NCBI GenBank assembly: GCA_963771275.1
Contig: CAVYSW010000003.1
Location: 608,001-672,000, forward strand
Direction of reading: 5' to 3'
Source: an uncultured Gemmatimonadales bacterium
Lineage (GTDB): Bacteria; Gemmatimonadota; Gemmatimonadetes; Gemmatimonadales; GWC2-71-9
DNA: 64,000 nt
A program made the translations under genes and the position numbers. The notes below the pieces were generated by a model, which saw nothing but the letters and a program-made list of their open reading frames with translations, had not been told where the DNA came from and ran no database searches. Position 1 is the stretch's first letter, and each line of letters starts with the position of its first letter. This document shows, one piece after another, positions 1-64,000 of the stretch.

Positions 1-960
1 CTGCTGGGCGTGGGCCGCCTGTGGGCCAAGGTGGACGGCGTCTCGTTCCCGTCGCTCTCGTTCAAGGATCGCGTCGTGGCGGTCGCGCTCAACAAGGCGC
101 TGGAGCTCGGCCTCCAGACCGTTGCCTGCCCGAGCACGGGCAACCTCGCGAACGCGGTGGCCGCGCACGCCGCGGCGGCCGGCCTCGACGCGTGGGTGTT
201 CGTCCCCGACTCGATCGAGCTGACCAAGACGCTCGGCACGGTGGTCTACCGGCCCAACATCGTGCGGGTGCACGGCACGTACGACCAGGTGAACCAGCTG
301 TGCCGCGAAGCCGCCGCCGCGTACGGCTGGGGCGTGGTGAACGTGAATCTTCGCGCGTATTACGGCGAGGGCTCCAAGACGATGGCGTTCGAGATCGCCG
401 AGCAGCTCGGCTGGCGGGCGCCGACCGCGGTGGTGACGCCGATGGCGGGCGGCTCGCTGGTGACGAAGCTGGCCAAGGGCTTCGGCGAGCTGCAACGCCT
501 CGGCTGGATCGCCGGCCCGGGGCCGCGCGTGTTCGGCGGGCAGGCGGCGGGCTGCGCCCCGATCGTCACGGCGGTGGCCAACGGCACCGAAACGATCACG
601 CCCGTCGTGCCGCAGTCGGCGATCGCGAAGTCGCTCGCCATCGGCAACCCGGTGGACGGGCCGTGGGCGGTGCGCACGATCCACGAGACCGGCGGGTGGG
701 CGGTGGCGGTGCCCGATCCCGAGATCGTCGAGGGCATCCGCATGCTGGCGGAATTCAGCGGCATCTTCACCGAGACCGCGGGTGGCGTCACGGTGGCCGC
801 CGCCCGGCACCTGGCGGCCGACGGGCGGCTCGGGCGCGACGACGAGATCGTGCTGTGCCTCACCGGGAACGGCATGAAGACGATCGAGGCCCTCGAGCAC
901 GCGTTCGAGCCCATGCCGGTGATCAACCCGACGCTCGGCGACCTGGAGCGGCTGCTATGA
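1..960 (+). CDS. thrC: Threonine synthase (5' end outside window)
   Basis: PLP-lysine motif SFKDR, ACPSTGNLA and EGSKT; overlaps homoserine kinase (ATGA). Confidence 0.9.
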   Translation: MLGVGRLWAKVDGVSFPSLSFKDRVVAVALNKALELGLQTVACPSTGNLANAVAAHAAAAGLDAWVFVPDSIELTKTLGTVVYRPNIVRVHGTYDQVNQLCREAAAAYGWGVVNVNLRAYYGEGSKTMAFEIAEQLGWRAPTAVVTPMAGGSLVTKLAKGFGELQRLGWIAGPGPRVFGGQAAGCAPIVTAVANGTETITPVVPQSAIAKSLAIGNPVDGPWAVRTIHETGGWAVAVPDPEIVEGIRMLAEFSGIFTETAGGVTVAAARHLAADGRLGRDDEIVLCLTGNGMKTIEALEHAFEPMPVINPTLGDLERLL

Positions 961-1829
961 CGCTGGCGGTCAGGGTCCCCGGCTCGACCTCCAACCTCGG
1001 GGCGGGGTTCGACTGCCTGGGCCTGGCACTCGACCTGTGGCTCGAGGCGCGGCTCGAGCCGGGCGACGCCCCGCACCGCTACGGCGGGACGCTGGCCGCC
1101 CTCGATGCGGTGGACGACCTCACGCGCCGCATGCTCGCCGATCGGGACGCCCTGGAGGGCCACCGGCTGGTGGTGCACTCGGAGATCCCGGTCGGCAAGG
1201 GCCTCGGCTCGTCGGCCGCCGCGATCGTTGCGGGGCTCGCGCTGGCGCGACTCAGGCTGGGCCATCCGTTCGACCGCGACGCGATGTTCCGCGGCGCGGC
1301 GCAGGAGGAAGGCCACCCCGACAACGCCGGCCCCGCCGTGTACGGCGGGCTCGTGCTCGCGGCCCACCGTCCCACCCAGCTCACACTGCACCGCGACCTC
1401 GCCGTGGCGCTGGCGATTCCCGCGCACGCGATCTCCACCAAGGCCGCGCGCGACTTGCTGCCACCCGCCGTGTCGCGCGACACGGCCGTCGAGCAGGCGG
1501 CGCGCAGCGCGGCGCTCGTGCTCGGGCTCACGTGGGGCGATCCCGACCTGATCGACTTCGGGATGGACGATCGGCTCGCCGTGCCGCACCGGCGCCAGCT
1601 GATCAAGGGGTACGACGCGGCGGTTGCGGCCGCGATGGATGCCGGGGCCTACGGCGTCTCGATCTCGGGGGCCGGATCGTCGCTCGTGGCGATCTGCGCC
1701 AAGGCGGACGCCGTCGCCGTGGCCGACGCGACGGCGGCCGCGCTCACGCGGGCGGGAACGCCGGCCGAGCCGCTGGCGGCGAAGGTGGCGCTGGAGGGGC
1801 TGACGATTGTCCGGGAAGGGGAGTCCTGA
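957..1829 (+). CDS. thrB: Homoserine kinase
   Basis: Starts MTLAVRVPGSTSNLGAGFD at ATG 957; GHMP motif PVGKGLGSSAA, EGHPDN and ISGAGSS. Confidence 0.93.
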   Translation: MTLAVRVPGSTSNLGAGFDCLGLALDLWLEARLEPGDAPHRYGGTLAALDAVDDLTRRMLADRDALEGHRLVVHSEIPVGKGLGSSAAAIVAGLALARLRLGHPFDRDAMFRGAAQEEGHPDNAGPAVYGGLVLAAHRPTQLTLHRDLAVALAIPAHAISTKAARDLLPPAVSRDTAVEQAARSAALVLGLTWGDPDLIDFGMDDRLAVPHRRQLIKGYDAAVAAAMDAGAYGVSISGAGSSLVAICAKADAVAVADATAAALTRAGTPAEPLAAKVALEGLTIVREGES

Positions 1830-1830
1830 C

Positions 1831-1858
1831 CTCTGCGGTCTCCGCGCTCTCTGCGGTG
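1831..1858. repeat. Nonamer-unit REP-like intergenic repeat (half copy)
   Basis: Reverse complement CACCGCAGAGAGCGCGGAGACCGCAGAG resembles the copies at 36611 and 61575. Confidence 0.6.
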
Positions 1859-1891
1859 ATCACGACCCAGGCGCGGCGCGGTGGAACGAGG

Positions 1892-2440
1892 CTAGAACGC
1901 GTCGAACGCCGGCGGCGCCATCCCGTTCAATCGGAAATAGGGCACGATGCTCCCCAGCGTCCACAGGTCGTGCGAGTGCACCATGAGGAACACGCGCCAC
2001 TTGGGAATGTCGCGCCCGAAGAAGCGGGTCGGCTGAAGCAGCGTGCTGTCCGGCAGCGTCCGCACCTCGTGGAGACAATAGTCGAACGCCGTCCGCACCA
2101 TCTGCTTGAGCGCCGCCTTGTTCGCGACCGCTTTCGTGCTGTCGCTCAACGCCGGCCCGTGGTTGTCGTCGAGCACGAACCGCGCGACGTAGGCCGCCCC
2201 GGTGGAGGCCACGTGCTCGATCTGCTGGGCGAAGTCGCGGACCTCGGGAACGGGCTTGAAGCGGAACAGCCGTGCCGGCATCGAGTCCACCATCGCGAGC
2301 GCGAGATCCCGGTCGCCCGTGAGGGTTTCCACCAACATCTGGCGCGTGCCCGCCGCCAGCCTGGTCTGCGCCCACGCGGCGCCCGGAACGAGCCCGAGGA
2401 CCACGAGGAGCACCCGCACCGCCGTCGCTCTGCCGCTCAT
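1892..2440 (-). CDS. DinB-family protein with signal peptide
   Basis: MSGRATAVRVLLVVLG...AWA-Q signal; FKPVPEVRDFAQQIEH and HSHDLW...YFRLNGMAPP DinB-like pattern. Confidence 0.8.
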   Translation of the reverse strand: MSGRATAVRVLLVVLGLVPGAAWAQTRLAAGTRQMLVETLTGDRDLALAMVDSMPARLFRFKPVPEVRDFAQQIEHVASTGAAYVARFVLDDNHGPALSDSTKAVANKAALKQMVRTAFDYCLHEVRTLPDSTLLQPTRFFGRDIPKWRVFLMVHSHDLWTLGSIVPYFRLNGMAPPAFDAF

Positions 2441-3033
2441 CGCCCGCGCGGACTCCTTCCCTTCTCGTGTTTCGCCTTCCCGCTCTTCCCCTCGCCCTTC
2501 CTGTCCCTCTGCCCCTGCGGTCCCTTCTCCTTCAGCCATCGCTGCCGCACTGCGATCTGGTGCGCGTGGTGCCGGCTGTGCACGTAGAAGAATCGGACCC
2601 ATTCGGGCAGGTTGAGGTCGCCGAGCACCGGATGGCGCACGAAGATCCGCTGGTGGCGCTCCGCGGGCCACGTTTCGAGCAGCGCTTCCAGGCGTTCCAC
2701 CCCCATGCGGAATTGCGCGGCCACCAGCTCCGGATCGGGGCGCTCGGGCGGCCGCGTCGCCTCGGGAGGCCGCCCGGGCGGCAGCTTGCCCACACCGAGG
2801 ACGAGATGCCGCAGGAGGTGCTCGCCGGGCGTCGCCCGGCGCGCCATGTCGGTTCGGCCCGCGCGCGCCTCCAATTGCCCCGCCACCAGGTCGACACCCT
2901 GCGCCAAGTGGCTCAGGGTCTGCGCCAGGCTCCAGCGTCCCTTCGGGGCGCGGTACCACTCTTCACCCGTCACGCCGTCGAGGGGGTCCAGGACGATTTC
3001 CTCGAGCCGAGCCAGCTGTCGCCGCGCTTTCAT
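2437..3033 (-). CDS. DinB_2-family protein
   Basis: GRWSLAQTLSHL, HPVLGDL and HSRHH metal-binding pattern; ATG at 3033. Confidence 0.8.
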   Translation of the reverse strand: MKARRQLARLEEIVLDPLDGVTGEEWYRAPKGRWSLAQTLSHLAQGVDLVAGQLEARAGRTDMARRATPGEHLLRHLVLGVGKLPPGRPPEATRPPERPDPELVAAQFRMGVERLEALLETWPAERHQRIFVRHPVLGDLNLPEWVRFFYVHSRHHAHQIAVRQRWLKEKGPQGQRDRKGEGKSGKAKHEKGRSPRGR

Positions 3034-3479
3034 CGGTCCGCTCCGGCGAGGGCGAGGCACTCGATCTCGACCGCAGCCCCGCGGGCGAGGCCGCTCGCCG
3101 CGATGGTCGAGCGGGCGGGCGGGTCCTTGGGGAAGTAGGAGGCGTACACCGCGTTCATCGCGGCGTAGTCGGCGATGTCCCGCAGGAACACCGTGCACTT
3201 GACGACCCGGTCGAGCGAGCTGCCGGCGTACGCAAGCACCGCCTTGATGTTCTCCATGGTTTGGCGCGTTTCCGGCTCGATTCCACCCGGCACCACCGCA
3301 CTCCCGCCCTGGGGGACTCCGATCTGCCCGGAAAGGTACAGCATGTCACCCACGCGCACCGCCGAGGAGAACGGCAGGCCCTCGAGGCTCCCCGGCATAC
3401 GGATCACCTGCAGATCCTGTCCGTGAAGCAACGGCGGTGCCATCAGCACCAGCACCGCCAACGCGATCGCCCTCGTCAT
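3030..3479 (-). CDS. RidA/YjgF-family protein with N-terminal signal peptide
   Basis: PFSSAVRVGDMLYLSGQIG, PPARS and VEIE motifs; hydrophobic leader MTRAIALAVLVL. Confidence 0.88.
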   Translation of the reverse strand: MTRAIALAVLVLMAPPLLHGQDLQVIRMPGSLEGLPFSSAVRVGDMLYLSGQIGVPQGGSAVVPGGIEPETRQTMENIKAVLAYAGSSLDRVVKCTVFLRDIADYAAMNAVYASYFPKDPPARSTIAASGLARGAAVEIECLALAGADR

Positions 3480-3669
3480 GCGTTCCTTCCTCCTCCGTTC
3501 AACGGGAGATACCGCCGAGCCGCCGATGCACGCCACACTTGCCGTGCGGTGTCGCATGGTGAATAATACCCACGTGCATGACCGATCCCCGCCTGCGTGG
3601 CGTGTCGCTCCTGCCACGCTAACGTCTGTGTGCGCTCAAGCCGTCCACGAACCCAGCCCCGCCCCCATT

Positions 3670-5186
3670 CCGTAGCCTGACGATCGCGCTGCGGCTCGTG
3701 GGCGCCCTCACGACCGTCACGGCCATGTCGCTCTCCGCCCAAGAGCGGGCGGCAACAGTCGAGGGACGCGTCACGGAGGCCGAGAGCGCGCGCCCGCTGC
3801 CCGGTGCCGTGGTCACGAGTAGTTCGCCCTGCGCTCCGTCCCGACCGGTGCCCTCGCGTCGCTGACGACCGGCGGCCCCACGGCAGGCGACCTGGCGTCG
3901 CTCGGCACCCTGATCATCCTCGACGGCGTGCCGCTCTCGAACAACGCGAACCGGCAGACCTCCGGCCCATCGGCTCGTGTTCGGCGGCAGCACGCCCGAC
4001 GAGCCGGGCACGGTCGTGCTCGACTCCCGCATCGACGCCTTCGCTCTGAACCAGAACAGTCCGGAGCGCCCCGACCTGTTCCCGGGACAGACGGACCGGA
4101 ACCATGACAAGGGGCTGCGCCTGGCGGAGCGGCTGCGGGCCCGTCTCGGACCAGCGGCTACCTCCGCGTCATCGCGTCACTCGACTATCAGCGCCAGCGC
4201 TCCGTTTGCCCAGGCGCCCCGGATTCGCGGGGCCACCCCGTTCACCGATCGCCTGACGGAAGGGACCCAGGAGGGTCACTTCGTGCTCGGTCAGTACCTC
4301 TCCGCGATCCAGCTCGACGGGGATGTGTGAAACGGGTTCGCGCAGATCGAGTACGGCACTTCCACCAGCCTCCTGGGGGGCCATCACCAGCTGCTCGGAG
4401 GTGCGGAGCTGCGCCGCGAATGGAACGCCGGCGCCGGATACATCTTCGACATCGAGTTCCCCCCCCAAGTAACGTTCAACGGTGTCCAGGGACGACCGGC
4501 CGCGGCGGTTCGACTCCATCCCGCCCGCTGCGACGACCGCGCTCTACCTGGACGACCGCCTGTCGAGTCTGCTGGGGTTCGCCCCCTTGAGCCTCCAGGC
4601 CGGGGTCCGGCTGGACCTCCTGCACCGCGGATCCACGTGGTTTTCGGCCGTGCGGGATGCGGTCCTCCAGCCGCGGCTGAACTTGGAGCTGGCCCCACGC
4701 TCGTGGCTCAGGCTCCGGGGCGGGATCGGGCGCACGGCCAAGTCGCCCACGCTGGGCCAACTCTACCCGGCGCCGCAGTACTTCGACGTCGTGAACCTCA
4801 ACTGGTTCCCGCCGAATCCCGCAGAGCAACTCGCGATCCTCACGACCTTCATCCGCGACCCCACGAACCCCGACCTGGGGTTCGCGCGGGCGTGGAAGCG
4901 GGAGGCGGGGTTCGAGCTGGGCGGCGCACGGGGCGGGCCGGCCGTGGGCGTCGTGTACTTCGATGACCGGATCAGCGGAGGCATCGGGTTCCGGCCCGAT
5001 CCCGGGTTCCTAGTGCGCGACCTGTACGATTTGGCTGATTCCACGACCGGCACGGGCGCGAAGCCACCGGTGATCACGCCGCCCACCCGGGCCGACACCG
5101 TGCCGATTTTGCTGGACGTCCCCGCCAACATCCTCACGCTCGACAACCGTGCCCCGCGTTCTTCATGGACGCCGCCGTGTTCATGA
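3670..5186 (+). pseudogene. Degraded TonB-dependent receptor
   Basis: Fragments in different frames: signal plus VEGRVTEAESARPLPGAVV, plug-like IILDGVPLSNNAN, and barrel segments (GAELRREWNAG, QPRLNL, GRTAKSPTLGQLYP). In-frame TGA at 4328, internal deletions, no C-terminal barrel strand. Confidence 0.75.
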
Positions 5187-5224
5187 GCCTGCGCCGCCGC
5201 GCTGGCACCTGGAGGCGACGCGCG

Positions 5225-5743
5225 TCATCGCCTGTCGGTATCCCTCATGGTCGGTTCGACCGGAATCACGCTCGTTACCGCGATCTTCCACCCCTGCTGC
5301 GACTTCACGAACACCCGCTCGGACCACCCGCGCCCGATCTGGTCGCCCTGCCGCGCGGCGTAGCGATACGCCGCGTACACCACCCCGGGCGCGAGCCACA
5401 CCAACTCCGGCTCGCCGGCGGCCAGGCTGTCGGGAAACTCGGGGCTCGCACGTCGTGCGGCCGCGAACGGCGCGAACCCGCGCTGCATGCCCTCCGGCCC
5501 GACGTAGGTGAAGTCCGGCGACTCCAGGTAGGTCGCGAGGTAGCCCTCGACGTCCCGCCGTTGTATCGCCGTCAGGTTCGCATCGACTGCCACCCGGACC
5601 TCCGCCAGATCGCGCTGCTTGAGCTCCTCGATCCGGCGCCCGGCACACCCGCTGAGCAGCAGCGGCAGAAGGGGCAGAAGCGGCAGCAGATGAGCCAACC
5701 ATCCATCCCTGCCCCTCTCCCCCTCTCCCCCTGTCCCCCTCAC
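5225..5743 (-). CDS. NTF2-like (DUF4440/SnoaL-like) lipoprotein
   Basis: Lipobox LSGC; ends VFVKSQQGWKIAVTS; start uncertain. Confidence 0.7.
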   Translation of the reverse strand: MRGTGGEGERGRDGWLAHLLPLLPLLPLLLSGCAGRRIEELKQRDLAEVRVAVDANLTAIQRRDVEGYLATYLESPDFTYVGPEGMQRGFAPFAAARRASPEFPDSLAAGEPELVWLAPGVVYAAYRYAARQGDQIGRGWSERVFVKSQQGWKIAVTSVIPVEPTMRDTDRR

Positions 5744-7023
5744 CGGGGCCCTCCGTCCAGCTCCTGAATCGTCGCGGTGCTCGGTCCGCGCTCCTTCTGC
5801 AGCCGGGCGGCCACCCGCTCGGCCTCGCGCATCACGCGCAGCACGTTGAGCCCGACTACCCGCTTGACGTCCCCGTCGCTCCAGCCGCGCCGCAGCAGCT
5901 CCGCCACGAGGGCCGGGTACTTGGACACGTCCTCCAGGCCCACCGGCGTCACGTCGCCCAGGCCGTCCAGGTCGCTGCCGATCCCCACGTGGTCCACGCC
6001 GGCTACGTCGCGCAGGTGCTCGATCTCATCCGCCACGACGCTCAAGGGCGGCGCCGGCATCGGGTTCACCGCCATCCACGCTCGGACCGAGTCGCGCACC
6101 GCGGCCGAGTCGCCGAGCGATGTCATGAGCCGGCGGGCCAACGAGTCGCGATGCTGGGTCCACTCGTAGGCCGGCAGGTAGATGAAGTCGGGGACGAAGT
6201 TCACCATGATCACGCCGCCGTTCTTCGTGACCGCGCGCGCGAGGTCGTCGGCCAGGTTCCGCGGATGCGGCACGAAATGGCGCGAGGAAGAGTGCGAAAA
6301 GATCACCGGCGCCTCGCTCACCCGCAGCGCGTCCCACACGGTCGAGTCGGACGTGTGCGATAGATCCACCAACATGCCCAGCCGGTTCATCTCGCGCACC
6401 ACCTCCTCGCCGAACCTGGTGAGGCCGCCGTGCCTGGAGCTGTCGGTCGAGGCGTCCGCCCAGTCGGTGCTCAGCGTGTGGGTCAGCGTCATGTAGCGCA
6501 CGCCGTCCCGGTAGAACGCCCGCAGCAGGCTCAGGGAGTTCTCGATCATGAACCCGCCTTCCAAGCCCAGCAGCGAGCCGATCTTCCCTTCCTTGTGCAG
6601 CCGGACGATGTCGTCCGCGGTGCCCGCCATCGCGAACGTCTCGGGGTAGCGCTCCACCATGCGGTGGACCACGTCACCCTGCTCCATCCCGTCGTGGAAC
6701 GGGTGCGCGCCGTCGGGCGGGGTGTAGGTGGACCAGAACTGCGCGCCGACCAGCCCGGCCTTGAGCCGCGCGATGTCGGTCTGGAACTGCGGCTGCGGCT
6801 TGGCGATATCGGCCGAGTCGAAGCTCAACCACGCGCGGGTGCGCATCTCCCACGCGAGGTCGTTGTGGCCGTCGATCAGCGGCGTCTCGCGCATGATGGC
6901 CTTGGCGCGGGCGAGGTATGGATCGTCCTGCGCGCGCGCGGCGGGGGCGACCGCGGCGAGAGCGACGGCGGCGAACATGGCGGCGACAGCCACCAGATGC
7001 GGGGCACGGCTGGGAGTGGTCAT
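5740..7023 (-). CDS. Membrane dipeptidase (peptidase M19)
   Basis: IDGHND, GAQFWS, LEGG, VDLSH and GIGSDLDG motifs; signal peptide; ATG at 7023. Confidence 0.93.
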   Translation of the reverse strand: MTTPSRAPHLVAVAAMFAAVALAAVAPAARAQDDPYLARAKAIMRETPLIDGHNDLAWEMRTRAWLSFDSADIAKPQPQFQTDIARLKAGLVGAQFWSTYTPPDGAHPFHDGMEQGDVVHRMVERYPETFAMAGTADDIVRLHKEGKIGSLLGLEGGFMIENSLSLLRAFYRDGVRYMTLTHTLSTDWADASTDSSRHGGLTRFGEEVVREMNRLGMLVDLSHTSDSTVWDALRVSEAPVIFSHSSSRHFVPHPRNLADDLARAVTKNGGVIMVNFVPDFIYLPAYEWTQHRDSLARRLMTSLGDSAAVRDSVRAWMAVNPMPAPPLSVVADEIEHLRDVAGVDHVGIGSDLDGLGDVTPVGLEDVSKYPALVAELLRRGWSDGDVKRVVGLNVLRVMREAERVAARLQKERGPSTATIQELDGGPR

Positions 7024-7229
7024 AGCTGATCCTTCGCTGGCGGATGCTCGAACCCGGCGCACTCGCGGACCGGGAGCATGGGGTACTTGGGGAACCGCCG
7101 GTCGGTTTCCGACCGGCGACACAACCAGAACCGGGAGCCGCGACCGGTGATCACGCGGCTGTGCCGGCAGCCGGCGCACAGGCCGACCGACGGCTCGCGG
7201 AAGGTGGCGTCGCGCCTCTCGCCTGGCAA
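7020..7229 (-). CDS. Small Cys-rich hypothetical protein
   Basis: GLCAGCRH...FWLCRRS..DRRFPKYPMLPVRECAGFE; stop overlaps the dipeptidase start; TTG start tentative. Confidence 0.6.
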   Translation of the reverse strand: MPGERRDATFREPSVGLCAGCRHSRVITGRGSRFWLCRRSETDRRFPKYPMLPVRECAGFEHPPAKDQL

Positions 7230-7246
7230 GGTTAGATTCGACCTCG

Positions 7247-7501
7247 ATGCCGCCGTTTCGCTGCGCCCGTTGCGGGCGCGACGAGCCCCGCCTCGCCGCG
7301 CCGCCGATGCCAGGTCCGCTGGGCGCACGCGTCCTCGAGCACGTGTGCGGCGCGTGCTGGCAGGAGTGGCAGCGGCAGCAGACCGCTCTGATCAATCACT
7401 ACGGGCTCGACCTCCGCGATCCCGAGGCACGACGGTTCCTCACCCAGCAAACCGAGGCGTTCCTGTTTGCCCCGCCCGCTCCGCGCGCCCCCGACGCCTG
7501 A
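7247..7501 (+). CDS. Fe(II)-trafficking / oxidative damage protection protein (YggX-like)
   Basis: PPMPGPLGARV...CWQEWQRQQTALINHYGLDL.DPEARRFL matches the YggX pattern. Confidence 0.82.
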   Translation: MPPFRCARCGRDEPRLAAPPMPGPLGARVLEHVCGACWQEWQRQQTALINHYGLDLRDPEARRFLTQQTEAFLFAPPAPRAPDA

Positions 7502-8009
7502 CCGGGCGCTGATCACGCTCGACCTGAACGGGGAGCGCACCCCCGTCGCCTTCGCCCCTCACAAGACCCTGCTCGAAGTGCTCCGCGAGGACCTGGGCCT
7601 CACCGGCACCAAGCACGGCTGCGAGCTGGGCGAGTGCGGCACCTGCACCGTACTGCTCGACGACCAGCCGGTGCTCTCGTGCCTCGTGCTCGCCGCCGCC
7701 TGCGACGGCCGCCGCGTGCGGACCGTCGAGGGGATGGGGGGCGCCGCGCTCCATCCGCTCCAGAGCACGTTCGCCGATCTCGGCGCGGCCCAGTGCGGCT
7801 ACTGCACGCCGGGTTTCCTGCTCGCGGCCCAGGCGCTGCTGGAGCGGAACCCCGCTCCCACGCGCGACGAGATCCGCGAGGCGCTCTCAGGCAACCTGTG
7901 CCGCTGCACCGGCTACCTCAAGATATACGAGGCGGTGGAGCTCGCGGCGGCACGGATGCGGGGGGAAGACGCGGAGCCCCGGCCGGAGACGCTCTATGGC
8001 CGCCGGTAA
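7467..8009 (+). CDS. Xanthine-oxidase-family 2Fe-2S subunit (HcrC-like)
   Basis: TKHGCELGECGTC, QCGYCTPG and NLCRCTGY; start uncertain. Confidence 0.92.
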   Translation: MPRPLRAPPTPDRALITLDLNGERTPVAFAPHKTLLEVLREDLGLTGTKHGCELGECGTCTVLLDDQPVLSCLVLAAACDGRRVRTVEGMGGAALHPLQSTFADLGAAQCGYCTPGFLLAAQALLERNPAPTRDEIREALSGNLCRCTGYLKIYEAVELAAARMRGEDAEPRPETLYGRR

Positions 8010-10434
8010 GGAGCGGGTGGTCGGGACGCCCCACCGCAAGGTGGACGCGGTGGGAAAGGTCACGGGCCGCACCCGATTCGCCGACGACCTGGCGCTCCCC
8101 AGGATGCTGTACTGCCGCCTGCTCAGGAGCCCGCACGCCCACGCGCGGATCGTCGCGATCGACACGGCGCGCGCGGCGGCGCTGGACGGCGTCCGGGCCG
8201 TGCTCACCGGCGCCGCGCTGCCGGTGCCGTTCGGCATCCTCCCGGTGAGCCAGGACGAGCACGCGCTCGCGCCCGACCGCGTCCGGTTCATCGGGGATCC
8301 GGTGGCGGCGGTCGCGGCGGTGAGCGAGGAGATTGCCACCGCGGCGCTCGACCTGATCGACGTGACCTACGAGCCGCTCCCCGCCATCGCCGACCCCGAG
8401 GCCGCGATCGCCCCGACCAAGACGCCGATCCACGACTACGGCGACGCGGGCAACCTCCACAAGCTGATCAGCCTCGAGTTCGGCGACGTGGCGGAGGCGC
8501 TGGCGCGGGCCGATCACGTGCGGGAAGACCTGTTCTTCTACGGCGGGAACACCCATCTCGCCATGGAGCAGCACGCGGCGCTCGCGGACTTCTCGCCCGA
8601 CGGCAAGCTCACGCTCTGGTCGTCGACCCAGACGCCGCACTACGTGCACCGCGCCCTGTCCCGGGTGCTCGAGCTGCCGCCCGCCAGGATTCGGGTGATC
8701 GCGACGCCCAACGGCGGCGGGTTCGGCGGCAAGAGCGACCCGTTCGGCCACGAGATCGTGGTGGCCAAGCTCGCCATGCTCACCGGCCGGCCCGTGAAGA
8801 TCACCCTCACGCGCGAAGAGGTGTTCTACTGCCACCGCGGGCGCCACCCGACGCTGATGTGGGTCCGGACCGGCGTCACGCGCGACGGCCGCATCACGGG
8901 CATGCATTTCCGCACGCTGCTCGACGGTGGCGGCTACGGCTCGTACGGCGTGGCGAGCGCCTACTACACGGGGGCACTCCAGACCGTCACGTACCGGGTA
9001 GAGCGCTACAAGTTCGAGGGCGCGCGCGCGTTCACCAACAAGGCGCCGTGCGGCCCCAAGCGTGGGCACGGCACGCCGCAGCCGCGCTTCGCGCTCGAGG
9101 TCCAGATGGACAAGCTGGCCGAGGACCTCGGCATCGATCCCGCGGAGCTCAGGCTGCGCCACCTGGCGCCCGCCAATTCGGTGACCGCGAACTACCTCAA
9201 GATCGGCTCGATGGGCCTCGGCGCCTGCATCGAGAAGGTGATGGCCGGGGCCGGCTGGAAGGCCCGCCGCGGGCGGCTTGGGCCGGGCCGCGGCCTCGGG
9301 CTCGCGTGCTCGAGCTACCTGAGCGGGGCGGGTCTCCCGATCTACTGGAACGACATGCCCCACTCCGGCGTGCAGCTCAGGTGCGATCGCGGGGGCGGCG
9401 TCACGGTGTTCTGCGGCTCGACGGACATCGGCCAGGGATCGGACTCGATTCTCGCGTCCATCGTCGCCGAGGTGCTCGGCGTCGCCATCGCCGACGTGAC
9501 CGTCGTGACCGCCGACACGGACCTCACGCCGGTTGATCTCGGCAGCTACTCGAGCCGCGTGACGCTGATGAGCGGGAACGCGGCGCTGCAGGCGGCCGAG
9601 CGGGCGCGCGCGATCCTGGCGCCGCACGCCGCCGCGAAGCTCGCGGTTCCTCCCGACCGGCTGGTGTTCGCCGCCGGCCGCGCGTTCGACGCCGAGAACC
9701 CGGAAACCGGCATGGCATTCGCCGAGGCGGTGCAGCTCGCGGAGGCCAAACACGGCACCGTCGGCACGGTGGGCTCCTATACGCCACCCCGAAGCCCGGG
9801 CCGGTATCGCGGGGCCGGCGTGGGGCCGTCGCCCGCCTACTCGTACTCCGCCGCGATCGCGCAGGTCGACGTGGACGCCGAGACCGGGATCGTGCGCGTG
9901 CCCAAGATCTGGGTCGCGCACGACGTGGGGCGCTGCATCAACCCGGCGACCGTGATGGGGCAGGTCGAGGGCAGCGTGTACATGGGGCTCGGCGAGGCGC
10001 TGATGGAGGAGATGGAGTACCGGCCGAACCGGCGCCTGCTGCACAAGATCCCCAGCATGCTCGAGTACAAGAGCCCCACCACGCTCGAGATGTGCGACGT
10101 CGAGACGTACCTGATCGAGGACCCCGACCCGAACGGCCCGTTCGGCGCGAAGGAGGTGGGCCAGGGCCCGCTGCTCCCCATCCCGCCCGCCGTCGCGAAC
10201 GCGGTGTACGACGCGGTGGGCGTGCGGATCGACGAGGTGCCGATCACGCCCGAGAAGGTGCTCAGGGCGCTCAAGGACAAGGCCCGCGGGGGCGCCGCGC
10301 GGTTCGGGCCGGACCGGTTCCCGGACATTCCCTGGCCCGTCCCAACGGTCGTGGCGCCGCCGTGGGAAGGCGGGGATGGACGGCCACGGGCAGGGGCAGA
10401 GGGGCAGAGGGGGAGAGAGGAGCGCCAGCACTGA
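7996..10434 (+). CDS. Molybdopterin-binding large subunit, 4-hydroxybenzoyl-CoA reductase alpha (HcrA)-like
   Basis: GGGFGGK, RGHG, DIGQGS, GSYSSRVT and DPNGPFGAKE motifs of the XDH/Hcr family. Confidence 0.88.
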   Translation: MAAGKERVVGTPHRKVDAVGKVTGRTRFADDLALPRMLYCRLLRSPHAHARIVAIDTARAAALDGVRAVLTGAALPVPFGILPVSQDEHALAPDRVRFIGDPVAAVAAVSEEIATAALDLIDVTYEPLPAIADPEAAIAPTKTPIHDYGDAGNLHKLISLEFGDVAEALARADHVREDLFFYGGNTHLAMEQHAALADFSPDGKLTLWSSTQTPHYVHRALSRVLELPPARIRVIATPNGGGFGGKSDPFGHEIVVAKLAMLTGRPVKITLTREEVFYCHRGRHPTLMWVRTGVTRDGRITGMHFRTLLDGGGYGSYGVASAYYTGALQTVTYRVERYKFEGARAFTNKAPCGPKRGHGTPQPRFALEVQMDKLAEDLGIDPAELRLRHLAPANSVTANYLKIGSMGLGACIEKVMAGAGWKARRGRLGPGRGLGLACSSYLSGAGLPIYWNDMPHSGVQLRCDRGGGVTVFCGSTDIGQGSDSILASIVAEVLGVAIADVTVVTADTDLTPVDLGSYSSRVTLMSGNAALQAAERARAILAPHAAAKLAVPPDRLVFAAGRAFDAENPETGMAFAEAVQLAEAKHGTVGTVGSYTPPRSPGRYRGAGVGPSPAYSYSAAIAQVDVDAETGIVRVPKIWVAHDVGRCINPATVMGQVEGSVYMGLGEALMEEMEYRPNRRLLHKIPSMLEYKSPTTLEMCDVETYLIEDPDPNGPFGAKEVGQGPLLPIPPAVANAVYDAVGVRIDEVPITPEKVLRALKDKARGGAARFGPDRFPDIPWPVPTVVAPPWEGGDGRPRAGAEGQRGREERQH

Positions 10435-11441
10435 TGCTCCGCCTGCCGGAGTTCCGCTATCTCCAGCCTGCGACCCTCAAGCAGGCGCTCGTCTTCAAGG
10501 CCAACGCCGGCCCGGAGGGGATGTACGTGGCGGGTGGGACGGATCTCTATCCCAACATGAAGCGCCGGCATCAGGAGCCGCGGGTGGTGATTTCGCTGGC
10601 CGGCATCCGCGCGCTCCGGAAGCAGCCGGCGGAGCGGCGCAACGGTGGAACGGCGGATAGGGGCTACGCGCTCGGGGCCGGGCTCACGCTGACGGAACTC
10701 GTGGAGCACCGGCGTCTGCGGAAGCGATACCCGGTGGTCGCGCGTGCGGCCGAGCTGATCAGCACGCCGCTGCTCCGCAACATGGGGACGCTGGGCGGCA
10801 ACCTCTGCCTCGATACGCGCTGCAACTACTACGACCAGTCGTACGAGTGGCGCAAAGCGATCGACTTCTGCATGAAAAAGGACGGCGCGATCTGCTGGGT
10901 GGCGCCGAGCAGCCCGCGGTGCTGGGCGGTGCAGTCCTCCGACCTCGCCCCGGTGATGGTGGCGATCGACGCGCGCTTCCTCCTGGTCGGCCCGAGCGGC
11001 GAGCGCGTGGTTCCCGCGGCGGAGTTCTACCACGACGACGGGATCGCCTATCTCACGAAGCAGCCGGACGAGATCGTCGCGGAGGTCGCCCTGCCCGCGG
11101 CGCAGGGATGGGATGCCACGTATCACAAGCTGAGGCGCCGCGGCGCGTTCGATTTCCCGGTGCTGGGTGTGGCCGCGTGGGTGCGGTGGGACGGGGACGC
11201 GGTCGCCGACGCGCGCATCGTCCTGGGCGGCATCGCCAGCCACCCGCAGACCGTTCCGGACGCGGCCCGTGCCATCCGGGGCACGCGGCTGGACGCGGAC
11301 GCCGTCCAGGCGGCCGCGGAGGCGGCGTTCCGGCCGGCGAAGCCGATGGACAACACGGATTTCGGGCTGTCCTGGCGAAAGGAGATGACGCGAGTCTATG
11401 TGCGACGGGCCCTCGAGGAGCTGCGCGATCGGCGGCGCTGA
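10434..11441 (+). CDS. FAD-binding subunit with 4Fe-4S insertion (HcrB-like)
   Basis: AGGTDL; GTLGGNLCLDTRC-x15-C-x7-C-x8-C insert characteristic of HcrB; ATG overlaps the upstream stop. Confidence 0.88.
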   Translation: MLRLPEFRYLQPATLKQALVFKANAGPEGMYVAGGTDLYPNMKRRHQEPRVVISLAGIRALRKQPAERRNGGTADRGYALGAGLTLTELVEHRRLRKRYPVVARAAELISTPLLRNMGTLGGNLCLDTRCNYYDQSYEWRKAIDFCMKKDGAICWVAPSSPRCWAVQSSDLAPVMVAIDARFLLVGPSGERVVPAAEFYHDDGIAYLTKQPDEIVAEVALPAAQGWDATYHKLRRRGAFDFPVLGVAAWVRWDGDAVADARIVLGGIASHPQTVPDAARAIRGTRLDADAVQAAAEAAFRPAKPMDNTDFGLSWRKEMTRVYVRRALEELRDRRR

Positions 11442-12996
11442 GCGCGCGCTGCTGCTGGGTGCCGTGTTGCTCACGGCATGTCGGGCGAGCGGGTTCTCCA
11501 CGCCGCCGCGCGATGCCAGCGTGGTCCGCATCGCGGCGCCGAGCCGCATCAGCGCGATGACGCCGAGCGCGAGCTGGGACTATTACACCGCGCAGGTCAC
11601 CCGGCTCGTGTTCGAGGGTCTCACCCGGATCGAGGAGAGCGGCGATCTCGTTCCCGGCCTGGTGCGGTCGTGGAGCGCCGCCCGGGAGGGACGCGAGTTT
11701 CGCTACATCCTGCGCACGGGCGTGACGTTCCACGACGGCACGCCGGTCACGGCCGCCGACGTGCGGCGCTGCTGGATGGCGGCCTTGCGCGCCGATCCCG
11801 AGGCGTTGTCCCATCCATGGATGCTCGACCCGATCGAGGGCGCCCTCGAATTCTCCCGCGGCACGCGGGACGACCTGCCCGGCCTGGTGGTGCTGGACGA
11901 CACCACGCTGGTGGTCCGCCTGCGCGAGCCGCTCGCGTTCTTCCCCACCCTCACGGCGCTGCCGCAGGCCGCCATCTCGGCCGTGGCGAGCGATTCGGCA
12001 CACCCGATCGGCACGGGCCCGTGGCGCTGGGTGGGCGCCGACGGCGGCGAGCCCGACATCCGCTTCGCCCGGAACACGCGGTACTGGGGGGACCCGCCGC
12101 ACCTGGATTCCCTGGTCTACCGCTTCGTCCCGGACTCGCTGGCCGATCGGGCGTTCGCCGCGGGCTTCGTCGACATGGTCTCCGAGCTGCCCGTCGTGAC
12201 CCGCCTCGAATGGAGCGCCCGGAGCGACGTGGGGTTCGTGGAGTCCGCGGCGGCTGCGCTCACCCGCATCGTGATCAACATGCGGGAGCCGGTGTTTCAC
12301 GACGTCCGCGTGCGGCGCGCCCTGAACCACGCGATCGACGCGGCGCGCCTGGCCCGGACCACCGCGGCGCCCACGTCCGTGCGGGCCGCCGGATCGATCC
12401 CGCCATCCCTGCCGGGCGCCGATCCCGAGCGGGCGCCCTACGCGTTCGACCCGGCCCTGGCACGTCACCTCTGGCAGGCAGGCGGCTACCCCGCAGACCG
12501 GCCGCTGCGACTCTGGGCGCCCGGCCCCGGCCTGGCCGACTACCCCCCGGAGATCGGTGAGCTCGTGCGCAGCTACCTCGAGGGTGCCGGCCTCACGGTG
12601 GAGCTGACGACGCAGAGCCAGGGGCTCGAGCAGGCGATGCGCGAGCGCAGGGCGGACCTGGTGATCTCGGTGTGGGTGGGCGACTACCCCGATGGCGACG
12701 CGTATCTCTACCCCCTGTACCACTCCACGGTCGCGGGCTCGGCGGGCAACGACGGGGCGTACGCCAACCCCGAGGTCGATCGCCTGATCGACGAGTCGCG
12801 CCGCGCGCTCGACCCCGCGCGCCGGGCCGCGTTGCTCCGCGCGGCCGACGGCCTGGTGTTCGCGGACGCGGCGGCGGTCCCGCTCTGGTTCACGCACAGC
12901 GCCACCGCGTACTCGCTCCGCCTCGCGGGCTGGGGCCACGATCCCCAGGGCTCGCGCTTCACCGCGCTTCGCCTCGCGGCCGGCGGGATGCCCTGA
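11398..12996 (+). CDS. Family 5 (peptide/nickel) ABC solute-binding lipoprotein
   Basis: Lipobox LTAC; LRTGVTFHDGTPVTAADV, PIGTGPW and DVRVRRALNHAID; true start probably further downstream. Confidence 0.88.
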   Translation: MCDGPSRSCAIGGAERALLLGAVLLTACRASGFSTPPRDASVVRIAAPSRISAMTPSASWDYYTAQVTRLVFEGLTRIEESGDLVPGLVRSWSAAREGREFRYILRTGVTFHDGTPVTAADVRRCWMAALRADPEALSHPWMLDPIEGALEFSRGTRDDLPGLVVLDDTTLVVRLREPLAFFPTLTALPQAAISAVASDSAHPIGTGPWRWVGADGGEPDIRFARNTRYWGDPPHLDSLVYRFVPDSLADRAFAAGFVDMVSELPVVTRLEWSARSDVGFVESAAAALTRIVINMREPVFHDVRVRRALNHAIDAARLARTTAAPTSVRAAGSIPPSLPGADPERAPYAFDPALARHLWQAGGYPADRPLRLWAPGPGLADYPPEIGELVRSYLEGAGLTVELTTQSQGLEQAMRERRADLVISVWVGDYPDGDAYLYPLYHSTVAGSAGNDGAYANPEVDRLIDESRRALDPARRAALLRAADGLVFADAAAVPLWFTHSATAYSLRLAGWGHDPQGSRFTALRLAAGGMP

Positions 12997-12998
12997 TC

Positions 12999-15017
12999 AT
13001 GCTCGACCTCCTGTTCGGCCTGCCGCCACGCATCTGGGGGCTGCTGGCCCTCGTCGTGCTCGCCCCGGCCGTCGTGGGACTCGGGTGGCTGATCGTCATG
13101 CGCAACCGGGCGATCGGCATCGCGGCGCGCCTCGCGGGCCGGGCCGTCATCGTGATGGCCCTGGGCCTCGGGGTGCTCGCGACGGTCGCGACGCTCGCCC
13201 TCGTGCGCACGGGGCTGCAGGAAATCCAGCGCCGCCACCTCCCTCCCGTCGTCGAGCTCGCGGCGCAGCTCGGCAGCGGGCACCAGCGCAGCCCGCAGGA
13301 CATGGCCTTCGACCGGGAGCTGGCGTTGTTCCGGGCGGTCCAGCCGGAGGCCAGCGCCGCCGTCGTCTGGGGAACGCCCTGCCGTGCGCGGTGCCTCGCC
13401 GTGGCCGCCGATCCGAGTGCGCGCGCGCGCGTTCGCACCTGGGCGCTCGACCAGATCGATCACCCCCCGGACCCGCGGGAGCTGCACACGATGACGCTGG
13501 GCGGCGAGATGCAGCTGATCGTGCCCGCCGTCATGCGGGACTCGACCGGTCTGCCGACCGGGCATCTCCTCGTCGCGATGCGCGCCGGCTGGGTCGCGAA
13601 CCGCGCCCTGCAGACGGCGACGCTGCTGCTCGTCATCGCCTACGCGTTCCTCGGCGTCGTGTGGTGGCTCACGCGACGCACGGTGCTCGCGATGGTCGCG
13701 CGGCGCGTCAAGCTGATCGCCCACCGGGTGCGCGCCGCCCGGGCTGGCGACCTGCTGCTGGACTCCCCCCGGGCGGAGGGCCGCGACGAGCTGAGCATTC
13801 TGGAACGGGCGGTGCACGCGCACATCGTGGAGTCGGTCGTCCGGCTGCGCGAAGCGGATCGGCGTACCGCGGACGCCCGCGCCCTGGCGGCCCGCATGGA
13901 ATCCACCGCCACGCTGGCGGCCGGTGTGGCGCACGATTTCAACAACCTGATGACGGGGGTCATGGCCAACGCCGAGATCCTCAAGTACGACATCAAGGAG
14001 GGCACCGATACGCACGAGACCATCGGGACGATCATCGAGTGCGCGCATCGCGGCGGCCAGCTGGCCCAGCAACTCCTGGCGTTTGCGCGCGGCGGGCGGT
14101 ATCAGACGACGTGCGTCGACCTCAACGCGCTGGTCCGCGATTCCGTCCGGGTCGAGGCGCACACCGTCACATCCGCCATCGAGGTCCGGACGCACCTCGC
14201 CCCCGACCTGATGATCCTCGAGGCGGATCCGGTGCAACTCGGTCAGGTGGTCGGCAACCTGCACCGCAACGCGGTCGAGGCGCTCGCCGGCGTCGGAGGC
14301 GGCCGAATCACGATTGCGACGCGGAACCTCCCGGCCGACGGCGAGCGACCACCGGCCCTCACCGACCTCCCCGCGAAGCCGTACGTCGAGCTGTCCGTTG
14401 CGGACACCGGCCCCGGTATGAGCGCCGACACGCGGGAACGCATCTTCGAGCCGTTCTTCACGACGAAGGAGGGCGGGCGGGGCATGGGTCTCGCCGCGAC
14501 CTACGGCATCGTGACCCATCATGGTGGCCAGATCGAGGTCCGCAGCGAGCCCGGCACCGGCACGGTATTCCGCGTGTATCTGCCGGCTGCCGCCGCGCAG
14601 GCCCCCGTGCGACCGGGGCCCGTGCCCGCGCCTCCGGCCAAGCGCACGATCCTGTTCGTGGATGACGAGGCGGCGATCCTGTCCGCCACGCGGCGCCTGC
14701 TCGAAGCCTACGGGTATGACGTGCTCGTCGCGGAGAACGGCGCGGCCGGCATCGAGGCCGCCCGGCGCGCGCCGACCCCGATCGACGTCGTGCTGCTCGA
14801 CATGCGCATGCCGGGGATGAGCGGGATCGAGGCGTTCGGGCCCCTGCGGGAAGCGCAGCCCGACGCCAAGGTGATCATCTGCAGCGGCTACGAGCTCGAT
14901 GCCGCCGCCCGGGGCCTGCTCGACCGCGGCGCGGCGAGCTTCGTGCAGAAGCCGTTCCGCATCGACGATCTCGTCGTTGCCATCGAGCAGGCCCGCGCCG
15001 CACCGGTCGGGTCGTGA
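12999..15017 (+). CDS. Membrane hybrid sensor histidine kinase-receiver
   Basis: TM helices; H-box AHDFNNL; DTGPGM, FEPFFTTK and GMGLA; C-terminal receiver (LLDMRMP, QKPF). Confidence 0.92.
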   Translation: MLDLLFGLPPRIWGLLALVVLAPAVVGLGWLIVMRNRAIGIAARLAGRAVIVMALGLGVLATVATLALVRTGLQEIQRRHLPPVVELAAQLGSGHQRSPQDMAFDRELALFRAVQPEASAAVVWGTPCRARCLAVAADPSARARVRTWALDQIDHPPDPRELHTMTLGGEMQLIVPAVMRDSTGLPTGHLLVAMRAGWVANRALQTATLLLVIAYAFLGVVWWLTRRTVLAMVARRVKLIAHRVRAARAGDLLLDSPRAEGRDELSILERAVHAHIVESVVRLREADRRTADARALAARMESTATLAAGVAHDFNNLMTGVMANAEILKYDIKEGTDTHETIGTIIECAHRGGQLAQQLLAFARGGRYQTTCVDLNALVRDSVRVEAHTVTSAIEVRTHLAPDLMILEADPVQLGQVVGNLHRNAVEALAGVGGGRITIATRNLPADGERPPALTDLPAKPYVELSVADTGPGMSADTRERIFEPFFTTKEGGRGMGLAATYGIVTHHGGQIEVRSEPGTGTVFRVYLPAAAAQAPVRPGPVPAPPAKRTILFVDDEAAILSATRRLLEAYGYDVLVAENGAAGIEAARRAPTPIDVVLLDMRMPGMSGIEAFGPLREAQPDAKVIICSGYELDAAARGLLDRGAASFVQKPFRIDDLVVAIEQARAAPVGS

Positions 15018-15053
15018 CGCGAGGCGCCGAGCGCCCCAACACGCCATGAGAGG

Positions 15054-16694
15054 ATGCCCATGTCCATCGCGCTGAGTCGCAGGGAGTTTCTCCAGGCCTC
15101 CGCTCTCGGGGGACTGACGCTGGCGACGCGCCCCGGGCCGGCCGCGTCGGTGGCGGTCGGCGCCGGCCGCAGCGTTGCCCAGTTCGAGCTGGAGGAGGCG
15201 ACGATCGCCGCCCTGCAGGGGTACCTCGCGTCGGGCCGCTACACCGCCCGCGCGCTGTGCGACGCCTACCTCGCGCGCATCGAGGCCGTCGATCGCGGCG
15301 GCCCGACCCTCCGCGCCGTGATCGAGCTGAACCCCGACGCGCCGGCCATCGCGGAGCGGCTCGATGGCGAGCGCCGCGCCGGCCGCGTGCGCGGCCCGCT
15401 GCACGGCATCCCGATCCTCATCAAGGACAACATCGGCACCCACGACCGGATGACCACCACCGCGGGCTCGCTCGCGCTCGAGGGGTCGGTGCCGCCGCGC
15501 GACGCGTTTGTCGTCGAGCGGTTGCGCGCGGCGGGTGCTGTGATCCTGGGAAAGACCAACCTGTCGGAATGGGCCAACTTCCGGGGCAACCAGTCGTCGA
15601 GCGGCTGGAGCGGCCGCGGGGGCCAGTGCCGCAATCCGTACGCGCTCGACCGCAACCCATGCGGGTCCAGCTCCGGCACCGGCGCGGCGATCTCGGCCAA
15701 CCTCGCCGCCGTCGGCGTCGGCACCGAAACCGACGGCTCGGTCGTGTGCCCGTCCAACGCGAATTCGCTCGTCGGGATCAAGCCGACGCTCGGGCTGGTG
15801 AGCCGCTCCGGCATCATCCCGATCGCGCACAGCCAGGACACCGCCGGCCCGATGTGCCGCACGGTCACCGACGCGGCGATCCTGCTCGGCGCCATGACCG
15901 GGACGGACCCGCGCGACCCGGCGACCGCCGCCGGTGCCGCGTACGCCGGCACCGATTACACGCGGTTCCTCGACGCCGGCGGGCTCCGCGGCGCGCGAAT
16001 CGGCGTCGCCCGGAAGAAGTTCTGGGGCTACAGTCCCGAAGCCGATCGGCTGGTCGAGGCCGCGCTCGAGGTGCTCCGCCGCCAGGGCGCCGTGCTCGTC
16101 GACCCCGCCGACCTCCCCCATGCCGGCGAGTACGGGGACAGCGAGTACACGGTGCTGCTCTACGAGTTCAAGGCCGACCTCAACGCCTACCTCGCGGACC
16201 TCGGCCCCGCGGCGCCGATCGGAAGCCTGGCCGACGCGATCGCGTTCAACGAGCAGCACGCGGACCGTGAGCTGCTGTACTACGGGCAGGAGACCTTCAT
16301 CGAGGCCCAGGAGAAAGGGCCGCTCACCGAGCAGGAGTACCTCGACGCGCTGGCGAAGAACCATCGCCTGGCGCGTGACGAGGGGCTCGACGCCGTGATG
16401 CGGCAACACGGCCTCGACGCCCTGGTGGCGCCGACCGGCGGCCCGCCCTGGCCGACCGATCTCGTCAACGGGGACCACTTCCTGGGCGACAGCTCGACGC
16501 CGGCGGCCGTGGCGGGCTACCCCGGCATCACGGTGCCGGTGGGCTACAGCTTCGGCTTGCCGGTGGGGATGTCGTTCGTCGGGCGGGCGTGGTCGGAGGG
16601 AACGCTCATCAAGCTGGCGTTTGCGTACGAGCAGGCGGCGCAGCCGCGCCGGCCGCCGCACTTCCTCCCGACCGCCGACCTCACGACCCCCTGA
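15054..16694 (+). CDS. Amidase (amidase-signature family), Tat-exported
   Basis: SRREFLQ Tat motif; KDN, CGSSSG and GTETDGSVVCP. Confidence 0.92.
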   Translation: MPMSIALSRREFLQASALGGLTLATRPGPAASVAVGAGRSVAQFELEEATIAALQGYLASGRYTARALCDAYLARIEAVDRGGPTLRAVIELNPDAPAIAERLDGERRAGRVRGPLHGIPILIKDNIGTHDRMTTTAGSLALEGSVPPRDAFVVERLRAAGAVILGKTNLSEWANFRGNQSSSGWSGRGGQCRNPYALDRNPCGSSSGTGAAISANLAAVGVGTETDGSVVCPSNANSLVGIKPTLGLVSRSGIIPIAHSQDTAGPMCRTVTDAAILLGAMTGTDPRDPATAAGAAYAGTDYTRFLDAGGLRGARIGVARKKFWGYSPEADRLVEAALEVLRRQGAVLVDPADLPHAGEYGDSEYTVLLYEFKADLNAYLADLGPAAPIGSLADAIAFNEQHADRELLYYGQETFIEAQEKGPLTEQEYLDALAKNHRLARDEGLDAVMRQHGLDALVAPTGGPPWPTDLVNGDHFLGDSSTPAAVAGYPGITVPVGYSFGLPVGMSFVGRAWSEGTLIKLAFAYEQAAQPRRPPHFLPTADLTTP

Positions 16695-16805
16695 GACACA
16701 GCCCGCGTGGCGCGGACCGGGTTTTGCCGCGTCCGGCGCCCAGCACGCAAACGTGCAGCGAGGAGTGGCAACGAGCACCGCTGCACGCTGCACGCTGCAC
16801 GGCAG

Positions 16806-19800
16806 TTAGTCCGGCAGCGGGTACTCCCCGGTTTCGATCCGCTCCACCCGGCGCCGGATCGCCGAGCCGATCCGGTCGATCTTGATGTACAGCACCGGAA
16901 TCAGCATCAGCGTGAACACCGCGGAAACCAGCACGCCGCCCATCGTGACGACGGCCATCGGGATCCGGTAGAACGAGCCGGGCCCAGAGCCAAGCGCCTG
17001 GGGAACGAGCGCGATGGCGATCGCGACGTTCGTCATGATGATGGGACGCAGCCGCATCGGCGTCGCTTCGAGCAGGGCCTCCACGGCGGTCTTCCCCTGC
17101 GCGCGGAGCTGCTGCGCGTAGTCGAGGATCAGGATCGCATTGTTCACCACGATTCCCACCAGCATGATGACCGCCATCATGCTGAAGATGTTGACGGACG
17201 TGCCCGTCAGGAACAGCGCAAACACCACGCCGATCCCGCCCAGCGGCACCGTCATCATGATCGTGATGGGATGCACGTAGGACTCGAGCATCATCGCGAG
17301 CAGCACGTAGGTGAGAATCACGGCGAGCAACAGCGCTTTCATCATCTCGCCGATCGATTCCTGGTACGCCTCGAACTCGCCGGTGATCGCATAGCTGTAG
17401 CCGGGCGGCAGGCCGAGGCTGTCGAGCGCGGCGCCCGTCAGGCGCGCGGCGTCCGTGAGGCTGCCGCCGGACAGAAAGGCGTCGATCCGCACCGTCCGCT
17501 GCTTGTCGTAGCGCTGGATCGCCGTCTCGCCGCCGCGGTTCTCGAGGGTGCCGAGCGCCCCGACGGGCACGACTCCCACGGGGGTTCGCAGCTGCAGTGT
17601 CGCCAGCTCGTCGGCGCGATCGCGCGCGCTTTCGATGAGCCGCACCCGGATGTCCCGCTCGTCACCGGCTTCCCGGTAGACCCCCGGCACCATTCCCTCG
17701 ATCGACCCGCGCAGCGTTCCCCCGACCTGGGCCATCGTCAAGCCATACTCGCGCATCACCTCGCGGTTCGGTCGGAACGCGACCTCGGGGCGCGGATCCT
17801 CGATCGTGTTGCGCACCTCGCCCAGCCCCGGTACCGCCGACACCACTCGGGTGGCCTCGCCGGCGACCGCTTCGAGGCGCTGCTGGTCCGGACCCTTGAT
17901 CAGCACCTGGAACGGCGCCTCGCCTCCTCCCATCGACTCCGCGAGCGCCACCGTGACGTCCGCGTCCGGAATGGCCGCGACCGCCTCGCGCAGCCGCGGG
18001 ATGATCGCCTGCGTGCCCAGCTCGGACTCGACGGTCACCTGGATCTCCGCGACGTTCACGCCGGCGCCCGCGATCCGGAAGCCGCCGCCGCCCCCGCCCA
18101 CCTGGGTGAGCAGCGCCTTGACCTCGGGCACCACCCGGAGCAGCGACTCGGCCCGCGCCGCGATCAGGGTCGTGCGGGCGATCGGCGTGCCGGGCGGGAG
18201 CTTCAGCGTCACGCGCGCGAGCCCTTCGTCCTGCCGCGGCATGAACTCGCCGCCCACGAACAGCAGCTGGACGGCGAGGGCGATCAACGCGACGGCGCCC
18301 GAGGTGCCGATGATCAGCCAGCCGTTCCGCCGCGTGCGCAGCGCCCAGGCCAGCAGGCCGCCGAACCGGCGCTCGAGGTCGGCGTACCAGGCGTCGATCG
18401 CGCGCCACACGCGTCCCAGGCGCCCGGCCAGCTCGCGCTGCGTCTCCTGTGGCCTGAGCAAGCGCGAGGCGAGCATCGGCGCCGCCGTGAACGAGATCAG
18501 CAGCGACATGACGGTGGCGTACACCACCGTGATGCCGAACGCGTAGAAGAACTGGCCGATGATCCCCTTCATGAAGGCGATCGGCGTGAACACCACCACG
18601 TTCGTCAACGCCGACGCCGCGACGGCGACGCCGACCTCGGTGGTGCCGCGCTCGGCGGCCTCCTTGGGGGGCGTACCACGATCCAGATGGCGGTAGATGC
18701 TCTCGAGCACCACGATCGTGTTGGTGACCAGAATCCCGACGGTGATACCGAGTCCCATCAGGGTCATGATGTTGATCGTGAAGCCCGCGCCGTCGAGCGC
18801 CAGAAACGTCGCGACGATCGTCGCGAGCATCGAGACGACGGCGATCACGGTGGCGCGCCACGAGTGGAGGAACACGAACAGCACGACCGTGGTGAGCAGG
18901 ATCCCGATGATCATGCTGCCCGTGAGATCCTTGATCGAGTCCCGGATGAACAGGCTCGCGTCCCGGGCCACGTCGAGCGTGGCCCCCGTCGGGAGCTGGG
19001 GACGCAGCTCGTCGAGCGCGGCGAGAATCCCGTCCGCGGTGGCGACGGTGTTGGCCCCCGACTGCTTCTGGATCGAGAGGCTCACCGTGCGCTGCCCGTT
19101 GTACCGCGCGATCTCGCGGACGTCTGCCGCCCCTTCCCGCACCACGCCCACGTCGCGCAGCCGGATCCGCCCGCCCGACGGGAGTTGCAGCGGCAGGGTG
19201 CGCAGCTCCTCGAGCGACCCGTACTCGCCCACCACCCGCACCGCGACCTCCGCCCCCGGCTCGGTGACCCGGCCCGCCGGCACGGAGAGATTCTCGCCGC
19301 CCACCACGCCCGCGATGTCGGTCACGGTCAGCCCGTACGCCCGCAGGCGGTCGGGGTCGACCAGCACCTCGACCTCGCGCTTCAGCCCGCCGACGATCGT
19401 GACCCGGGCCACGCCGTCCAGCCGCGCCAGGCGCTCCTCGACGACGTCATCCGCGAGGTCCGTCAGCGCCTCCAGCGATTGCGGCCCCGACAGCGTCACG
19501 TCCATGATCGGCATCGCGTTGATGTCGAACTTGAGGGTGGTCGGCGGCTCGGCGTCGGACGGGAGCTGCGCCCGGATCGCGTCCACCTTGTCCTTCACGT
19601 CGATCGCCGCGAGATCCGGATCGACGCCAAGCTCGAACTCGATCACGGCCGTGGAGACGTTCTCCTGGGAGATCGAGATCAGCGACTTGACGTTCGCGAT
19701 CGTGCTGATCGCGTCCTCGATCGGCTTGGTGACCTGGGTCTCCACCTCCTCCGGGCCCGCGCCCGGATACACCGTGGTGACGGTGACGTACGGGAACTCG

Positions 19801-19925
19801 ATCCCGGGCAGGAGGTCCACGCCGAGGGTGAAGTAGCTGAACGTGCCGAGGATCACGAGCGCCACGACGATCATGCTCGTGAGCACCGGGCGCCGGACGG
19901 CGAGCTGGGCGAAGAAGCGGAACAT
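16806..19925 (-). CDS. RND efflux permease (AcrB/AcrD/AcrF family)
   Basis: 1039 aa with TM pattern; YPGAGPEEVETQVTKPIE and RLRPIIMT. Confidence 0.95.
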   Translation of the reverse strand: MFRFFAQLAVRRPVLTSMIVVALVILGTFSYFTLGVDLLPGIEFPYVTVTTVYPGAGPEEVETQVTKPIEDAISTIANVKSLISISQENVSTAVIEFELGVDPDLAAIDVKDKVDAIRAQLPSDAEPPTTLKFDINAMPIMDVTLSGPQSLEALTDLADDVVEERLARLDGVARVTIVGGLKREVEVLVDPDRLRAYGLTVTDIAGVVGGENLSVPAGRVTEPGAEVAVRVVGEYGSLEELRTLPLQLPSGGRIRLRDVGVVREGAADVREIARYNGQRTVSLSIQKQSGANTVATADGILAALDELRPQLPTGATLDVARDASLFIRDSIKDLTGSMIIGILLTTVVLFVFLHSWRATVIAVVSMLATIVATFLALDGAGFTINIMTLMGLGITVGILVTNTIVVLESIYRHLDRGTPPKEAAERGTTEVGVAVAASALTNVVVFTPIAFMKGIIGQFFYAFGITVVYATVMSLLISFTAAPMLASRLLRPQETQRELAGRLGRVWRAIDAWYADLERRFGGLLAWALRTRRNGWLIIGTSGAVALIALAVQLLFVGGEFMPRQDEGLARVTLKLPPGTPIARTTLIAARAESLLRVVPEVKALLTQVGGGGGGFRIAGAGVNVAEIQVTVESELGTQAIIPRLREAVAAIPDADVTVALAESMGGGEAPFQVLIKGPDQQRLEAVAGEATRVVSAVPGLGEVRNTIEDPRPEVAFRPNREVMREYGLTMAQVGGTLRGSIEGMVPGVYREAGDERDIRVRLIESARDRADELATLQLRTPVGVVPVGALGTLENRGGETAIQRYDKQRTVRIDAFLSGGSLTDAARLTGAALDSLGLPPGYSYAITGEFEAYQESIGEMMKALLLAVILTYVLLAMMLESYVHPITIMMTVPLGGIGVVFALFLTGTSVNIFSMMAVIMLVGIVVNNAILILDYAQQLRAQGKTAVEALLEATPMRLRPIIMTNVAIAIALVPQALGSGPGSFYRIPMAVVTMGGVLVSAVFTLMLIPVLYIKIDRIGSAIRRRVERIETGEYPLPD

Positions 19926-19938
19926 GGCTACCTCCGGC

Positions 19939-20991
19939 TCACGACGCGGATGCGCCGACGACGCGGGTGCGCGCCCCGTCCGACAGCAGCGACGCGCCCG
20001 CGGTCACGACGCGCTCGCCCGGGGTGAGCCCCTGCTCCACCTCCACCCAGCCCTCGCCCGCGAGCCCGAGGCGCACCGCGCGCCGCCGCGCGACGCCCGC
20101 GCTGTCCACCACCCACAGCATGCTGTCCCGCGCGGCCGCCTGCGGCACCAGCAGGACCCCCGACCGGCGCCCCACCTCGATCCGCACCGGGACGAGCGTG
20201 CCGGGGACGACACCCGCGCCCGGCCGGAGCGGGGCGCCCGGGAACGTCAGCTCGACCTCGAGCAGGCGCGAAGCCGGGTCGGCCTGCAGCGCGATGCGCG
20301 AGACCCGGCCCGCGAGCCCGATCTCGGGCAGCGTGGCCGGCTGGCTCACCGCCAGCTCGCGCGCCTGCTCCGCGCTCACGTCGAGCGTGACCTGCAGCCG
20401 CGACAGATCCGAGACGCGCACCAGCGGGTCCCCGGACTCCGGCACCGACCCGCGCGTCATCAGGATGTCGGTGACGACACCGTCGATCGGGCTCCTGAGG
20501 TCCACCTGCCCACGCGCCGCGTCGAGATTGGTCTCCGCCACCCGCAGCGCGGTGGCCGCGTTGTCCCAGTCCTGATCGCTGATCGCGCCCCGTTCCTTGA
20601 GGGGGCGCAGGCGGTCCACCGCGCGCTGCGCCTGCTCGTGCGCGGCCTCGGCCTGCTGCACCGCGGCGAGCGAGCTTTGGCTCGACTGCCGCAGCAGCAC
20701 GTCGCCCGCGCGCACCTGCTGCCCCACGTGCACCGGGATCTCCACGATCTCGTCCCCCGACTTGGCGCGAACCGTCGCGCTGCGAATCCCGCGCAGCGTG
20801 CCCGTGAACTCCCGGCGCACGACCAGCTCGCCCACCCGGGCGGCGGCGACCTCCACCGGGATGCCCGTCCGCTGCCGGATCGCCTCCACGTCCGGCGCTG
20901 TCGCCGTCCCCGACGTCGAGCGCACGACCCGAAACACGATCAGCGCAACGAGCCCGATCACCACCACCCCGGCGCCAATGCGCTTCGTCAT
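19939..20991 (-). CDS. RND periplasmic adaptor (membrane fusion protein)
   Basis: N-terminal anchor, lipoyl-like VGQQVRAGDVL, RSPIDGVV and GLTPGERVVTAG. Confidence 0.92.
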   Translation of the reverse strand: MTKRIGAGVVVIGLVALIVFRVVRSTSGTATAPDVEAIRQRTGIPVEVAAARVGELVVRREFTGTLRGIRSATVRAKSGDEIVEIPVHVGQQVRAGDVLLRQSSQSSLAAVQQAEAAHEQAQRAVDRLRPLKERGAISDQDWDNAATALRVAETNLDAARGQVDLRSPIDGVVTDILMTRGSVPESGDPLVRVSDLSRLQVTLDVSAEQARELAVSQPATLPEIGLAGRVSRIALQADPASRLLEVELTFPGAPLRPGAGVVPGTLVPVRIEVGRRSGVLLVPQAAARDSMLWVVDSAGVARRRAVRLGLAGEGWVEVEQGLTPGERVVTAGASLLSDGARTRVVGASAS

Positions 20992-22466
20992 GATTCCCTC
21001 CCCGAGAGCAGCTTGAGTCGTCCGCTGCTCAGCCGCTCGAGCTGCGCGAGCGCCTTCACGATGTCATGGAGCGCCTGGATCTCGTTGACCCGCGCCTGGT
21101 CCAGCAGGAGCGCGGCGTCCGAGACCTCGAGCTGCGTCGCGAGCCCGTTGCGGTAGCGCAGCTCGGCCAGGTCGAGCGTCTGGCGGGCGAGGTCCACCGT
21201 CTCGCGCCGCGCGGCGATCTCCGCCCGGGCGGTGCGATAGTCCCCCAGCGCCCCCGCGAGCTCGACTTCGAGCCCCTCCTCGACCTGGGCCCGCTGCACC
21301 ACCGCGTCCCGCAGCTGCGCCTGCGCCTCGCCGATCCGCCCGCGCCGCCCGAACCCGTCGAACGGCATCCACGAGACGGTGAGCTGCACGTTCCAGTCGC
21401 TGCGCCACTGGGACAGCGGCGGCGCGATGTTGTCCGGGTAGGCCTGGAACCCGAAGTTGGCGATCAGGTGAGCCGACGGAAACCGCTCGCTCCGCGCGAC
21501 CCGCAGCCCGGCCTCGCGCACCGCAACCGCCTCGCGCGCCGCCTGGAGCAACGGCCGGTCCGTCACGAGCCCGCGCAGCGCCGCCTCGTCGACCGCGACC
21601 ACGGCGGGGTCGAACTCCGACACCAGGGCTACGGGCTGGTCGAGCGGCAGGTTCACGAGCCGCTTGAGCTCGAGCATGGCGAGCTGCGCCAGATTCCCGG
21701 CCTGTACCACCGCGGGATCGCGGTTCTGGAAGTCGACCCGCGCGCGCAGCAGGTCGAACTCCGACGCGGTGCCGGCCGAGCGGAACGCCTGCGTCTGCCG
21801 CAGGTGGGCGTCCGCGATGCGCCGGCTCTCCTCGGCGACGCCGAGCAGGCGCCGCGCCAGCACCGCGTTCAGGTACGCCACCCGCACCTGGAGCAGGATG
21901 TCCGCTTCCGCCTCCGCGAGCCGGTGGGTGGCGGCCGCCTCGAAGTGCCGCGCGCCGTCACGGGTCCCGCTGATCCGCCCGCCGGTAAACAGCGGCTGCG
22001 CCAGCTGCAGGGCCGCGACGTACGTGTTCCGCCGGCCGAACGGCAGCCCGCTGAACAGGCCCGACACGAAATCCTGCGTCATCAGCTCGCTCAGAATGTC
22101 GTACCGGTCGAACGGCGAGCGCGCCGGATCGAACGCGTCCGGGATCCGCGTGGTGTCCGCCGGCGGCGGCGCCGCGACGTCGAACACGGTCCGGATGGCG
22201 CGGCTGTAGTTGAGCGCCGTTCCGATCTGCGGCAGTCCCGTGGCGCGGGCCTGCGTCACCCGCGCTTCCGCCTGGTCCAGCTGTGCGCGGGCACTCTGGA
22301 TCTCCTCGCTCCGGTCCAGGGCCCGCGCGACGGCCGCGTCGATGGTCAGGCGCAACGTGTCCGGCGGCGCCTGCTGCTCTACGGCCGATGCGCGTGCCGG
22401 CACGACGAAAACCACCGGCAGCAGCCACGCCGCGATGCGCCAGCGCCCTCGCTCCATGCCCCTCAT
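20988..22466 (-). CDS. TolC-family outer membrane efflux protein
   Basis: Signal peptide; QPLFTGG and RYRNGLATQLEVSDA; ATG at 22466 overlaps the TetR stop. Confidence 0.9.
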   Translation of the reverse strand: MRGMERGRWRIAAWLLPVVFVVPARASAVEQQAPPDTLRLTIDAAVARALDRSEEIQSARAQLDQAEARVTQARATGLPQIGTALNYSRAIRTVFDVAAPPPADTTRIPDAFDPARSPFDRYDILSELMTQDFVSGLFSGLPFGRRNTYVAALQLAQPLFTGGRISGTRDGARHFEAAATHRLAEAEADILLQVRVAYLNAVLARRLLGVAEESRRIADAHLRQTQAFRSAGTASEFDLLRARVDFQNRDPAVVQAGNLAQLAMLELKRLVNLPLDQPVALVSEFDPAVVAVDEAALRGLVTDRPLLQAAREAVAVREAGLRVARSERFPSAHLIANFGFQAYPDNIAPPLSQWRSDWNVQLTVSWMPFDGFGRRGRIGEAQAQLRDAVVQRAQVEEGLEVELAGALGDYRTARAEIAARRETVDLARQTLDLAELRYRNGLATQLEVSDAALLLDQARVNEIQALHDIVKALAQLERLSSGRLKLLSGRES

Positions 22467-23134
22467 GGTCGCTTTCCCTTTCCTCTCCGTCGCGGCGTCC
22501 GCCCGGCGGGCCGGGCGATGCCGTTGAACACGATGTCGAACTTCGTCGTCAGCTCGCGATGCAGCGCCGCCCGTGTTCCACGGGCCGACAGCCAGTGCGC
22601 GAGCGTCCGGTGGAACGCGGCCTCGACGAGCGCCGCGGCGGCGACGACGTCCACGTCGCGCCGGACCTCTCCCACCGCCTGCCCCTGTTCCAGGAGAAAC
22701 CGCGTCATCGCCTGCAGGCGGCGCACCGGCTCCTCCTCCGCACGCTGGTCGGTCACCACCGCGTGCATGTACCTGAGGCTCTCGAAGAACGCGAGGCGCG
22801 CGAGCTCCGGATTGCGCGCGCCGAGGTCGGCCAGGAACATGAACACGCGGGTCAGCTTCTCGCGCGTGGTGCCACCCCAGGATTCCACCGGCCCCAGCTC
22901 TTCGGTCAGGCTGATCGTCCAGTGCTCCGCCAAGGCCGCGAGAAACGACGTCTTGCGGGGGAAGTAGTTGAACACGGTCCCCTTGGCGACGTCGGCCCGC
23001 TCGGCGATCTGATCGACCGTGGTGGCGTCGTAGCCCTGCTCGATGAACAGCGCGAACGCCGCGTCGTAGATCCGGTGCCGGGCCTCGCGCTTCTTCCGTT
23101 CGCGGCGCGCCGGGGAAATCGGGGGCTCCGCCAT
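22463..23134 (-). CDS. TetR/AcrR-family regulator
   Basis: GYDATTVDQIAERADVAKGTVFNYFPRK HTH. Confidence 0.93.
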   Translation of the reverse strand: MAEPPISPARRERKKREARHRIYDAAFALFIEQGYDATTVDQIAERADVAKGTVFNYFPRKTSFLAALAEHWTISLTEELGPVESWGGTTREKLTRVFMFLADLGARNPELARLAFFESLRYMHAVVTDQRAEEEPVRRLQAMTRFLLEQGQAVGEVRRDVDVVAAAALVEAAFHRTLAHWLSARGTRAALHRELTTKFDIVFNGIARPAGRTPRRRGKGKRP

Positions 23135-23151
23135 GCTGCGACCTCGCAAAG

Positions 23152-23165
23152 TTGACCAGAGTCAA
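23152..23165. promoter_or_regulatory. Candidate TetR operator
   Basis: Palindrome TTGAC-CAGA-GTCAA 17 nt upstream of the tetR start. Confidence 0.55.
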
Positions 23166-23291
23166 GAATGACCGGGGGTGCCGTGATGTGTCAACCGGAC
23201 GAAGCGCCGTGCCGTCTCGCCGCCCGTCTCAGGACCCTGGTCCTGCGTGCAGGCAAGTGAGATACTTGGCTGGGAGCCAGGAGCCTCCACG

Positions 23292-23501
23292 ATGCAACGA
23301 GCCTACGTCGGCCAGAACCCCGTCGATGCCCAGCTCGCAGCCGATGAGCTGCGGGCGGCCGGCATCGATGCCGTCGTGAAGGTCGATACTGTCGCCGCGC
23401 CCTCGATCCCGTATCCGTCGGTGTGGGTCGAGGATGAGGATCTGCCGCGAGCGCTCGGCGTGCTCCGCGAGCGGGCGGATGCGACCGGCGGCGCAGGCTG
23501 A
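23292..23501 (+). CDS. DUF2007-like small protein
   Basis: DAQLAADELRAAGIDA...VWVEDEDLPRA pattern. Confidence 0.7.
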   Translation: MQRAYVGQNPVDAQLAADELRAAGIDAVVKVDTVAAPSIPYPSVWVEDEDLPRALGVLRERADATGGAG

Positions 23502-23564
23502 CCGGCGCTCGACGCTAACCGGTCCGCACGTTCAGCGGGTACCCCACGCGGCTACATTGCGGGC

Positions 23565-23948
23565 ATGGCGTCCAGAGCGGGGTACGCGATCCTGATGGCC
23601 GCCCTCGTCGCCGGTGCGTGCGGTGAGGTCACCATCGGTCCGGTGGGGGTTCGTCTCGATCTCCGGGGCAAGGTGCGCGCGGCCGCGACCGGGCTCACGA
23701 TCGGCGGCGCGCGGGTGACCCTCTACGCGCCGTCGGACACGGCGGCCGGCATCGACAGCACCGCCGTCATCGCCGACGGGTCCGGCAACTACCGCGTCGT
23801 GCACCGGCTCGCCGACAAGGCCGACTGCGCCTTCATGCTGCTGCAGGCGAGCGCGGCGGGATACGCCCCCACCACGGTTCCGAACGACTCGATTCACTGC
23901 ATGGACGCGGCCCAGATCGTCAACATCGAGCTGGACGCGCTCCGCTGA
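23565..23948 (+). CDS. Hypothetical lipoprotein, carboxypeptidase-regulatory-like fold
   Basis: Lipobox AGAC; GKVRAAATG..IGGARVTL, ADGSGNY and ASAAGY. Confidence 0.6.
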   Translation: MASRAGYAILMAALVAGACGEVTIGPVGVRLDLRGKVRAAATGLTIGGARVTLYAPSDTAAGIDSTAVIADGSGNYRVVHRLADKADCAFMLLQASAAGYAPTTVPNDSIHCMDAAQIVNIELDALR

Positions 23949-24005
23949 CTCGCTTCCGCGCCCGGCCGGGTGTATTATCGGGAGTCACTTCATCGGGGAT
24001 CTCCC

Positions 24006-24578
24006 GTGCATCGCCTCTTCGCCACGCTTGCGCTCGCGCCGCTGGTCGCGGTTCCCGCGATCGCGCAGCAGCCCCCGCCCCCGGTGGCACCGCCGCTCGC
24101 GATCGGCGCCGCGGCCCCGGACTTCGCCCTGCCCGGTGCCACCCGGTACGGCGTGCTCAAGGACCCGGTCGGACTGTCGGACTTCAAGGGCAAGACCGTC
24201 GTGCTCGCGTTCTTCTTCCATGCGAGGACCCCTGGCTGAACGATCCAAATGCATGCGTACCGTGATCAGTACGCACAGCTGTTCAGGGATGGCCAGGACG
24301 TCGTGCTGCTCGCGATCAGCGCCGACCCGGTCGAGTCGCTTGCGTCCTGGGCCAGGGACGATCAGTTCCAGTTCGTGATGCTGAGCGACACCGCCACGGC
24401 CGTCGGCAAGCTGTACGGCGCGCTCGCCAGCCGCGCGGGGGTCACCAATCGCAACCTGTTCGTGGTCGGACCGGACGGGAAGATCGCCTACCGCGCGCTC
24501 CCGTTCCGGGAGGTGGACCCGACGTCCTACACCGCACTCGGCGAGGCGATCGGGAAACTGGCAGGGGAGAAACAGTAG
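24006..24578 (+). CDS. Exported AhpC/TSA (BCP-like) peroxiredoxin with selenocysteine (UGA 24237-24239)
   Basis: Two in-frame ORFs join through TGA in LAFFFHARTPG-U-TIQM, at the TPGCT peroxidatic position; a hairpin follows. Confidence 0.85.
24254..24275 (+). promoter_or_regulatory. Candidate bacterial SECIS hairpin
   Basis: TGCGTAC-CGTGATCA-GTACGCA: perfect 7-bp stem starting 14 nt after the UGA. Confidence 0.65.
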
Positions 24579-24797
24579 GCGGGTCGGGGGTAGGGAGGTA
24601 GCGGTTAGCGGTTTCAGGGAATGCCGCGCAGGGTGGTCGGGCGTTGCCCGGCCACCCTCGCTGTTCGCCGACAGGACGGGGCGCGCCAGCGACGCCCTTC
24701 CACCGCACACTTGCAGGTACCGCGCTCGGCCGGTTCACGCGTTTCGGTCTCGCCAGCCGGAGCGCACGGGCGCACGTCATCGTGACGCCGAGGATCC

Positions 24798-25697
24798 ATG
24801 TTTCTCCTCGCTTTGTTGCTTGCCGCCATCGGCCCGACGGTCCGGTCGATCGTCGTGGCGCCGGCGGAGTCCATCGCCGTCACCGTCGTCGGTCACGGTG
24901 AGCCGGTCGTGCTCATTCCGGGGCTGATGGGGTCCGCGTTCACCTTCCGCAGGGTCGCCCCGCAGTTGGTCGACGCCGGCTTCGCGGTGGTGATCGTCGA
25001 GCCGCTGGGCATCGGCGGGTCCGCCCGCCCGCGCGCGGCAGACTATTCGCTCACGGCGCAGGCGGGGCGCGTCGCGGCGGCACTCGACACGCTGGGACTG
25101 CATGACGCCGTGATCGTCGCGCACTCGATCGGCGGCTCGATCGCGTTCCGGCTCGCGTTCCACCGTCCGGATCTCGTCGCGGGCATCGTGTCCGTCGAAG
25201 GGGGGCCCGCCGCGGAGGCCACGACGTCCGGCTTCCGGTTCGCCATGCGGTTCGCCAAGCTGCTGCGCTTCGGCGGGTCGCGGCTGCTGCGCCATACGGT
25301 CGATCACGAAATGAAGGCGGCGTCGGGCGACTCGACCTGGGTAACCGACGCGGTCGTGACCGGCTATACGGCGGGGGCGGCGCGGGACTTCACCGCGACG
25401 TTGATTGCGTTCCAGGGGATGGCGGCATCCCACGAGCCTCCGGAGGCGCTGTCCGCCGAGCTCAGCCGCGTGCGGTGCCCGGTGGTCCTGCTCGTGGGCC
25501 TCGCGCCGCACTCGAGCGGGGTACCGCCCACCGAGATCGCTTTGCTGCGGGACTCGCTGCCCGCGTTCACGGTCGATTCCATCCCGGGCGTCGGGCACTT
25601 CATTTTCGAAGAAAACCTCGCGACCGTCGTGGACGCGGTGACGCGGCTCCGACGGTCCGTGCCGACCGTCGCGCAGGGGGGTGCCGTGCAGCGGTGA
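24798..25697 (+). CDS. Alpha/beta hydrolase
   Basis: LIPGLMG, nucleophile elbow AHSIGG, C-terminal GVGHFIFEE. Confidence 0.88.
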   Translation: MFLLALLLAAIGPTVRSIVVAPAESIAVTVVGHGEPVVLIPGLMGSAFTFRRVAPQLVDAGFAVVIVEPLGIGGSARPRAADYSLTAQAGRVAAALDTLGLHDAVIVAHSIGGSIAFRLAFHRPDLVAGIVSVEGGPAAEATTSGFRFAMRFAKLLRFGGSRLLRHTVDHEMKAASGDSTWVTDAVVTGYTAGAARDFTATLIAFQGMAASHEPPEALSAELSRVRCPVVLLVGLAPHSSGVPPTEIALLRDSLPAFTVDSIPGVGHFIFEENLATVVDAVTRLRRSVPTVAQGGAVQR

Positions 25698-25730
25698 TGG
25701 GGTGCGTGCCGCGCGGGCTTCCGCGCGGCG

Positions 25731-26735
25731 TCAGCTCCTCACGGCCGGCTTCCCCACCTCGACCCGTACGACCCCGCCTTCGGCACGCCGCCGGTTCTCC
25801 TCGTCCACTTTCGCGACCTTGGCCCGGTACATCTGCCGCGCCGTCTCGTTCGCGAGCACGTTATCCGGCAGCGGCCGACCGGGCCGCGCCTCCCAGAATC
25901 CCGCGATGCCGGCCGCGCCGAACAGCCCGGTGATCAGCACGCGCGGTGCGGCGGCATCGGTAAACACCGGCGTCACGAAGTAGGCGGTCGTCGCGAGGGC
26001 GGCGCCGAGCCCCAGGCGGACGAATGCGGGACCGGCGGGCTGCCTTACGGGCAGCATGGCGGGCCGCTCGGGCATGGGGAGCGGGTTTTCGGGGAACCGG
26101 GTAACCTGCACGGGCAGCTCGACGCGCCGGCTCACCCGGCCGCGCTGATCCAGCGAGCTGATGCCCAGGATCAGGCCGCCGGCTGGCGCGCGCTGCGCGC
26201 TCCACCGGATCGTCGCCGTGTCGGCGACTTTGGCGCGCGCGATCGTGTCGAGCACCTCCCCGCGCACCGCTTCCGCCGTGACCACGACGACGTGCGGCGT
26301 GTTCGCTGCGAGGCGGATCGGGAGCCCCGGGTCGCGTGGCGCGATCGTGGCCGAGTGGGCCTCGACCGCCACGATCGGCGTCCGCCGCCGGGCCACCTCG
26401 AAGACGCTCTGCACTTCCGGGGTGAACAGCAGGCGATCGAGCCGGTAGCCCGGCTCCAGCCGGATGAGCTGCGCGAACGCCGAGACGGCCGAATCCCGGC
26501 GGTCCCGGTACAGTTCGGCCGCCCCGAGGTAGCAGAGCCCGGTCTTGCGATCCGCCTCGCTCAGGCTGTTGCTCTGCAGCGCACGCCGCAGCAGCCAGCC
26601 CGCCGATTCCATCTCCAGGTCCCGGTAGGCCTGGATGCCCTGCTGCAGCGAGGCTTCGGGAGACTGGGCGCGGGCGGCCGGGGCAGCGGCCATCGCCAGA
26701 ACCAGCGGGACCAGGGTGACCTTACAGCACGTCAT
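25731..26735 (-). CDS. Exported hypothetical protein with N-terminal TPR-like helices
   Basis: Signal peptide ARA-Q; helical LQQGIQAY...YLGAAEL; C-terminal hydrophobic hairpin; coupled to the kinase gene. Confidence 0.6.
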   Translation of the reverse strand: MTCCKVTLVPLVLAMAAAPAARAQSPEASLQQGIQAYRDLEMESAGWLLRRALQSNSLSEADRKTGLCYLGAAELYRDRRDSAVSAFAQLIRLEPGYRLDRLLFTPEVQSVFEVARRRTPIVAVEAHSATIAPRDPGLPIRLAANTPHVVVVTAEAVRGEVLDTIARAKVADTATIRWSAQRAPAGGLILGISSLDQRGRVSRRVELPVQVTRFPENPLPMPERPAMLPVRQPAGPAFVRLGLGAALATTAYFVTPVFTDAAAPRVLITGLFGAAGIAGFWEARPGRPLPDNVLANETARQMYRAKVAKVDEENRRRAEGGVVRVEVGKPAVRS

Positions 26736-28108
26736 GGACGCCTCGTTTCAAGACGGATCCCGGTGCGCCGCAGCTCCTGGCCGGGCTCCACTTTCACGTC
26801 TTCCTCGTACGGCAGATAGCCGTCGCGCTCGATCCGCAGCCGGTGCGGGCCGGCGGCGATCGGGACGTCGATCGCCGGCGTGCGGCCGACGCTCGTGCCG
26901 TCGATCGACAGGAACCCCCAGGGCTCCACGGAAACCCACAGGCGCCCCGGCGGCGGCACGAACGCGGGCTCGTCTTCGACCACCGGCTGGGCGACCAGGG
27001 GCGGGGCCGCGTGCGTCGCCGGCTCGGGAGTGCCGAAGCGCGGCAGCGCGATCAGTGCGGCCGCGGCCGCGACGCCCACGCCGCCGAGGATCAGCAGCCG
27101 GCGGACCAGGCTGGGCGCGCGCGCGCGCCGGAGCGGTGCCGTCGCCGCCGCGGTGAGCGACGTCTCGACGCGCTGGCTGGGGAGCGGACGCCGCGGCCGC
27201 CGGCCGCCCATCGACGTGAGCAGGTCCACCACGTCCGGGAAGCGGTCGTCGGGCTTCTTGCTCATCGCGCGCTCGAGCGCCTCCACCACCTGCGCCGGCA
27301 GGTCCGGCCGGTACTGCGCCAGCGACGGGGCCGGCTCCACGCAGTGCTTGCGGATGATCTCGCCCACCGCGTCGGCCGCGAACGGGTGCGTCCCCGACAG
27401 CAGCTCGAACGTGAGCACCGCGAGCGAATACTGGTCCGAGCGCCCGTCGAGCGGCTGGCCGTAGAGCTGCTCCGGCGACATGTACAGCGGCGTGCCGAGC
27501 GTGCCGCCCGTCTGGGTGAGCCGCGGGTTGCCGGTCGCCTTGGCAACCCCGAAGTCGCACACGAACGCCCAGCCGCTCTCGTCCAGCATGACGTTCGCCG
27601 GCTTCATGTCGCGGTGCACCACGCCACGCCGATGCGCGTAGTGCAGCGCGCCCACCACCTGCTCGACCACGCTGAAGCAGTCGTGCAGATCCAGCGGACC
27701 GGTGTCGCGCAGCAGCTCCTCGAGCGAGCGGCCGCGAATGTACTTCATGGTGTACCAGAGACACCGGCCGGTGCTCCCGAACCGGTGGATCGGGACGATG
27801 TTGGGGTGATCGAGCGACGCGGAGATCGTCGCCTCCTGGCGGAACCGCTCGACGGCGTTCGCGTCCTGCGTGTGACGGCGGGGCAGGACCTTGAGCGCGA
27901 CCAGACGGTTGAGCGCGGTCTCGCGCGCCAGGAAGACGACCGACATGCCGCCCTGGCCCAGGAAGCCCTCGAACCGGTAGTCCTCGGCGAGCGCCTCGCG
28001 AACGGCGAGGTCGGCCTCGTCGACGATGCTCAGCTCGTCGCCGGGCTCGGGAATGATGCGCCCCGCCAGCTGTTTGTCGCTGCGGGCCGCCAGCGCGATC
28101 TCTGGCAT
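26732..28108 (-). CDS. Hanks-type Ser/Thr protein kinase with TM helix and PEGA domain
   Basis: GQGGMS, VALK, HRDMKPAN, DFG and GTPLYMSPE; C-terminal GRTP...GPHRLRIERDGY. Confidence 0.93.
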   Translation of the reverse strand: MPEIALAARSDKQLAGRIIPEPGDELSIVDEADLAVREALAEDYRFEGFLGQGGMSVVFLARETALNRLVALKVLPRRHTQDANAVERFRQEATISASLDHPNIVPIHRFGSTGRCLWYTMKYIRGRSLEELLRDTGPLDLHDCFSVVEQVVGALHYAHRRGVVHRDMKPANVMLDESGWAFVCDFGVAKATGNPRLTQTGGTLGTPLYMSPEQLYGQPLDGRSDQYSLAVLTFELLSGTHPFAADAVGEIIRKHCVEPAPSLAQYRPDLPAQVVEALERAMSKKPDDRFPDVVDLLTSMGGRRPRRPLPSQRVETSLTAAATAPLRRARAPSLVRRLLILGGVGVAAAAALIALPRFGTPEPATHAAPPLVAQPVVEDEPAFVPPPGRLWVSVEPWGFLSIDGTSVGRTPAIDVPIAAGPHRLRIERDGYLPYEEDVKVEPGQELRRTGIRLETRRP

Positions 28109-28314
28109 CGGCCTCGACGGTGGAATCCGGACCTAGCAGGGGCACGATCCATACCGCCATGAGACAGACTGTCGCGAGCGGCGCCAACCGCCTGTGAGGG
28201 CGGGAGTTGCGGAAGGGGCGGCGCACAGCGTGTGAGCCGAGACGAGGGCAGCCGGTCTGGCGTCCTGCAAGGCGGTCCCGCGCCGGCGCTCGACGTTGTG
28301 CGGTGGATCACAGG

Positions 28315-28389
28315 AATGATCAATGCTCAATGATCAATGCTCAACGTCCAAGTACTTGAACATTGAACATTGAACATTGATCATTGAGC
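28315..28389. repeat. AT-rich inverted array of heptamers
   Basis: (AATGATC/AATGCTC)x4, central CAAGTACTTG, then (TTGAACA)x3 TTGATCA TTGAGC. Confidence 0.85.
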
Positions 28390-28894
28390 CTTCCGCAGCG
28401 CCTTCGCCACCGCGGCCGCGATGTCCTGATCGGCGCCGTAGCCGGTGTACACCACCCGGCCGGCCCGATCGAGCGCCACGACGTACGAGGTGCCGGGCGT
28501 GTCGAACGCGCGAACCGCCTTGCCCTCGCCGTCCCACAGCACGCGTCCCGGCATCTTCTCGTCGGCGAGGTGCCGCTGGATCGAGCGCGGCGTCTGTCCG
28601 ACCCCGACGGCCACGATCAGGAACGCGACGCTCGTGTCGGCCTGCGCGTGCGCCGCCGCGAGACGCGGCAGCAGCTTGCGGCACAGCGGGCACCATGTGG
28701 CCCAGAATTCCACGAGCACCGGTTTCTTCCCGATGTACGGGCCAGATCCACTGGATTGCCGTCGAGGTCCGCCAGCGTCACGGCGGGCGGGGTCGCGCCG
28801 ACGGCGATGCCGATCTGCTCCTGGGCGGCCGCGGGCGCGGAAAAGGCGACGCCGCACACCAAGGCTCCACAGCCGCGGCGGCCCATCGGCTCAT
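28381..28894 (-). pseudogene. TlpA-family thiol-disulfide oxidoreductase, frameshifted (possibly sequencing indels)
   Basis: GIAVGATPPAVTLADLDGNPVDL and YIGKKPVLVEFWATWCPLC are in different frames, with the shift near 28740. Confidence 0.8.
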
Positions 28895-28938
28895 CGGCAG
28901 TCGGCCATCGGCCATCGGCCCATCGGCAATCGGCTCAT
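28883..28938. repeat. CATCGGC heptamer tandem repeat
   Basis: About 7 imperfect units between ccdA and the TlpA gene; related units at ~41696-41714. Confidence 0.7.
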
Positions 28939-28943
28939 TCGTC

Positions 28944-29675
28944 TCACCATACCATGCCCGCCTGTACGAAGTAGTACTCCGCCATGGCGAGGATGATCAC
29001 GCCACCCAGCCGCTTCATCCACACCATCCAGCGCCCCGACCGCGGCAGGGCCGCCAGGGTGCCGGAGAACAACCCGACGACGACCAGCAGGGCCGTCATG
29101 CCGAGCGAGAACGCGAACAGATAGAGGAACCCGAGCAGCGCGCTGCGGGTTCCGGCCACCCAGGTGAGCACGGCGGCGAAGGCCGGTGCGCCGCACGGTG
29201 CCGCGACGAGGCCCGACGTCGCGCCGAGCAGGAACACCGCCGGCACCGATCCGCCGCGCAGGCCGCCGGCCCAGCGCAGCCATCGCTGGGGCGTGCTCAC
29301 CGGAATGACGTCGAGCATCGCGAGGGCGAAGAGCAGCAGGAGGTTGCCGACCGCGAGCCGGGCCCACGGACTCGCCCCCACCGTGCCGAACAGCGAGCCG
29401 GAGAGCCCCGCGACGAGGCCGAGGGTGGCGTACAGCAGCGCGAGTCCCAGGACGTAGGCGACCGTGAGGACCGCGGTGCGGGCGCGGCTCCTGCCCTGCT
29501 GCGCCGTGCCACCCATCACCCCGACGGTGATCGGAATCATCGGGTAGATGCAGGGCGTGAGGCTGGTCAGCACGCCGGCGCCGAACAGCAGCCCGATGGC
29601 GACGGGCGGGCTGTGCGCGAGCGCGCCGGTGAGGCCGAGGGCGGCGAGGAACGGGTACGCGGGGACAGCGGGCAC
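28944..29675 (-). CDS. ccdA: Cytochrome c biogenesis CcdA / DsbD transmembrane domain
   Basis: LTSLTPCIYPMIPIT, LVAAPCGAP and LPRSGRWM. Confidence 0.88.
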   Translation of the reverse strand: MPAVPAYPFLAALGLTGALAHSPPVAIGLLFGAGVLTSLTPCIYPMIPITVGVMGGTAQQGRSRARTAVLTVAYVLGLALLYATLGLVAGLSGSLFGTVGASPWARLAVGNLLLLFALAMLDVIPVSTPQRWLRWAGGLRGGSVPAVFLLGATSGLVAAPCGAPAFAAVLTWVAGTRSALLGFLYLFAFSLGMTALLVVVGLFSGTLAALPRSGRWMVWMKRLGGVIILAMAEYYFVQAGMVW

Positions 29676-29810
29676 GAGCGTATCATAGACGCAGAAGGCT
29701 GGGACGGGCAGAGGGGAACAGGGTCGGCACCAAGTTCGCGGACGGCCGGTAGCGGGCGCGCCGCGGCCGTATATTAGGCCCCTGTCATCCCCTCTCGACC
29801 GGACGCTGTC

Positions 29811-31358
29811 GTGGGCGAAACCCGCGTAGACCTGCTCCACCTCCTCGAGGACCTCCGCGACGCATATCCCGGCTCGCTTGAGGAAACCATCGTGAGCGAG
29901 GTGGTCGCCAACGCGCTCGACTCGGGGGCGCGGCGCGTGACCTTCGCCGCCGATCCCACGGCGGCGACGCTCACCGTGGTGGACGACGGGCGCGGCATGG
30001 CGCGGCGGGAGCTGGCACGCTATCACGACCTCGCGGCCAGCACCAAGCTGCGCGGCCGCGGCATCGGGTTCGCGGGCGTCGGGATCAAGCTCGGTCTGCT
30101 TGTGTGCGAGGAGGTCGTGACCGAGACGCGGCGCGGCAAGACCCACGTGGCAACCCTGTGGCACCTCGCGTCGCGTCACCGGGCGCCGTGGAAGTGGGTG
30201 CCCCCGGTGGGCCTTGTGGGTGAAGGGGGAACGGGCGTGCGCCTCCGGCTCGGGAACCCGCTGTCACCCCTGGTTGACGCGGCATTCGTCGAAGCAGCCG
30301 TGCGGCGGCACTACCAGCCGCTGCTCGAGGGCGAGTTCACGGCAGTGCTGGCGGCCTACCCCGAGGGGATCCGGTTCGTCGTGAACGATCGGCCGCTCAC
30401 GCCGGAGGCGGATGACGGAGAGCGCGCGCCGGTCGCCGTACGCGTGGGGCGGCGGCGGAAGCCCTCGGCGGTGGGCTACCTGCGGCGCACCGGCGATGTG
30501 CTCCCGGAGGACGAGCGGGGCGTCGCGGTCAGCACGCTGGGCAAGGTGATCAAGCGGGGGTGGGACTGGCTCGGCGTCTCCCCAGCGCAGCCCGACCAAG
30601 TGTCGGGCCTCATCGAGGTGCCGGCGCTGGCCGAGTGCCTCACGCTCAACAAGGCCGATTTCATTCGCGTGGGCGCGCGCGGCGCGGTGTATCTCGCCCA
30701 CCGCAAAGCGATCCAGCAGGCGGTGGGCGCGCAGCTCGCAGCGTGGGGCGATGCGCCGGCCGAAGAGGCGCGGAAGTCCAAGACGCGGCCGATGGAACGG
30801 GATCTCGAGAAGGTGCTGGTGGACTTGGCGGACGAGTTTCCGTTGCTCGCGACGCTGGTCGAGCGGCACAAGGGCGGGCAGACGCGTCTTCCCATGGGCC
30901 GGGGAGGGCCGGGCCTCGTGCCGGTCGGACCCATGGAGATCAGCGGGGGCGAGGAGCCTGAGACTTCGGCGCCCGGGGAGCCGGAGACGCTGGCCGAGGC
31001 CGCCCCTGCGGTCGCGGAACCCGTTGCTCCGGAGTCCGGCGCGGAGCCCGTGCCTCCCGTTTCCTATCCGGGGATCGCGGGTCCCAAGCGTCCGGCGCGC
31101 TACGGGCTCCAGATTCGCTTCGAGCGCCGTCCGGATGACCTGGCACTCGGCCGGTTGGTCGAGTCCACGGTCTGGGTGAACGAGGCGCATCCGGCGTATC
31201 GTCGCGCGGTGGTGTCACGCGCCGAGGGATATCACATCGCGCTCGCGACGGCGATGGCGATCGGACCGCTGGCGGTGGAGGCGGCGCGGGTGCCGGAGTT
31301 CGTGACGACGTTTCTGGCGCGGTGGGGGGAGGCGGGAGGGGGGAAGAGGCGCAGGTAG
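29811..31358 (+). CDS. GHKL (HATPase_c_3, MORC/MutL-like) ATPase
   Basis: EVVANALD, DDGRGM, STK and GFAGVGIK Bergerat-fold motifs; Pro/Glu-rich linker; C-terminal VWVNEAHPAY. Confidence 0.8.
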   Translation: MGETRVDLLHLLEDLRDAYPGSLEETIVSEVVANALDSGARRVTFAADPTAATLTVVDDGRGMARRELARYHDLAASTKLRGRGIGFAGVGIKLGLLVCEEVVTETRRGKTHVATLWHLASRHRAPWKWVPPVGLVGEGGTGVRLRLGNPLSPLVDAAFVEAAVRRHYQPLLEGEFTAVLAAYPEGIRFVVNDRPLTPEADDGERAPVAVRVGRRRKPSAVGYLRRTGDVLPEDERGVAVSTLGKVIKRGWDWLGVSPAQPDQVSGLIEVPALAECLTLNKADFIRVGARGAVYLAHRKAIQQAVGAQLAAWGDAPAEEARKSKTRPMERDLEKVLVDLADEFPLLATLVERHKGGQTRLPMGRGGPGLVPVGPMEISGGEEPETSAPGEPETLAEAAPAVAEPVAPESGAEPVPPVSYPGIAGPKRPARYGLQIRFERRPDDLALGRLVESTVWVNEAHPAYRRAVVSRAEGYHIALATAMAIGPLAVEAARVPEFVTTFLARWGEAGGGKRRR

Positions 31359-31446
31359 GAGGCCTCGGGTGGCGTGTCGAGCCGGGAGCCCTATTATTCC
31401 TACGAGCCGCCTTCCCACGAACCGCACGGACGCCCTAGGAGGAGCC

Positions 31447-32169
31447 TTGAGCCGCCCGCACGTCCCCCTCGGCGTAGGGATCTACACTCGGGCTGAGGCT
31501 GCACGCCTCCTTCGCCTGACTCCACAGCGCTTGGGCCGCTGGGTGCGGGGATACACGTACTGGCTCAGGTCGGGCCTTCGCACGCGCCGCACGCGCCAAC
31601 CGCCGGTCGTCCAGACCGACCTCCCGACGATTGACGGGGTCGTAGCCCTCTCATTCCTGGAACTCATGGAGTTGCGGGTCGTACGCGGTTTCGTCGAGAA
31701 GGGCGTGCCCCTGCAGCGGGTCCGGGTGGCCGCGCGCCGCATCGCCCAGCTGTTTGACACACCTCACCCGTTTGCACACCGACGGCTCTTCACCGACCAC
31801 GAGGAGATCTTCGTCGGGTTGTCGGAGGACGAATCACCGCCCGACCTGATGCAGGTCACCGGCCGCCAGGCGACGCTCCAGCTCATCGCCGGGAGTCTGC
31901 TCGAGCACTACGTCGAGGAGATGGACTTCGACGCGACGACCTCGTTGGCGCAACGCTGGTTCCCTCTGGGTCGCGGCGTTCCGGTCGTTCTCGATCCACG
32001 CATCGCGTTTGGGGCTCCGGTCCTAGTCGGTACGCGAATCCGAACCGATATCCTTAGCCTGTACGCCTCCGGGAATTCGGAACCGGCCGTCGCCCGTGCC
32101 TTCGAGCTATCGGCCGCCCTGGTGAGTGCGGCGATCGCGTTCGAGACTCAACTGGCCCGCGCCGCTTGA
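31447..32169 (+). CDS. HTH-DUF433 antitoxin (VapB45-like)
   Basis: YTRAEAARLL, LSFLELMEL and VVLDPRIAFGAPVLVGTRI; TTG start after GGAGGAG. Confidence 0.85.
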   Translation: MSRPHVPLGVGIYTRAEAARLLRLTPQRLGRWVRGYTYWLRSGLRTRRTRQPPVVQTDLPTIDGVVALSFLELMELRVVRGFVEKGVPLQRVRVAARRIAQLFDTPHPFAHRRLFTDHEEIFVGLSEDESPPDLMQVTGRQATLQLIAGSLLEHYVEEMDFDATTSLAQRWFPLGRGVPVVLDPRIAFGAPVLVGTRIRTDILSLYASGNSEPAVARAFELSAALVSAAIAFETQLARAA

Positions 32170-32561
32170 TCTTCCTGCTGGACGCCAACTTCCCGCCGCA
32201 GTTGGCGCGCGCCCTCCAAGACCTCGATCAGGAAGACTGCCAGTTCCGCCATTCGCCGGCCGAGTTTGGGGCCGACGCTTCCGACGAGGAGATCTTCGCA
32301 GCCCTCAAGGGACGAGGTTGGTTCCTGGTTACGCTGGACGCCAAGATGTCCCGGCGCCCAGCGCAGCGGCAGGCGATTCTCGATGCGGGGCTCGGCGTGT
32401 TCGTGTTCACCGGGCGGGCGCTGCCCCAGCGATCATTCCGTCAGATCGCGGCATTCGTCTTATCGGTGGCTGATGACATGCTGGAGCGTGCGGGATTCAC
32501 CGACCGGCCGTTCATCTGGGGGATCTCGGACAAGCGGGGGTTCGAGCGGCTGGACCGGTAG
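32166..32561 (+). CDS. PIN-like toxin (DUF5615/VapC45-like)
   Basis: FLLDANFP, ASDEEI and LVTLD; overlaps the antitoxin stop. Confidence 0.85.
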   Translation: MIFLLDANFPPQLARALQDLDQEDCQFRHSPAEFGADASDEEIFAALKGRGWFLVTLDAKMSRRPAQRQAILDAGLGVFVFTGRALPQRSFRQIAAFVLSVADDMLERAGFTDRPFIWGISDKRGFERLDR

Positions 32562-32578
32562 GACTCTACGGTGGGGGC

Positions 32579-33685
32579 ATCCTGGAACTTCGAGCGCACC
32601 TTGAGCACCTCGAAGTCACAGAGGTACGGCGGATCGTGCCGGGTGGCCTCATCGAACGCGTAGGCGAAGGTAGGCTCCCCCGTCGGGCAATCGAACAGCG
32701 CGAACGTGTCGTGGTCCACGTGGTCGCGCGGCGTGGCGGTGAGGCCCAACGTCAGGCCGTGGAAATACCGCACCACCTGCTGGTACATGTTGTAGATGCT
32801 GCGATGGCTCTCGTCGGCGACGATCAGGTCGAAGAAGAACGGCGAGATCCAGGTGGCGGGTGTGGCCCCGGCCTCGATCAGGTTGAGCATCGTGGGATAG
32901 GTCGTGACGTAGACCCGGCGGTTCCTGTCGAACGCGGTCTCCCCCTGCTCGGGCCACCGCGGCGACGACGGCAGATGCTCTTTGAACGCGCCGAGCGCCT
33001 GCTCCTGGAGCGCGATGCGGTCCACCAGGAACAGGACGCGCTTGACCCAGTGCGCGCGCATCAGCGCATCCACCAAGGCCACGGCGGCGCGCGTCTTCCC
33101 CGTACCGGTCGCCATCACCATCAGGGATTTCCGTCGCTTGGCCTCGATCGCTTCGAGCAACGTCCGGATCGCCTCGATCTGATAGTCGCGGCCGGCGATT
33201 CGGGTGTTGATCAGCTCGACCGACAGCGCGCCCTGGGTTTCACGGCGCTGAGCCAGCCACTCCAGGTCGTCCCGGGTGGGGAATCCCGCGACCTTGGCCG
33301 GGGCCCATCGCTCCGAGTCCCAGAAAAAGGTCTCGTAACCGTTGGTGTACATGACGAAGGGCACCCCGCCGCCGTGGATGGCGTGGAGGGCCTGGGCGTA
33401 CTGGAGGGCCTGCTCTTGCCCCACCTGCGCGTCGCGACTGGTCTTCTTCGCCTCGACCACGGCGCACGGCTTTCCGGCGAGTAGGAGCCCGTAGTCGGCA
33501 AACTGGTGGCCTTCGTAAGGGTGTCGCGGGGCTCGGCGGTCCTTGACCGAACCCGAGGGGTCCAGCACGATGTCCAGCTCCTGAATCACCTGCGTGGGGT
33601 CAGCCACGTTCCAGCCCGCCAGCTTGAGCCTGCGGTCGATCACCTGCTGGCGGGTATCGGCTTCAGAGTAGGGCTCGGGCGTCAT
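32579..33685 (-). pseudogene. hsdR: Truncated type I restriction enzyme R subunit (EcoAI/EcoEI-like HsdR)
   Basis: SEADTR, ADY..VVEAKK, RDYQ, MATGTGKT, DESHRS and GLTATP; ends after ~370 aa with no helicase C domain. Confidence 0.85.
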
Positions 33686-33703
33686 GCCACCCCGTCGCGA
33701 AGG

Positions 33704-35164
33704 CTATTGGCTCCCCAGCTGCGGCTTCTTCCCCAGCACGTCCTCCACACTCATGACGCGGACCGGCCCGAGCTTGAGCGCGCGGATTCCGGCCTCGATC
33801 TTGGCGCGGTCGCCGACGACCACGACCACCATCGTGTTGGGGTCGACGTACCGCCGCGCGGCCGCTTCCACCTGGCTGGGAGTGACGCCGAGGATCCGCG
33901 CGACGTAGTGATTGAAGTAGTCTAGCGGCAGGCCGTACTGCACCAGCTCGGCGATGTTCCCCGCGATGTCGTCCACCGACTGGAACCCACCGGGATAGCC
34001 CAGCGCCTCGTAGTTCTCCGCCCGCGTGACGTCCTCGATCGGGATCGGCCGCCGGATGCCGGCGAACTCCTTGAAGAACTCGGCCAGCGCCTTGTCGGTG
34101 ACCTCGGTCTGCACCGCGGATGAGGCGAGGAACGGCCCGGGATCGAGCCGGAACGCGAACGACGAGCTGGCACCGTACGTGTAGCCCTTGTCCTCGCGCA
34201 GATTCTGGTTCAGGCGCGAGGTGAACGACCCGCCGAGGATGGTGTTCATCACCAGGATCGCGTAGTAGTCCTCGCTCTGCCGCGCGGCGCCGATCCGGCC
34301 GATGCGGATCTCGCTCTGCGGGGCCCCGGGCTTGTCCACCAGCAGCACCTCGCGCCGCGTCACCTGCTTCGCGGGGGGCACGACGAGCTTCGGCGGGTTC
34401 CCGGCCGCCCACGTGCCGAACGCCGCCTCGAGCTTGGGCAGCAGGACGGCAGGCGTCACGTCGCCCACGACGATGACCGTCGCGTTGCTCGCCGTGAAGT
34501 ACGTGTCGTGGAATCGCGTGAGGTCAGCCACGGAGACCGCCCGGATCGACGCCTCGTCGCCGACGGCCGGGTACCCGTAGGGGTGCCTGGCGCCGTACAG
34601 CGTGCGGTTGAACAGCACCGACGCCACGATGCGCGGCTCGTCGTAGGCCTGGAGCAGCGACGTGAGCCGGCTGGCGCGTTTCCGCTCGAGCTCGGCACCG
34701 GGGAACGTCGGGTGCAGCACCACATCCGCGAGCAGCGGCAACGCGTCGTCCAGCCGGGACACCGCGGTGTACAGGCTCGCCCCCATCGCGTGCGTGCTGG
34801 CGCTGGTGCTGAGCCGCGCGCCGAGAAAATCGACGGCGTCGGCCAGCTCGAGCGCGTTCCGGCTCCCCGCTCCCTCGTCCATCATGTCGGCCACGAGCGA
34901 CGCGAGGCCGATCCGATCGGCCGGGTCGTTGGCGGAGCCGGCGCGCACCATCACCCCGATCTCCACCACCGGGACCTCGTGCTTCTCCATCAGCAGCACG
35001 CGGAGCCCGTTGGACAGCCGCTGATCGTGGATCGGCGGCAGCGACAGCGTCGGCGGCTCCGTGAGCTGGGGCGGAGCGCTGCGGTCGGGTCGCTGGGCAC
35101 TGAGGGGCGCGACGCACGCGAGCGCCGCCACCGCGAAAAGCATCATCGTCTTCATGGTCGTCAC
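33704..35164 (-). CDS. M16 peptidase, non-catalytic subunit
   Basis: LSNGLRV and GGSFTSRLNQNLREDKGYTYG; lacks HxxEH. Confidence 0.9.
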   Translation of the reverse strand: MTTMKTMMLFAVAALACVAPLSAQRPDRSAPPQLTEPPTLSLPPIHDQRLSNGLRVLLMEKHEVPVVEIGVMVRAGSANDPADRIGLASLVADMMDEGAGSRNALELADAVDFLGARLSTSASTHAMGASLYTAVSRLDDALPLLADVVLHPTFPGAELERKRASRLTSLLQAYDEPRIVASVLFNRTLYGARHPYGYPAVGDEASIRAVSVADLTRFHDTYFTASNATVIVVGDVTPAVLLPKLEAAFGTWAAGNPPKLVVPPAKQVTRREVLLVDKPGAPQSEIRIGRIGAARQSEDYYAILVMNTILGGSFTSRLNQNLREDKGYTYGASSSFAFRLDPGPFLASSAVQTEVTDKALAEFFKEFAGIRRPIPIEDVTRAENYEALGYPGGFQSVDDIAGNIAELVQYGLPLDYFNHYVARILGVTPSQVEAAARRYVDPNTMVVVVVGDRAKIEAGIRALKLGPVRVMSVEDVLGKKPQLGSQ

Positions 35165-36525
35165 TCGCTCGCCGGCTTGCCGGCCGCCAGCTCGGGCTTG
35201 CCCTGCGGCACGACGCTCAGGATCACGCGCGCGTCATCCTTGAGCACGGCCTGTACGATCGCCTGCACGTCGTCGGGGCCCAGCGCCCGGTAGCGCGCCA
35301 GATCCTCGTTGAAGTAGTCGGGGTTCCCCGTGCGGAACTGGTAGCTGTCCAGCTGATCCGCCTTCACGAAGATGCTCTCGAGCTGGGAGAGGAATCCGAC
35401 CTCGTTCTGGTTCACCGCGCGCTGCACTTCCCGGGCGGTCGGCCCATCCGCCTTGAGCCGATCCAGCTCCTCGTGGATCACACTCTCGATCTCGCCCAGG
35501 GTGTGACCGCTCCGCGCGGTGGACGTGATGCAGAACCGGGAGCCCAGCTCGGCCGACCCCTGATACGCCGAGACGTCCTGCGCGATCTGCATGTCGTACA
35601 CCAGGCGCTTGTACAGCCGGGCGTTCTTGCCGCCCGCCAGCACGCTGGCCGCGACATCGAGCTCGGCGTCGCCCGGCGCGAAGATCGCCGGCGAGAGCCA
35701 GCACATGTAGAGCCGCGGCAGCTGCACCCGGTCCTCCAGCACGACGCGCTTCTCCGCGGTGAGCCACGCGGCGGGGCCGACCAGCGGCCCCACTGGCTTG
35801 CCGGCCGGCACGTCGCTGAACCAGTGCTCCACCATGCGCCTCGTGGCGGCCGGGTCGATGTCGCCCGCGATCGCGAGGGCGGCGTTGCCGGGCGCGTAGT
35901 AGGTCTTGAAAAAGCTCACCACGTCGTCGTAGCTCGCCGCGGAGAGATCCTCCTGCGAGCCGATCGTGGACCAGTGATACGGGTGGTCCGGCGGGTAGAG
36001 ATGCTCGCCCAGCACGATCGACGCGCGGCCGTACGGGCGGTTCTCGATGCCCTGACGCCGCTCGTTCTTCACGACGTCGCGCTGCCCGTTCACCTTGTCG
36101 GGCGACATCGCGTCGATCAGATAGCCCATCCGGTCCGACTCGAGGAACAGCGCCAGCTCCAGCGCGCTCTTCGGCACGATCTCGAAGTAGTTCGTCCGGT
36201 CGGTGTTGGTCGAGCCGTTGTTGTTGCCGCCCGCCGCCTCGAGCCACTCGTCGAACTTCCCTTCCTGGACGTGGCCCGACCCCTCGAACATGAGGTGCTC
36301 GAACAGGTGCGCGAAGCCGGTACGCCCCGGCGTCTCGCGCGCCGAGCCCGCGTGGTACCACACGTCCACGGCGACCATCGGCGTGGTCGTGTCGCGGTGC
36401 AGCAGCACCGTGAGCCCGTTGGGGAGCGTGAACCGCTCGTAGGGCACCGACAGGCGGCGATCCTGCGCCCCCGCGGGGGACGACAGGACACAAATCAGGA
36501 GGAGGAACGGCAGGCTGCGCTTCAT
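35161..36525 (-). CDS. M16 zinc peptidase, catalytic subunit
   Basis: GFAHLFEHLMF (HxxEH), NGST and VVKNERR. Confidence 0.93.
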   Translation of the reverse strand: MKRSLPFLLLICVLSSPAGAQDRRLSVPYERFTLPNGLTVLLHRDTTTPMVAVDVWYHAGSARETPGRTGFAHLFEHLMFEGSGHVQEGKFDEWLEAAGGNNNGSTNTDRTNYFEIVPKSALELALFLESDRMGYLIDAMSPDKVNGQRDVVKNERRQGIENRPYGRASIVLGEHLYPPDHPYHWSTIGSQEDLSAASYDDVVSFFKTYYAPGNAALAIAGDIDPAATRRMVEHWFSDVPAGKPVGPLVGPAAWLTAEKRVVLEDRVQLPRLYMCWLSPAIFAPGDAELDVAASVLAGGKNARLYKRLVYDMQIAQDVSAYQGSAELGSRFCITSTARSGHTLGEIESVIHEELDRLKADGPTAREVQRAVNQNEVGFLSQLESIFVKADQLDSYQFRTGNPDYFNEDLARYRALGPDDVQAIVQAVLKDDARVILSVVPQGKPELAAGKPASE

Positions 36526-36610
36526 GAGGCATCTCCGTGAACAAGCGCGTTTCCGGGAAGCCCCGGCGGACGCAAGCTAATACTGTGGACCGGCGGGAAG
36601 CGGAAGGGCT

Positions 36611-36672
36611 CACCGCAGAGGGCGCAGAGCACGCAGAGATATGCCTCCGCGGGCTCTGTGCACCCTGCGATG
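36611..36672. repeat. Nonamer-unit REP-like inverted repeat
   Basis: CACCGCAGAG GGCGCAGAG CACGCAGAG ... CTCCGCGGG CTCTGTGCA CCCTGCGATG. Confidence 0.65.
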
Positions 36673-36696
36673 GACCGACGTCGTCCTGCAGCGCCG

Positions 36697-38106
36697 TCAG
36701 AACGCGAGCCAGAGCAACATGTATAGCGTGTTGTTGTCGCTCGCCGAGCGGCCGCTCCCGTCGTAGTCGGTGCCCGCCCCGTTGAACTTGCTGTACGCCA
36801 CGTACTGCAGCGTGACGTGCGTGTTGAGCCAGGGGGAGTATTCCAGCTCGCCGATGAAGCCCCGGCTGTCGGGCATCCCGACCGCGCTGCCCACGACGGG
36901 ATCGGGCGCGTACAGGGTCGCGTCGCCGTCACCGGTCGTCTGGAAGTAGCCGAGCGTGAGGCCGATGCCGCCATTCAGCAGATACGACCCGTCCGCCCGG
37001 AACGCCCGCAGCGCGTTCGTGGGATTGGCCGATCCGCCGGCGTCGAACGTCGCGTCGAGGGCCTGTTTCTCGTGGATGTAGGTGGCGTGCCCGAGCATCG
37101 TCCCGGGACCGGCGGGCAGCTCGAACTGCCCGTCGACCGCCACGTCGGTGTACGTGTCGCGCAGGCCCTGCACGCCCGTCGGGTAGCGGCTGGCGCGGAG
37201 ACCGTAGGTGCCCGCCATGGCGTAGAGCTTGCCGAAGTTGCGCTGCAGCGCGACGCGCCAGTACGGCGCCACGCCGTTCAGGGTGCCCTCGGCGGTCGCG
37301 TCGGGCGGGTTCGGCCCGCCCTGCGGCGCCGAGCGGTACACGCTGAACTCCGTGTAGAGCAGGTCGGCCCACAGCGCGTACGCGCCCAGCCCGGCCGACG
37401 CCTGGGCCAGCGCGCCGTCGATCTGCAAGCCCGCGGTCGGCGCCGGGGCGACCGGCGACGCGGCGTAGGGGAAGCCCCACGCGGCCGTCGTGTTCCAGAC
37501 GTCCTGGACGGTCGGGTTGTTGTTGAGCGTCAGGCCGTAGAGCACCGACTGCGAGCCCAGGTGTCCCTGGCGCGCGTACCGGATGTCCACGTTGTCGATG
37601 CCGAGCGAGCCGTCCGTCCCGGCATAAGTGAGCTGCACGAACGCGCCGAGGTTCGGGGTCACGGCGCCCCCGAGGAAGACGCTCAGCTGGTCGGGCATCG
37701 CCACGTTCCCGTTCTGCGTGCCCGGCACTTCGTTCTTGAGCGACGTGAACGAGGCCTCGACCATCGCCGACGGCGGCGGCAGCTCCGGCAGGCGGAGCCG
37801 CGGCCGGGATTCTCCAGCCGTGATCGTCTTGCCGGTCGTCAGCGTATAGCCGGCGAGCTTGAACCGTCGCCCGAACGCCGTGAGCCGCGGGAAGCTCGAG
37901 TGGCACACGTTGCAGCCGAGCCCCGTCTGGCGCGCGAAGCTCGGGATCTTCTCGTCGCCCGTCGAGGCGCCGCGCACGTGCCCGTAGTCGCGCACGTAGC
38001 GCCGCGCCGCCTCCCGGACGCTGGTGCCTTCGGCGAACGCCCTGGCGGCGGAGCAGAGGAAGACGGCGAGGAATCCGATGAGGACCAGAGACCGACGCGC
38101 GACCAT
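36697..38106 (-). CDS. Cyc2-like monoheme cytochrome c-porin fusion
   Basis: IPSFARQTGLGCNVCHSSFPRLTAFGRRFKLAGY followed by a beta-barrel ending in Phe (LLWLAF). Confidence 0.82.
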   Translation of the reverse strand: MVARRSLVLIGFLAVFLCSAARAFAEGTSVREAARRYVRDYGHVRGASTGDEKIPSFARQTGLGCNVCHSSFPRLTAFGRRFKLAGYTLTTGKTITAGESRPRLRLPELPPPSAMVEASFTSLKNEVPGTQNGNVAMPDQLSVFLGGAVTPNLGAFVQLTYAGTDGSLGIDNVDIRYARQGHLGSQSVLYGLTLNNNPTVQDVWNTTAAWGFPYAASPVAPAPTAGLQIDGALAQASAGLGAYALWADLLYTEFSVYRSAPQGGPNPPDATAEGTLNGVAPYWRVALQRNFGKLYAMAGTYGLRASRYPTGVQGLRDTYTDVAVDGQFELPAGPGTMLGHATYIHEKQALDATFDAGGSANPTNALRAFRADGSYLLNGGIGLTLGYFQTTGDGDATLYAPDPVVGSAVGMPDSRGFIGELEYSPWLNTHVTLQYVAYSKFNGAGTDYDGSGRSASDNNTLYMLLWLAF

Positions 38107-38251
38107 AGACGCCTCCTGCGAGGGTCGTCCCGCGCCTGGCGCCGCCCACGCGGCGGGGGCGTTGGGGGGAATGACCGCCCCCTGTACCCAGAGCCGCTCC
38201 TGCAGTTCCCCCGCAGCACTCGGGAGTTCGCCGCGGGAGCCGACCCATCGG

Positions 38252-38620
38252 CTACCGGGAATCCGGCAGCACCATCACCTCCACGTGCGACGGGTAGCGC
38301 CCGGTGCGGTACACCCGGTGCGTTTGCTCCCGGTAGGCCTCGGCCGTCGCCAGGAAGATGTTGTCCACCCACGTCTGCGGGTTGCGGTCGTACAGCGGGA
38401 ACCACGTGCTCTGCACCTGCACCATGATGCGGTGCCCCCGCTGGAAGCGATACAGCTGCTGGTGCAGATCCACCGTGTACGACTCGACGACGCCGGCCGG
38501 GACCGGCTCGGGGCGCTCGAAGCTCTTGCGGTAGCGCCCGCGGAGCACGTCGCCCGCGACCATCAGCTCGTAGCCGCCCATGGCGGGGGGGGCCGGCACG
38601 CTGTCCGACAGACGTCTATC
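38252..38620 (-). pseudogene. Duplicated 3' fragment of the CocE/NonD hydrolase gene
   Basis: Encodes PAMGGYELMVAGDVLRGRYRKSFERPE...YPSHVEVMV, nearly identical to the C-terminus encoded at 41735-42100. Confidence 0.9.
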
Positions 38621-39186
38621 CATCGCTCAAGCCCGCCTGCCGACGCAAGCGAGCTGCCTCGCCTGAGCAGTCGTCGCAGCTGTCTCAGGTCGCGCGGTCC
38701 AAGCACGCCACCGATGGCAAAGCGCACTATGCCCGCCGTGTCGATCAACAGCGTGGCCGGGATTCCCGTCACGCCCAACTGATCCCTTAGCTTGGTCGCA
38801 TGCACCACCCCAGCATACTCAATGCCTCGTTGGTTCCGAAGAGGATGGCCCGGATGGGTTGGCGTGAGGGACACCGCAAGTACGCGGATACCGCCGCGCA
38901 CATCGTTGGCGAGGGCCAACCACGCTGGCAACTGCTTCGAACACCACGCGCAGCCCTCGCTGAAGATTAGGATCAACGAACCGGTGACAGAGATCCGAGC
39001 CGAGGCACCGCTGGTCGGGTCGGTCCCAAAGAGGGTCAAGGAATCGACCGCGCGCCCGCGAGAGGCCAAGGTCGCCCCGTGTCTCCCAATAGTCCCCGAC
39101 AACTCCAGCGCGGTGAACGCCAAGTATCCGACCACAACCGCAAGGCCAATACCGGCCACGTCGGCGACTATTCGGCGCCGGCTCAT
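38563..39186 (-). CDS. Membrane-anchored thioredoxin-fold (TlpA/redoxin-like) protein
   Basis: N-terminal TM helix; LILIFSEGCAWC (CxxC); GVTGIPATLLIDTAGIVR (cis-Pro); C-terminus runs into the CocE duplicate. Confidence 0.8.
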   Translation of the reverse strand: MSRRRIVADVAGIGLAVVVGYLAFTALELSGTIGRHGATLASRGRAVDSLTLFGTDPTSGASARISVTGSLILIFSEGCAWCSKQLPAWLALANDVRGGIRVLAVSLTPTHPGHPLRNQRGIEYAGVVHATKLRDQLGVTGIPATLLIDTAGIVRFAIGGVLGPRDLRQLRRLLRRGSSLASAGGLERWIDVCRTACRPPPPWAATS

Positions 39187-40268
39187 CGTTTCGATTCGTC
39201 CAGCTGGCGGCGGAGGTCCAGCACCATTGGTTCCGGATCATGGACTCCGACATACAGGTGGCTACCGTCCTCGGAAGCTGCCACTGCTGAGATCGGACGG
39301 CGGAGATCGATCTCCCGCCTGAACCCGCGGTTCCAGTCATAGAATTGGAGCTTGTGAACCCCAGGTGCGCTAGCGCCGAGTACCTGGGTGCCCTTGCAAC
39401 CGCAGTACCCCACCCACACTCCATCCTCGGTCGCAGCAATGGCAACTGCGAAGGCAAGATCCGAGTTCTGCAGGGCAAACATCGTAACGCCAGCGCCTGT
39501 CAGCGTTCGCGGGAACCCGATTCGGTCGGGCGTTTTGAAGCGGTGGATGGTTCTTAAGGCGTGGATGTCGATCACTTGGAGTTCTGGCGCGTACTTGAAT
39601 GCAAGCGCCAGTTTCGACCGATCCGGTGAAAGCGCGATGAGGTACTCGTTTGCCTGCATGAAGGCTTGGGCTTCTACGTCCTCGCGGCCGTACGGTGGAA
39701 TGCCTGCGAAGCGATTCGGCCCGCGCATTTGAGAATCGGACACCAGCACCAACGCCCTGTCGAATAGGAGCCCACCGGCCACCAGCCCTTGGTCGGTCCA
39801 GAACGGATCTGTGACGATCGCAGTCCGCGCGAGCCTAATGGTCTCCCGGTATGTAGGAGCAGGATCGAGATCGAACCGAGTGAACTGGCGGGGGTTGAAG
39901 TCGTAGACCCAGATGTGAGCCTTGGGGCCAATGCCGCGGATGACCTCGTGAGGTGCGAGGAGTTCACCGGGTCCCCGGCCCGGTTCCCCGAAGACGGCGG
40001 TTACAGAGCCATCGGTCAAGTCGATGAGCGACACGAATGGGGGGCCATAGCCATCCAGGACCACCAAGACCGAATCACCCAATAGCTCGAGATCTGCGAT
40101 CCGACCCCATGTCCGTGGCGTGAGATCTCGGGCGATATCGTAGTCAAAGCTCGTGTCCGACGAGGAAGGCGCACCGGGCTCATGTGAGGCGCGATCCACG
40201 GACTGTTCGCCCGCACATCCCACTAGGAGGATGAACGTCAACACGGAAAACCCAAGGTGATTGCGCAG
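39183..40268 (-). CDS. 6-bladed beta-propeller lipoprotein (BF3164/TolB-like)
   Basis: Lipobox LVGC; FGEPGRGPGE signature; repeated blades. Probable CTG start at 40268 after GAGGTG (ORF track start 40244). Confidence 0.75.
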   Translation of the reverse strand: MRNHLGFSVLTFILLVGCAGEQSVDRASHEPGAPSSSDTSFDYDIARDLTPRTWGRIADLELLGDSVLVVLDGYGPPFVSLIDLTDGSVTAVFGEPGRGPGELLAPHEVIRGIGPKAHIWVYDFNPRQFTRFDLDPAPTYRETIRLARTAIVTDPFWTDQGLVAGGLLFDRALVLVSDSQMRGPNRFAGIPPYGREDVEAQAFMQANEYLIALSPDRSKLALAFKYAPELQVIDIHALRTIHRFKTPDRIGFPRTLTGAGVTMFALQNSDLAFAVAIAATEDGVWVGYCGCKGTQVLGASAPGVHKLQFYDWNRGFRREIDLRRPISAVAASEDGSHLYVGVHDPEPMVLDLRRQLDESKR

Positions 40269-40310
40269 AACGCACCTCGTGTGCGGGAATCGAGTTGTGC
40301 GGACAGCTCT

Positions 40311-40336
40311 GGCGGCGTCCCGGGAGGGACGCCGCC
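40311..40336 (-). terminator. GC-rich hairpin after peptide gene 2 (stabiliser or partial terminator)
   Basis: GGCGGCGTCCC-GGGA-GGGACGCCGCC, perfect 11-bp stem; no U-tract. Confidence 0.6.
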
Positions 40337-40343
40337 CGTGGGA

Positions 40344-40556
40344 CTAGCCACCGTCGGGAATGAAGATCCATGCTGAGTTGTCTATGTGGCACCATTGCGT
40401 CGTTCCAGGACCGCCCGGGCCGCCGGTCTCGCAGTCGTACCAGCACTTCTCCGTGCTGCTCGAGCACTGCCACCCGCCGTCGGCGTACACTGGGACGGCG
40501 GCCAGACTGAAGCCGCCAGCCAGGGCGAGACAGAGCACTCCAGTTCGCTTCCACAC
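40344..40556 (-). CDS. Secreted 4-Cys peptide precursor 2
   Basis: MWKRTGVLCLALAGGFSLAAVPVYA|DGGWQCSSSTEKCWYDCETGGPGGPGTTQWCHIDNSAWIFIPDGG*; paralogous to the adjacent ORF. Confidence 0.8.
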   Translation of the reverse strand: MWKRTGVLCLALAGGFSLAAVPVYADGGWQCSSSTEKCWYDCETGGPGGPGTTQWCHIDNSAWIFIPDGG

Positions 40557-40595
40557 TGAAACACCCCCTGGGCGTGATAAGTCGTAGATCTTCCG

Positions 40596-40877
40596 TCAGC
40601 TGTCGCTGAAGCGTTCCAAACTAATGGCAGGCCACAGCTGCTGAGCCGCTGGCCTGGCAACTAAACCGCCATCGGGAATGAACTCCCAGGACATGTTTCC
40701 CAACCAGCACCAATCTGTTGTTCCCGGTCCACCCGGGCCCCCGGTCTGGCAGTCGAACCAGCACTTCTCCGTGCTGGATCGGCACTCCCAACCGCCGCCA
40801 TCGGCGTACGCCGGGACGGCAGCTACTGTGAAGCCAGCAAGCAGGGCAAGACAGAGCACTCCGATTCGGGTCCGCAT
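40596..40877 (-). CDS. Secreted 4-Cys peptide precursor 1
   Basis: MRTRIGVLCLALLAGFTVAAVPAYA|DGGGWECRSSTEKCWFDCQTGGPGGPGTTDWCWLGNMSWEFIPDGG...; one extra T shifts the paralogous TAG (40661-40663) out of frame. Confidence 0.8.
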   Translation of the reverse strand: MRTRIGVLCLALLAGFTVAAVPAYADGGGWECRSSTEKCWFDCQTGGPGGPGTTDWCWLGNMSWEFIPDGGLVARPAAQQLWPAISLERFSDS

Positions 40878-41048
40878 CGAGACGCCCCCCCCGCGATTCG
40901 GTTGCCGAGTTCCAAACTGGGCCGCTCGGCCTCGAAGGTCCCACCGCCCGCAACGTCGCGGCGGCCGCATGGCGCTGACTGCCCGAAGACTGTGGATCGC
41001 ATCGCCGCCGCACAAGCGCCCTTGTTGTCGACTTTCGGGCGAATCGTG

Positions 41049-41459
41049 TCATTCTTCGGGCACGCTTCTACCTCCAGACGTGCCGTTCCTTGGCTCCACC
41101 CGCCGGCGGTACTGGACTGGACTCATCCCCAGCAAGCGGTGGAACCAGCGTCGGCAGCTCCACTCGCTGCCGAAGCCCGCTTCCGTCACGATCTCCGCGA
41201 TCGCGTGCTCTTTCTCGCGCAGGAGGCGTGCGGCGTGCGCGACTCGGCGCCGGGCGAGCCACACGGAGAACGGCTCCCCAACCCGCTCCCCGAAGAAGCG
41301 CGAGAAGTACCGGGGCTCGAGATGCGCGAGCCCGGCGGCGGTCTCGAGCGGGATCTGTTCCGCAAGATGGGCGTCCACGTAGTCCCGCACCTTGTGGAGG
41401 CGGTCGTAGTAGTCGAAGGCGCGTTCGCCCTCGTGGACATAGTGCCGGGCGGAGTCCAT
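41049..41459 (-). CDS. Stand-alone AraC-family HTH regulator
   Basis: LETAAGLAHLEPRYFSRFF...AGFGS...GMSPVQYRR; 136 aa with no sensor domain. Confidence 0.88.
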   Translation of the reverse strand: MDSARHYVHEGERAFDYYDRLHKVRDYVDAHLAEQIPLETAAGLAHLEPRYFSRFFGERVGEPFSVWLARRRVAHAARLLREKEHAIAEIVTEAGFGSEWSCRRWFHRLLGMSPVQYRRRVEPRNGTSGGRSVPEE

Positions 41460-41734
41460 GCTCGGTCTCTCCTTGGCCCAGGGGGCTCACGGGGCCGGAA
41501 CCTACCCCGCAGACTGAAGATGCCGCGGACCGGGCCATGGTTACATCTGGCACGGTGGGTCCTGAGCGTTGTCTTGGCCGAGTAACGATGGGGACTCTCT
41601 CTCCTTGCGCGCACCACAGCATCCCCTTCGCGGCCGAGCGGTCTCCGCGCTCGCCCCGGCCAGAGGCGTGATCGAAACCTGTGGCCACGCTTCGTATCGG
41701 CCATCGGCTGTCGGCCTGTGGTGCGGCGCGGGGC

Positions 41735-43579
41735 TCAGGAGTTGCCCACCACCATGACCTCCACCCGCGACGGATACCGCGCCGTTCGATACACCCGGTG
41801 GGTCTGCGCCCGATACGCCTCTGGCGTGGCGAGGAAGATGTTGTCCACCCAGGTCTGCGGGTTCCGGTCGTAGAGCGGGAACCAGGTGCTCTGCACCTGC
41901 ACCATGATCCGGTGGCCCCGTTGGAAGCGGTAGAGCTGCTGGTGCAGGTCTACGGTGTACGATTCGACGGCGCCGGCCGGGATCCACTCGGGGCGCTCGA
42001 AGCTCTTCCGGTAGCGCCCTCGCAGCACGTCGCCGGCGACCATCAATTCGTAGCCGCCCATGGCCGGCCGGTCGGGCAGGCTGTCCGGGTAGACGTCGAT
42101 GAGCTTCACGACCCAATCGGCGTCGCTGCCGGTGGTCGAGGCAAACAGCCGGCCGGTGATGTCCCCGGCCACCGTGACCTCCTCGTCGAGCGGCGCGGTC
42201 TGCCAGGTCAATACGTCGGGCCGGTCGTCCACGAAGCGCTGGTCCTCGGTCATCCACGGCGCCCAGCGCGAGCCCGGACCGTAGGTCAGCTCGACCGGAC
42301 GCGGCCGGTACGGCACCGGATGGGCCGGATCCGACACGTACTGGTCGAAGCCCGCCGTATCGGTGGGCGGGTCGAACGCCAGCCGACCACCGGAAAGCAG
42401 GTACAGGTCGTGCCGCACGGCGTCCCGGGGCGGCCACGCGTCGAAGCTCCGCCAGCGGTTGTCGCCCGACTCGAACAGCTCAGCCTCCGCGAACTTCCCA
42501 TCGCCCTTTCCTTTAAGCCAATAGGCGAACCACGCCCCCTGGATGCGCGCGCGGAACTCGTCCGCCGTGTTGCTGTCGAACCGCACGTTCCCGAGCTGGT
42601 CGCCGCCGGCCTGCGCCCACTGCCCGTGGCTCCATGGACCCATCACGAAGTAATTGATCCCGGCGGTGTCGTGCCGCTCGAGCGCGGCATAGGTCGCCAT
42701 CGGGCCATACAGGTCCTCCTGGTCCCACCAGCCGCCCACCGTGAGCGTCGGGACGCGGACGCTCGTGAGGTACGTGGTGAGCGCCTGGCGCTGCCAGAAC
42801 GCGTCGTACGCCGGGTGCGCCACGAAGTTGCGCCACGTCGGGAAGCGCATCGCGCCCACCGCCTCGGCGAGGGCACCGAGCGTCGGGTAGGAGAGGTACC
42901 AGTCGAACGTATCGTACCGGGTGGTACGCGGGCCCGTGCTCTCGTCCGCCGTCTCTTCCATCATCCACGTGTACTCCAGCCCGTAGGCGAGCCGGAACGC
43001 GCCCTGATGGAAGAAGTCGTCGCCCATCCAGGTATCGGTCATCGGCGCCTGCGGCGAGATCGCCCTGAGCGCGGGATGCGGGTCGATGCCGGCCATCGCG
43101 GTGAGCCAGCCGGGATACGAGATCCCCACCACGCCGACCCGCCCGTTGTTGCGCGGCACGTGTTTGACCAGCCAGTCGATCGTGTCGTACGTGTCGGTGC
43201 TCTCGTCCACTCCCCTGGGGTCGGCCGGGTCGTGCGGCGGCCGGTTCATGACGAACTCACCTTCAGACCGGTAGCGGCCGCGGATGTCCTGGATCACGAA
43301 CACGTACCCGTCCGCAATCAGCTCCTTGAACGCGACCAGGAAGCGCGGCGTCCCCGCCCACCCCCGCGTGCCGTACGGCGTGCGGAGCATCAGAATGGGA
43401 AGCGGCTCGGTGGCGCCCTTGGGCGCGAGGATCACCGTGAAGAGCTGCGCGCCGTCGCGCATCGGGATCATCGCCTCCGTGACGTTGAACGCGGCGGACG
43501 GCGCCTGGGCGGCTCCGTAGCCCGGTGGCAGGCCAAGACCGAGGACGAGGAACAGCACGAGCGAAACCGAGCGGGACAT
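41735..43579 (-). CDS. CocE/NonD-family hydrolase (alpha-amino acid ester hydrolase-like)
   Basis: IPMRDG, RTPY, QDIRGRYRSEG, GISYPG nucleophile, WWDQED and GPWSHG. Confidence 0.93.
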   Translation of the reverse strand: MSRSVSLVLFLVLGLGLPPGYGAAQAPSAAFNVTEAMIPMRDGAQLFTVILAPKGATEPLPILMLRTPYGTRGWAGTPRFLVAFKELIADGYVFVIQDIRGRYRSEGEFVMNRPPHDPADPRGVDESTDTYDTIDWLVKHVPRNNGRVGVVGISYPGWLTAMAGIDPHPALRAISPQAPMTDTWMGDDFFHQGAFRLAYGLEYTWMMEETADESTGPRTTRYDTFDWYLSYPTLGALAEAVGAMRFPTWRNFVAHPAYDAFWQRQALTTYLTSVRVPTLTVGGWWDQEDLYGPMATYAALERHDTAGINYFVMGPWSHGQWAQAGGDQLGNVRFDSNTADEFRARIQGAWFAYWLKGKGDGKFAEAELFESGDNRWRSFDAWPPRDAVRHDLYLLSGGRLAFDPPTDTAGFDQYVSDPAHPVPYRPRPVELTYGPGSRWAPWMTEDQRFVDDRPDVLTWQTAPLDEEVTVAGDITGRLFASTTGSDADWVVKLIDVYPDSLPDRPAMGGYELMVAGDVLRGRYRKSFERPEWIPAGAVESYTVDLHQQLYRFQRGHRIMVQVQSTWFPLYDRNPQTWVDNIFLATPEAYRAQTHRVYRTARYPSRVEVMVVGNS

Positions 43580-43757
43580 GTCACGACTCCATGGCGCAGC
43601 GAGCGCACCTGATTCCACCGGAGCGCAGCCGGGGTATGCGGGAACGGTCGAGATTGGTTGGGCAAGGTACGGCGCCCGGGCCCGGGACGCCACGTGCCGC
43701 GGGCTCGGTGCCGGCGGGTATCTTTGGACGAGGAGAGGATGAGGCCCTCCACACCGC

Positions 43758-44615
43758 ATGAGACGTCGAACGCGCGTATTCCTGTATCTGGTGCTCGCCA
43801 TCGGCGCGCTGCTCGCGGCCGCGGGTGTCTGGCAGTGGCTCACGTGGCCAGACGTCGCCGCGTTGGCTGAGCACCCGCCCAAGACCACCGCGTTCATCGA
43901 GGCCTACAAGGCGCGCCAGCGTGCGGCCGGCAAGTCCACGGGCGTGTCCTGGCAATGGGTGCCGTGGTCGAGCATCTCGCCCCACTTGAAGCGCGCCGCG
44001 GTCTCGGGCGAGGACATGGAGTTCTTCTTCCACCGGGGCTTCTCGACCGCCGAGCTGAAGGCGGCGCTCAAAGCCGCCGTGGAGGAAGGGAAGCCGCTCC
44101 GCGGCGCGTCCACCATCACGCAGCAGCTCGCCAAGAACCTGTGGCTCTCGCCGTCCCGCAATCCGTGGCGCAAGGTCAAGGAGGCGCTGCTCACCCGCTC
44201 GCTGGAGCGGCACCTCACAAAGCGGCGGATTCTCGAGCTGTACCTCAACGTGGTCGAGTTCGGGCCGGGCGTGTACGGCGCCGAAGCCGCCGCGCGCACG
44301 TTCTTCGGCGAGCCGGCGAGCGCGCTCACGGACCATGAAGCCGCGATGTTGGCCGCGGGACTGCCGCGCCCGTCCACGTGGCATCCGGGCCGGACGACGA
44401 GCGGCTATCTCGCTTACGTATCCGAAATCGAACGTCGCATGGCCATGGCCACGTTCATCTGGCGCTACATCGGCGAGACCGCGCCCGTGCTCGACTCGCT
44501 GCGGGCGCTGGACTCGCTGCGGGTGGTGGACTCGCTGCGGGTGGTGGACTCGCTGCGGGTGCAGGATTCGCTGCGGGTGCAGGATTCGCTGGTGATTCAC
44601 GATTCGGTGATGTAG
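43758..44615 (+). CDS. mtgA: Monofunctional peptidoglycan transglycosylase
   Basis: EDMEFFFH, RGASTITQQLAKNL, RKVKE and KRRILELYLNVVEFG. Confidence 0.92.
   Translation: MRRRTRVFLYLVLAIGALLAAAGVWQWLTWPDVAALAEHPPKTTAFIEAYKARQRAAGKSTGVSWQWVPWSSISPHLKRAAVSGEDMEFFFHRGFSTAELKAALKAAVEEGKPLRGASTITQQLAKNLWLSPSRNPWRKVKEALLTRSLERHLTKRRILELYLNVVEFGPGVYGAEAAARTFFGEPASALTDHEAAMLAAGLPRPSTWHPGRTTSGYLAYVSEIERRMAMATFIWRYIGETAPVLDSLRALDSLRVVDSLRVVDSLRVQDSLRVQDSLVIHDSVM
44493..44612 (+). repeat. 18-bp coding tandem repeat (DSLRVV-type)
   Basis: Six full units plus one partial unit of GA(C/T)TCGCTGCGGGTG-type at the 3' end of mtgA. Confidence 0.92.
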
Positions 44616-44685
44616 GAGGCCGCTGAAGCGGCCACTCGGCGCGTTCTATCGCCAAGGCGACGGCTGTTCCTAAGGAGGTTGTGTC

Positions 44686-45357
44686 ATGCGATACGTTCCG
44701 ACCGCACTCATGGCCATCCCGCTGTTGATCATTCCGATGAAAACCGCGCGCACACAAGCTGCCCCGATCGAGCTCCCGGCCCCGGTGACACGTGGGACCG
44801 TATCGGTCGAGGAAGCGCTGCAGGCCCGGCGCTCGGTGCGCGCCTACGCCGACACGCCACTCACGCTCGCGCAGCTCGGCCAGATCCTGTGGGCGGCGCA
44901 GGGCATCACCTCGGCCGACGGGCACCGCACGGCGCCCTCGGCGGGCGCCACCTATCCGTTGGAGCTCTACGTCGTGGTCGGGAACGTGACCGGCCTGCCG
45001 GCGGGCGTGTACAAGTACCGCCCGCAGGGACACGAGCTGGTACCGCATCTCGATGGAGACGTGCGCGCCACGCTCGCCCGGGCGGCCGTGCGCCAGGGCT
45101 GGGTCACTCAGGCGCCGGTCACGCTGGCGATCACCGCGGTGCCGGAGCGCACCCGCGCGCGCTACGCCGACCGCACCGATCGGTTCGTGGCGATCGAGGT
45201 GGGGCACGTCGGGCAGAACGTGTATCTCGAGGCGGTCGCGCTCGGCCTCGGCACCGTCATGGCGGGTGCGATCGTGGACGACAGCGTCGCGGCCGTGCTG
45301 AAGCTCGACCCAGCCGAGCGACCGCTCGCGGTGATGCCATTGGGGAAGGCGAAATAG
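44686..45357 (+). CDS. SagB/ThcOx-family nitroreductase-like flavoprotein
   Basis: RRSVRAY, LWAAQGIT, RTAPSAGATYPLE and EVGHVGQN. Confidence 0.9.
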   Translation: MRYVPTALMAIPLLIIPMKTARTQAAPIELPAPVTRGTVSVEEALQARRSVRAYADTPLTLAQLGQILWAAQGITSADGHRTAPSAGATYPLELYVVVGNVTGLPAGVYKYRPQGHELVPHLDGDVRATLARAAVRQGWVTQAPVTLAITAVPERTRARYADRTDRFVAIEVGHVGQNVYLEAVALGLGTVMAGAIVDDSVAAVLKLDPAERPLAVMPLGKAK

Positions 45358-45397
45358 AGGGGGAGAGGGGGCAGAGGGGGAGAGGGGGAGAGAGAAG

Positions 45398-46030
45398 ATG
45401 AAGAAGCTCGATCTCAAGAAGGAGCTGAAGCAGTTCTACGCGCCGCGCGCCAACAAGGTCGAGATCGTTGAGGTGCCGGCGTTCCAGTTCGCCATGATCG
45501 ATGGGCGCCTCGAGCCGGGGGTCGGTCCCGACTTGTCGCCTGCCTTCGAGGAGGCGATCGGAGCGCTGTACGGTGTCGCCTACACGCTCAAGTTCATGTC
45601 CAAGCTCCGGGAGAAGAGCGCGATTGACTATCCCGTGATGGCGCTGGAGGGGCTCTGGTGGGGCGACAAAGAGACCTTCGATCTGGCGCACGGGGAGCCC
45701 GCGAGCTGGACCTTGATGATCCTCCAGCCCGATCACGTTACCGCGGCGATGTTTCGCGCCGCCGTGGAGAAGGCCGCAGAGAAGCGGCCCAACTCGTCAC
45801 TCGCCAAGCTCCGGCTGGAGCGGTTCCGCGAGGGGCGGTGCGTGCAGGCGCTGCACGTCGGCCCGTACGCCGACGAGCCGCGGACCGTAGCGCTCATGGA
45901 GGCGTTCGCCACGGAGCAAGGCTACACCTTCCACGGCAAGCATCACGAGATCTACCTCAGCGATCCGCGGCGCTCGAAGCCGGAGAAGCTCAAGACGGTA
46001 CTCAGGCATCCGGTGACAGGGGCGGGATAG
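45398..46030 (+). CDS. GyrI-like small-molecule-binding protein
   Basis: KLDLKKELK, LEGLWW, HVGPYADE and HHEIYLSDPRR. Confidence 0.88.
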   Translation: MKKLDLKKELKQFYAPRANKVEIVEVPAFQFAMIDGRLEPGVGPDLSPAFEEAIGALYGVAYTLKFMSKLREKSAIDYPVMALEGLWWGDKETFDLAHGEPASWTLMILQPDHVTAAMFRAAVEKAAEKRPNSSLAKLRLERFREGRCVQALHVGPYADEPRTVALMEAFATEQGYTFHGKHHEIYLSDPRRSKPEKLKTVLRHPVTGAG

Positions 46031-46180
46031 CGGACGCGGGGAAGGAGTCGTCGCGCAATCCCCGGTCGAACCCGGTGTGCTGGGAGTTGGTAGTGCGTCC
46101 ACCTGTCGCGGCCGCGCCAGATCTGCCGCCTCACCTCACCGAAACGCGGCAAGGGTCGACACCGACGTGCCTCGCCGGAC

Positions 46181-46756
46181 CTACCGCTCGCGGTGCGCTT
46201 GGAACCCGATGCGCGCACGCTCCGGCGACTCCGGGGGCTGCATGAGCCGCCGGATCGCATCGAACACGACCTGAAACCGGCGGTCGTACGCGCGTTCCAA
46301 CTCGTCGAGTCGAAGGGCGAGATCGGCATGGGTGGCCAGCAGGCTCCGAAGTTGCACGAACGCCCGTACGACCTGGATGCTCGCGTGCACCGCCACCGAA
46401 CTGCTCAGCACACTAGCCAACATCACCGCGCCATGCTCTGTGAAGGCCATCGGCGCGTACCGACGACCGCCGTGGCCCGTTCTTGAGGTCGCAATTTGCG
46501 ACCTCAAACCGCGGGCCTCATCTGCAGTCAGCCGAAAGGCGAAGTCATCCGGAAACCGCAGTCGGTTGCGCCGGACCTGCTCATTGAGACGCTTCGTCGA
46601 CACGCCATAGAGCGTGGCGAGGTCGGCGTCCAGCATCACACGCTGGCCGCGAACCACGTGGATGGCGCTTGCGATCTGCGCGATGGGCGGCGAAGCGAGG
46701 GAGCGAGCCGAGCGCACGGCGTCCGTAGCCGGCTGCCTGCGGGGTTTGAGCGGCAT
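46181..46756 (-). CDS. ORF6N domain DNA-binding protein
   Basis: RGQRVMLDADLATLYGVSTKRLNEQVRRN..RFPDDFAF and AFTEHGAVMLASVL. Confidence 0.9.
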   Translation of the reverse strand: MPLKPRRQPATDAVRSARSLASPPIAQIASAIHVVRGQRVMLDADLATLYGVSTKRLNEQVRRNRLRFPDDFAFRLTADEARGLRSQIATSRTGHGGRRYAPMAFTEHGAVMLASVLSSSVAVHASIQVVRAFVQLRSLLATHADLALRLDELERAYDRRFQVVFDAIRRLMQPPESPERARIGFQAHRER

Positions 46757-46973
46757 GTCCCGACTGTACGGCCGTGAGCGCAGCTCCCAGTAACCGTACA
46801 GACGCAGGGCGGTGCGATCACATGCACGGCGTCAATCCTAGCCGAGGCTCAGGGAGAGGGGCCGTGCACGATCCCCGTCGCCTCCAGGACCGCGAGGGGG
46901 AATGGCGCAGGAAAGTCCTACCATGACGAGAGTGCGCGAGCCGCTGCCTCACCGCCCCGGCCGATACTCCGTT

Positions 46974-47373
46974 GCCGACGAGCCGCGCACCGTCGCACGG
47001 ATGGAGGCGCACGCCGCGGAGCAGGGCTACCGGCTCCGACGACTGGCGGGTGCACGCCGCACGCGGCCTGGCGCTCGCCGGCCTGGGACGGGGCCGGGAG
47101 GCGCAGCGCGAAGCGCGCTGGCTCCAGCAGTCCAGGACCTACCGTGAGGACGCCTTAGCTCAGGCATCCATCGGCGAGGACCGGGCGCGGATTCTGGCTG
47201 GGATTGGCGATACGGATGCGGCTCTCGCCGAGATCAAGCGGTTGCTGGCGGGACCCTCCTATAATCTCAGCGTCCACACGCTGCGCCTCGACCCGCGCTG
47301 GGACCCGATCCGCAGCGATCCGCGGTTCCAGGCGCTGCTGGTGAAGTACGCGAACGTGGACCCGGTGCGCTGA
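46974..47373 (+). pseudogene. Chimeric relic: GyrI-like fragment followed by the C-terminal TPR tail of a kinase/adenylate-cyclase-type protein
   Basis: ADEPRTVARMEAHAAEQGY repeats 45869-45925; then ...LRLDPRWDPIRSDPRFQALL with no N-terminus. Confidence 0.7.
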
Positions 47374-47681
47374 GCCCGCTGCGAGATCGAGAATCTCAGT
47401 GCGCCAGTAGTGTGCCAACTCAGGCAAACACGGCCAGGCTCGCGTGTCCCGTAACTACCCGGTTCGCAAGCCGTAGCAGTACACAGCCGAACGAAGCACA
47501 ACTCAGCCAGACTCGCGTTGCACAAGTGGGGGTCGATGGTCTCCTGCTTGGCTGCGGCCCGGCGCTGAGGGAATCCCGGTTCCGAGGCCGCGCCATAGGT
47601 CAGCGCGGAATCACGAGCGTTCGCCTTGCTGTTTCTGCCGCCTGATGTTCGGGTCAGTGAGGTGAGACCGGAGCGCCGTTG

Positions 47682-47748
47682 GACGCGACACCGACGCTGC
47701 GCTGACAGGCCGTTCCATGGATCCGACGCGACACCGACGCCGCGCTGA
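47682..47748. repeat. 24-bp direct repeat, 43-bp period
   Basis: GACGCGACACCGACGC(T/C)GCGCTGA at 47682-47705 and 47725-47748. Confidence 0.8.
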
Positions 47749-47891
47749 GGGGGGCATTCTATCATCGGGCTATTGGTTCGGGGTGCCGCTTCACCCGGCC
47801 TGCCCGAAGGACGCCCTCCCAGCCAGGCGCCCCTCCCGACGACGGGACCGCGCCACCCAAGCGCAGGACTACTCGTGTGCGGAGGTGTGTC

Positions 47892-48395
47892 ATGCGGAAG
47901 ATCACATTCTTACTCGTCCCGTTGTTGCTGCTCGCGTGCGACCGGCAGCCGGTTGCGCCGGTTACGTCACCGGAGCTTGCCGCCGCCGACGTTGGATGGA
48001 CGGAAACGACCTTCAACGAAGACTACATCTACTACTGCCCGTGCCTCGGCGAGGACATGCGTTTCGTGGGCACGACCACAGTCAGAGAGCACGTCGTGAC
48101 GAAGCCTGATGGCACCGCGAGGAGCCACCACCTCTCTTGGTACGCCTCCGACTGGCAGATGATCGGGCAGGTTTCCGGCGATGTGTGGGAAACGGTCAAG
48201 GGCAATCACTGTGAAGGTGTCTGGGAGGTGCCTGCATACTCGGGATTCTTCAGCGACAACATGCGCTGGGTTTTCCGCAACGTGGCGACGGGTGTCGTGT
48301 TGGATTGGCCATTCAAGGCCCACTTCTCGTACAATGCCGCCGGTGAACTCAAGGTAGGCTTCATTGCCGAACCCTGCAGGTTCCGCCACGACTGA
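47892..48395 (+). CDS. Hypothetical lipoprotein
   Basis: GGAGG RBS; MRKITFLLVPLLLLA-C lipobox; beta-rich with CPC. Confidence 0.75.
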   Translation: MRKITFLLVPLLLLACDRQPVAPVTSPELAAADVGWTETTFNEDYIYYCPCLGEDMRFVGTTTVREHVVTKPDGTARSHHLSWYASDWQMIGQVSGDVWETVKGNHCEGVWEVPAYSGFFSDNMRWVFRNVATGVVLDWPFKAHFSYNAAGELKVGFIAEPCRFRHD

Positions 48396-48421
48396 GCACG
48401 CTGGGCCAAGATTGTCAGGTC

Positions 48422-48448
48422 CACCGCCCGGCCCCGCGCCGGGCGGTG
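48422..48448 (+). terminator. GC-rich hairpin
   Basis: CACCGCCCGGC-CCCGC-GCCGGGCGGTG, 11-bp stem after the lipoprotein gene. Confidence 0.5.
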
Positions 48449-48663
48449 CTGTGTCAGACCCTCAGCGCCCCTAGTCTTCGGTCCCGACCGGTTCCTGTTC
48501 GAGATCGAGTTCGCCGCTAAGCTCACGCATCCCGCACATCCTCCCGGTCCACGACAGCGGCCGAACCGGCGGGCCGGCCGATGAGTCTGCGGAGTCATCG
48601 CAACTCGTCGATGCACCGGCAGAGCCGAGTGGGGGATCAGCCGGAGCAGGCACGCGGATGACC

Positions 48664-49029
48664 TCATGACGCCGCGCGTCGCAGGAACACCACTTGGTTC
48701 TTCAGCGCATCCGAGGCAGGGCGGCTGGTCAGCAGCGCCGCGAGCGCACCGATAAGCCCGCCCATGTCGGATGGTGGAATGTGCCGGTCGTTGACCAGCA
48801 CCAGCCCCCAGTAGTCGCGACCAGCCGTCGTCGCGGCGCGGGCGAGGATCGCGAAGTCCCGAACGTTGTACGTCACCAGCGCCCGCCGTTCGTGGATGGC
48901 TCGGGCGAACTGGGCGGGGTCAGACACGCCCAGCGCATCGCGCTCCACCGCCGCAACGACGTCGTGCCCCTGCGCCCGCAGCCCCGATGCCACCTCAGGA
49001 CTGATCATCTCGTCGAGATAGAGCCTCAC
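48664..49029 (-). CDS. PIN-like toxin (DUF5615)
   Basis: RLYLDEMIS, GHDV, SDPAQF and LVTYNVRDF. Confidence 0.85.
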   Translation of the reverse strand: MRLYLDEMISPEVASGLRAQGHDVVAAVERDALGVSDPAQFARAIHERRALVTYNVRDFAILARAATTAGRDYWGLVLVNDRHIPPSDMGGLIGALAALLTSRPASDALKNQVVFLRRAAS

Positions 49030-49430
49030 GCGCCGAGCGCGTCGAGTTCCCGCTCCAGCTGATCGGCGGCCTGCGCGTTCTCCGCGATCCGCGCTTCGAT
49101 CTCACTGGGGTACGCATCCGCGTAGCGGCGCGCGGCGTCAAGCCGATCCGCCGTGAGCCAGGGATAGGCCGCGGCGAGCCGCTGCACGTCGAAGTCGAAC
49201 GCCCGGGCGATCAGCACTACCTCCCAGACGTCCGGACCGCCCACGAGAACCGCCCGGCGGCCTCCCGGCCCGTCCGCGAACCGGATCTGGGGATGCTCCT
49301 GCATGCGCAGCCACTCATCGATCACGCGCCGATACACATCGCTGCCGCTCCCAGCGGCGAGCGATGCGGCCCGCTCGGCCACCCGCTTGGCGACATCGTC
49401 CGGGATTCGGAAGGAGACAGTACGAGCCAC
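49026..49430 (-). CDS. RHH/DUF433-like antitoxin
   Basis: VSFRIPDD; HPQIRFADGPGGRRAVLVGGPDVWEV; YADAYPSEIEARI. Confidence 0.82.
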   Translation of the reverse strand: MARTVSFRIPDDVAKRVAERAASLAAGSGSDVYRRVIDEWLRMQEHPQIRFADGPGGRRAVLVGGPDVWEVVLIARAFDFDVQRLAAAYPWLTADRLDAARRYADAYPSEIEARIAENAQAADQLERELDALGA

Positions 49431-49452
49431 CGCTTTCCTCTCAGTTCGCCAC

Positions 49453-49483
49453 TATGCAAACATCGCATGCATTGCATACATCG
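49453..49483. promoter_or_regulatory. Candidate toxin-antitoxin operator
   Basis: TATGCAA...TTGCATA inverted repeat and TGCA(A/T)ACATCG direct repeat upstream of the antitoxin. Confidence 0.5.
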
Positions 49484-49582
49484 TCAATGGCACCTAGACC
49501 ACAAGCTGTCAACAAATTGTGGTAATGAGAGTTACGGCTGTCACAGCATCGCGCGCGCATGCTCTCGCCGCTGCCCGCCGCT

Positions 49583-51763
49583 TTAGCTCCCCGGCCGATA
49601 CTTCGCCACCAGCTGCGCCGCGATGTCCACCTCCGTGAACGCCACCTTCTTGGTCTGCCCGTTCACGAACATCGCCGTCTGGTCGGTGTGGTGCGGCGAG
49701 TCCGGCCGATTGCTCTCACCGTAGGCCAACACGGAATACGCCCGCGGGCCGTCCTTGCCGAACTCGACCGCGAGCACCCAGCCGTCGCCGCCTGAGACCA
49801 CGCGCTTGCCGTCCGGCGCGTCCTCGAACCAGAACACCCGGAAGCAGCCGTCCCCGCCGGCGCAGCCGTTGGCGGGAAGGTCGACGTCGCCCACCCGCAC
49901 GCGGTGCGCGTCACCCCAGGTGACGTCCCAGCCCCCGAACCGGCGCTTGGTCTCGTCCATCGCCCAGGTGAACAGCCGCGCGGCGCGGTCCGGATCGGCC
50001 AGCCCGTCCGGCGTGGTGGTGGGCTCCGCGGAAGTCCATGGCTTCGCGTACAGCGCACTCGCGCGGGCGGCGCTCGAGCGGCGCGGGCCGGGATCATCGG
50101 GCCGGAGATAGCGCTCGAACCACGTCTCGAACAGCGTGCTCCCGCGCGTCTCAGACGCCACCGTGTTGTCCCACTGCTCGAGCGACTGGACGGCATCCGG
50201 CACTTCGCCCGTGGGGTTGGTGGCCTTGACCGCCGTGAGGAGATCGTCCTTGAACCGCTCGGCCGCCATCATCCGCGGGCTGAACTTGAGCCGGATGACG
50301 TCTTCCAGGCTCATCTTCTTCATCTCGGTCACGAGCGAGAGACTCAGCTGGCTGCGCAAACCCAGCGCCGGGCGGGAGAAGGTGGCGGGGAACCTGGTCG
50401 AGTCGAAGATCGCGTTGAGATTGGTATAGTAGAACGGGTCATTGGCGTTCTGGAGATAGCCGCCCTTGGGGTTCAGCAGCTGGGGCAATTGCTCGAACGG
50501 CACGATCTCCGTCCAGATGTCCGCCGAGCGGTGGGCAGGGATCGCGGCGGTGTCTCCGCCGGACGGTCCGGGAAGCTTGGGGATCGTCCCGTTCCACACA
50601 TAGAAGATGTTCCCGGCGCGATCGGCGTACGTGAGGTTCTGCTCCACGTGCGCCCGCATCCGCATGGCGGCTTTCCATTCGTCGAGGTTGTGCGCCTGCA
50701 TCATCCGCAGGAACTGCTCCGTCTTGCGGTACTCGCCCCACTCGGCCGAGCGGATGACGTAGATCTTCCCTTTCCCGCGCTCGATCACGGGCCCGAGCGG
50801 CGTGCGCCAGAACTCGCGCGTCTCGGTGGACAGCCCGTCGCCGTTCTTCCACGCGACCGTCACCTCGACCCGCTCCAGTGGCACCGAGCCGCCGTCGAAC
50901 AGGTAGTGATCGGACTGGTCGGGATCCACGTCGAGCGCGTAGATCTCTTCCACGTCCACGTAGTTGTTCGTGGTGGCCCAGCCGAGGTTCTCGTTGAAGC
51001 CGCCGTTGAAGTAGAGCGGATAGCCGATCCGGAAATCGCCGTAGAAGTTGATCACGCCGGGAACCGTGAGGTGCGCCTCGTAGTAGCCCGCCTGCCAGTT
51101 GAGGTGCGGGTTGCGCATCAGGATCGCCCGGCCCGACGTCGTGCGGCTCGGCGCGAACGCCCAGGCGTTGGAGCCGGCCCCGAGCGCGCGCAGCGAGTCG
51201 GCCCGCGCGCGGCGCTCTGCCGTGAGCCGGCGCAGGAAGCCGCGCGATGCCGGCTCGACCGTCTCGTCGGTCCATGCCGCCGCGACGTCCTGCGGCGTGA
51301 ACTGCGGGAGCTTCCAGCCGGCGAACTCGTCGGGATGTGTTGCGACGTAGCGGTTCGTTCCCGCCGCGAACCCCTCGCACAGATCGCGCGTGTCCTGGTG
51401 CAGCAGCTGGTAGGTCTCCACCACGCGCTGATGCGTCTGCCGGAACGAGAAGTCCGACTCAATCGAGTCGCGGCCGAACACGGTCGCCAGCTCGCCGCGG
51501 CCGCGCAGCAGGTTCACCACCAGCCGCGAGCCGTAGTCCTCGAGCTGCACCCAGGCGAGCCCGTAGCCCACAGCCGCGAGATCTTGGGCGAGGATGTGCG
51601 GGATGCCGTACGCCGTGCGCCGGATCTCCACGCGCTCGGGGTAGGGCTTGGTCTCCTGAGCCCCCGCGGAGGAGGCCGCGAGAAGAACCACGGCGATCGC
51701 GAGTGTCGTGCGATCCCAGGGGCTATTGCCAACCGAGCGATGTATGAGCCGGATGCGAGGCAT
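49583..51763 (-). CDS. Penicillin acylase family (Ntn hydrolase)
   Basis: YGIPHI, GSNAWA, NPHL and QNAND; true start may be later. Confidence 0.92.
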   Translation of the reverse strand: MPRIRLIHRSVGNSPWDRTTLAIAVVLLAASSAGAQETKPYPERVEIRRTAYGIPHILAQDLAAVGYGLAWVQLEDYGSRLVVNLLRGRGELATVFGRDSIESDFSFRQTHQRVVETYQLLHQDTRDLCEGFAAGTNRYVATHPDEFAGWKLPQFTPQDVAAAWTDETVEPASRGFLRRLTAERRARADSLRALGAGSNAWAFAPSRTTSGRAILMRNPHLNWQAGYYEAHLTVPGVINFYGDFRIGYPLYFNGGFNENLGWATTNNYVDVEEIYALDVDPDQSDHYLFDGGSVPLERVEVTVAWKNGDGLSTETREFWRTPLGPVIERGKGKIYVIRSAEWGEYRKTEQFLRMMQAHNLDEWKAAMRMRAHVEQNLTYADRAGNIFYVWNGTIPKLPGPSGGDTAAIPAHRSADIWTEIVPFEQLPQLLNPKGGYLQNANDPFYYTNLNAIFDSTRFPATFSRPALGLRSQLSLSLVTEMKKMSLEDVIRLKFSPRMMAAERFKDDLLTAVKATNPTGEVPDAVQSLEQWDNTVASETRGSTLFETWFERYLRPDDPGPRRSSAARASALYAKPWTSAEPTTTPDGLADPDRAARLFTWAMDETKRRFGGWDVTWGDAHRVRVGDVDLPANGCAGGDGCFRVFWFEDAPDGKRVVSGGDGWVLAVEFGKDGPRAYSVLAYGESNRPDSPHHTDQTAMFVNGQTKKVAFTEVDIAAQLVAKYRPGS

Positions 51764-51844
51764 CGGGAGTCTCCGAGTCGGACATGACGCCGCGGCGCAC
51801 GTGCGCGGCGGCGATCACAATCTCGCCCCGCGGACACGGAACCC

Positions 51845-52240
51845 TCAAGCCACGCCAGCGATCCGCACGCTCGGATGATGGGTCGCCTGGTCGCGCACGT
51901 AGTCGCTCACCCCTTCCACCACAGCGCTGCTCACCGAGTGGACCATGCATCCGGGCGCCCATTCGAGCTCCGCGCCGCGCCCCGGCTGCCGCTCGCGGTT
52001 CACGCATCTGGCACTGCCGGCTTTGAGATGGTGCAGCAAGCGCGGCAGGAACGTGGTCGGGTGGAGCCGCAGCAGCAGGTGCACGTGGGTGGTGGTGAGC
52101 CCGGCCGCCACGACTCGGCAGCGCTCCCGCCGGGAGACCGCCCGCAGAAAGCGATCGAGCAGCTCAGCTCTGGCGGCATCGATCAGCGGGCGCGCGGCGC
52201 GCGTCCCCCAGGTGACGTGGACATAGAGAAAGTGGCTCAC
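51845..52240 (-). mobile_element. IS200/IS605-like Y1 (HUH) transposase, stand-alone
   Basis: LYVHVTWGT, HVHLLL, LKAGS and YVRDQATHH; no tnpB. Confidence 0.75.
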
Positions 52241-52410
52241 GCGATCACGATGGCACCCAGCCTGCCGCCCGCGGCAACCCTTTCCGCGCCCTGCCCGTCA
52301 TTCGAACGCGCCGACGGGCTCTGGCTCGTCGGCCAGGGACGCGGTACCTTCGCGGACACCCAGCGATCCCATGGTTGCGCGTTTCCGGACGAACGATGCA
52401 GGAGACCGCC

Positions 52411-53004
52411 ATGTCCGACCCGCTTCACCCGCAACTCGCCCAACTCGCGGCCGAGCTCCGCACCGCCACCGACCATGCCCGCGCGCTGGCGGCCGGCCTC
52501 GACGAGGAGGGGTTCGCGCGGCGCCCGACGCCGGAGCGCTGGTCCCCGGCGGAATGCCTGGCGCATCTCAACCTCACGACCCGCGCGTTCCTCCCGCTGA
52601 TCGACGAGGCGCTCGAGCGCGCCCGCGCGTCCGGCCGCCAGGCGAGCGGCCGTTATCGCCGCGACCTGGTGGGGTTCCTGCTCGGGCGGAGCCTCGAGCC
52701 GCCGGCACGGTTCCGCATGGCGACCACCGCGCCCTTCGTACCATCGAGCATCGGTGCCCGGGACGCGGTGGTGGGAGAGCTCGTGGTGCTGCAGGAGGAG
52801 CTGATCCGCCGCGTGCAGATGGCATCCGGGCTCGATCTCAACCGGCTGCGTCTCGCCTCGGCGTTCAACCCGCGGATCAAGTACAACCTGTTCTCGTGTT
52901 TCCACGTGCTGGCGGCGCACGAGCGGCGGCATTTGTGGCAGGCGGAAGGAGCCGCAGACGCCGCTGATGCGGACACCGCTGAATTGGGCACCGCTTTCGC
53001 CTAA
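52411..53004 (+). CDS. DinB_2-family protein
   Basis: WSPAECLAHL and HERRHLWQA; AGGAG RBS. Confidence 0.85.
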   Translation: MSDPLHPQLAQLAAELRTATDHARALAAGLDEEGFARRPTPERWSPAECLAHLNLTTRAFLPLIDEALERARASGRQASGRYRRDLVGFLLGRSLEPPARFRMATTAPFVPSSIGARDAVVGELVVLQEELIRRVQMASGLDLNRLRLASAFNPRIKYNLFSCFHVLAAHERRHLWQAEGAADAADADTAELGTAFA

Positions 53005-55442
53005 TGCTCCCGCGCGAGCCGCCGTGCCTCACGCCGCAGCTCGCGCGCGAGGTCGCGGATCAGGTCGCGGGCATCGCCTACGTTCGCCTCATCCAGCAGC
53101 TCGCGCACGCCGCTCCAGTTCAGATCCTGGAATTGATCGAGCCGGGCAAGCCAGCGCGCGGGCCCCCAGGACGCTTCGCACTGCTCGGTGGGCGCCGTCC
53201 CCTCGAGGAACACCTCCTGCTCGCCGCCGCAGCCCCAGCCGGCGCGCAGGCCGGAGGTCGGATCCACTTCCGCGACCTCGATCCCGTCGGGAACCGGGAA
53301 TTCCTCGCCGCCCTCGTCGCCCAGCGCGGTGCGGAGCAACCGCGCCACGATCGGCAGCGCGACCCGCGAGCCGGTGAGCCCGATGCTCTGCGCATCGTCG
53401 TAGCCGACCCACACACCCACCACGAGCGCCGGCGTGTAGGCGATGAACCAGCCGTCCCGCCAGTCGCTCGACGTGCCGGACTTGCCCGCGATGGAGCCCC
53501 AGACTCCCTGCGCGTGAAGCCCCCGCCCCGTCCCCCGCTCCACCGCCCCCTCGAGCGCCGAGGTGACCAGGTAGGTCTCCGCCGGATCGAACACGCGAGT
53601 CGCGGGGCGGGCCGACGCCGGGCTGACCCGGCCGCGCGCATCCACGACCGCAAGCAGCGCGCGCGCGTCGGCGCGCAGCCCACCCGCGGCGAGTACGCCG
53701 TACGCGCGCGTGAGCTCGAGTGGCGTCACCTCGGATGCGCCGAGCGCCAGGCTCGGCACGGCGTGGAGCGGGCTCGTGATGCCGAGCGCCTTGGCCGTCG
53801 CGACGATCCGCTCCGGTCCCACCGCAAGCCCGATCCGGGCGAACGGCACGTTGAGCGACTGCTCGAGCGCCTCCCGCACCGTGACCTGGCCGCGGAACCC
53901 GTTGTCGTAATTGTCCGGCTCCCAGACGCCCGCGGGCGTCTCAACCGCAAGCGGCTCGTCCTCGACCACCGACGCGAGCGTGAACGCCGGCCCGTCGGGC
54001 GTCGTGGAGCGCGCCAGCGCCGTCAGCGCCACGATCGGCTTGAACGCGCTCCCCGGCTGGCGCCGCGCCTGCGTGGCGCGATTGAACTGCGACGCGCCGT
54101 ACTCGCGGCCGCCCACCATCGCGAGGATCTCCCCCGACCGCGGGTCGAGCGCCACCAGCGCCGCCTGGAGCGCCGCCGTGCGTCCCCGCCGCCGAATCCC
54201 GCGCTCGACGCTCGACAGCCCATCCCGCACCGCGCGCTCGGCGGCACGCTGGAGATCGGCATCCAGCGTCGTGAAGACCGCGAAGCCGCGATCGGCCGTC
54301 GCCCACAGCCCTTCCTCACGCATTCGCTCGAGCGCGTAATCCTGGAAGTAGCGCCCCGTCGGCGCCGGTCGCGGGTGCGGGGCCGCGCGCAGCGGGGAAC
54401 GGGCCGCATTCTCCGCCGCGCGCCGGTCGATCCGCCCCTGCTCCGCCATGAGCCGCAGCACGAGATCGCGCCGTTCCCGCGCGGTGTCCGGGTTTCGCAC
54501 CGGCGAGTAGAGGTTCGGTCCGCGGATCATGCCTGCGAGCAGCGCCGCCTCGGCGACGCTCAGGTCGCCTACATTCTTCCCGAAGTAGAACTGCGCCGCG
54601 CGGCCCACCCCCTTGATCGCGAGCGCGCCGTCCTGGCCGAGATAGATCTCGTTGAGGTAGGCCTCGAGGATCTGCGTCTTGGAGTAGCGCGCCTCGAGCG
54701 CCAGGGCGCTCGCCGCTTCGCGCAACTTGCGCAGCGGCGAGCGCCGCGCCGAGAGGTACAGGTTCCGGGCGAGCTGCTGGGTGATGGTGCTGCCGCCCTC
54801 GGCCACCCGGCGCGCCCGCACGTTGGCGAGCGCCGCGCCGGCAACCCGCCGGAAATCGATGCCGCCGTGCGCGAAGAAGCGCTGGTCCTCGACCGCGAGT
54901 ACCGCCTGGACCAGGCGATCCGGCACGTCGGCCAGCCGGACGGGAACCCGGTCCTCGGCGTCGCCATCCAGCGCCGTACCGATCGGCTCGGGCTCGAGCA
55001 CCACCCGATCGAGTCGATCGCCCTTGGCGTCCGTAAGGCGCCGCACGGCACCGTTCCAATCCAGCCGGATCACGACCAGGCCGCCGGGCTCGGGCCCATC
55101 GGGCCCGACGAACGGCCGCCGCCCGATGCGCCACTCGTCGTCGCCCAGCCGATACTCGCCGGGATCGATTTCACCGCGCGCAGCCCGATAGCCCAGCCGG
55201 TCGAGGGCGCCTCGCACCCGGTCCGCGCTCACCGTAGCCCCCGGCTCCAGCACCAGCGGTCGCGCGAAGAGCCGTGTCGGCGCGCGGGCCGCGGGCGGGT
55301 CGAGCCGGGCGCGGAGCAGCGCCTCGCCGATCACGGCGGCACCCGCGAGCGTCGCCGCCGCGACGAGCACGCCGGCGAGCCGCCACCACGGGATGCGCCA
55401 TCCGGCTGATCGGCGCGCCGGAGCTGGATTCGGAAGGTCCAT
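53001..55442 (-). CDS. Class A penicillin-binding protein (PBP1B-like)
   Basis: EDQRFFAH and GGSTITQQLARN (transglycosylase); SAFK, SLN and KSG (transpeptidase); UB2H-like N-terminal region. Confidence 0.92.
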   Translation of the reverse strand: MDLPNPAPARRSAGWRIPWWRLAGVLVAAATLAGAAVIGEALLRARLDPPAARAPTRLFARPLVLEPGATVSADRVRGALDRLGYRAARGEIDPGEYRLGDDEWRIGRRPFVGPDGPEPGGLVVIRLDWNGAVRRLTDAKGDRLDRVVLEPEPIGTALDGDAEDRVPVRLADVPDRLVQAVLAVEDQRFFAHGGIDFRRVAGAALANVRARRVAEGGSTITQQLARNLYLSARRSPLRKLREAASALALEARYSKTQILEAYLNEIYLGQDGALAIKGVGRAAQFYFGKNVGDLSVAEAALLAGMIRGPNLYSPVRNPDTARERRDLVLRLMAEQGRIDRRAAENAARSPLRAAPHPRPAPTGRYFQDYALERMREEGLWATADRGFAVFTTLDADLQRAAERAVRDGLSSVERGIRRRGRTAALQAALVALDPRSGEILAMVGGREYGASQFNRATQARRQPGSAFKPIVALTALARSTTPDGPAFTLASVVEDEPLAVETPAGVWEPDNYDNGFRGQVTVREALEQSLNVPFARIGLAVGPERIVATAKALGITSPLHAVPSLALGASEVTPLELTRAYGVLAAGGLRADARALLAVVDARGRVSPASARPATRVFDPAETYLVTSALEGAVERGTGRGLHAQGVWGSIAGKSGTSSDWRDGWFIAYTPALVVGVWVGYDDAQSIGLTGSRVALPIVARLLRTALGDEGGEEFPVPDGIEVAEVDPTSGLRAGWGCGGEQEVFLEGTAPTEQCEASWGPARWLARLDQFQDLNWSGVRELLDEANVGDARDLIRDLARELRREARRLAREH

Positions 55443-55755
55443 CGGTCGTTACCCCTTCTTGCCTAGACGCGCGAGCCCGCCGAATGGTTTCGCGGGCCCG
55501 TACTTCCGCTTCTTGTCGCCCTCGCGCGACAGCACGCGCCGAGTAGCCGCTCTCAGCGGCTTCCTGGAAGCGAAGCTGTCGCGCACAGCCCCCGATGATC
55601 GGGTCGCCTGTCGCGTCCCTAAAATGCTGCCAAGGCAGCCACTCGGCCCGAGCTGCCCGGTGAGACGGGCCTCGCCCCCCTGGACCTCCGCGGCGCGACC
55701 CGGCATGTTGCACGCAGCGCTCATCGCACGTGATCCCGCTTGAGGAGGCGCAGGG

Positions 55756-55929
55756 ATGTCCAAGAGTGACGACAAGAAGCTCGCAGCGCTGGTGCGGAAG
55801 AACGCCGCCAAGGCGGCGAAGGCCAAAGCCAAGACCCGCCGAAGGTACGACGAGACGCTGCCGCCCGCCACCGACGACGACGAGGAGCGGCATCGGTTCT
55901 TTGCGGAGATGAAGAAGCGCGAGTTCTGA
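55756..55929 (+). CDS. Small hypothetical protein, 57 aa (not in the ORF track)
   Basis: GAGGAGG RBS; MSKSDDKKLAALVRKNAAKAAKAKAKTRRRYDETLPPATDDDEERHRFFAEMKKREF*; GC3-rich codons. Confidence 0.7.
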   Translation: MSKSDDKKLAALVRKNAAKAAKAKAKTRRRYDETLPPATDDDEERHRFFAEMKKREF

Positions 55930-55944
55930 CCCACGGAGATTGTC

Positions 55945-56238
55945 ATGCCGGCGTACGTGATCGCGGACATCCGGGTCGCCGACCCCGTCCGCTTCGAGGA
56001 GTACAGGCGGCTCGCGGCCGCGTCCATCGCCCAGTACGGCGGCAAGTACATCGCCCGGGGCGGCAAGTCCGCCAAGCTCGAAGGTGAGTGGACGCCGAAC
56101 CGGCTGGTGATTCTCCAGTTCGAGAGCTACGAGCGGGTGAAGCAGTGGTACGACTCGCCGGAATACCGGCCCGCCATGGAGCTGCGCCGCACGATCGCGA
56201 GCTCGAACCTCGTTCTACTGGACGGAATGCCGGCCTGA
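55945..56238 (+). CDS. DUF1330 protein
   Basis: YGGKYIARGG, LEGEW and WYDSPEY. Confidence 0.9.
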   Translation: MPAYVIADIRVADPVRFEEYRRLAAASIAQYGGKYIARGGKSAKLEGEWTPNRLVILQFESYERVKQWYDSPEYRPAMELRRTIASSNLVLLDGMPA

Positions 56239-57290
56239 CGTCCGCCACCACCCGGGCCATCCGGATCGAGCGCCACGGTCCGCCCGAGGCGCTCGTGGAG
56301 CGCGGGATCCCGCTTGCCGAGCCCGGCCCCGGCGAAGTTGGGATCCGGGTCCTGGCCGCGGGCATCAACTTCGCCGACCTGCTCATGCGGGTCGGCCTCT
56401 ACGACACCGTCCCACCACGCCCGTTCAGCCCCGGCTTCGAGATCGCCGGCGAGATCTCCCGGGTCGGTCCGGGCGCGGATGGCTGGCGCGAAGGCGACCG
56501 CGTGGTCGCCCTGCTGCGCTACGGCGGCTACGCGCGCGACGTGGTCGTGCCGGTGCGTCAGGTGTTCCGCTACCCCGCGTCGCTCACGCCCGTGCAGGCG
56601 GCGGCCGTTCCCGTCGTGTTTCTCACCGCCCGCATCTGCCTCATCGAAATGGGCAACGCGCGGCCCGGCGAGGTGGTGCTGATCCTCAACGCCGGCGGCG
56701 GCGTGGGCACCGCCGCGGTGCAGCTCGCGGTGCGCCGCGGCCTCCGCGTGATCGGGACGGCGGGCGACGCACGCAAGCGGACCTTCGTCACCGAGCAGCT
56801 CGGCGCCGCAGCCTGCTTCGACTCGCGGGTGGACTTCGAGGGCCCGGTCCGCGCGCTCGTGGGACCGCGGGGCGTGGACCTGGCGCTCGATGCCGTCGGC
56901 GGCCACGCCACCGCCGCGTGCCGCCGGCTACTCGCACCGCTCGGGCGGCTCGTGTTTTACGGGCTGAGCGACGCGCTGCCGAAGCGCACGCGCAGCTGGC
57001 GGCGGGCTGCGTGGGCCTGGCTCCGCACGCCGCGGTTCCATCCCCTGTCGCTGATCCAACCGAGCATCGGCGTGCTCGGCGTGCACCTGCTGCATCTCGC
57101 CGCCAAGGAAGCGATCCTCCGGCCTGCGCTGGAGGACATCTTTCGCGCCGTGGTCGCCGGCGAGATCCGTCCCGTCGTGGACCGCACGTTCCCGCTGGAC
57201 GGGCCCGGCGCGGTCGCGGCTCACCGCTATCTCCACGAGCGGCGCAACCTCGGCAAGGTGGTGCTGGCCGCCGGCGCGCCGGCGGCGTGA
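56235..57290 (+). CDS. MDR-family NADPH:quinone oxidoreductase (VAT-1-like)
   Basis: GINFADL, PGFEIAG, AGGGVG and RRNLGKVVL; start uncertain. Confidence 0.87.
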   Translation: MTSATTRAIRIERHGPPEALVERGIPLAEPGPGEVGIRVLAAGINFADLLMRVGLYDTVPPRPFSPGFEIAGEISRVGPGADGWREGDRVVALLRYGGYARDVVVPVRQVFRYPASLTPVQAAAVPVVFLTARICLIEMGNARPGEVVLILNAGGGVGTAAVQLAVRRGLRVIGTAGDARKRTFVTEQLGAAACFDSRVDFEGPVRALVGPRGVDLALDAVGGHATAACRRLLAPLGRLVFYGLSDALPKRTRSWRRAAWAWLRTPRFHPLSLIQPSIGVLGVHLLHLAAKEAILRPALEDIFRAVVAGEIRPVVDRTFPLDGPGAVAAHRYLHERRNLGKVVLAAGAPAA

Positions 57291-57353
57291 TCCCGAGGGC
57301 TGGCGGACCGCGGGCCGCGGCAGGATGTTGATGGGGTCGGACAGGGAGGCACC

Positions 57354-57569
57354 ATGACGCACCCGGCGACCCACGTACTCGGCATCGCGAGTCATTCTTT
57401 CCGCACGAGGCTGATCCGCGTCTTCGATCGAGTCCGGCTCCGGGTCGCGCGCGCGCGCGCGGCGCTCCGCAGGATGGATCAGCCGACCGCGATGCTGATC
57501 TTCGCCGTCGCGGTAGCGCTGCTGGTCGCCTATTTCCTGAGCGTCACACCCATCTCCCGGCGTCACTGA
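57354..57569 (+). CDS. Small membrane hypothetical protein
   Basis: GGAGG RBS; single C-terminal TM helix. Confidence 0.5.
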   Translation: MTHPATHVLGIASHSFRTRLIRVFDRVRLRVARARAALRRMDQPTAMLIFAVAVALLVAYFLSVTPISRRH

Positions 57570-57600
57570 TCTTGAGCGGTGCGCGGCGAGGAGATCCGCC

Positions 57601-58176
57601 ATGTCTACCGATTTCCTGAACGGTCGCGTCCACGTCGTCGTCGGCGACATCACGCACGAGCCGGTGGACGCGATCGTGAACGCCGCGAACTCGTCGCTGA
57701 TGGGCGGGGGCGGCGTGGACGGGGCCATTCACCACGCCGGGGGCCCGGAGATTCTCGCCGCCTGCAGACGGATCCGGCAGGAGGAGCTCCCGAACGGCCT
57801 GCCGACCGGCGAGGCCGTCATCACGACCGGCGGCTGGCTGCCGGCGAAGCACGTGATCCACACGGTGGGCCCAGTCTACGGACGAAACGCCGGCCGCGAT
57901 GCCGAGCTGCTCGCCTCCTGCTATCGGCGGTCGCTCGAGGTGGCCGTCGAGCACGGGCTCGAGACCATCGCGTTCCCCGCCATCTCGACCGGGATCTACG
58001 GCTACCCGCCCGAAGAGGCGGCGGGGGTCGCGTCGCAGACGATCGAGGCGTTTCTCAATCGTCGGCGCACGATCCGCGAGGTGCGGCTCGTGTTCTTCTC
58101 CACGCGGGATGCGCAGGTCTTCCGGGCCCACCAGCGGTTTGCCGGCTCCTGGAGCCGACATTCATCCAGACCTTAA
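57601..58176 (+). CDS. Macro-domain O-acetyl-ADP-ribose deacetylase (YmdB-like)
   Basis: GDIT, IVNAAN, GGGGVDGAIH and FPAISTGIYGYP. Confidence 0.93.
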   Translation: MSTDFLNGRVHVVVGDITHEPVDAIVNAANSSLMGGGGVDGAIHHAGGPEILAACRRIRQEELPNGLPTGEAVITTGGWLPAKHVIHTVGPVYGRNAGRDAELLASCYRRSLEVAVEHGLETIAFPAISTGIYGYPPEEAAGVASQTIEAFLNRRRTIREVRLVFFSTRDAQVFRAHQRFAGSWSRHSSRP

Positions 58177-58229
58177 GGAATCCTGAACGAACCCGTCGCA
58201 GAATATGGGCTGACGCACCGGGAGGGATT

Positions 58230-59183
58230 CTGCAGGCTGGGACGCTCACCACCGGCGTGGTGTTCGACATCCGCCGGTTCTCGATCCACGACGGACCGGG
58301 CATCCGCACCACGGTCTTCCTCAAGGGCTGCCCGCTGCGCTGCTGGTGGTGCCACAATCCCGAGGGCCTGTCGGCGGCGCCCGAGGTCGTGTGGCGCGCC
58401 GAGCGCTGCTCGCGTTGCGGCACGTGCATCGCGATTTGCCCGGAAGGCGCGCTCTCCTGGGATGGTGAGACCCCGCTGCTCGACCAGACCCGCTGCACGC
58501 TGTGCGGTCTGTGCGCCGACCAGTGCTACGCCGAGGCGCGGGAGCTGCTCGGCCGCGCGATGACCCCCGAGCAGGTGCTCGCGGAGCTCGAGCGCGACCG
58601 GATGTTCTACGACGAGTCGGGCGGCGGCGTGACGTTCTCCGGCGGCGAGCCGCTTGCTCAACCCGAGTTTCTCCTGGAGCTGCTGCGCGGCTGCCGCGAG
58701 CGCGGGATGCACACGGCCGTGGATACGTGCGGCCACGCGTCCCGCGAGACCGTGGACCGGATCCGGCCGCATGTGAGCCTGTTTCTCTACGATCTCAAGC
58801 TGCTGGACGACGACCGGCACCGGCGGTACACGGGCGTCTCCAATGCGCTGGGGCTCGCGAACCTCCGTGCGCTGGTAGCCGCGGGACACGCCATCGTGGT
58901 GCGGGTGCCGCTGATCCCCGGCGTGAACGATGGTGACGAGAGCGTGCGGCGCATCGGCGCCTTCCTCACGGAGCTGGGGCGCCCGTTCCCCGTCGTGATT
59001 CTCCCGTATCATTCATTGGGCGCGGCCAAGTACGGCAGGCTCGGCCGGGAGTACCGGATGGCGGAAACGCGGATCAGCGAGGAGCGAGTCGCCGCCGCGA
59101 CGATCGTGCTGCGCGGGTTCGGGTTGCAGGTGGATGTGATGGGAAACGGTAGCACGGCACGGAACCACGGGATGGCATCATGA
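58230..59183 (+). CDS. Glycyl-radical enzyme activating enzyme (radical SAM with ferredoxin insert)
   Basis: HDGPGIRTTVFLKGCPLRCWWCHNPE; two CxxCxxCxxxC motifs; GVTFSGGEP; start CTG 58230 or GTG 58257. Confidence 0.93.
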   Translation: MQAGTLTTGVVFDIRRFSIHDGPGIRTTVFLKGCPLRCWWCHNPEGLSAAPEVVWRAERCSRCGTCIAICPEGALSWDGETPLLDQTRCTLCGLCADQCYAEARELLGRAMTPEQVLAELERDRMFYDESGGGVTFSGGEPLAQPEFLLELLRGCRERGMHTAVDTCGHASRETVDRIRPHVSLFLYDLKLLDDDRHRRYTGVSNALGLANLRALVAAGHAIVVRVPLIPGVNDGDESVRRIGAFLTELGRPFPVVILPYHSLGAAKYGRLGREYRMAETRISEERVAAATIVLRGFGLQVDVMGNGSTARNHGMAS

Positions 59184-61552
59184 CGATGACCGAGCGAGTC
59201 CGACGGCTGCGCGCCCAGAGCCTCGAGGCGCGGCCGGCGATCGCCTCCGAGCGGGCGGACCTCATCACGGACTTCTATCGCGCCAGCGCCGGCGATGCGG
59301 TGTCCGCGCCCATGCAACGCGCGCTGTGGTTCCAGGCGCTGCTGGAGCGCTGCACCATCCACCTGGGCGAGGGCGAGCTGATCGTGGGCGAGAAGGGCCC
59401 CAAGCCCAAGGAGGCGCCCACCTACCCCGAGCTCTGCTGCCACTCGCTCGAGGACCTCGATCTCCTCAACAGCCGCGAGAAGATCCCGTTCGACGTGAGC
59501 CCAACCACGCGCCGGGTGTACGCCGAAACCGTGATCCCGTTTTGGCACGGCCGCTCGATGCGGGACCTGATCTTCCGCGAGATGACCGACGAGTGGAAGG
59601 CCGCCTACGAGGCCGGCGTCTTCACCGAGTTCATGGAGCAGCGCGCGCCCGGCCACACGGTGCTGGACGACAAGATCTACGGCACCGGCATGCTCGACTT
59701 CATCGGCGAGATCGACGCGCGTCTGGCCGCGCTCGACTTCTTCGACGATCCCGAGGCGTACGCCAAGCAGCAACAGCTCCGCGCAATGCGGATCGGCGCG
59801 GAAGCCGTCATCCGGTTCGCCGAGCGCCACGCGGAGCGCGCGCGGGCGATCGCGGCCCACGTGGAAGACCCTGCCCGGCGCGAGGAGCTCGAGCGGATCG
59901 CGCAAGTCTGCACGTGGGTGCCGGCGCACGCGCCGCGCGACTTCTGGGAGGCGTTGCAGTACTACTGGTTCGTGCACCTGGGCGTCACCATGGAGCTCAA
60001 CACGTGGGACGCCTTCTCGCCGGGCCATCTCGACCAGCATCTCTATCCGTTCTACCGCCAGGGACTCGACGACGGCACGCTCACGCGGGAGCGCGCCGAA
60101 GAGCTGCTCCAGTGCCTCTGGATCAAGTTCAACAACCAGCCCGCGCCGCCCAAGGTGGGCGTCACCGCCGAAGAGAGCGGGACCTACACCGACTTCGCGC
60201 AGATCAACCTGGGCGGGCTCCGTCCCGACGGCTCGGACGCCGTGAACGACGTGACGTTCCTGCTGCTCGACGTGGTCGAGGAGATGCGGCTGCTGCAGCC
60301 GAGCGCGTCGATCCAGGTCAGCAAGAAGAGCCCCGACCGGTTCGTGAAGCGCGCGGCGCGCATCATCCGGACCGGGTTCGGGCAGCCGTCGGTGTTCAAC
60401 AGCGACCTCATCGTCGAGGAGTTGGTGCGGCAGGGGAAGTCGATCGTCGACGCCCGGGCAGGCGGCTCGAGCGGCTGCGTTGAGGTCGGGGCGTTCGGCA
60501 AGGAGGCCTACATCCTGACCGGCTACTTCAATATGCCCAAGGTGCTCGAGATCACGCTCCACAACGGCGTGGACCCCCGCACCGGCCGCACGATCGGCAT
60601 TCCGACCGGCGACCCCAGGACGTTCACGACGTTCGACGACCTCTTCGCGGCGTATCAGCGGCAGCTGCGGCATTTCGTGGACATCAAGATCCGCGGCAAC
60701 AACGTGATCGAGCGGCTGTACGCCGCCCACATGCCCGCGCCGTTCCTGTCGCTGCTGACCGCCGACTGCGTCGCGAACGCGAAGGACTACAACGCCGGCG
60801 GCGCGCGCTACAACACGTCGTACATCCAGGGTGTGGGCCTTGGCACCATGACGGACGCGATGACCGCGCTCCAGTACCAGGTGTTCGACCGCAGGACGCT
60901 CACCATGGATCAGCTGCTCGAAGCCTTGGGCGCGGACTTCGCCGGGCGGGAGCGCGTGCAGCAGCTCCTGCGGAACAAGACCCCCAAGTTCGGCAACGAC
61001 GACGACTGCGCGGACGGCGTGATGCGCCGCCTGTTCGACGCGTACTTCGACGCGATCGACGGGCGGCCCAACACCAAGGGCGGCCGCTACCGCATCAACC
61101 TGCTCCCCACGACCGTGCACGTGTACTTCGGCTCCGTGGTGGGGGCGACGCCCGACGGGCGCCGGGCCGCGACCCCGCTGTCGGAGGGGATCTCGCCGGT
61201 GCAGGGGGCGGACCGGCACGGGCCCACGGCGGTGCTCAAGTCGGCGGCCAAGATGGATCACGTGCGGACCGGCGGCACGCTGCTCAATCAGAAGCTCACC
61301 CCCCGGCTGCTCGACGGTGACGAGGGGCTTGACCGGCTCGTGCAGCTGGTGCGCACCTACTTTCGGCTCGACGGCCACCACGTCCAGTTCAACGTGGTGG
61401 ACGCCGCGACGCTCCGGGCGGCGCAGGAGCATCCGGAGGAGCACCGCGACCTGATCGTGCGGGTGGCGGGCTACAGCGACTATTTTTGCGACCTAGGCCG
61501 CGCGCTCCAGGACGAGATCATCGCCCGCACCGAGCACCAGGCGGTGGCGTAG
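59180..61552 (+). CDS. hypD: Glycyl radical enzyme, trans-4-hydroxy-L-proline dehydratase
   Basis: RVAGYS glycyl loop; SGCVE Cys loop; FTEFMEQRAPGH, ESGTYTDF and LLPTTVHVYFG match HypD as I recall it. Confidence 0.82.
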   Translation: MTMTERVRRLRAQSLEARPAIASERADLITDFYRASAGDAVSAPMQRALWFQALLERCTIHLGEGELIVGEKGPKPKEAPTYPELCCHSLEDLDLLNSREKIPFDVSPTTRRVYAETVIPFWHGRSMRDLIFREMTDEWKAAYEAGVFTEFMEQRAPGHTVLDDKIYGTGMLDFIGEIDARLAALDFFDDPEAYAKQQQLRAMRIGAEAVIRFAERHAERARAIAAHVEDPARREELERIAQVCTWVPAHAPRDFWEALQYYWFVHLGVTMELNTWDAFSPGHLDQHLYPFYRQGLDDGTLTRERAEELLQCLWIKFNNQPAPPKVGVTAEESGTYTDFAQINLGGLRPDGSDAVNDVTFLLLDVVEEMRLLQPSASIQVSKKSPDRFVKRAARIIRTGFGQPSVFNSDLIVEELVRQGKSIVDARAGGSSGCVEVGAFGKEAYILTGYFNMPKVLEITLHNGVDPRTGRTIGIPTGDPRTFTTFDDLFAAYQRQLRHFVDIKIRGNNVIERLYAAHMPAPFLSLLTADCVANAKDYNAGGARYNTSYIQGVGLGTMTDAMTALQYQVFDRRTLTMDQLLEALGADFAGRERVQQLLRNKTPKFGNDDDCADGVMRRLFDAYFDAIDGRPNTKGGRYRINLLPTTVHVYFGSVVGATPDGRRAATPLSEGISPVQGADRHGPTAVLKSAAKMDHVRTGGTLLNQKLTPRLLDGDEGLDRLVQLVRTYFRLDGHHVQFNVVDAATLRAAQEHPEEHRDLIVRVAGYSDYFCDLGRALQDEIIARTEHQAVA

Positions 61553-61574
61553 GATTTCGGCCCGCGGGCGTATT

Positions 61575-61644
61575 CACCGCAGAGATCACGGAGAACACGG
61601 AGAAGGACTGAGCTGCAGTAGTCCCTCTCTGCGCTCTCTGTGGT
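61575..61644. repeat. Nonamer-unit REP-like inverted repeat
   Basis: CACCGCAGAG ATCACGGAG AACACGGAG ... CTCTCTGCG CTCTCTGTGGT. Confidence 0.65.
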
Positions 61645-61661
61645 AGACCCGCGGAGCTGAC

Positions 61662-62366
61662 ATGTACGACACCGGCCTGACGTCGCGCGTCGCGCGCGCC
61701 GACGGCCCCATCCGCGCCGTGCTGTTCGACCTGGACGGGACGCTCGTCAACACGTGGGCGTTGTATCTCGAGTCCTATCTCAGGACACTCGAGCCGTATG
61801 CGGGCCGGCGGCTGTCGCTCGACGAGCTTCGCGCGCTGCACCCCAGCTCGGAGATGCGCGCGCTGCACAGTCTGGTGCCGGCCGAGGAGGTCCCACAGGC
61901 CCACGCCACCCTGCTCGAGCACTACCGGACGCTGCACGACGAGCTGTTCGCCGGCGTGTACCCGGGGGTCGCCGCCATGCTGGACGGCCTGCGCCAGAAG
62001 GGACTCCCGCTCGGCATCGTGACGGGGAAGAGCCGCGGCGCGTGGGACATCACCCGCGAGCAGTCGGGACTGGGCGATTTCGCGGTGTTCGTGGGCGACG
62101 ACGACGTGGCGGAGGCGAAGCCGTCCCCTGAGGGGCTGCGCCTGGCGCTCCGCCGACTCAACCTGCCGGCTGACGACGCGCTCTACGTGGGCGATGCGAT
62201 CCCGGATGCCACCGCCGCGCGCGATGCCGGCGTGCGCTTTGCCGCGGCGCTCTGGGCCAAGCGCTCGGGCGACGTCCCCGAGTTTCTGCGGCGGGTGCGC
62301 GAGGTGGGCGCGTGGGCCGAGCTACCCGAGCCCGGGAGCCTGTTGGAGGTGCTGGAAACGGAGTAA
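61662..62366 (+). CDS. HAD-family hydrolase
   Basis: FDLDGTL, IVTGK, KPSPEG and YVGDAIPD. Confidence 0.92.
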   Translation: MYDTGLTSRVARADGPIRAVLFDLDGTLVNTWALYLESYLRTLEPYAGRRLSLDELRALHPSSEMRALHSLVPAEEVPQAHATLLEHYRTLHDELFAGVYPGVAAMLDGLRQKGLPLGIVTGKSRGAWDITREQSGLGDFAVFVGDDDVAEAKPSPEGLRLALRRLNLPADDALYVGDAIPDATAARDAGVRFAAALWAKRSGDVPEFLRRVREVGAWAELPEPGSLLEVLETE

Positions 62367-62483
62367 GAGGCCGCGAGTACACTCGCGGCCGGCCGTCGTC
62401 CTCGGCACCCGTTGCGCCCACCGGGCCGCGCAGTAACGTCTCTCGAGGCAGGCGATCGGCACGTTTCTCACCGGGGCGGCACC

Positions 62484-62846
62484 ATGATCGAGAAGGTCAA
62501 CCTCGCCGCGAAGTTCGCCCAGATCAGTGAGCATTGGCGCCCCAAGGTGGTGGGCGCTCTGAACGGCCAGGAGGTGAAGCTCGTCAAGTTCCGAGGCGAG
62601 TTCATCTGGCACCACCACGAGCACGAGGACGAGCTGTTCCTCGGCGTGCGCGGCCGGTTCCGCGTGGAGTTTCGCGACCACGTGGTGCAGGTCGGCCCCG
62701 GTGAGCTGGTGATCGTGCCGCGCGGCCTCGAGCATCGGACCGCCGCTGACGAGGAGGTCGAGGTCCTCCTCTTCGAGCCGGCCGCGACCCGCAACACCGG
62801 CAACGTGGAGCATCCGACGTTCACCGCGCCCGTCGACTATCTCTGA
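62484..62846 (+). CDS. Cupin domain protein
   Basis: GEFIWHHHEHEDELF and VPRGLEHR. Confidence 0.9.
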   Translation: MIEKVNLAAKFAQISEHWRPKVVGALNGQEVKLVKFRGEFIWHHHEHEDELFLGVRGRFRVEFRDHVVQVGPGELVIVPRGLEHRTAADEEVEVLLFEPAATRNTGNVEHPTFTAPVDYL

Positions 62847-62939
62847 GCGACGGCGTGCGCCGCCCGCCGGACCGGGAGCTGGGGGCACCAAGGACACGGT
62901 GCCCCCCGCCGACGGGCGACCCCAAGAGGAGGACCGCCC

Positions 62940-63266
62940 ATGACCCATCTTCCCCGGCACCACATGGCGTGGCGGATGCTCCGTCACGCCGCCCCGCTGT
63001 TCCCGCTCATGCTCGCGTTCCTGGGACTCGGCGTCGCGATCTACCGGTTCGCCGACCACCGCACGTGGGCGGACGCGTTCCTCAACGCCGCCATGCTGAT
63101 GGGCGGCATGGGTCCGGTGGGCGACATGCACTCCACCGGGGCCAAGTACCTCGCGGGGATCTACGCGCTGCTCGCCGGCATCGTGTTCCTGGTCATGGCC
63201 GGCGTCATGCTCGCCCCGGTGATTCACGAGGGGCTGCGGCTGTTTCACTTGGAGAAGGAGCGGTGA
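62940..63266 (+). CDS. Small 2-TM membrane protein (pore-loop-like)
   Basis: TM helix, DAFLNAAMLMGGMGP, second TM helix. Confidence 0.7.
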   Translation: MTHLPRHHMAWRMLRHAAPLFPLMLAFLGLGVAIYRFADHRTWADAFLNAAMLMGGMGPVGDMHSTGAKYLAGIYALLAGIVFLVMAGVMLAPVIHEGLRLFHLEKER

Positions 63267-63781
63267 GCGCCGCGGGGGCAGTCGCGGTGGCTGAGAGGAT
63301 GGCAGACGCGTGGAACGCGCGGGACCTGCCGAGCTTCTTCAGCCTGGTCACCGAGGACGTCTGGTGGGATGACCCCGCCATGCCCGCGCCGGCTGCGGGG
63401 GCCGCTGCCGTACGCCGGTTCGCCGAGGCGGTGCTGCGCGCGTTCCCCGATTTTCACTACGCGATCCGCCCGCCGATCTGCGTGGCGCCCGACGGCAGCC
63501 GCTGCGCCGTGCCGTGGCGCATCTCCGGAACGCACGTCGCGCCGCTCGATCCGCCAGGCTATGCTCCGACCAACCGGCGCGCGGAGTTCGACGGCGTAGA
63601 TGTACTCGAGTTTCGCGGCGAAAAGGTCTGCCGCATCATGACGCTGTTCAACCCGCTCGAACCCGCCGGTCAACTCCTCGGCCTCACCCTCCGACCCCGG
63701 CCGGATTCCTTGCAGGAGCGGCTCGTCGTCGGACTGCAGCGGCTCCTTGCAGCATGGACAAGAGCCGCTCGTGCAGGGTAG
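63263..63781 (+). CDS. SnoaL/NTF2-like ester cyclase family protein
   Basis: AWNARD, RAFPDF, WRISGTH and GVDVLEFRGEKV; GTG overlaps the upstream stop. Confidence 0.82.
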   Translation: MSAAGAVAVAERMADAWNARDLPSFFSLVTEDVWWDDPAMPAPAAGAAAVRRFAEAVLRAFPDFHYAIRPPICVAPDGSRCAVPWRISGTHVAPLDPPGYAPTNRRAEFDGVDVLEFRGEKVCRIMTLFNPLEPAGQLLGLTLRPRPDSLQERLVVGLQRLLAAWTRAARAG

Positions 63782-63853
63782 ATGGCGAGTGAACTCGCGG
63801 CTGGGGTAGAGCTGCCCGTCGCCGGCTTCCGCGGCGCGAGCTGCGATGCCCCG

Positions 63854-64000
63854 CTACCCGTACCGGACGCCAGGATAGAGCAGATTGACGAAGAACAGAA
63901 AGATGGGATTGAAGATCACGTCGAACACGCGCCACGCGACCAGGATCCCGATCCACACCAGCGCCGGCTGGCCCCAGAGGAACTGCTGGTAGCGCGCGGT
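63854..64000 (-). CDS. C-terminus of a membrane protein, possibly a site-2 protease (partial)
   Basis: ...TARYQQFLWGQPALVWIGILVAWRVFDVIFNPIFLFFVNLLYPGVRYG*; runs off the window. Confidence 0.5.
   Translation of the reverse strand, partial: TARYQQFLWGQPALVWIGILVAWRVFDVIFNPIFLFFVNLLYPGVRYG

Follow-up and report, generated by a model that had tools for sequence, protein, structure and literature searches.

The window, a stretch of 64,000 nt from an uncultured Gemmatimonadales bacterium, carries on its minus strand five co-oriented open reading frames, encoding an AraC-type regulator, two small peptides, a propeller lipoprotein and a redoxin. The regulator (41049..41459; 136 aa, HTH-only) adjoins the others and is a putative member of the cassette. 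Peptide 1 (40596..40877) has a Sec-type signal ending in AYA, a 4-Cys anionic core and a C-terminal tail of 22 aa, and peptide 2 (40344..40556, GTG start) has a Sec-type signal ending in VYA and a mature 4-Cys part of 45 aa. The six-bladed, NHL-type propeller lipoprotein (39183..40244) has its lipobox cysteine at position 10, an asparagine at 199 and, on the top face, the motif Y-C-G-C at residues 280-283; its ORF overlaps by 4 nt that of a membrane-anchored, TlpA/DsbE-like redoxin (38563..39186) with a CAWC motif and a GIP cis-Pro loop. An earlier note on this DNA had read the five genes, the overlap and the motifs (the Cys/Trp core, GxGPGE, CAWC and the signal ends) correctly, the signal ends, cleavage sites, disulfides and localisation being predictions by eye. 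It had also described two paralogues of ~70 aa, which is right for peptide 2 (70 aa) and wrong for peptide 1 (93 aa), where a 1-nt offset shifts the stop and adds 22 residues beyond FIPDGG. Contigs from three studies (X1, X2 and X3, of which X1 is possibly the source sample itself) cross the end of peptide 1 without gaps or indels.

The cassette is bounded on the left by an intact CocE/NonD (S15) hydrolase gene (41735..43612, minus strand) and on the right by an orphan CocE/NonD (PepX_C) 3' end (38252..38611, minus strand), a duplicate 86% identical to positions 41747-42046; this flanking arrangement was absent from the earlier note. The C-terminal residues of the redoxin are encoded by the CocE remnant. 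The GC3 values of the two 3' ends (0.90 and 0.96) do not distinguish them, and five genomes of the same genus, searched for the empty site, showed no synteny. Neither a sigma-70 promoter, nor a convincing terminator, nor an ECF/anti-sigma pair was found at the locus, and the 15 ORFs scanned over 32.4-46.8 kb had no radical SAM, YcaO, LanM or ABC family match, as the earlier note had held. Elsewhere in the same genome, a DsbA-like gene adjoins a VKOR gene, representing generic Dsb machinery, MauE was not found, and the reading frames of a second cassette (C9) are disrupted by frameshifts. The cassette looks imported into this peat and sediment bacterium.

The two peptide paralogues are under purifying selection (dN/dS = 0.36; Fisher p = 0.0016), and their ORFs are therefore not chance occurrences. 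Selection is also seen in the mature part (dN/dS 0.25), and orthologous peptides are conserved across species, with no diversification. The two coding strain differences, at 39969 and 40836, are by our own reading of the codons both synonymous third-position changes. The earlier note had called the core Trp-rich; the tryptophans are present in the window peptides, but the richness is local, with none in the mature part of the orthologue from another Gemmatimonadales genome (G006) and at least two in only 8/53 family peptides. A C-terminal glycine occurs in 4/53; peptide 2 and the G006 peptide end in one, peptide 1 does not. Neither His nor Met is conserved. Peptide 2 has 1 K/R against 6 D/E, and the median net charge across the family is -3, with 0/53 at +3 or above. 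Defensin-like and cationic disulfide bacteriocins have mature peptides of net positive charge, and the proposal of a defensin-like antimicrobial fails because these peptides are anionic. Modelling of the peptide fold gave a pLDDT of 50. A single-peptide query of 5.8 billion proteins returned no match, Atlas matches all scored below 0.9, and searching PDB sequences with the peptide alignment produced chance matches only. By HMM the peptides are not members of the NVEALA family of Bacteroidota, which the earlier note had named as a known parallel: the PF14055 HMM matched 0/4 subfamily peptides (E up to 10) and 0/52 family peptides (E up to 0.05), and the NVEALA leader motif is absent by eye.

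The propeller model has six blades and 24 strands (pLDDT 90), with top loops about twice the length of the bottom loops; the start codon is uncertain, the n-region being very short. The protein belongs to the PF15869 TolB_like/BF3164-like family, as previously suggested: the PF15869 HMM scores it just below the cut-off (E=1e-6; 28.8 versus 29.2 bits) and matches 60/74 aligned relatives, and the nearest Atlas cluster is a BF3164 family lipoprotein (score 0.97). NCBIfam holds no model for it. The Bacteroides structures 3s9j (Z 19.4) and 4raa (Z 18.6) match it. Asn199 is 96% conserved and the CGC is kept within a subgroup of propellers with a CxC motif. The alignment shows no invariant His/Zn site or catalytic His/Tyr set, and the suggestion that the propeller modifies the peptide is unsupported. 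An uncontrolled complex prediction for residues 30-348 with mature peptide 2 scored 0.39/0.04/0.01, which counts neither for nor against binding.

The order peptide-propeller-CxxC redoxin is repeated in two other Gemmatimonadales genomes (G006 and G261). The set described earlier, in which a propeller and a redoxin are dedicated to real exported peptides of the disulfide type, thus recurs. A signal-bearing Cys peptide lies directly upstream of 53/69 related six-bladed propellers, as compared with 24/1196 control genes, and at 16/24 further loci. The AraC gene, previously listed as part of the system, has no tblastn match in the 5 closest cassettes, and its standing as a conserved member is unsupported. 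Many loci come from a single genus (g84) and are therefore not independent. Cassettes are patchy, low in GC and placed at unrelated sites, and genomes with 2-3 of them have one propeller per cassette. Similarity among the peptides tracks that among the propellers (Mantel rho 0.56, n=53), as is expected from simple co-inheritance. Among the 15 window ORFs and 56 neighbour ORFs scanned, there was no transporter or tailoring enzyme family except one EamA and one GNAT gene, both among the neighbours, where metal-resistance genes did not recur.

Pattern scans yielded one true locus each; a chance match (L036) was rejected and matches of 15-16 residues (L049-L052) were left out; a further match, L048, is 99% identical to the G006 contig. 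A genome scan matched 4/401 genomes, with G024 and G645 ruled out by a motif check, and a propeller pattern scan of genome contigs matched nothing. A profile built from 3 propeller sequences reached 2366 representatives at E up to 0.001, in part generic NHL proteins. The cassette genes are real, their order is conserved, their GC lies below that of their hosts, and they are inherited jointly.

By its anchor, fold and motifs the redoxin is of the TlpA/DsbE/ResA type, with a predicted oxidase, reductase or isomerase activity on the peptide; its CxxC and cis-Pro loop align with other TlpA folds, and its HMM matches are weak and under cut-offs. A TlpA fold adjoins the propeller at 45/71 loci. With CxxC status assigned by alignment, a redox-dead, CxxC-less thioredoxin domain is present at 40/71 loci and a free CxxC TlpA at 5/71, and all five of the latter adjoin CxC propellers (5/12), with none beside the 59 other propellers. 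In the DNA covered, 6/12 CxC propellers are without a redoxin and several without a peptide. Where the gene is complete, the redox-dead domain forms the end of an ECF anti-sigma factor: of 27 full-length upstream thioredoxin-bearing proteins, 25 contain HxxxCxxC and 26 are preceded by an ECF sigma gene. These counts, together with the DsbA-like and VKOR genes elsewhere in the genome, leave the earlier idea of the redoxin as a required folding catalyst unsupported.

Bacteroidota loci are known with a peptide-propeller-redoxin layout, and their BF3164-like (PF15869) lipoproteins share a propeller family with the window protein. With that layout as reference, the family studied here has its defining element: the gene immediately upstream of the PF15869/PF17170 propeller encodes a small exported peptide with cysteines. 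The window nevertheless differs from Bacteroidota NVEALA cassettes in its canonical short Sec signal, its CGC propeller, the lack of an NVEALA match among 56 peptides and the failure to find MauE in the genome. Gemmatimonadota operons encoding an ECF sigma factor, a zinc-finger anti-sigma factor with a redox-dead thioredoxin domain, a Cys peptide and a propeller resemble it in the homologous propeller, the upstream Cys peptide and the adjacent TlpA fold. In the window, however, the thioredoxin is free, downstream and keeps its CxxC, a CGC replaces the FSG motif of the propeller, the sigma/anti-sigma pair is missing, and the peptide is without the additional Cys that the N-x-A-C leader motif contains.

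More distant likenesses are found outside these families. MauB is a seven-bladed propeller and MauA a subunit of ~130 aa with a TTQ cofactor. According to one report, mauBEDA, like the window, combines a propeller, a small Cys-rich exported subunit and a dedicated CxxC protein (MauD), and MADH has six disulfides (10.64898/2026.03.05.709764). The window differs in its six blades, 4 Cys, unconserved Trp and the failure to find MauE; membership in the MADH/AADH group fails on the six blades, the lack of a match among the peptides to PF02975 (MADH small subunit, with two conserved Trp) in Pfam, and the Trp-free mature peptide of G006. Bufferins (Caulobacter buf1/buf2) parallel the relatives' loci in being periplasmic Cys peptides that Sec exports and an ECF/anti-sigma pair controls. 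Their thiooxazoles, however, depend on MNIO and DUF2063, and their clusters as described include no propeller (PMC11626156). Neither enzyme family occurs in the 15 window and 56 neighbour ORFs scanned, so that membership fails here too. In SOQ1, a thioredoxin-like domain and an NHL propeller cooperate, with a redox motif at their interface (10.1101/2021.03.16.435614); SOQ1 and NHLRC2 have the same two folds as the window (structural Z 18-19), but are eukaryotic fusions without a small peptide gene, and the analogy holds at the level of the fold only.

To us the cassette resembles a ligand-and-receptor module more closely than it does an antibiotic pathway. We put it at close to an even chance, if slightly below, that it encodes a periplasmic peptide ligand, a cognate receptor lipoprotein and a redox partner, with binding predicted. 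Such a mobile, three-part envelope module would consist of a peptide, its propeller and a thioredoxin fold. The peptides would be exported to the periplasm by Sec, where signal peptidase I would free an anionic peptide of 45-68 aa, and their four Cys would pair up as two disulfides, a step probably left to the housekeeping DsbA and VKOR proteins. The propeller may bind its own peptide through the long loops of its top face, acting as receptor or carrier rather than as tailoring enzyme, and the thioredoxin fold may manage the thiol state of the peptide. In the window variant, the active TlpA would reduce or reshuffle the peptide, the propeller CGC or both; in the commoner variant, the redox-dead thioredoxin on a zinc-finger anti-sigma factor would report the peptide to the ECF sigma factor. 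What the module puts out is likely to be sensing or signalling at the envelope level through a peptide ligand, a function borrowed from the relatives, since the window locus has no ECF/anti-sigma pair. The neighbouring AraC protein, being cytoplasmic and HTH-only, cannot see a periplasmic ligand. In favour of the module stand the frequent upstream Cys peptides, the adjoining TlpA folds and ECF/anti-sigma genes of the relatives, the pairing of free CxxC TlpA genes with CxC propellers, the single propeller per cassette with its correlated peptide, the long top loops without a catalytic set, the scarcity of transporter and tailoring genes and the generic Dsb machinery; against it count the missing ECF/anti-sigma pair, the non-independence of many loci and the CxC propellers without a redoxin or a peptide.

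The patchy, low-GC cassettes at unrelated sites would also suit a folding-and-delivery system, in which redoxin and CGC propeller would be dedicated, MauD-like helpers in the oxidative folding of a peptide that works elsewhere, e.g., a narrow-spectrum toxin against which the propeller gives immunity. One propeller per cassette fits immunity too, and MauD offers a precedent: this CxxC protein is encoded in the cluster of the small, Cys-rich partner that it folds (10.64898/2026.03.05.709764). We regard this as an unlikely contender: the peptides are anionic and, as orthologues, conserved across species with a low mature dN/dS, no exporter for the outer membrane turned up in the cassette, and an active free redoxin accompanies only five of the 71 loci. 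Anionic 4-Cys peptides would also serve as a periplasmic metal or redox buffer, bufferin-like but without the modification, in which Cys/Asp/Glu-rich peptides bind soft metals, the TlpA protein (a type that is usually a reductant) keeps their thiols reduced and the CGC takes or passes on the ion. The relatives' ECF/anti-sigma control parallels that of bufferins by SigF/NrsF, yet bufferin metal binding requires heterocycles made by the MNIO/DUF2063 enzymes (PMC11626156), families not encoded by the ORFs scanned here, and with neither conserved His or Met nor recurrent metal-resistance genes among the scanned neighbours, we find a buffer distinctly unlikely.

That the propeller is itself an enzyme, either a PAL-like amidating lyase acting on the peptide or a MADH-like user of a cofactor-bearing small subunit, strikes us as improbable. 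PAL enzymes carry a Zn site of three His, together with a catalytic Tyr/Arg. In the structural ranking PAL comes third (Z 21.5, rmsd 3.8, 276 aligned), peptide 2 and its G006 counterpart have the C-terminal Gly, Asn199 is conserved, and so is the CGC within the CxC subgroup. However, the non-enzymatic NHL domain of Brat scores higher (Z 22.8) and other NHL domains tie with PAL; only two His columns reach 30% conservation (41% and 74%), with Phe and Gln there in the window protein; C-terminal Gly and multiple Trp are rare in the family, and no monooxygenase or MauG-type family was present among the ORFs scanned. PAL membership fails on the His columns and the scarcity of C-terminal Gly. The shifted stop of peptide 1, the junction-derived redoxin tail and the frameshifted C9 cassette could suggest a decaying, non-functional island with small ORFs arising by chance, a reading largely refuted and very improbable given the purifying selection on the paralogues, the synonymous strain differences and the gene order kept in G006 and G261.

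Returning to the ligand-and-receptor reading, a bolder and less probable version, doubtful in our view, is that disulfide peptides make up a large family of signals in Gemmatimonadota, each perceived at the envelope by the propeller lipoprotein cognate to it. In the branch seen here, a top-face CGC redox centre would form or swap the peptide disulfides and be recharged by the adjacent TlpA, so that the propeller would serve as scaffold for a peptide-specific disulfide relay; in its sister branch, the thioredoxin fold would have lost its cysteines and turned into the peptide-sensing domain of an anti-sigma factor.

The arrangement is real, widespread and unstudied in the literature searched. 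PF15869/BF3164-like propellers are abundant, and that search, supplements excepted, found no published function for them or for NVEALA cassettes, and no paper on this cassette, although supplements could list such loci and most subscription journals lay outside its coverage. The compact, enzyme-free version needs three or four small genes, so that the question is directly testable in E. coli, and the switch from active TlpA plus CGC propeller to dead thioredoxin plus anti-sigma factor, or the reverse, provides a specific, falsifiable handle. If the reading is right, the cassette would represent a new system for peptide signalling or disulfide relay in the periplasm, from a common, little-studied phylum of soil and sediment.

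All five genes reported for the cassette at 38563..41459 were found in place on the minus strand, including two peptide genes (peptide 1, 40596-40877; peptide 2, 40344-40556) that arose by tandem duplication (74-77% DNA identity). Both peptides contain the four-cysteine core described by the earlier note and, judged by eye, Sec-type signals ending in AYA or VYA; the length of about 70 aa given there suits peptide 2, and peptide 1 has 93 aa, its stop lying 22 codons farther on through a one-base offset past the last Gly codon. This extended reading frame is not an assembly error, because metagenome contigs cover it without gaps in X1 (37800-41905; possibly the source sample), X2, from another study (38402-41386), and X3 (40570-41080). 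Cassette DNA was present in peat, soil and freshwater-sediment metagenomes. The proposed codon comparison of the paralogues pointed to purifying selection (dN 0.23, dS 0.64, ratio 0.36, Fisher p = 0.0016; 0.25 in the mature part), and the peptides are therefore selected as proteins.

The peptide subfamily is rare: besides the source genome, we found it in two other Gemmatimonadales genomes (G006 and G261) and in two database proteins. The orthologues keep the four Cys, D-C and GGPG-T, the Trp residues not being conserved. What recurs of the predicted gene set, in both genomes, is the order peptide, CxC propeller, CxxC redoxin; for the AraC gene (41049-41459) no tblastn match was found in the five closest cassettes. 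The regulator slot varies, since at other loci it is taken by an ECF sigma gene or by an AraC-like gene of another kind. An HTH-only paralogue of this AraC (53% identical) lies at G000:C3:1443232-1443564 (L038) in the source genome, ahead of genes for an S8 subtilase and a lipoprotein of unknown type.

The wider propeller family, by contrast with the peptide subfamily, is common: its profile matched in 79/401 class-level genomes (E <= 1e-8), some being only partial NHL matches. From 71 loci we took 71 near-full-length propellers best-first, a non-random sample rich in one genus (g84). For the 69 whose upstream DNA ran to 300 nt or more, a hydrophobic-leader Cys peptide was flagged before 54, or 53 after the upstream peptide of locus L026 was rejected by eye; the same detector fired before 24/1196 ordinary genes of the source genome. 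Further loci had an upstream peptide in 16/24 cases, three of the eight misses lacking upstream DNA. At L042:5154-5435 and L026:2589-2969, a small Cys-rich gene follows the propeller instead of preceding it, and a CGC-type cassette of another genome (G307) encodes, downstream of its CxxC redoxin, a second exported mini-protein rich in Cys (L041:4861-5103).

The propeller (39183-40244) groups with PF15869/BF3164-like lipoproteins. Its AlphaFold2 model (147 rows, pLDDT 90) has 24 strands and thus six blades, with NHL domains as the best structural matches (Brat, Z 22.8; Mei-P26, 21.9; PAL, 21.5; TRIM2, 21.4), followed by the uncharacterised Bacteroides structures 3s9j (19.4, 308 aligned) and 4raa (18.6). 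The Trx-NHL proteins NHLRC2 and 7djk (SOQ1) match at 18-19. Judged by strand order in the model, both Asn199 and the Y-C-G-C at 280-283, where strand B of blade 5 ends, would face the top, ligand-binding side, where loops average 9 residues vs 4 below. CxC occupies this position in 74/147 relatives, most others having Ser for the first Cys; within the CxC half, conservation at Asn199 stands at 96%. CXC motifs act as disulfide shuttles in Mia40 (CPC), Erv2 and BrxA (CGC).

Two thioredoxin architectures accompany these propellers. A TlpA-fold domain immediately precedes peptide and propeller in 40/71 loci, with CxxC in 0/40 (one cut off, one with a single Cys). The protein is ~700-800 aa wherever the whole gene is present; the 27 whole proteins carry an N-terminal HxxxCxxC in 25 cases and directly follow an ECF sigma gene in 26, and a membrane segment was found in 6/6 checked. 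A free CxxC TlpA downstream of the propeller occurs in 5/71 loci, the window's (38563-39186) among them, always beside CxC-type propellers (5/12, vs 0/59 others), a link inflated by kinship. Close to six of the CxC propellers no redoxin was seen, and at a few other loci the neighbour is DsbA-like. The source genome holds a second, frameshifted cassette of ECF type (G000:C9:14044-15273; L037:3362-7518), in which a divergent AraC-like gene, Cys peptide and propeller converge on an ECF sigma and a large Trx protein keeping CxxC.

The earlier note gave the redoxin a dedicated role in folding the peptides. The redoxin is indeed in the cassette, but the genome also encodes adjacent DsbA-like and VKOR proteins as well as CcdA/DsbD, so oxidation need not depend on it and generic Dsb machinery may suffice. 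One CcdA/DsbD transmembrane gene (28974-29600, minus strand), 9 kb from the redoxin, is a possible electron donor. Sec carries a peptide no farther than the periplasm, and the cassette yielded no gene for an exporter.

The peptide-propeller-redoxin stretch has a GC of 0.625 vs about 0.70 for the genome, and a GC3 of 0.67-0.77 vs 0.90-0.95 in its neighbours, with AraC between at 0.84. It is bordered on one side by an intact CocE/NonD hydrolase gene and on the other by an 86% identical orphan copy of the final ~110 codons of that gene (38252-38611, minus strand; compared with 41735-42090), into which the redoxin ORF reads, shifting frame. The copies diverged mostly at synonymous sites (dS 0.57, dN/dS 0.07), and the arrangement could have come about by an insertion in place of the 3' portion of a gene or by loss of DNA from a tandem paralogue. 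No empty site was found in relatives, and no integrase family matched among the window ORFs scanned. Elsewhere, the four cassettes nearest to this one likewise have GC below their flanks and stand among unrelated genes; the cassette is probably mobile. Also in the window are a protein of 469 aa, predicted to be outer-membrane barrel-like, that carries CxxCH in its N-terminal part and has no Pfam/NCBIfam match (36697-38106, minus strand), a seemingly truncated Type I restriction R-subunit-like ORF ending after 414 aa (32441-33685, minus strand) and a monofunctional transglycosylase with about six short DSL-containing C-terminal repeats (43758-44615, plus strand).

Starting from the observed gene content, selection and co-occurrence, we infer export, disulfides, binding and an output, and tentatively favour a periplasmic disulfide peptide as cognate ligand of the lipoprotein propeller, reset or sensed by the thioredoxin fold. 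The fold would reset the peptide in the window variant and would sense it for an anti-sigma factor in most relatives. Peptide and propeller similarity co-varies (rho 0.56), as also arises from co-inheritance alone; where a genome has two or three cassettes, each retains a propeller of its own, which is mostly nearer to another genome's copy than to its paralogue in that genome. Neither such co-variation nor a propeller per cassette would be required by a generic tailoring enzyme, and no conserved His triad was found in propeller relatives, which argues against a PAL-type lyase; a catalytic propeller is improbable. A metal or redox buffer appears rather unlikely, and a cassette serving to fold an effector or confer immunity to it is an outside candidate of somewhat better standing. 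A dead island is very hard to reconcile with the paralogue dN/dS of 0.36 (p = 0.0016).

The suggested defensin-like antimicrobial finds no counterpart in peptide chemistry: mature peptide 2 has one K/R and six D/E, and the 53 family peptides are anionic (median net charge -3), none reaching +3, which removes defensins as a family-wide explanation. Amidation and TTQ fall likewise, with a C-terminal Gly in 4/53 and two or more Trp in 8/53. Upstream peptides of ECF-type cassettes (L013-L107) have odd Cys counts (3, 5, 7), the extra Cys standing in N-x-A-C or T-A-S/A-C behind a lengthy polar spacer; this residue may belong to a leader, be lipidated or serve as a free thiol.

In its working, the cassette comes nearest to those of NVEALA/BF3164 type, themselves uncharacterised, but it is not a member of NVEALA. 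It has design features in common with mauBEDA (10.64898/2026.03.05.709764) and bufferins (PMC11626156), membership failing for both, and with SOQ1 (10.1101/2021.03.16.435614; PMC6107167); a 6-bladed propeller gene figures solely as an entry in an expression table in PMC10434189. No paper on the system was found in a search outside which lay supplements and most subscription journals. The window locus is thus a real, unstudied system, new in its CGC propeller with an active TlpA and in its peptide subfamily.
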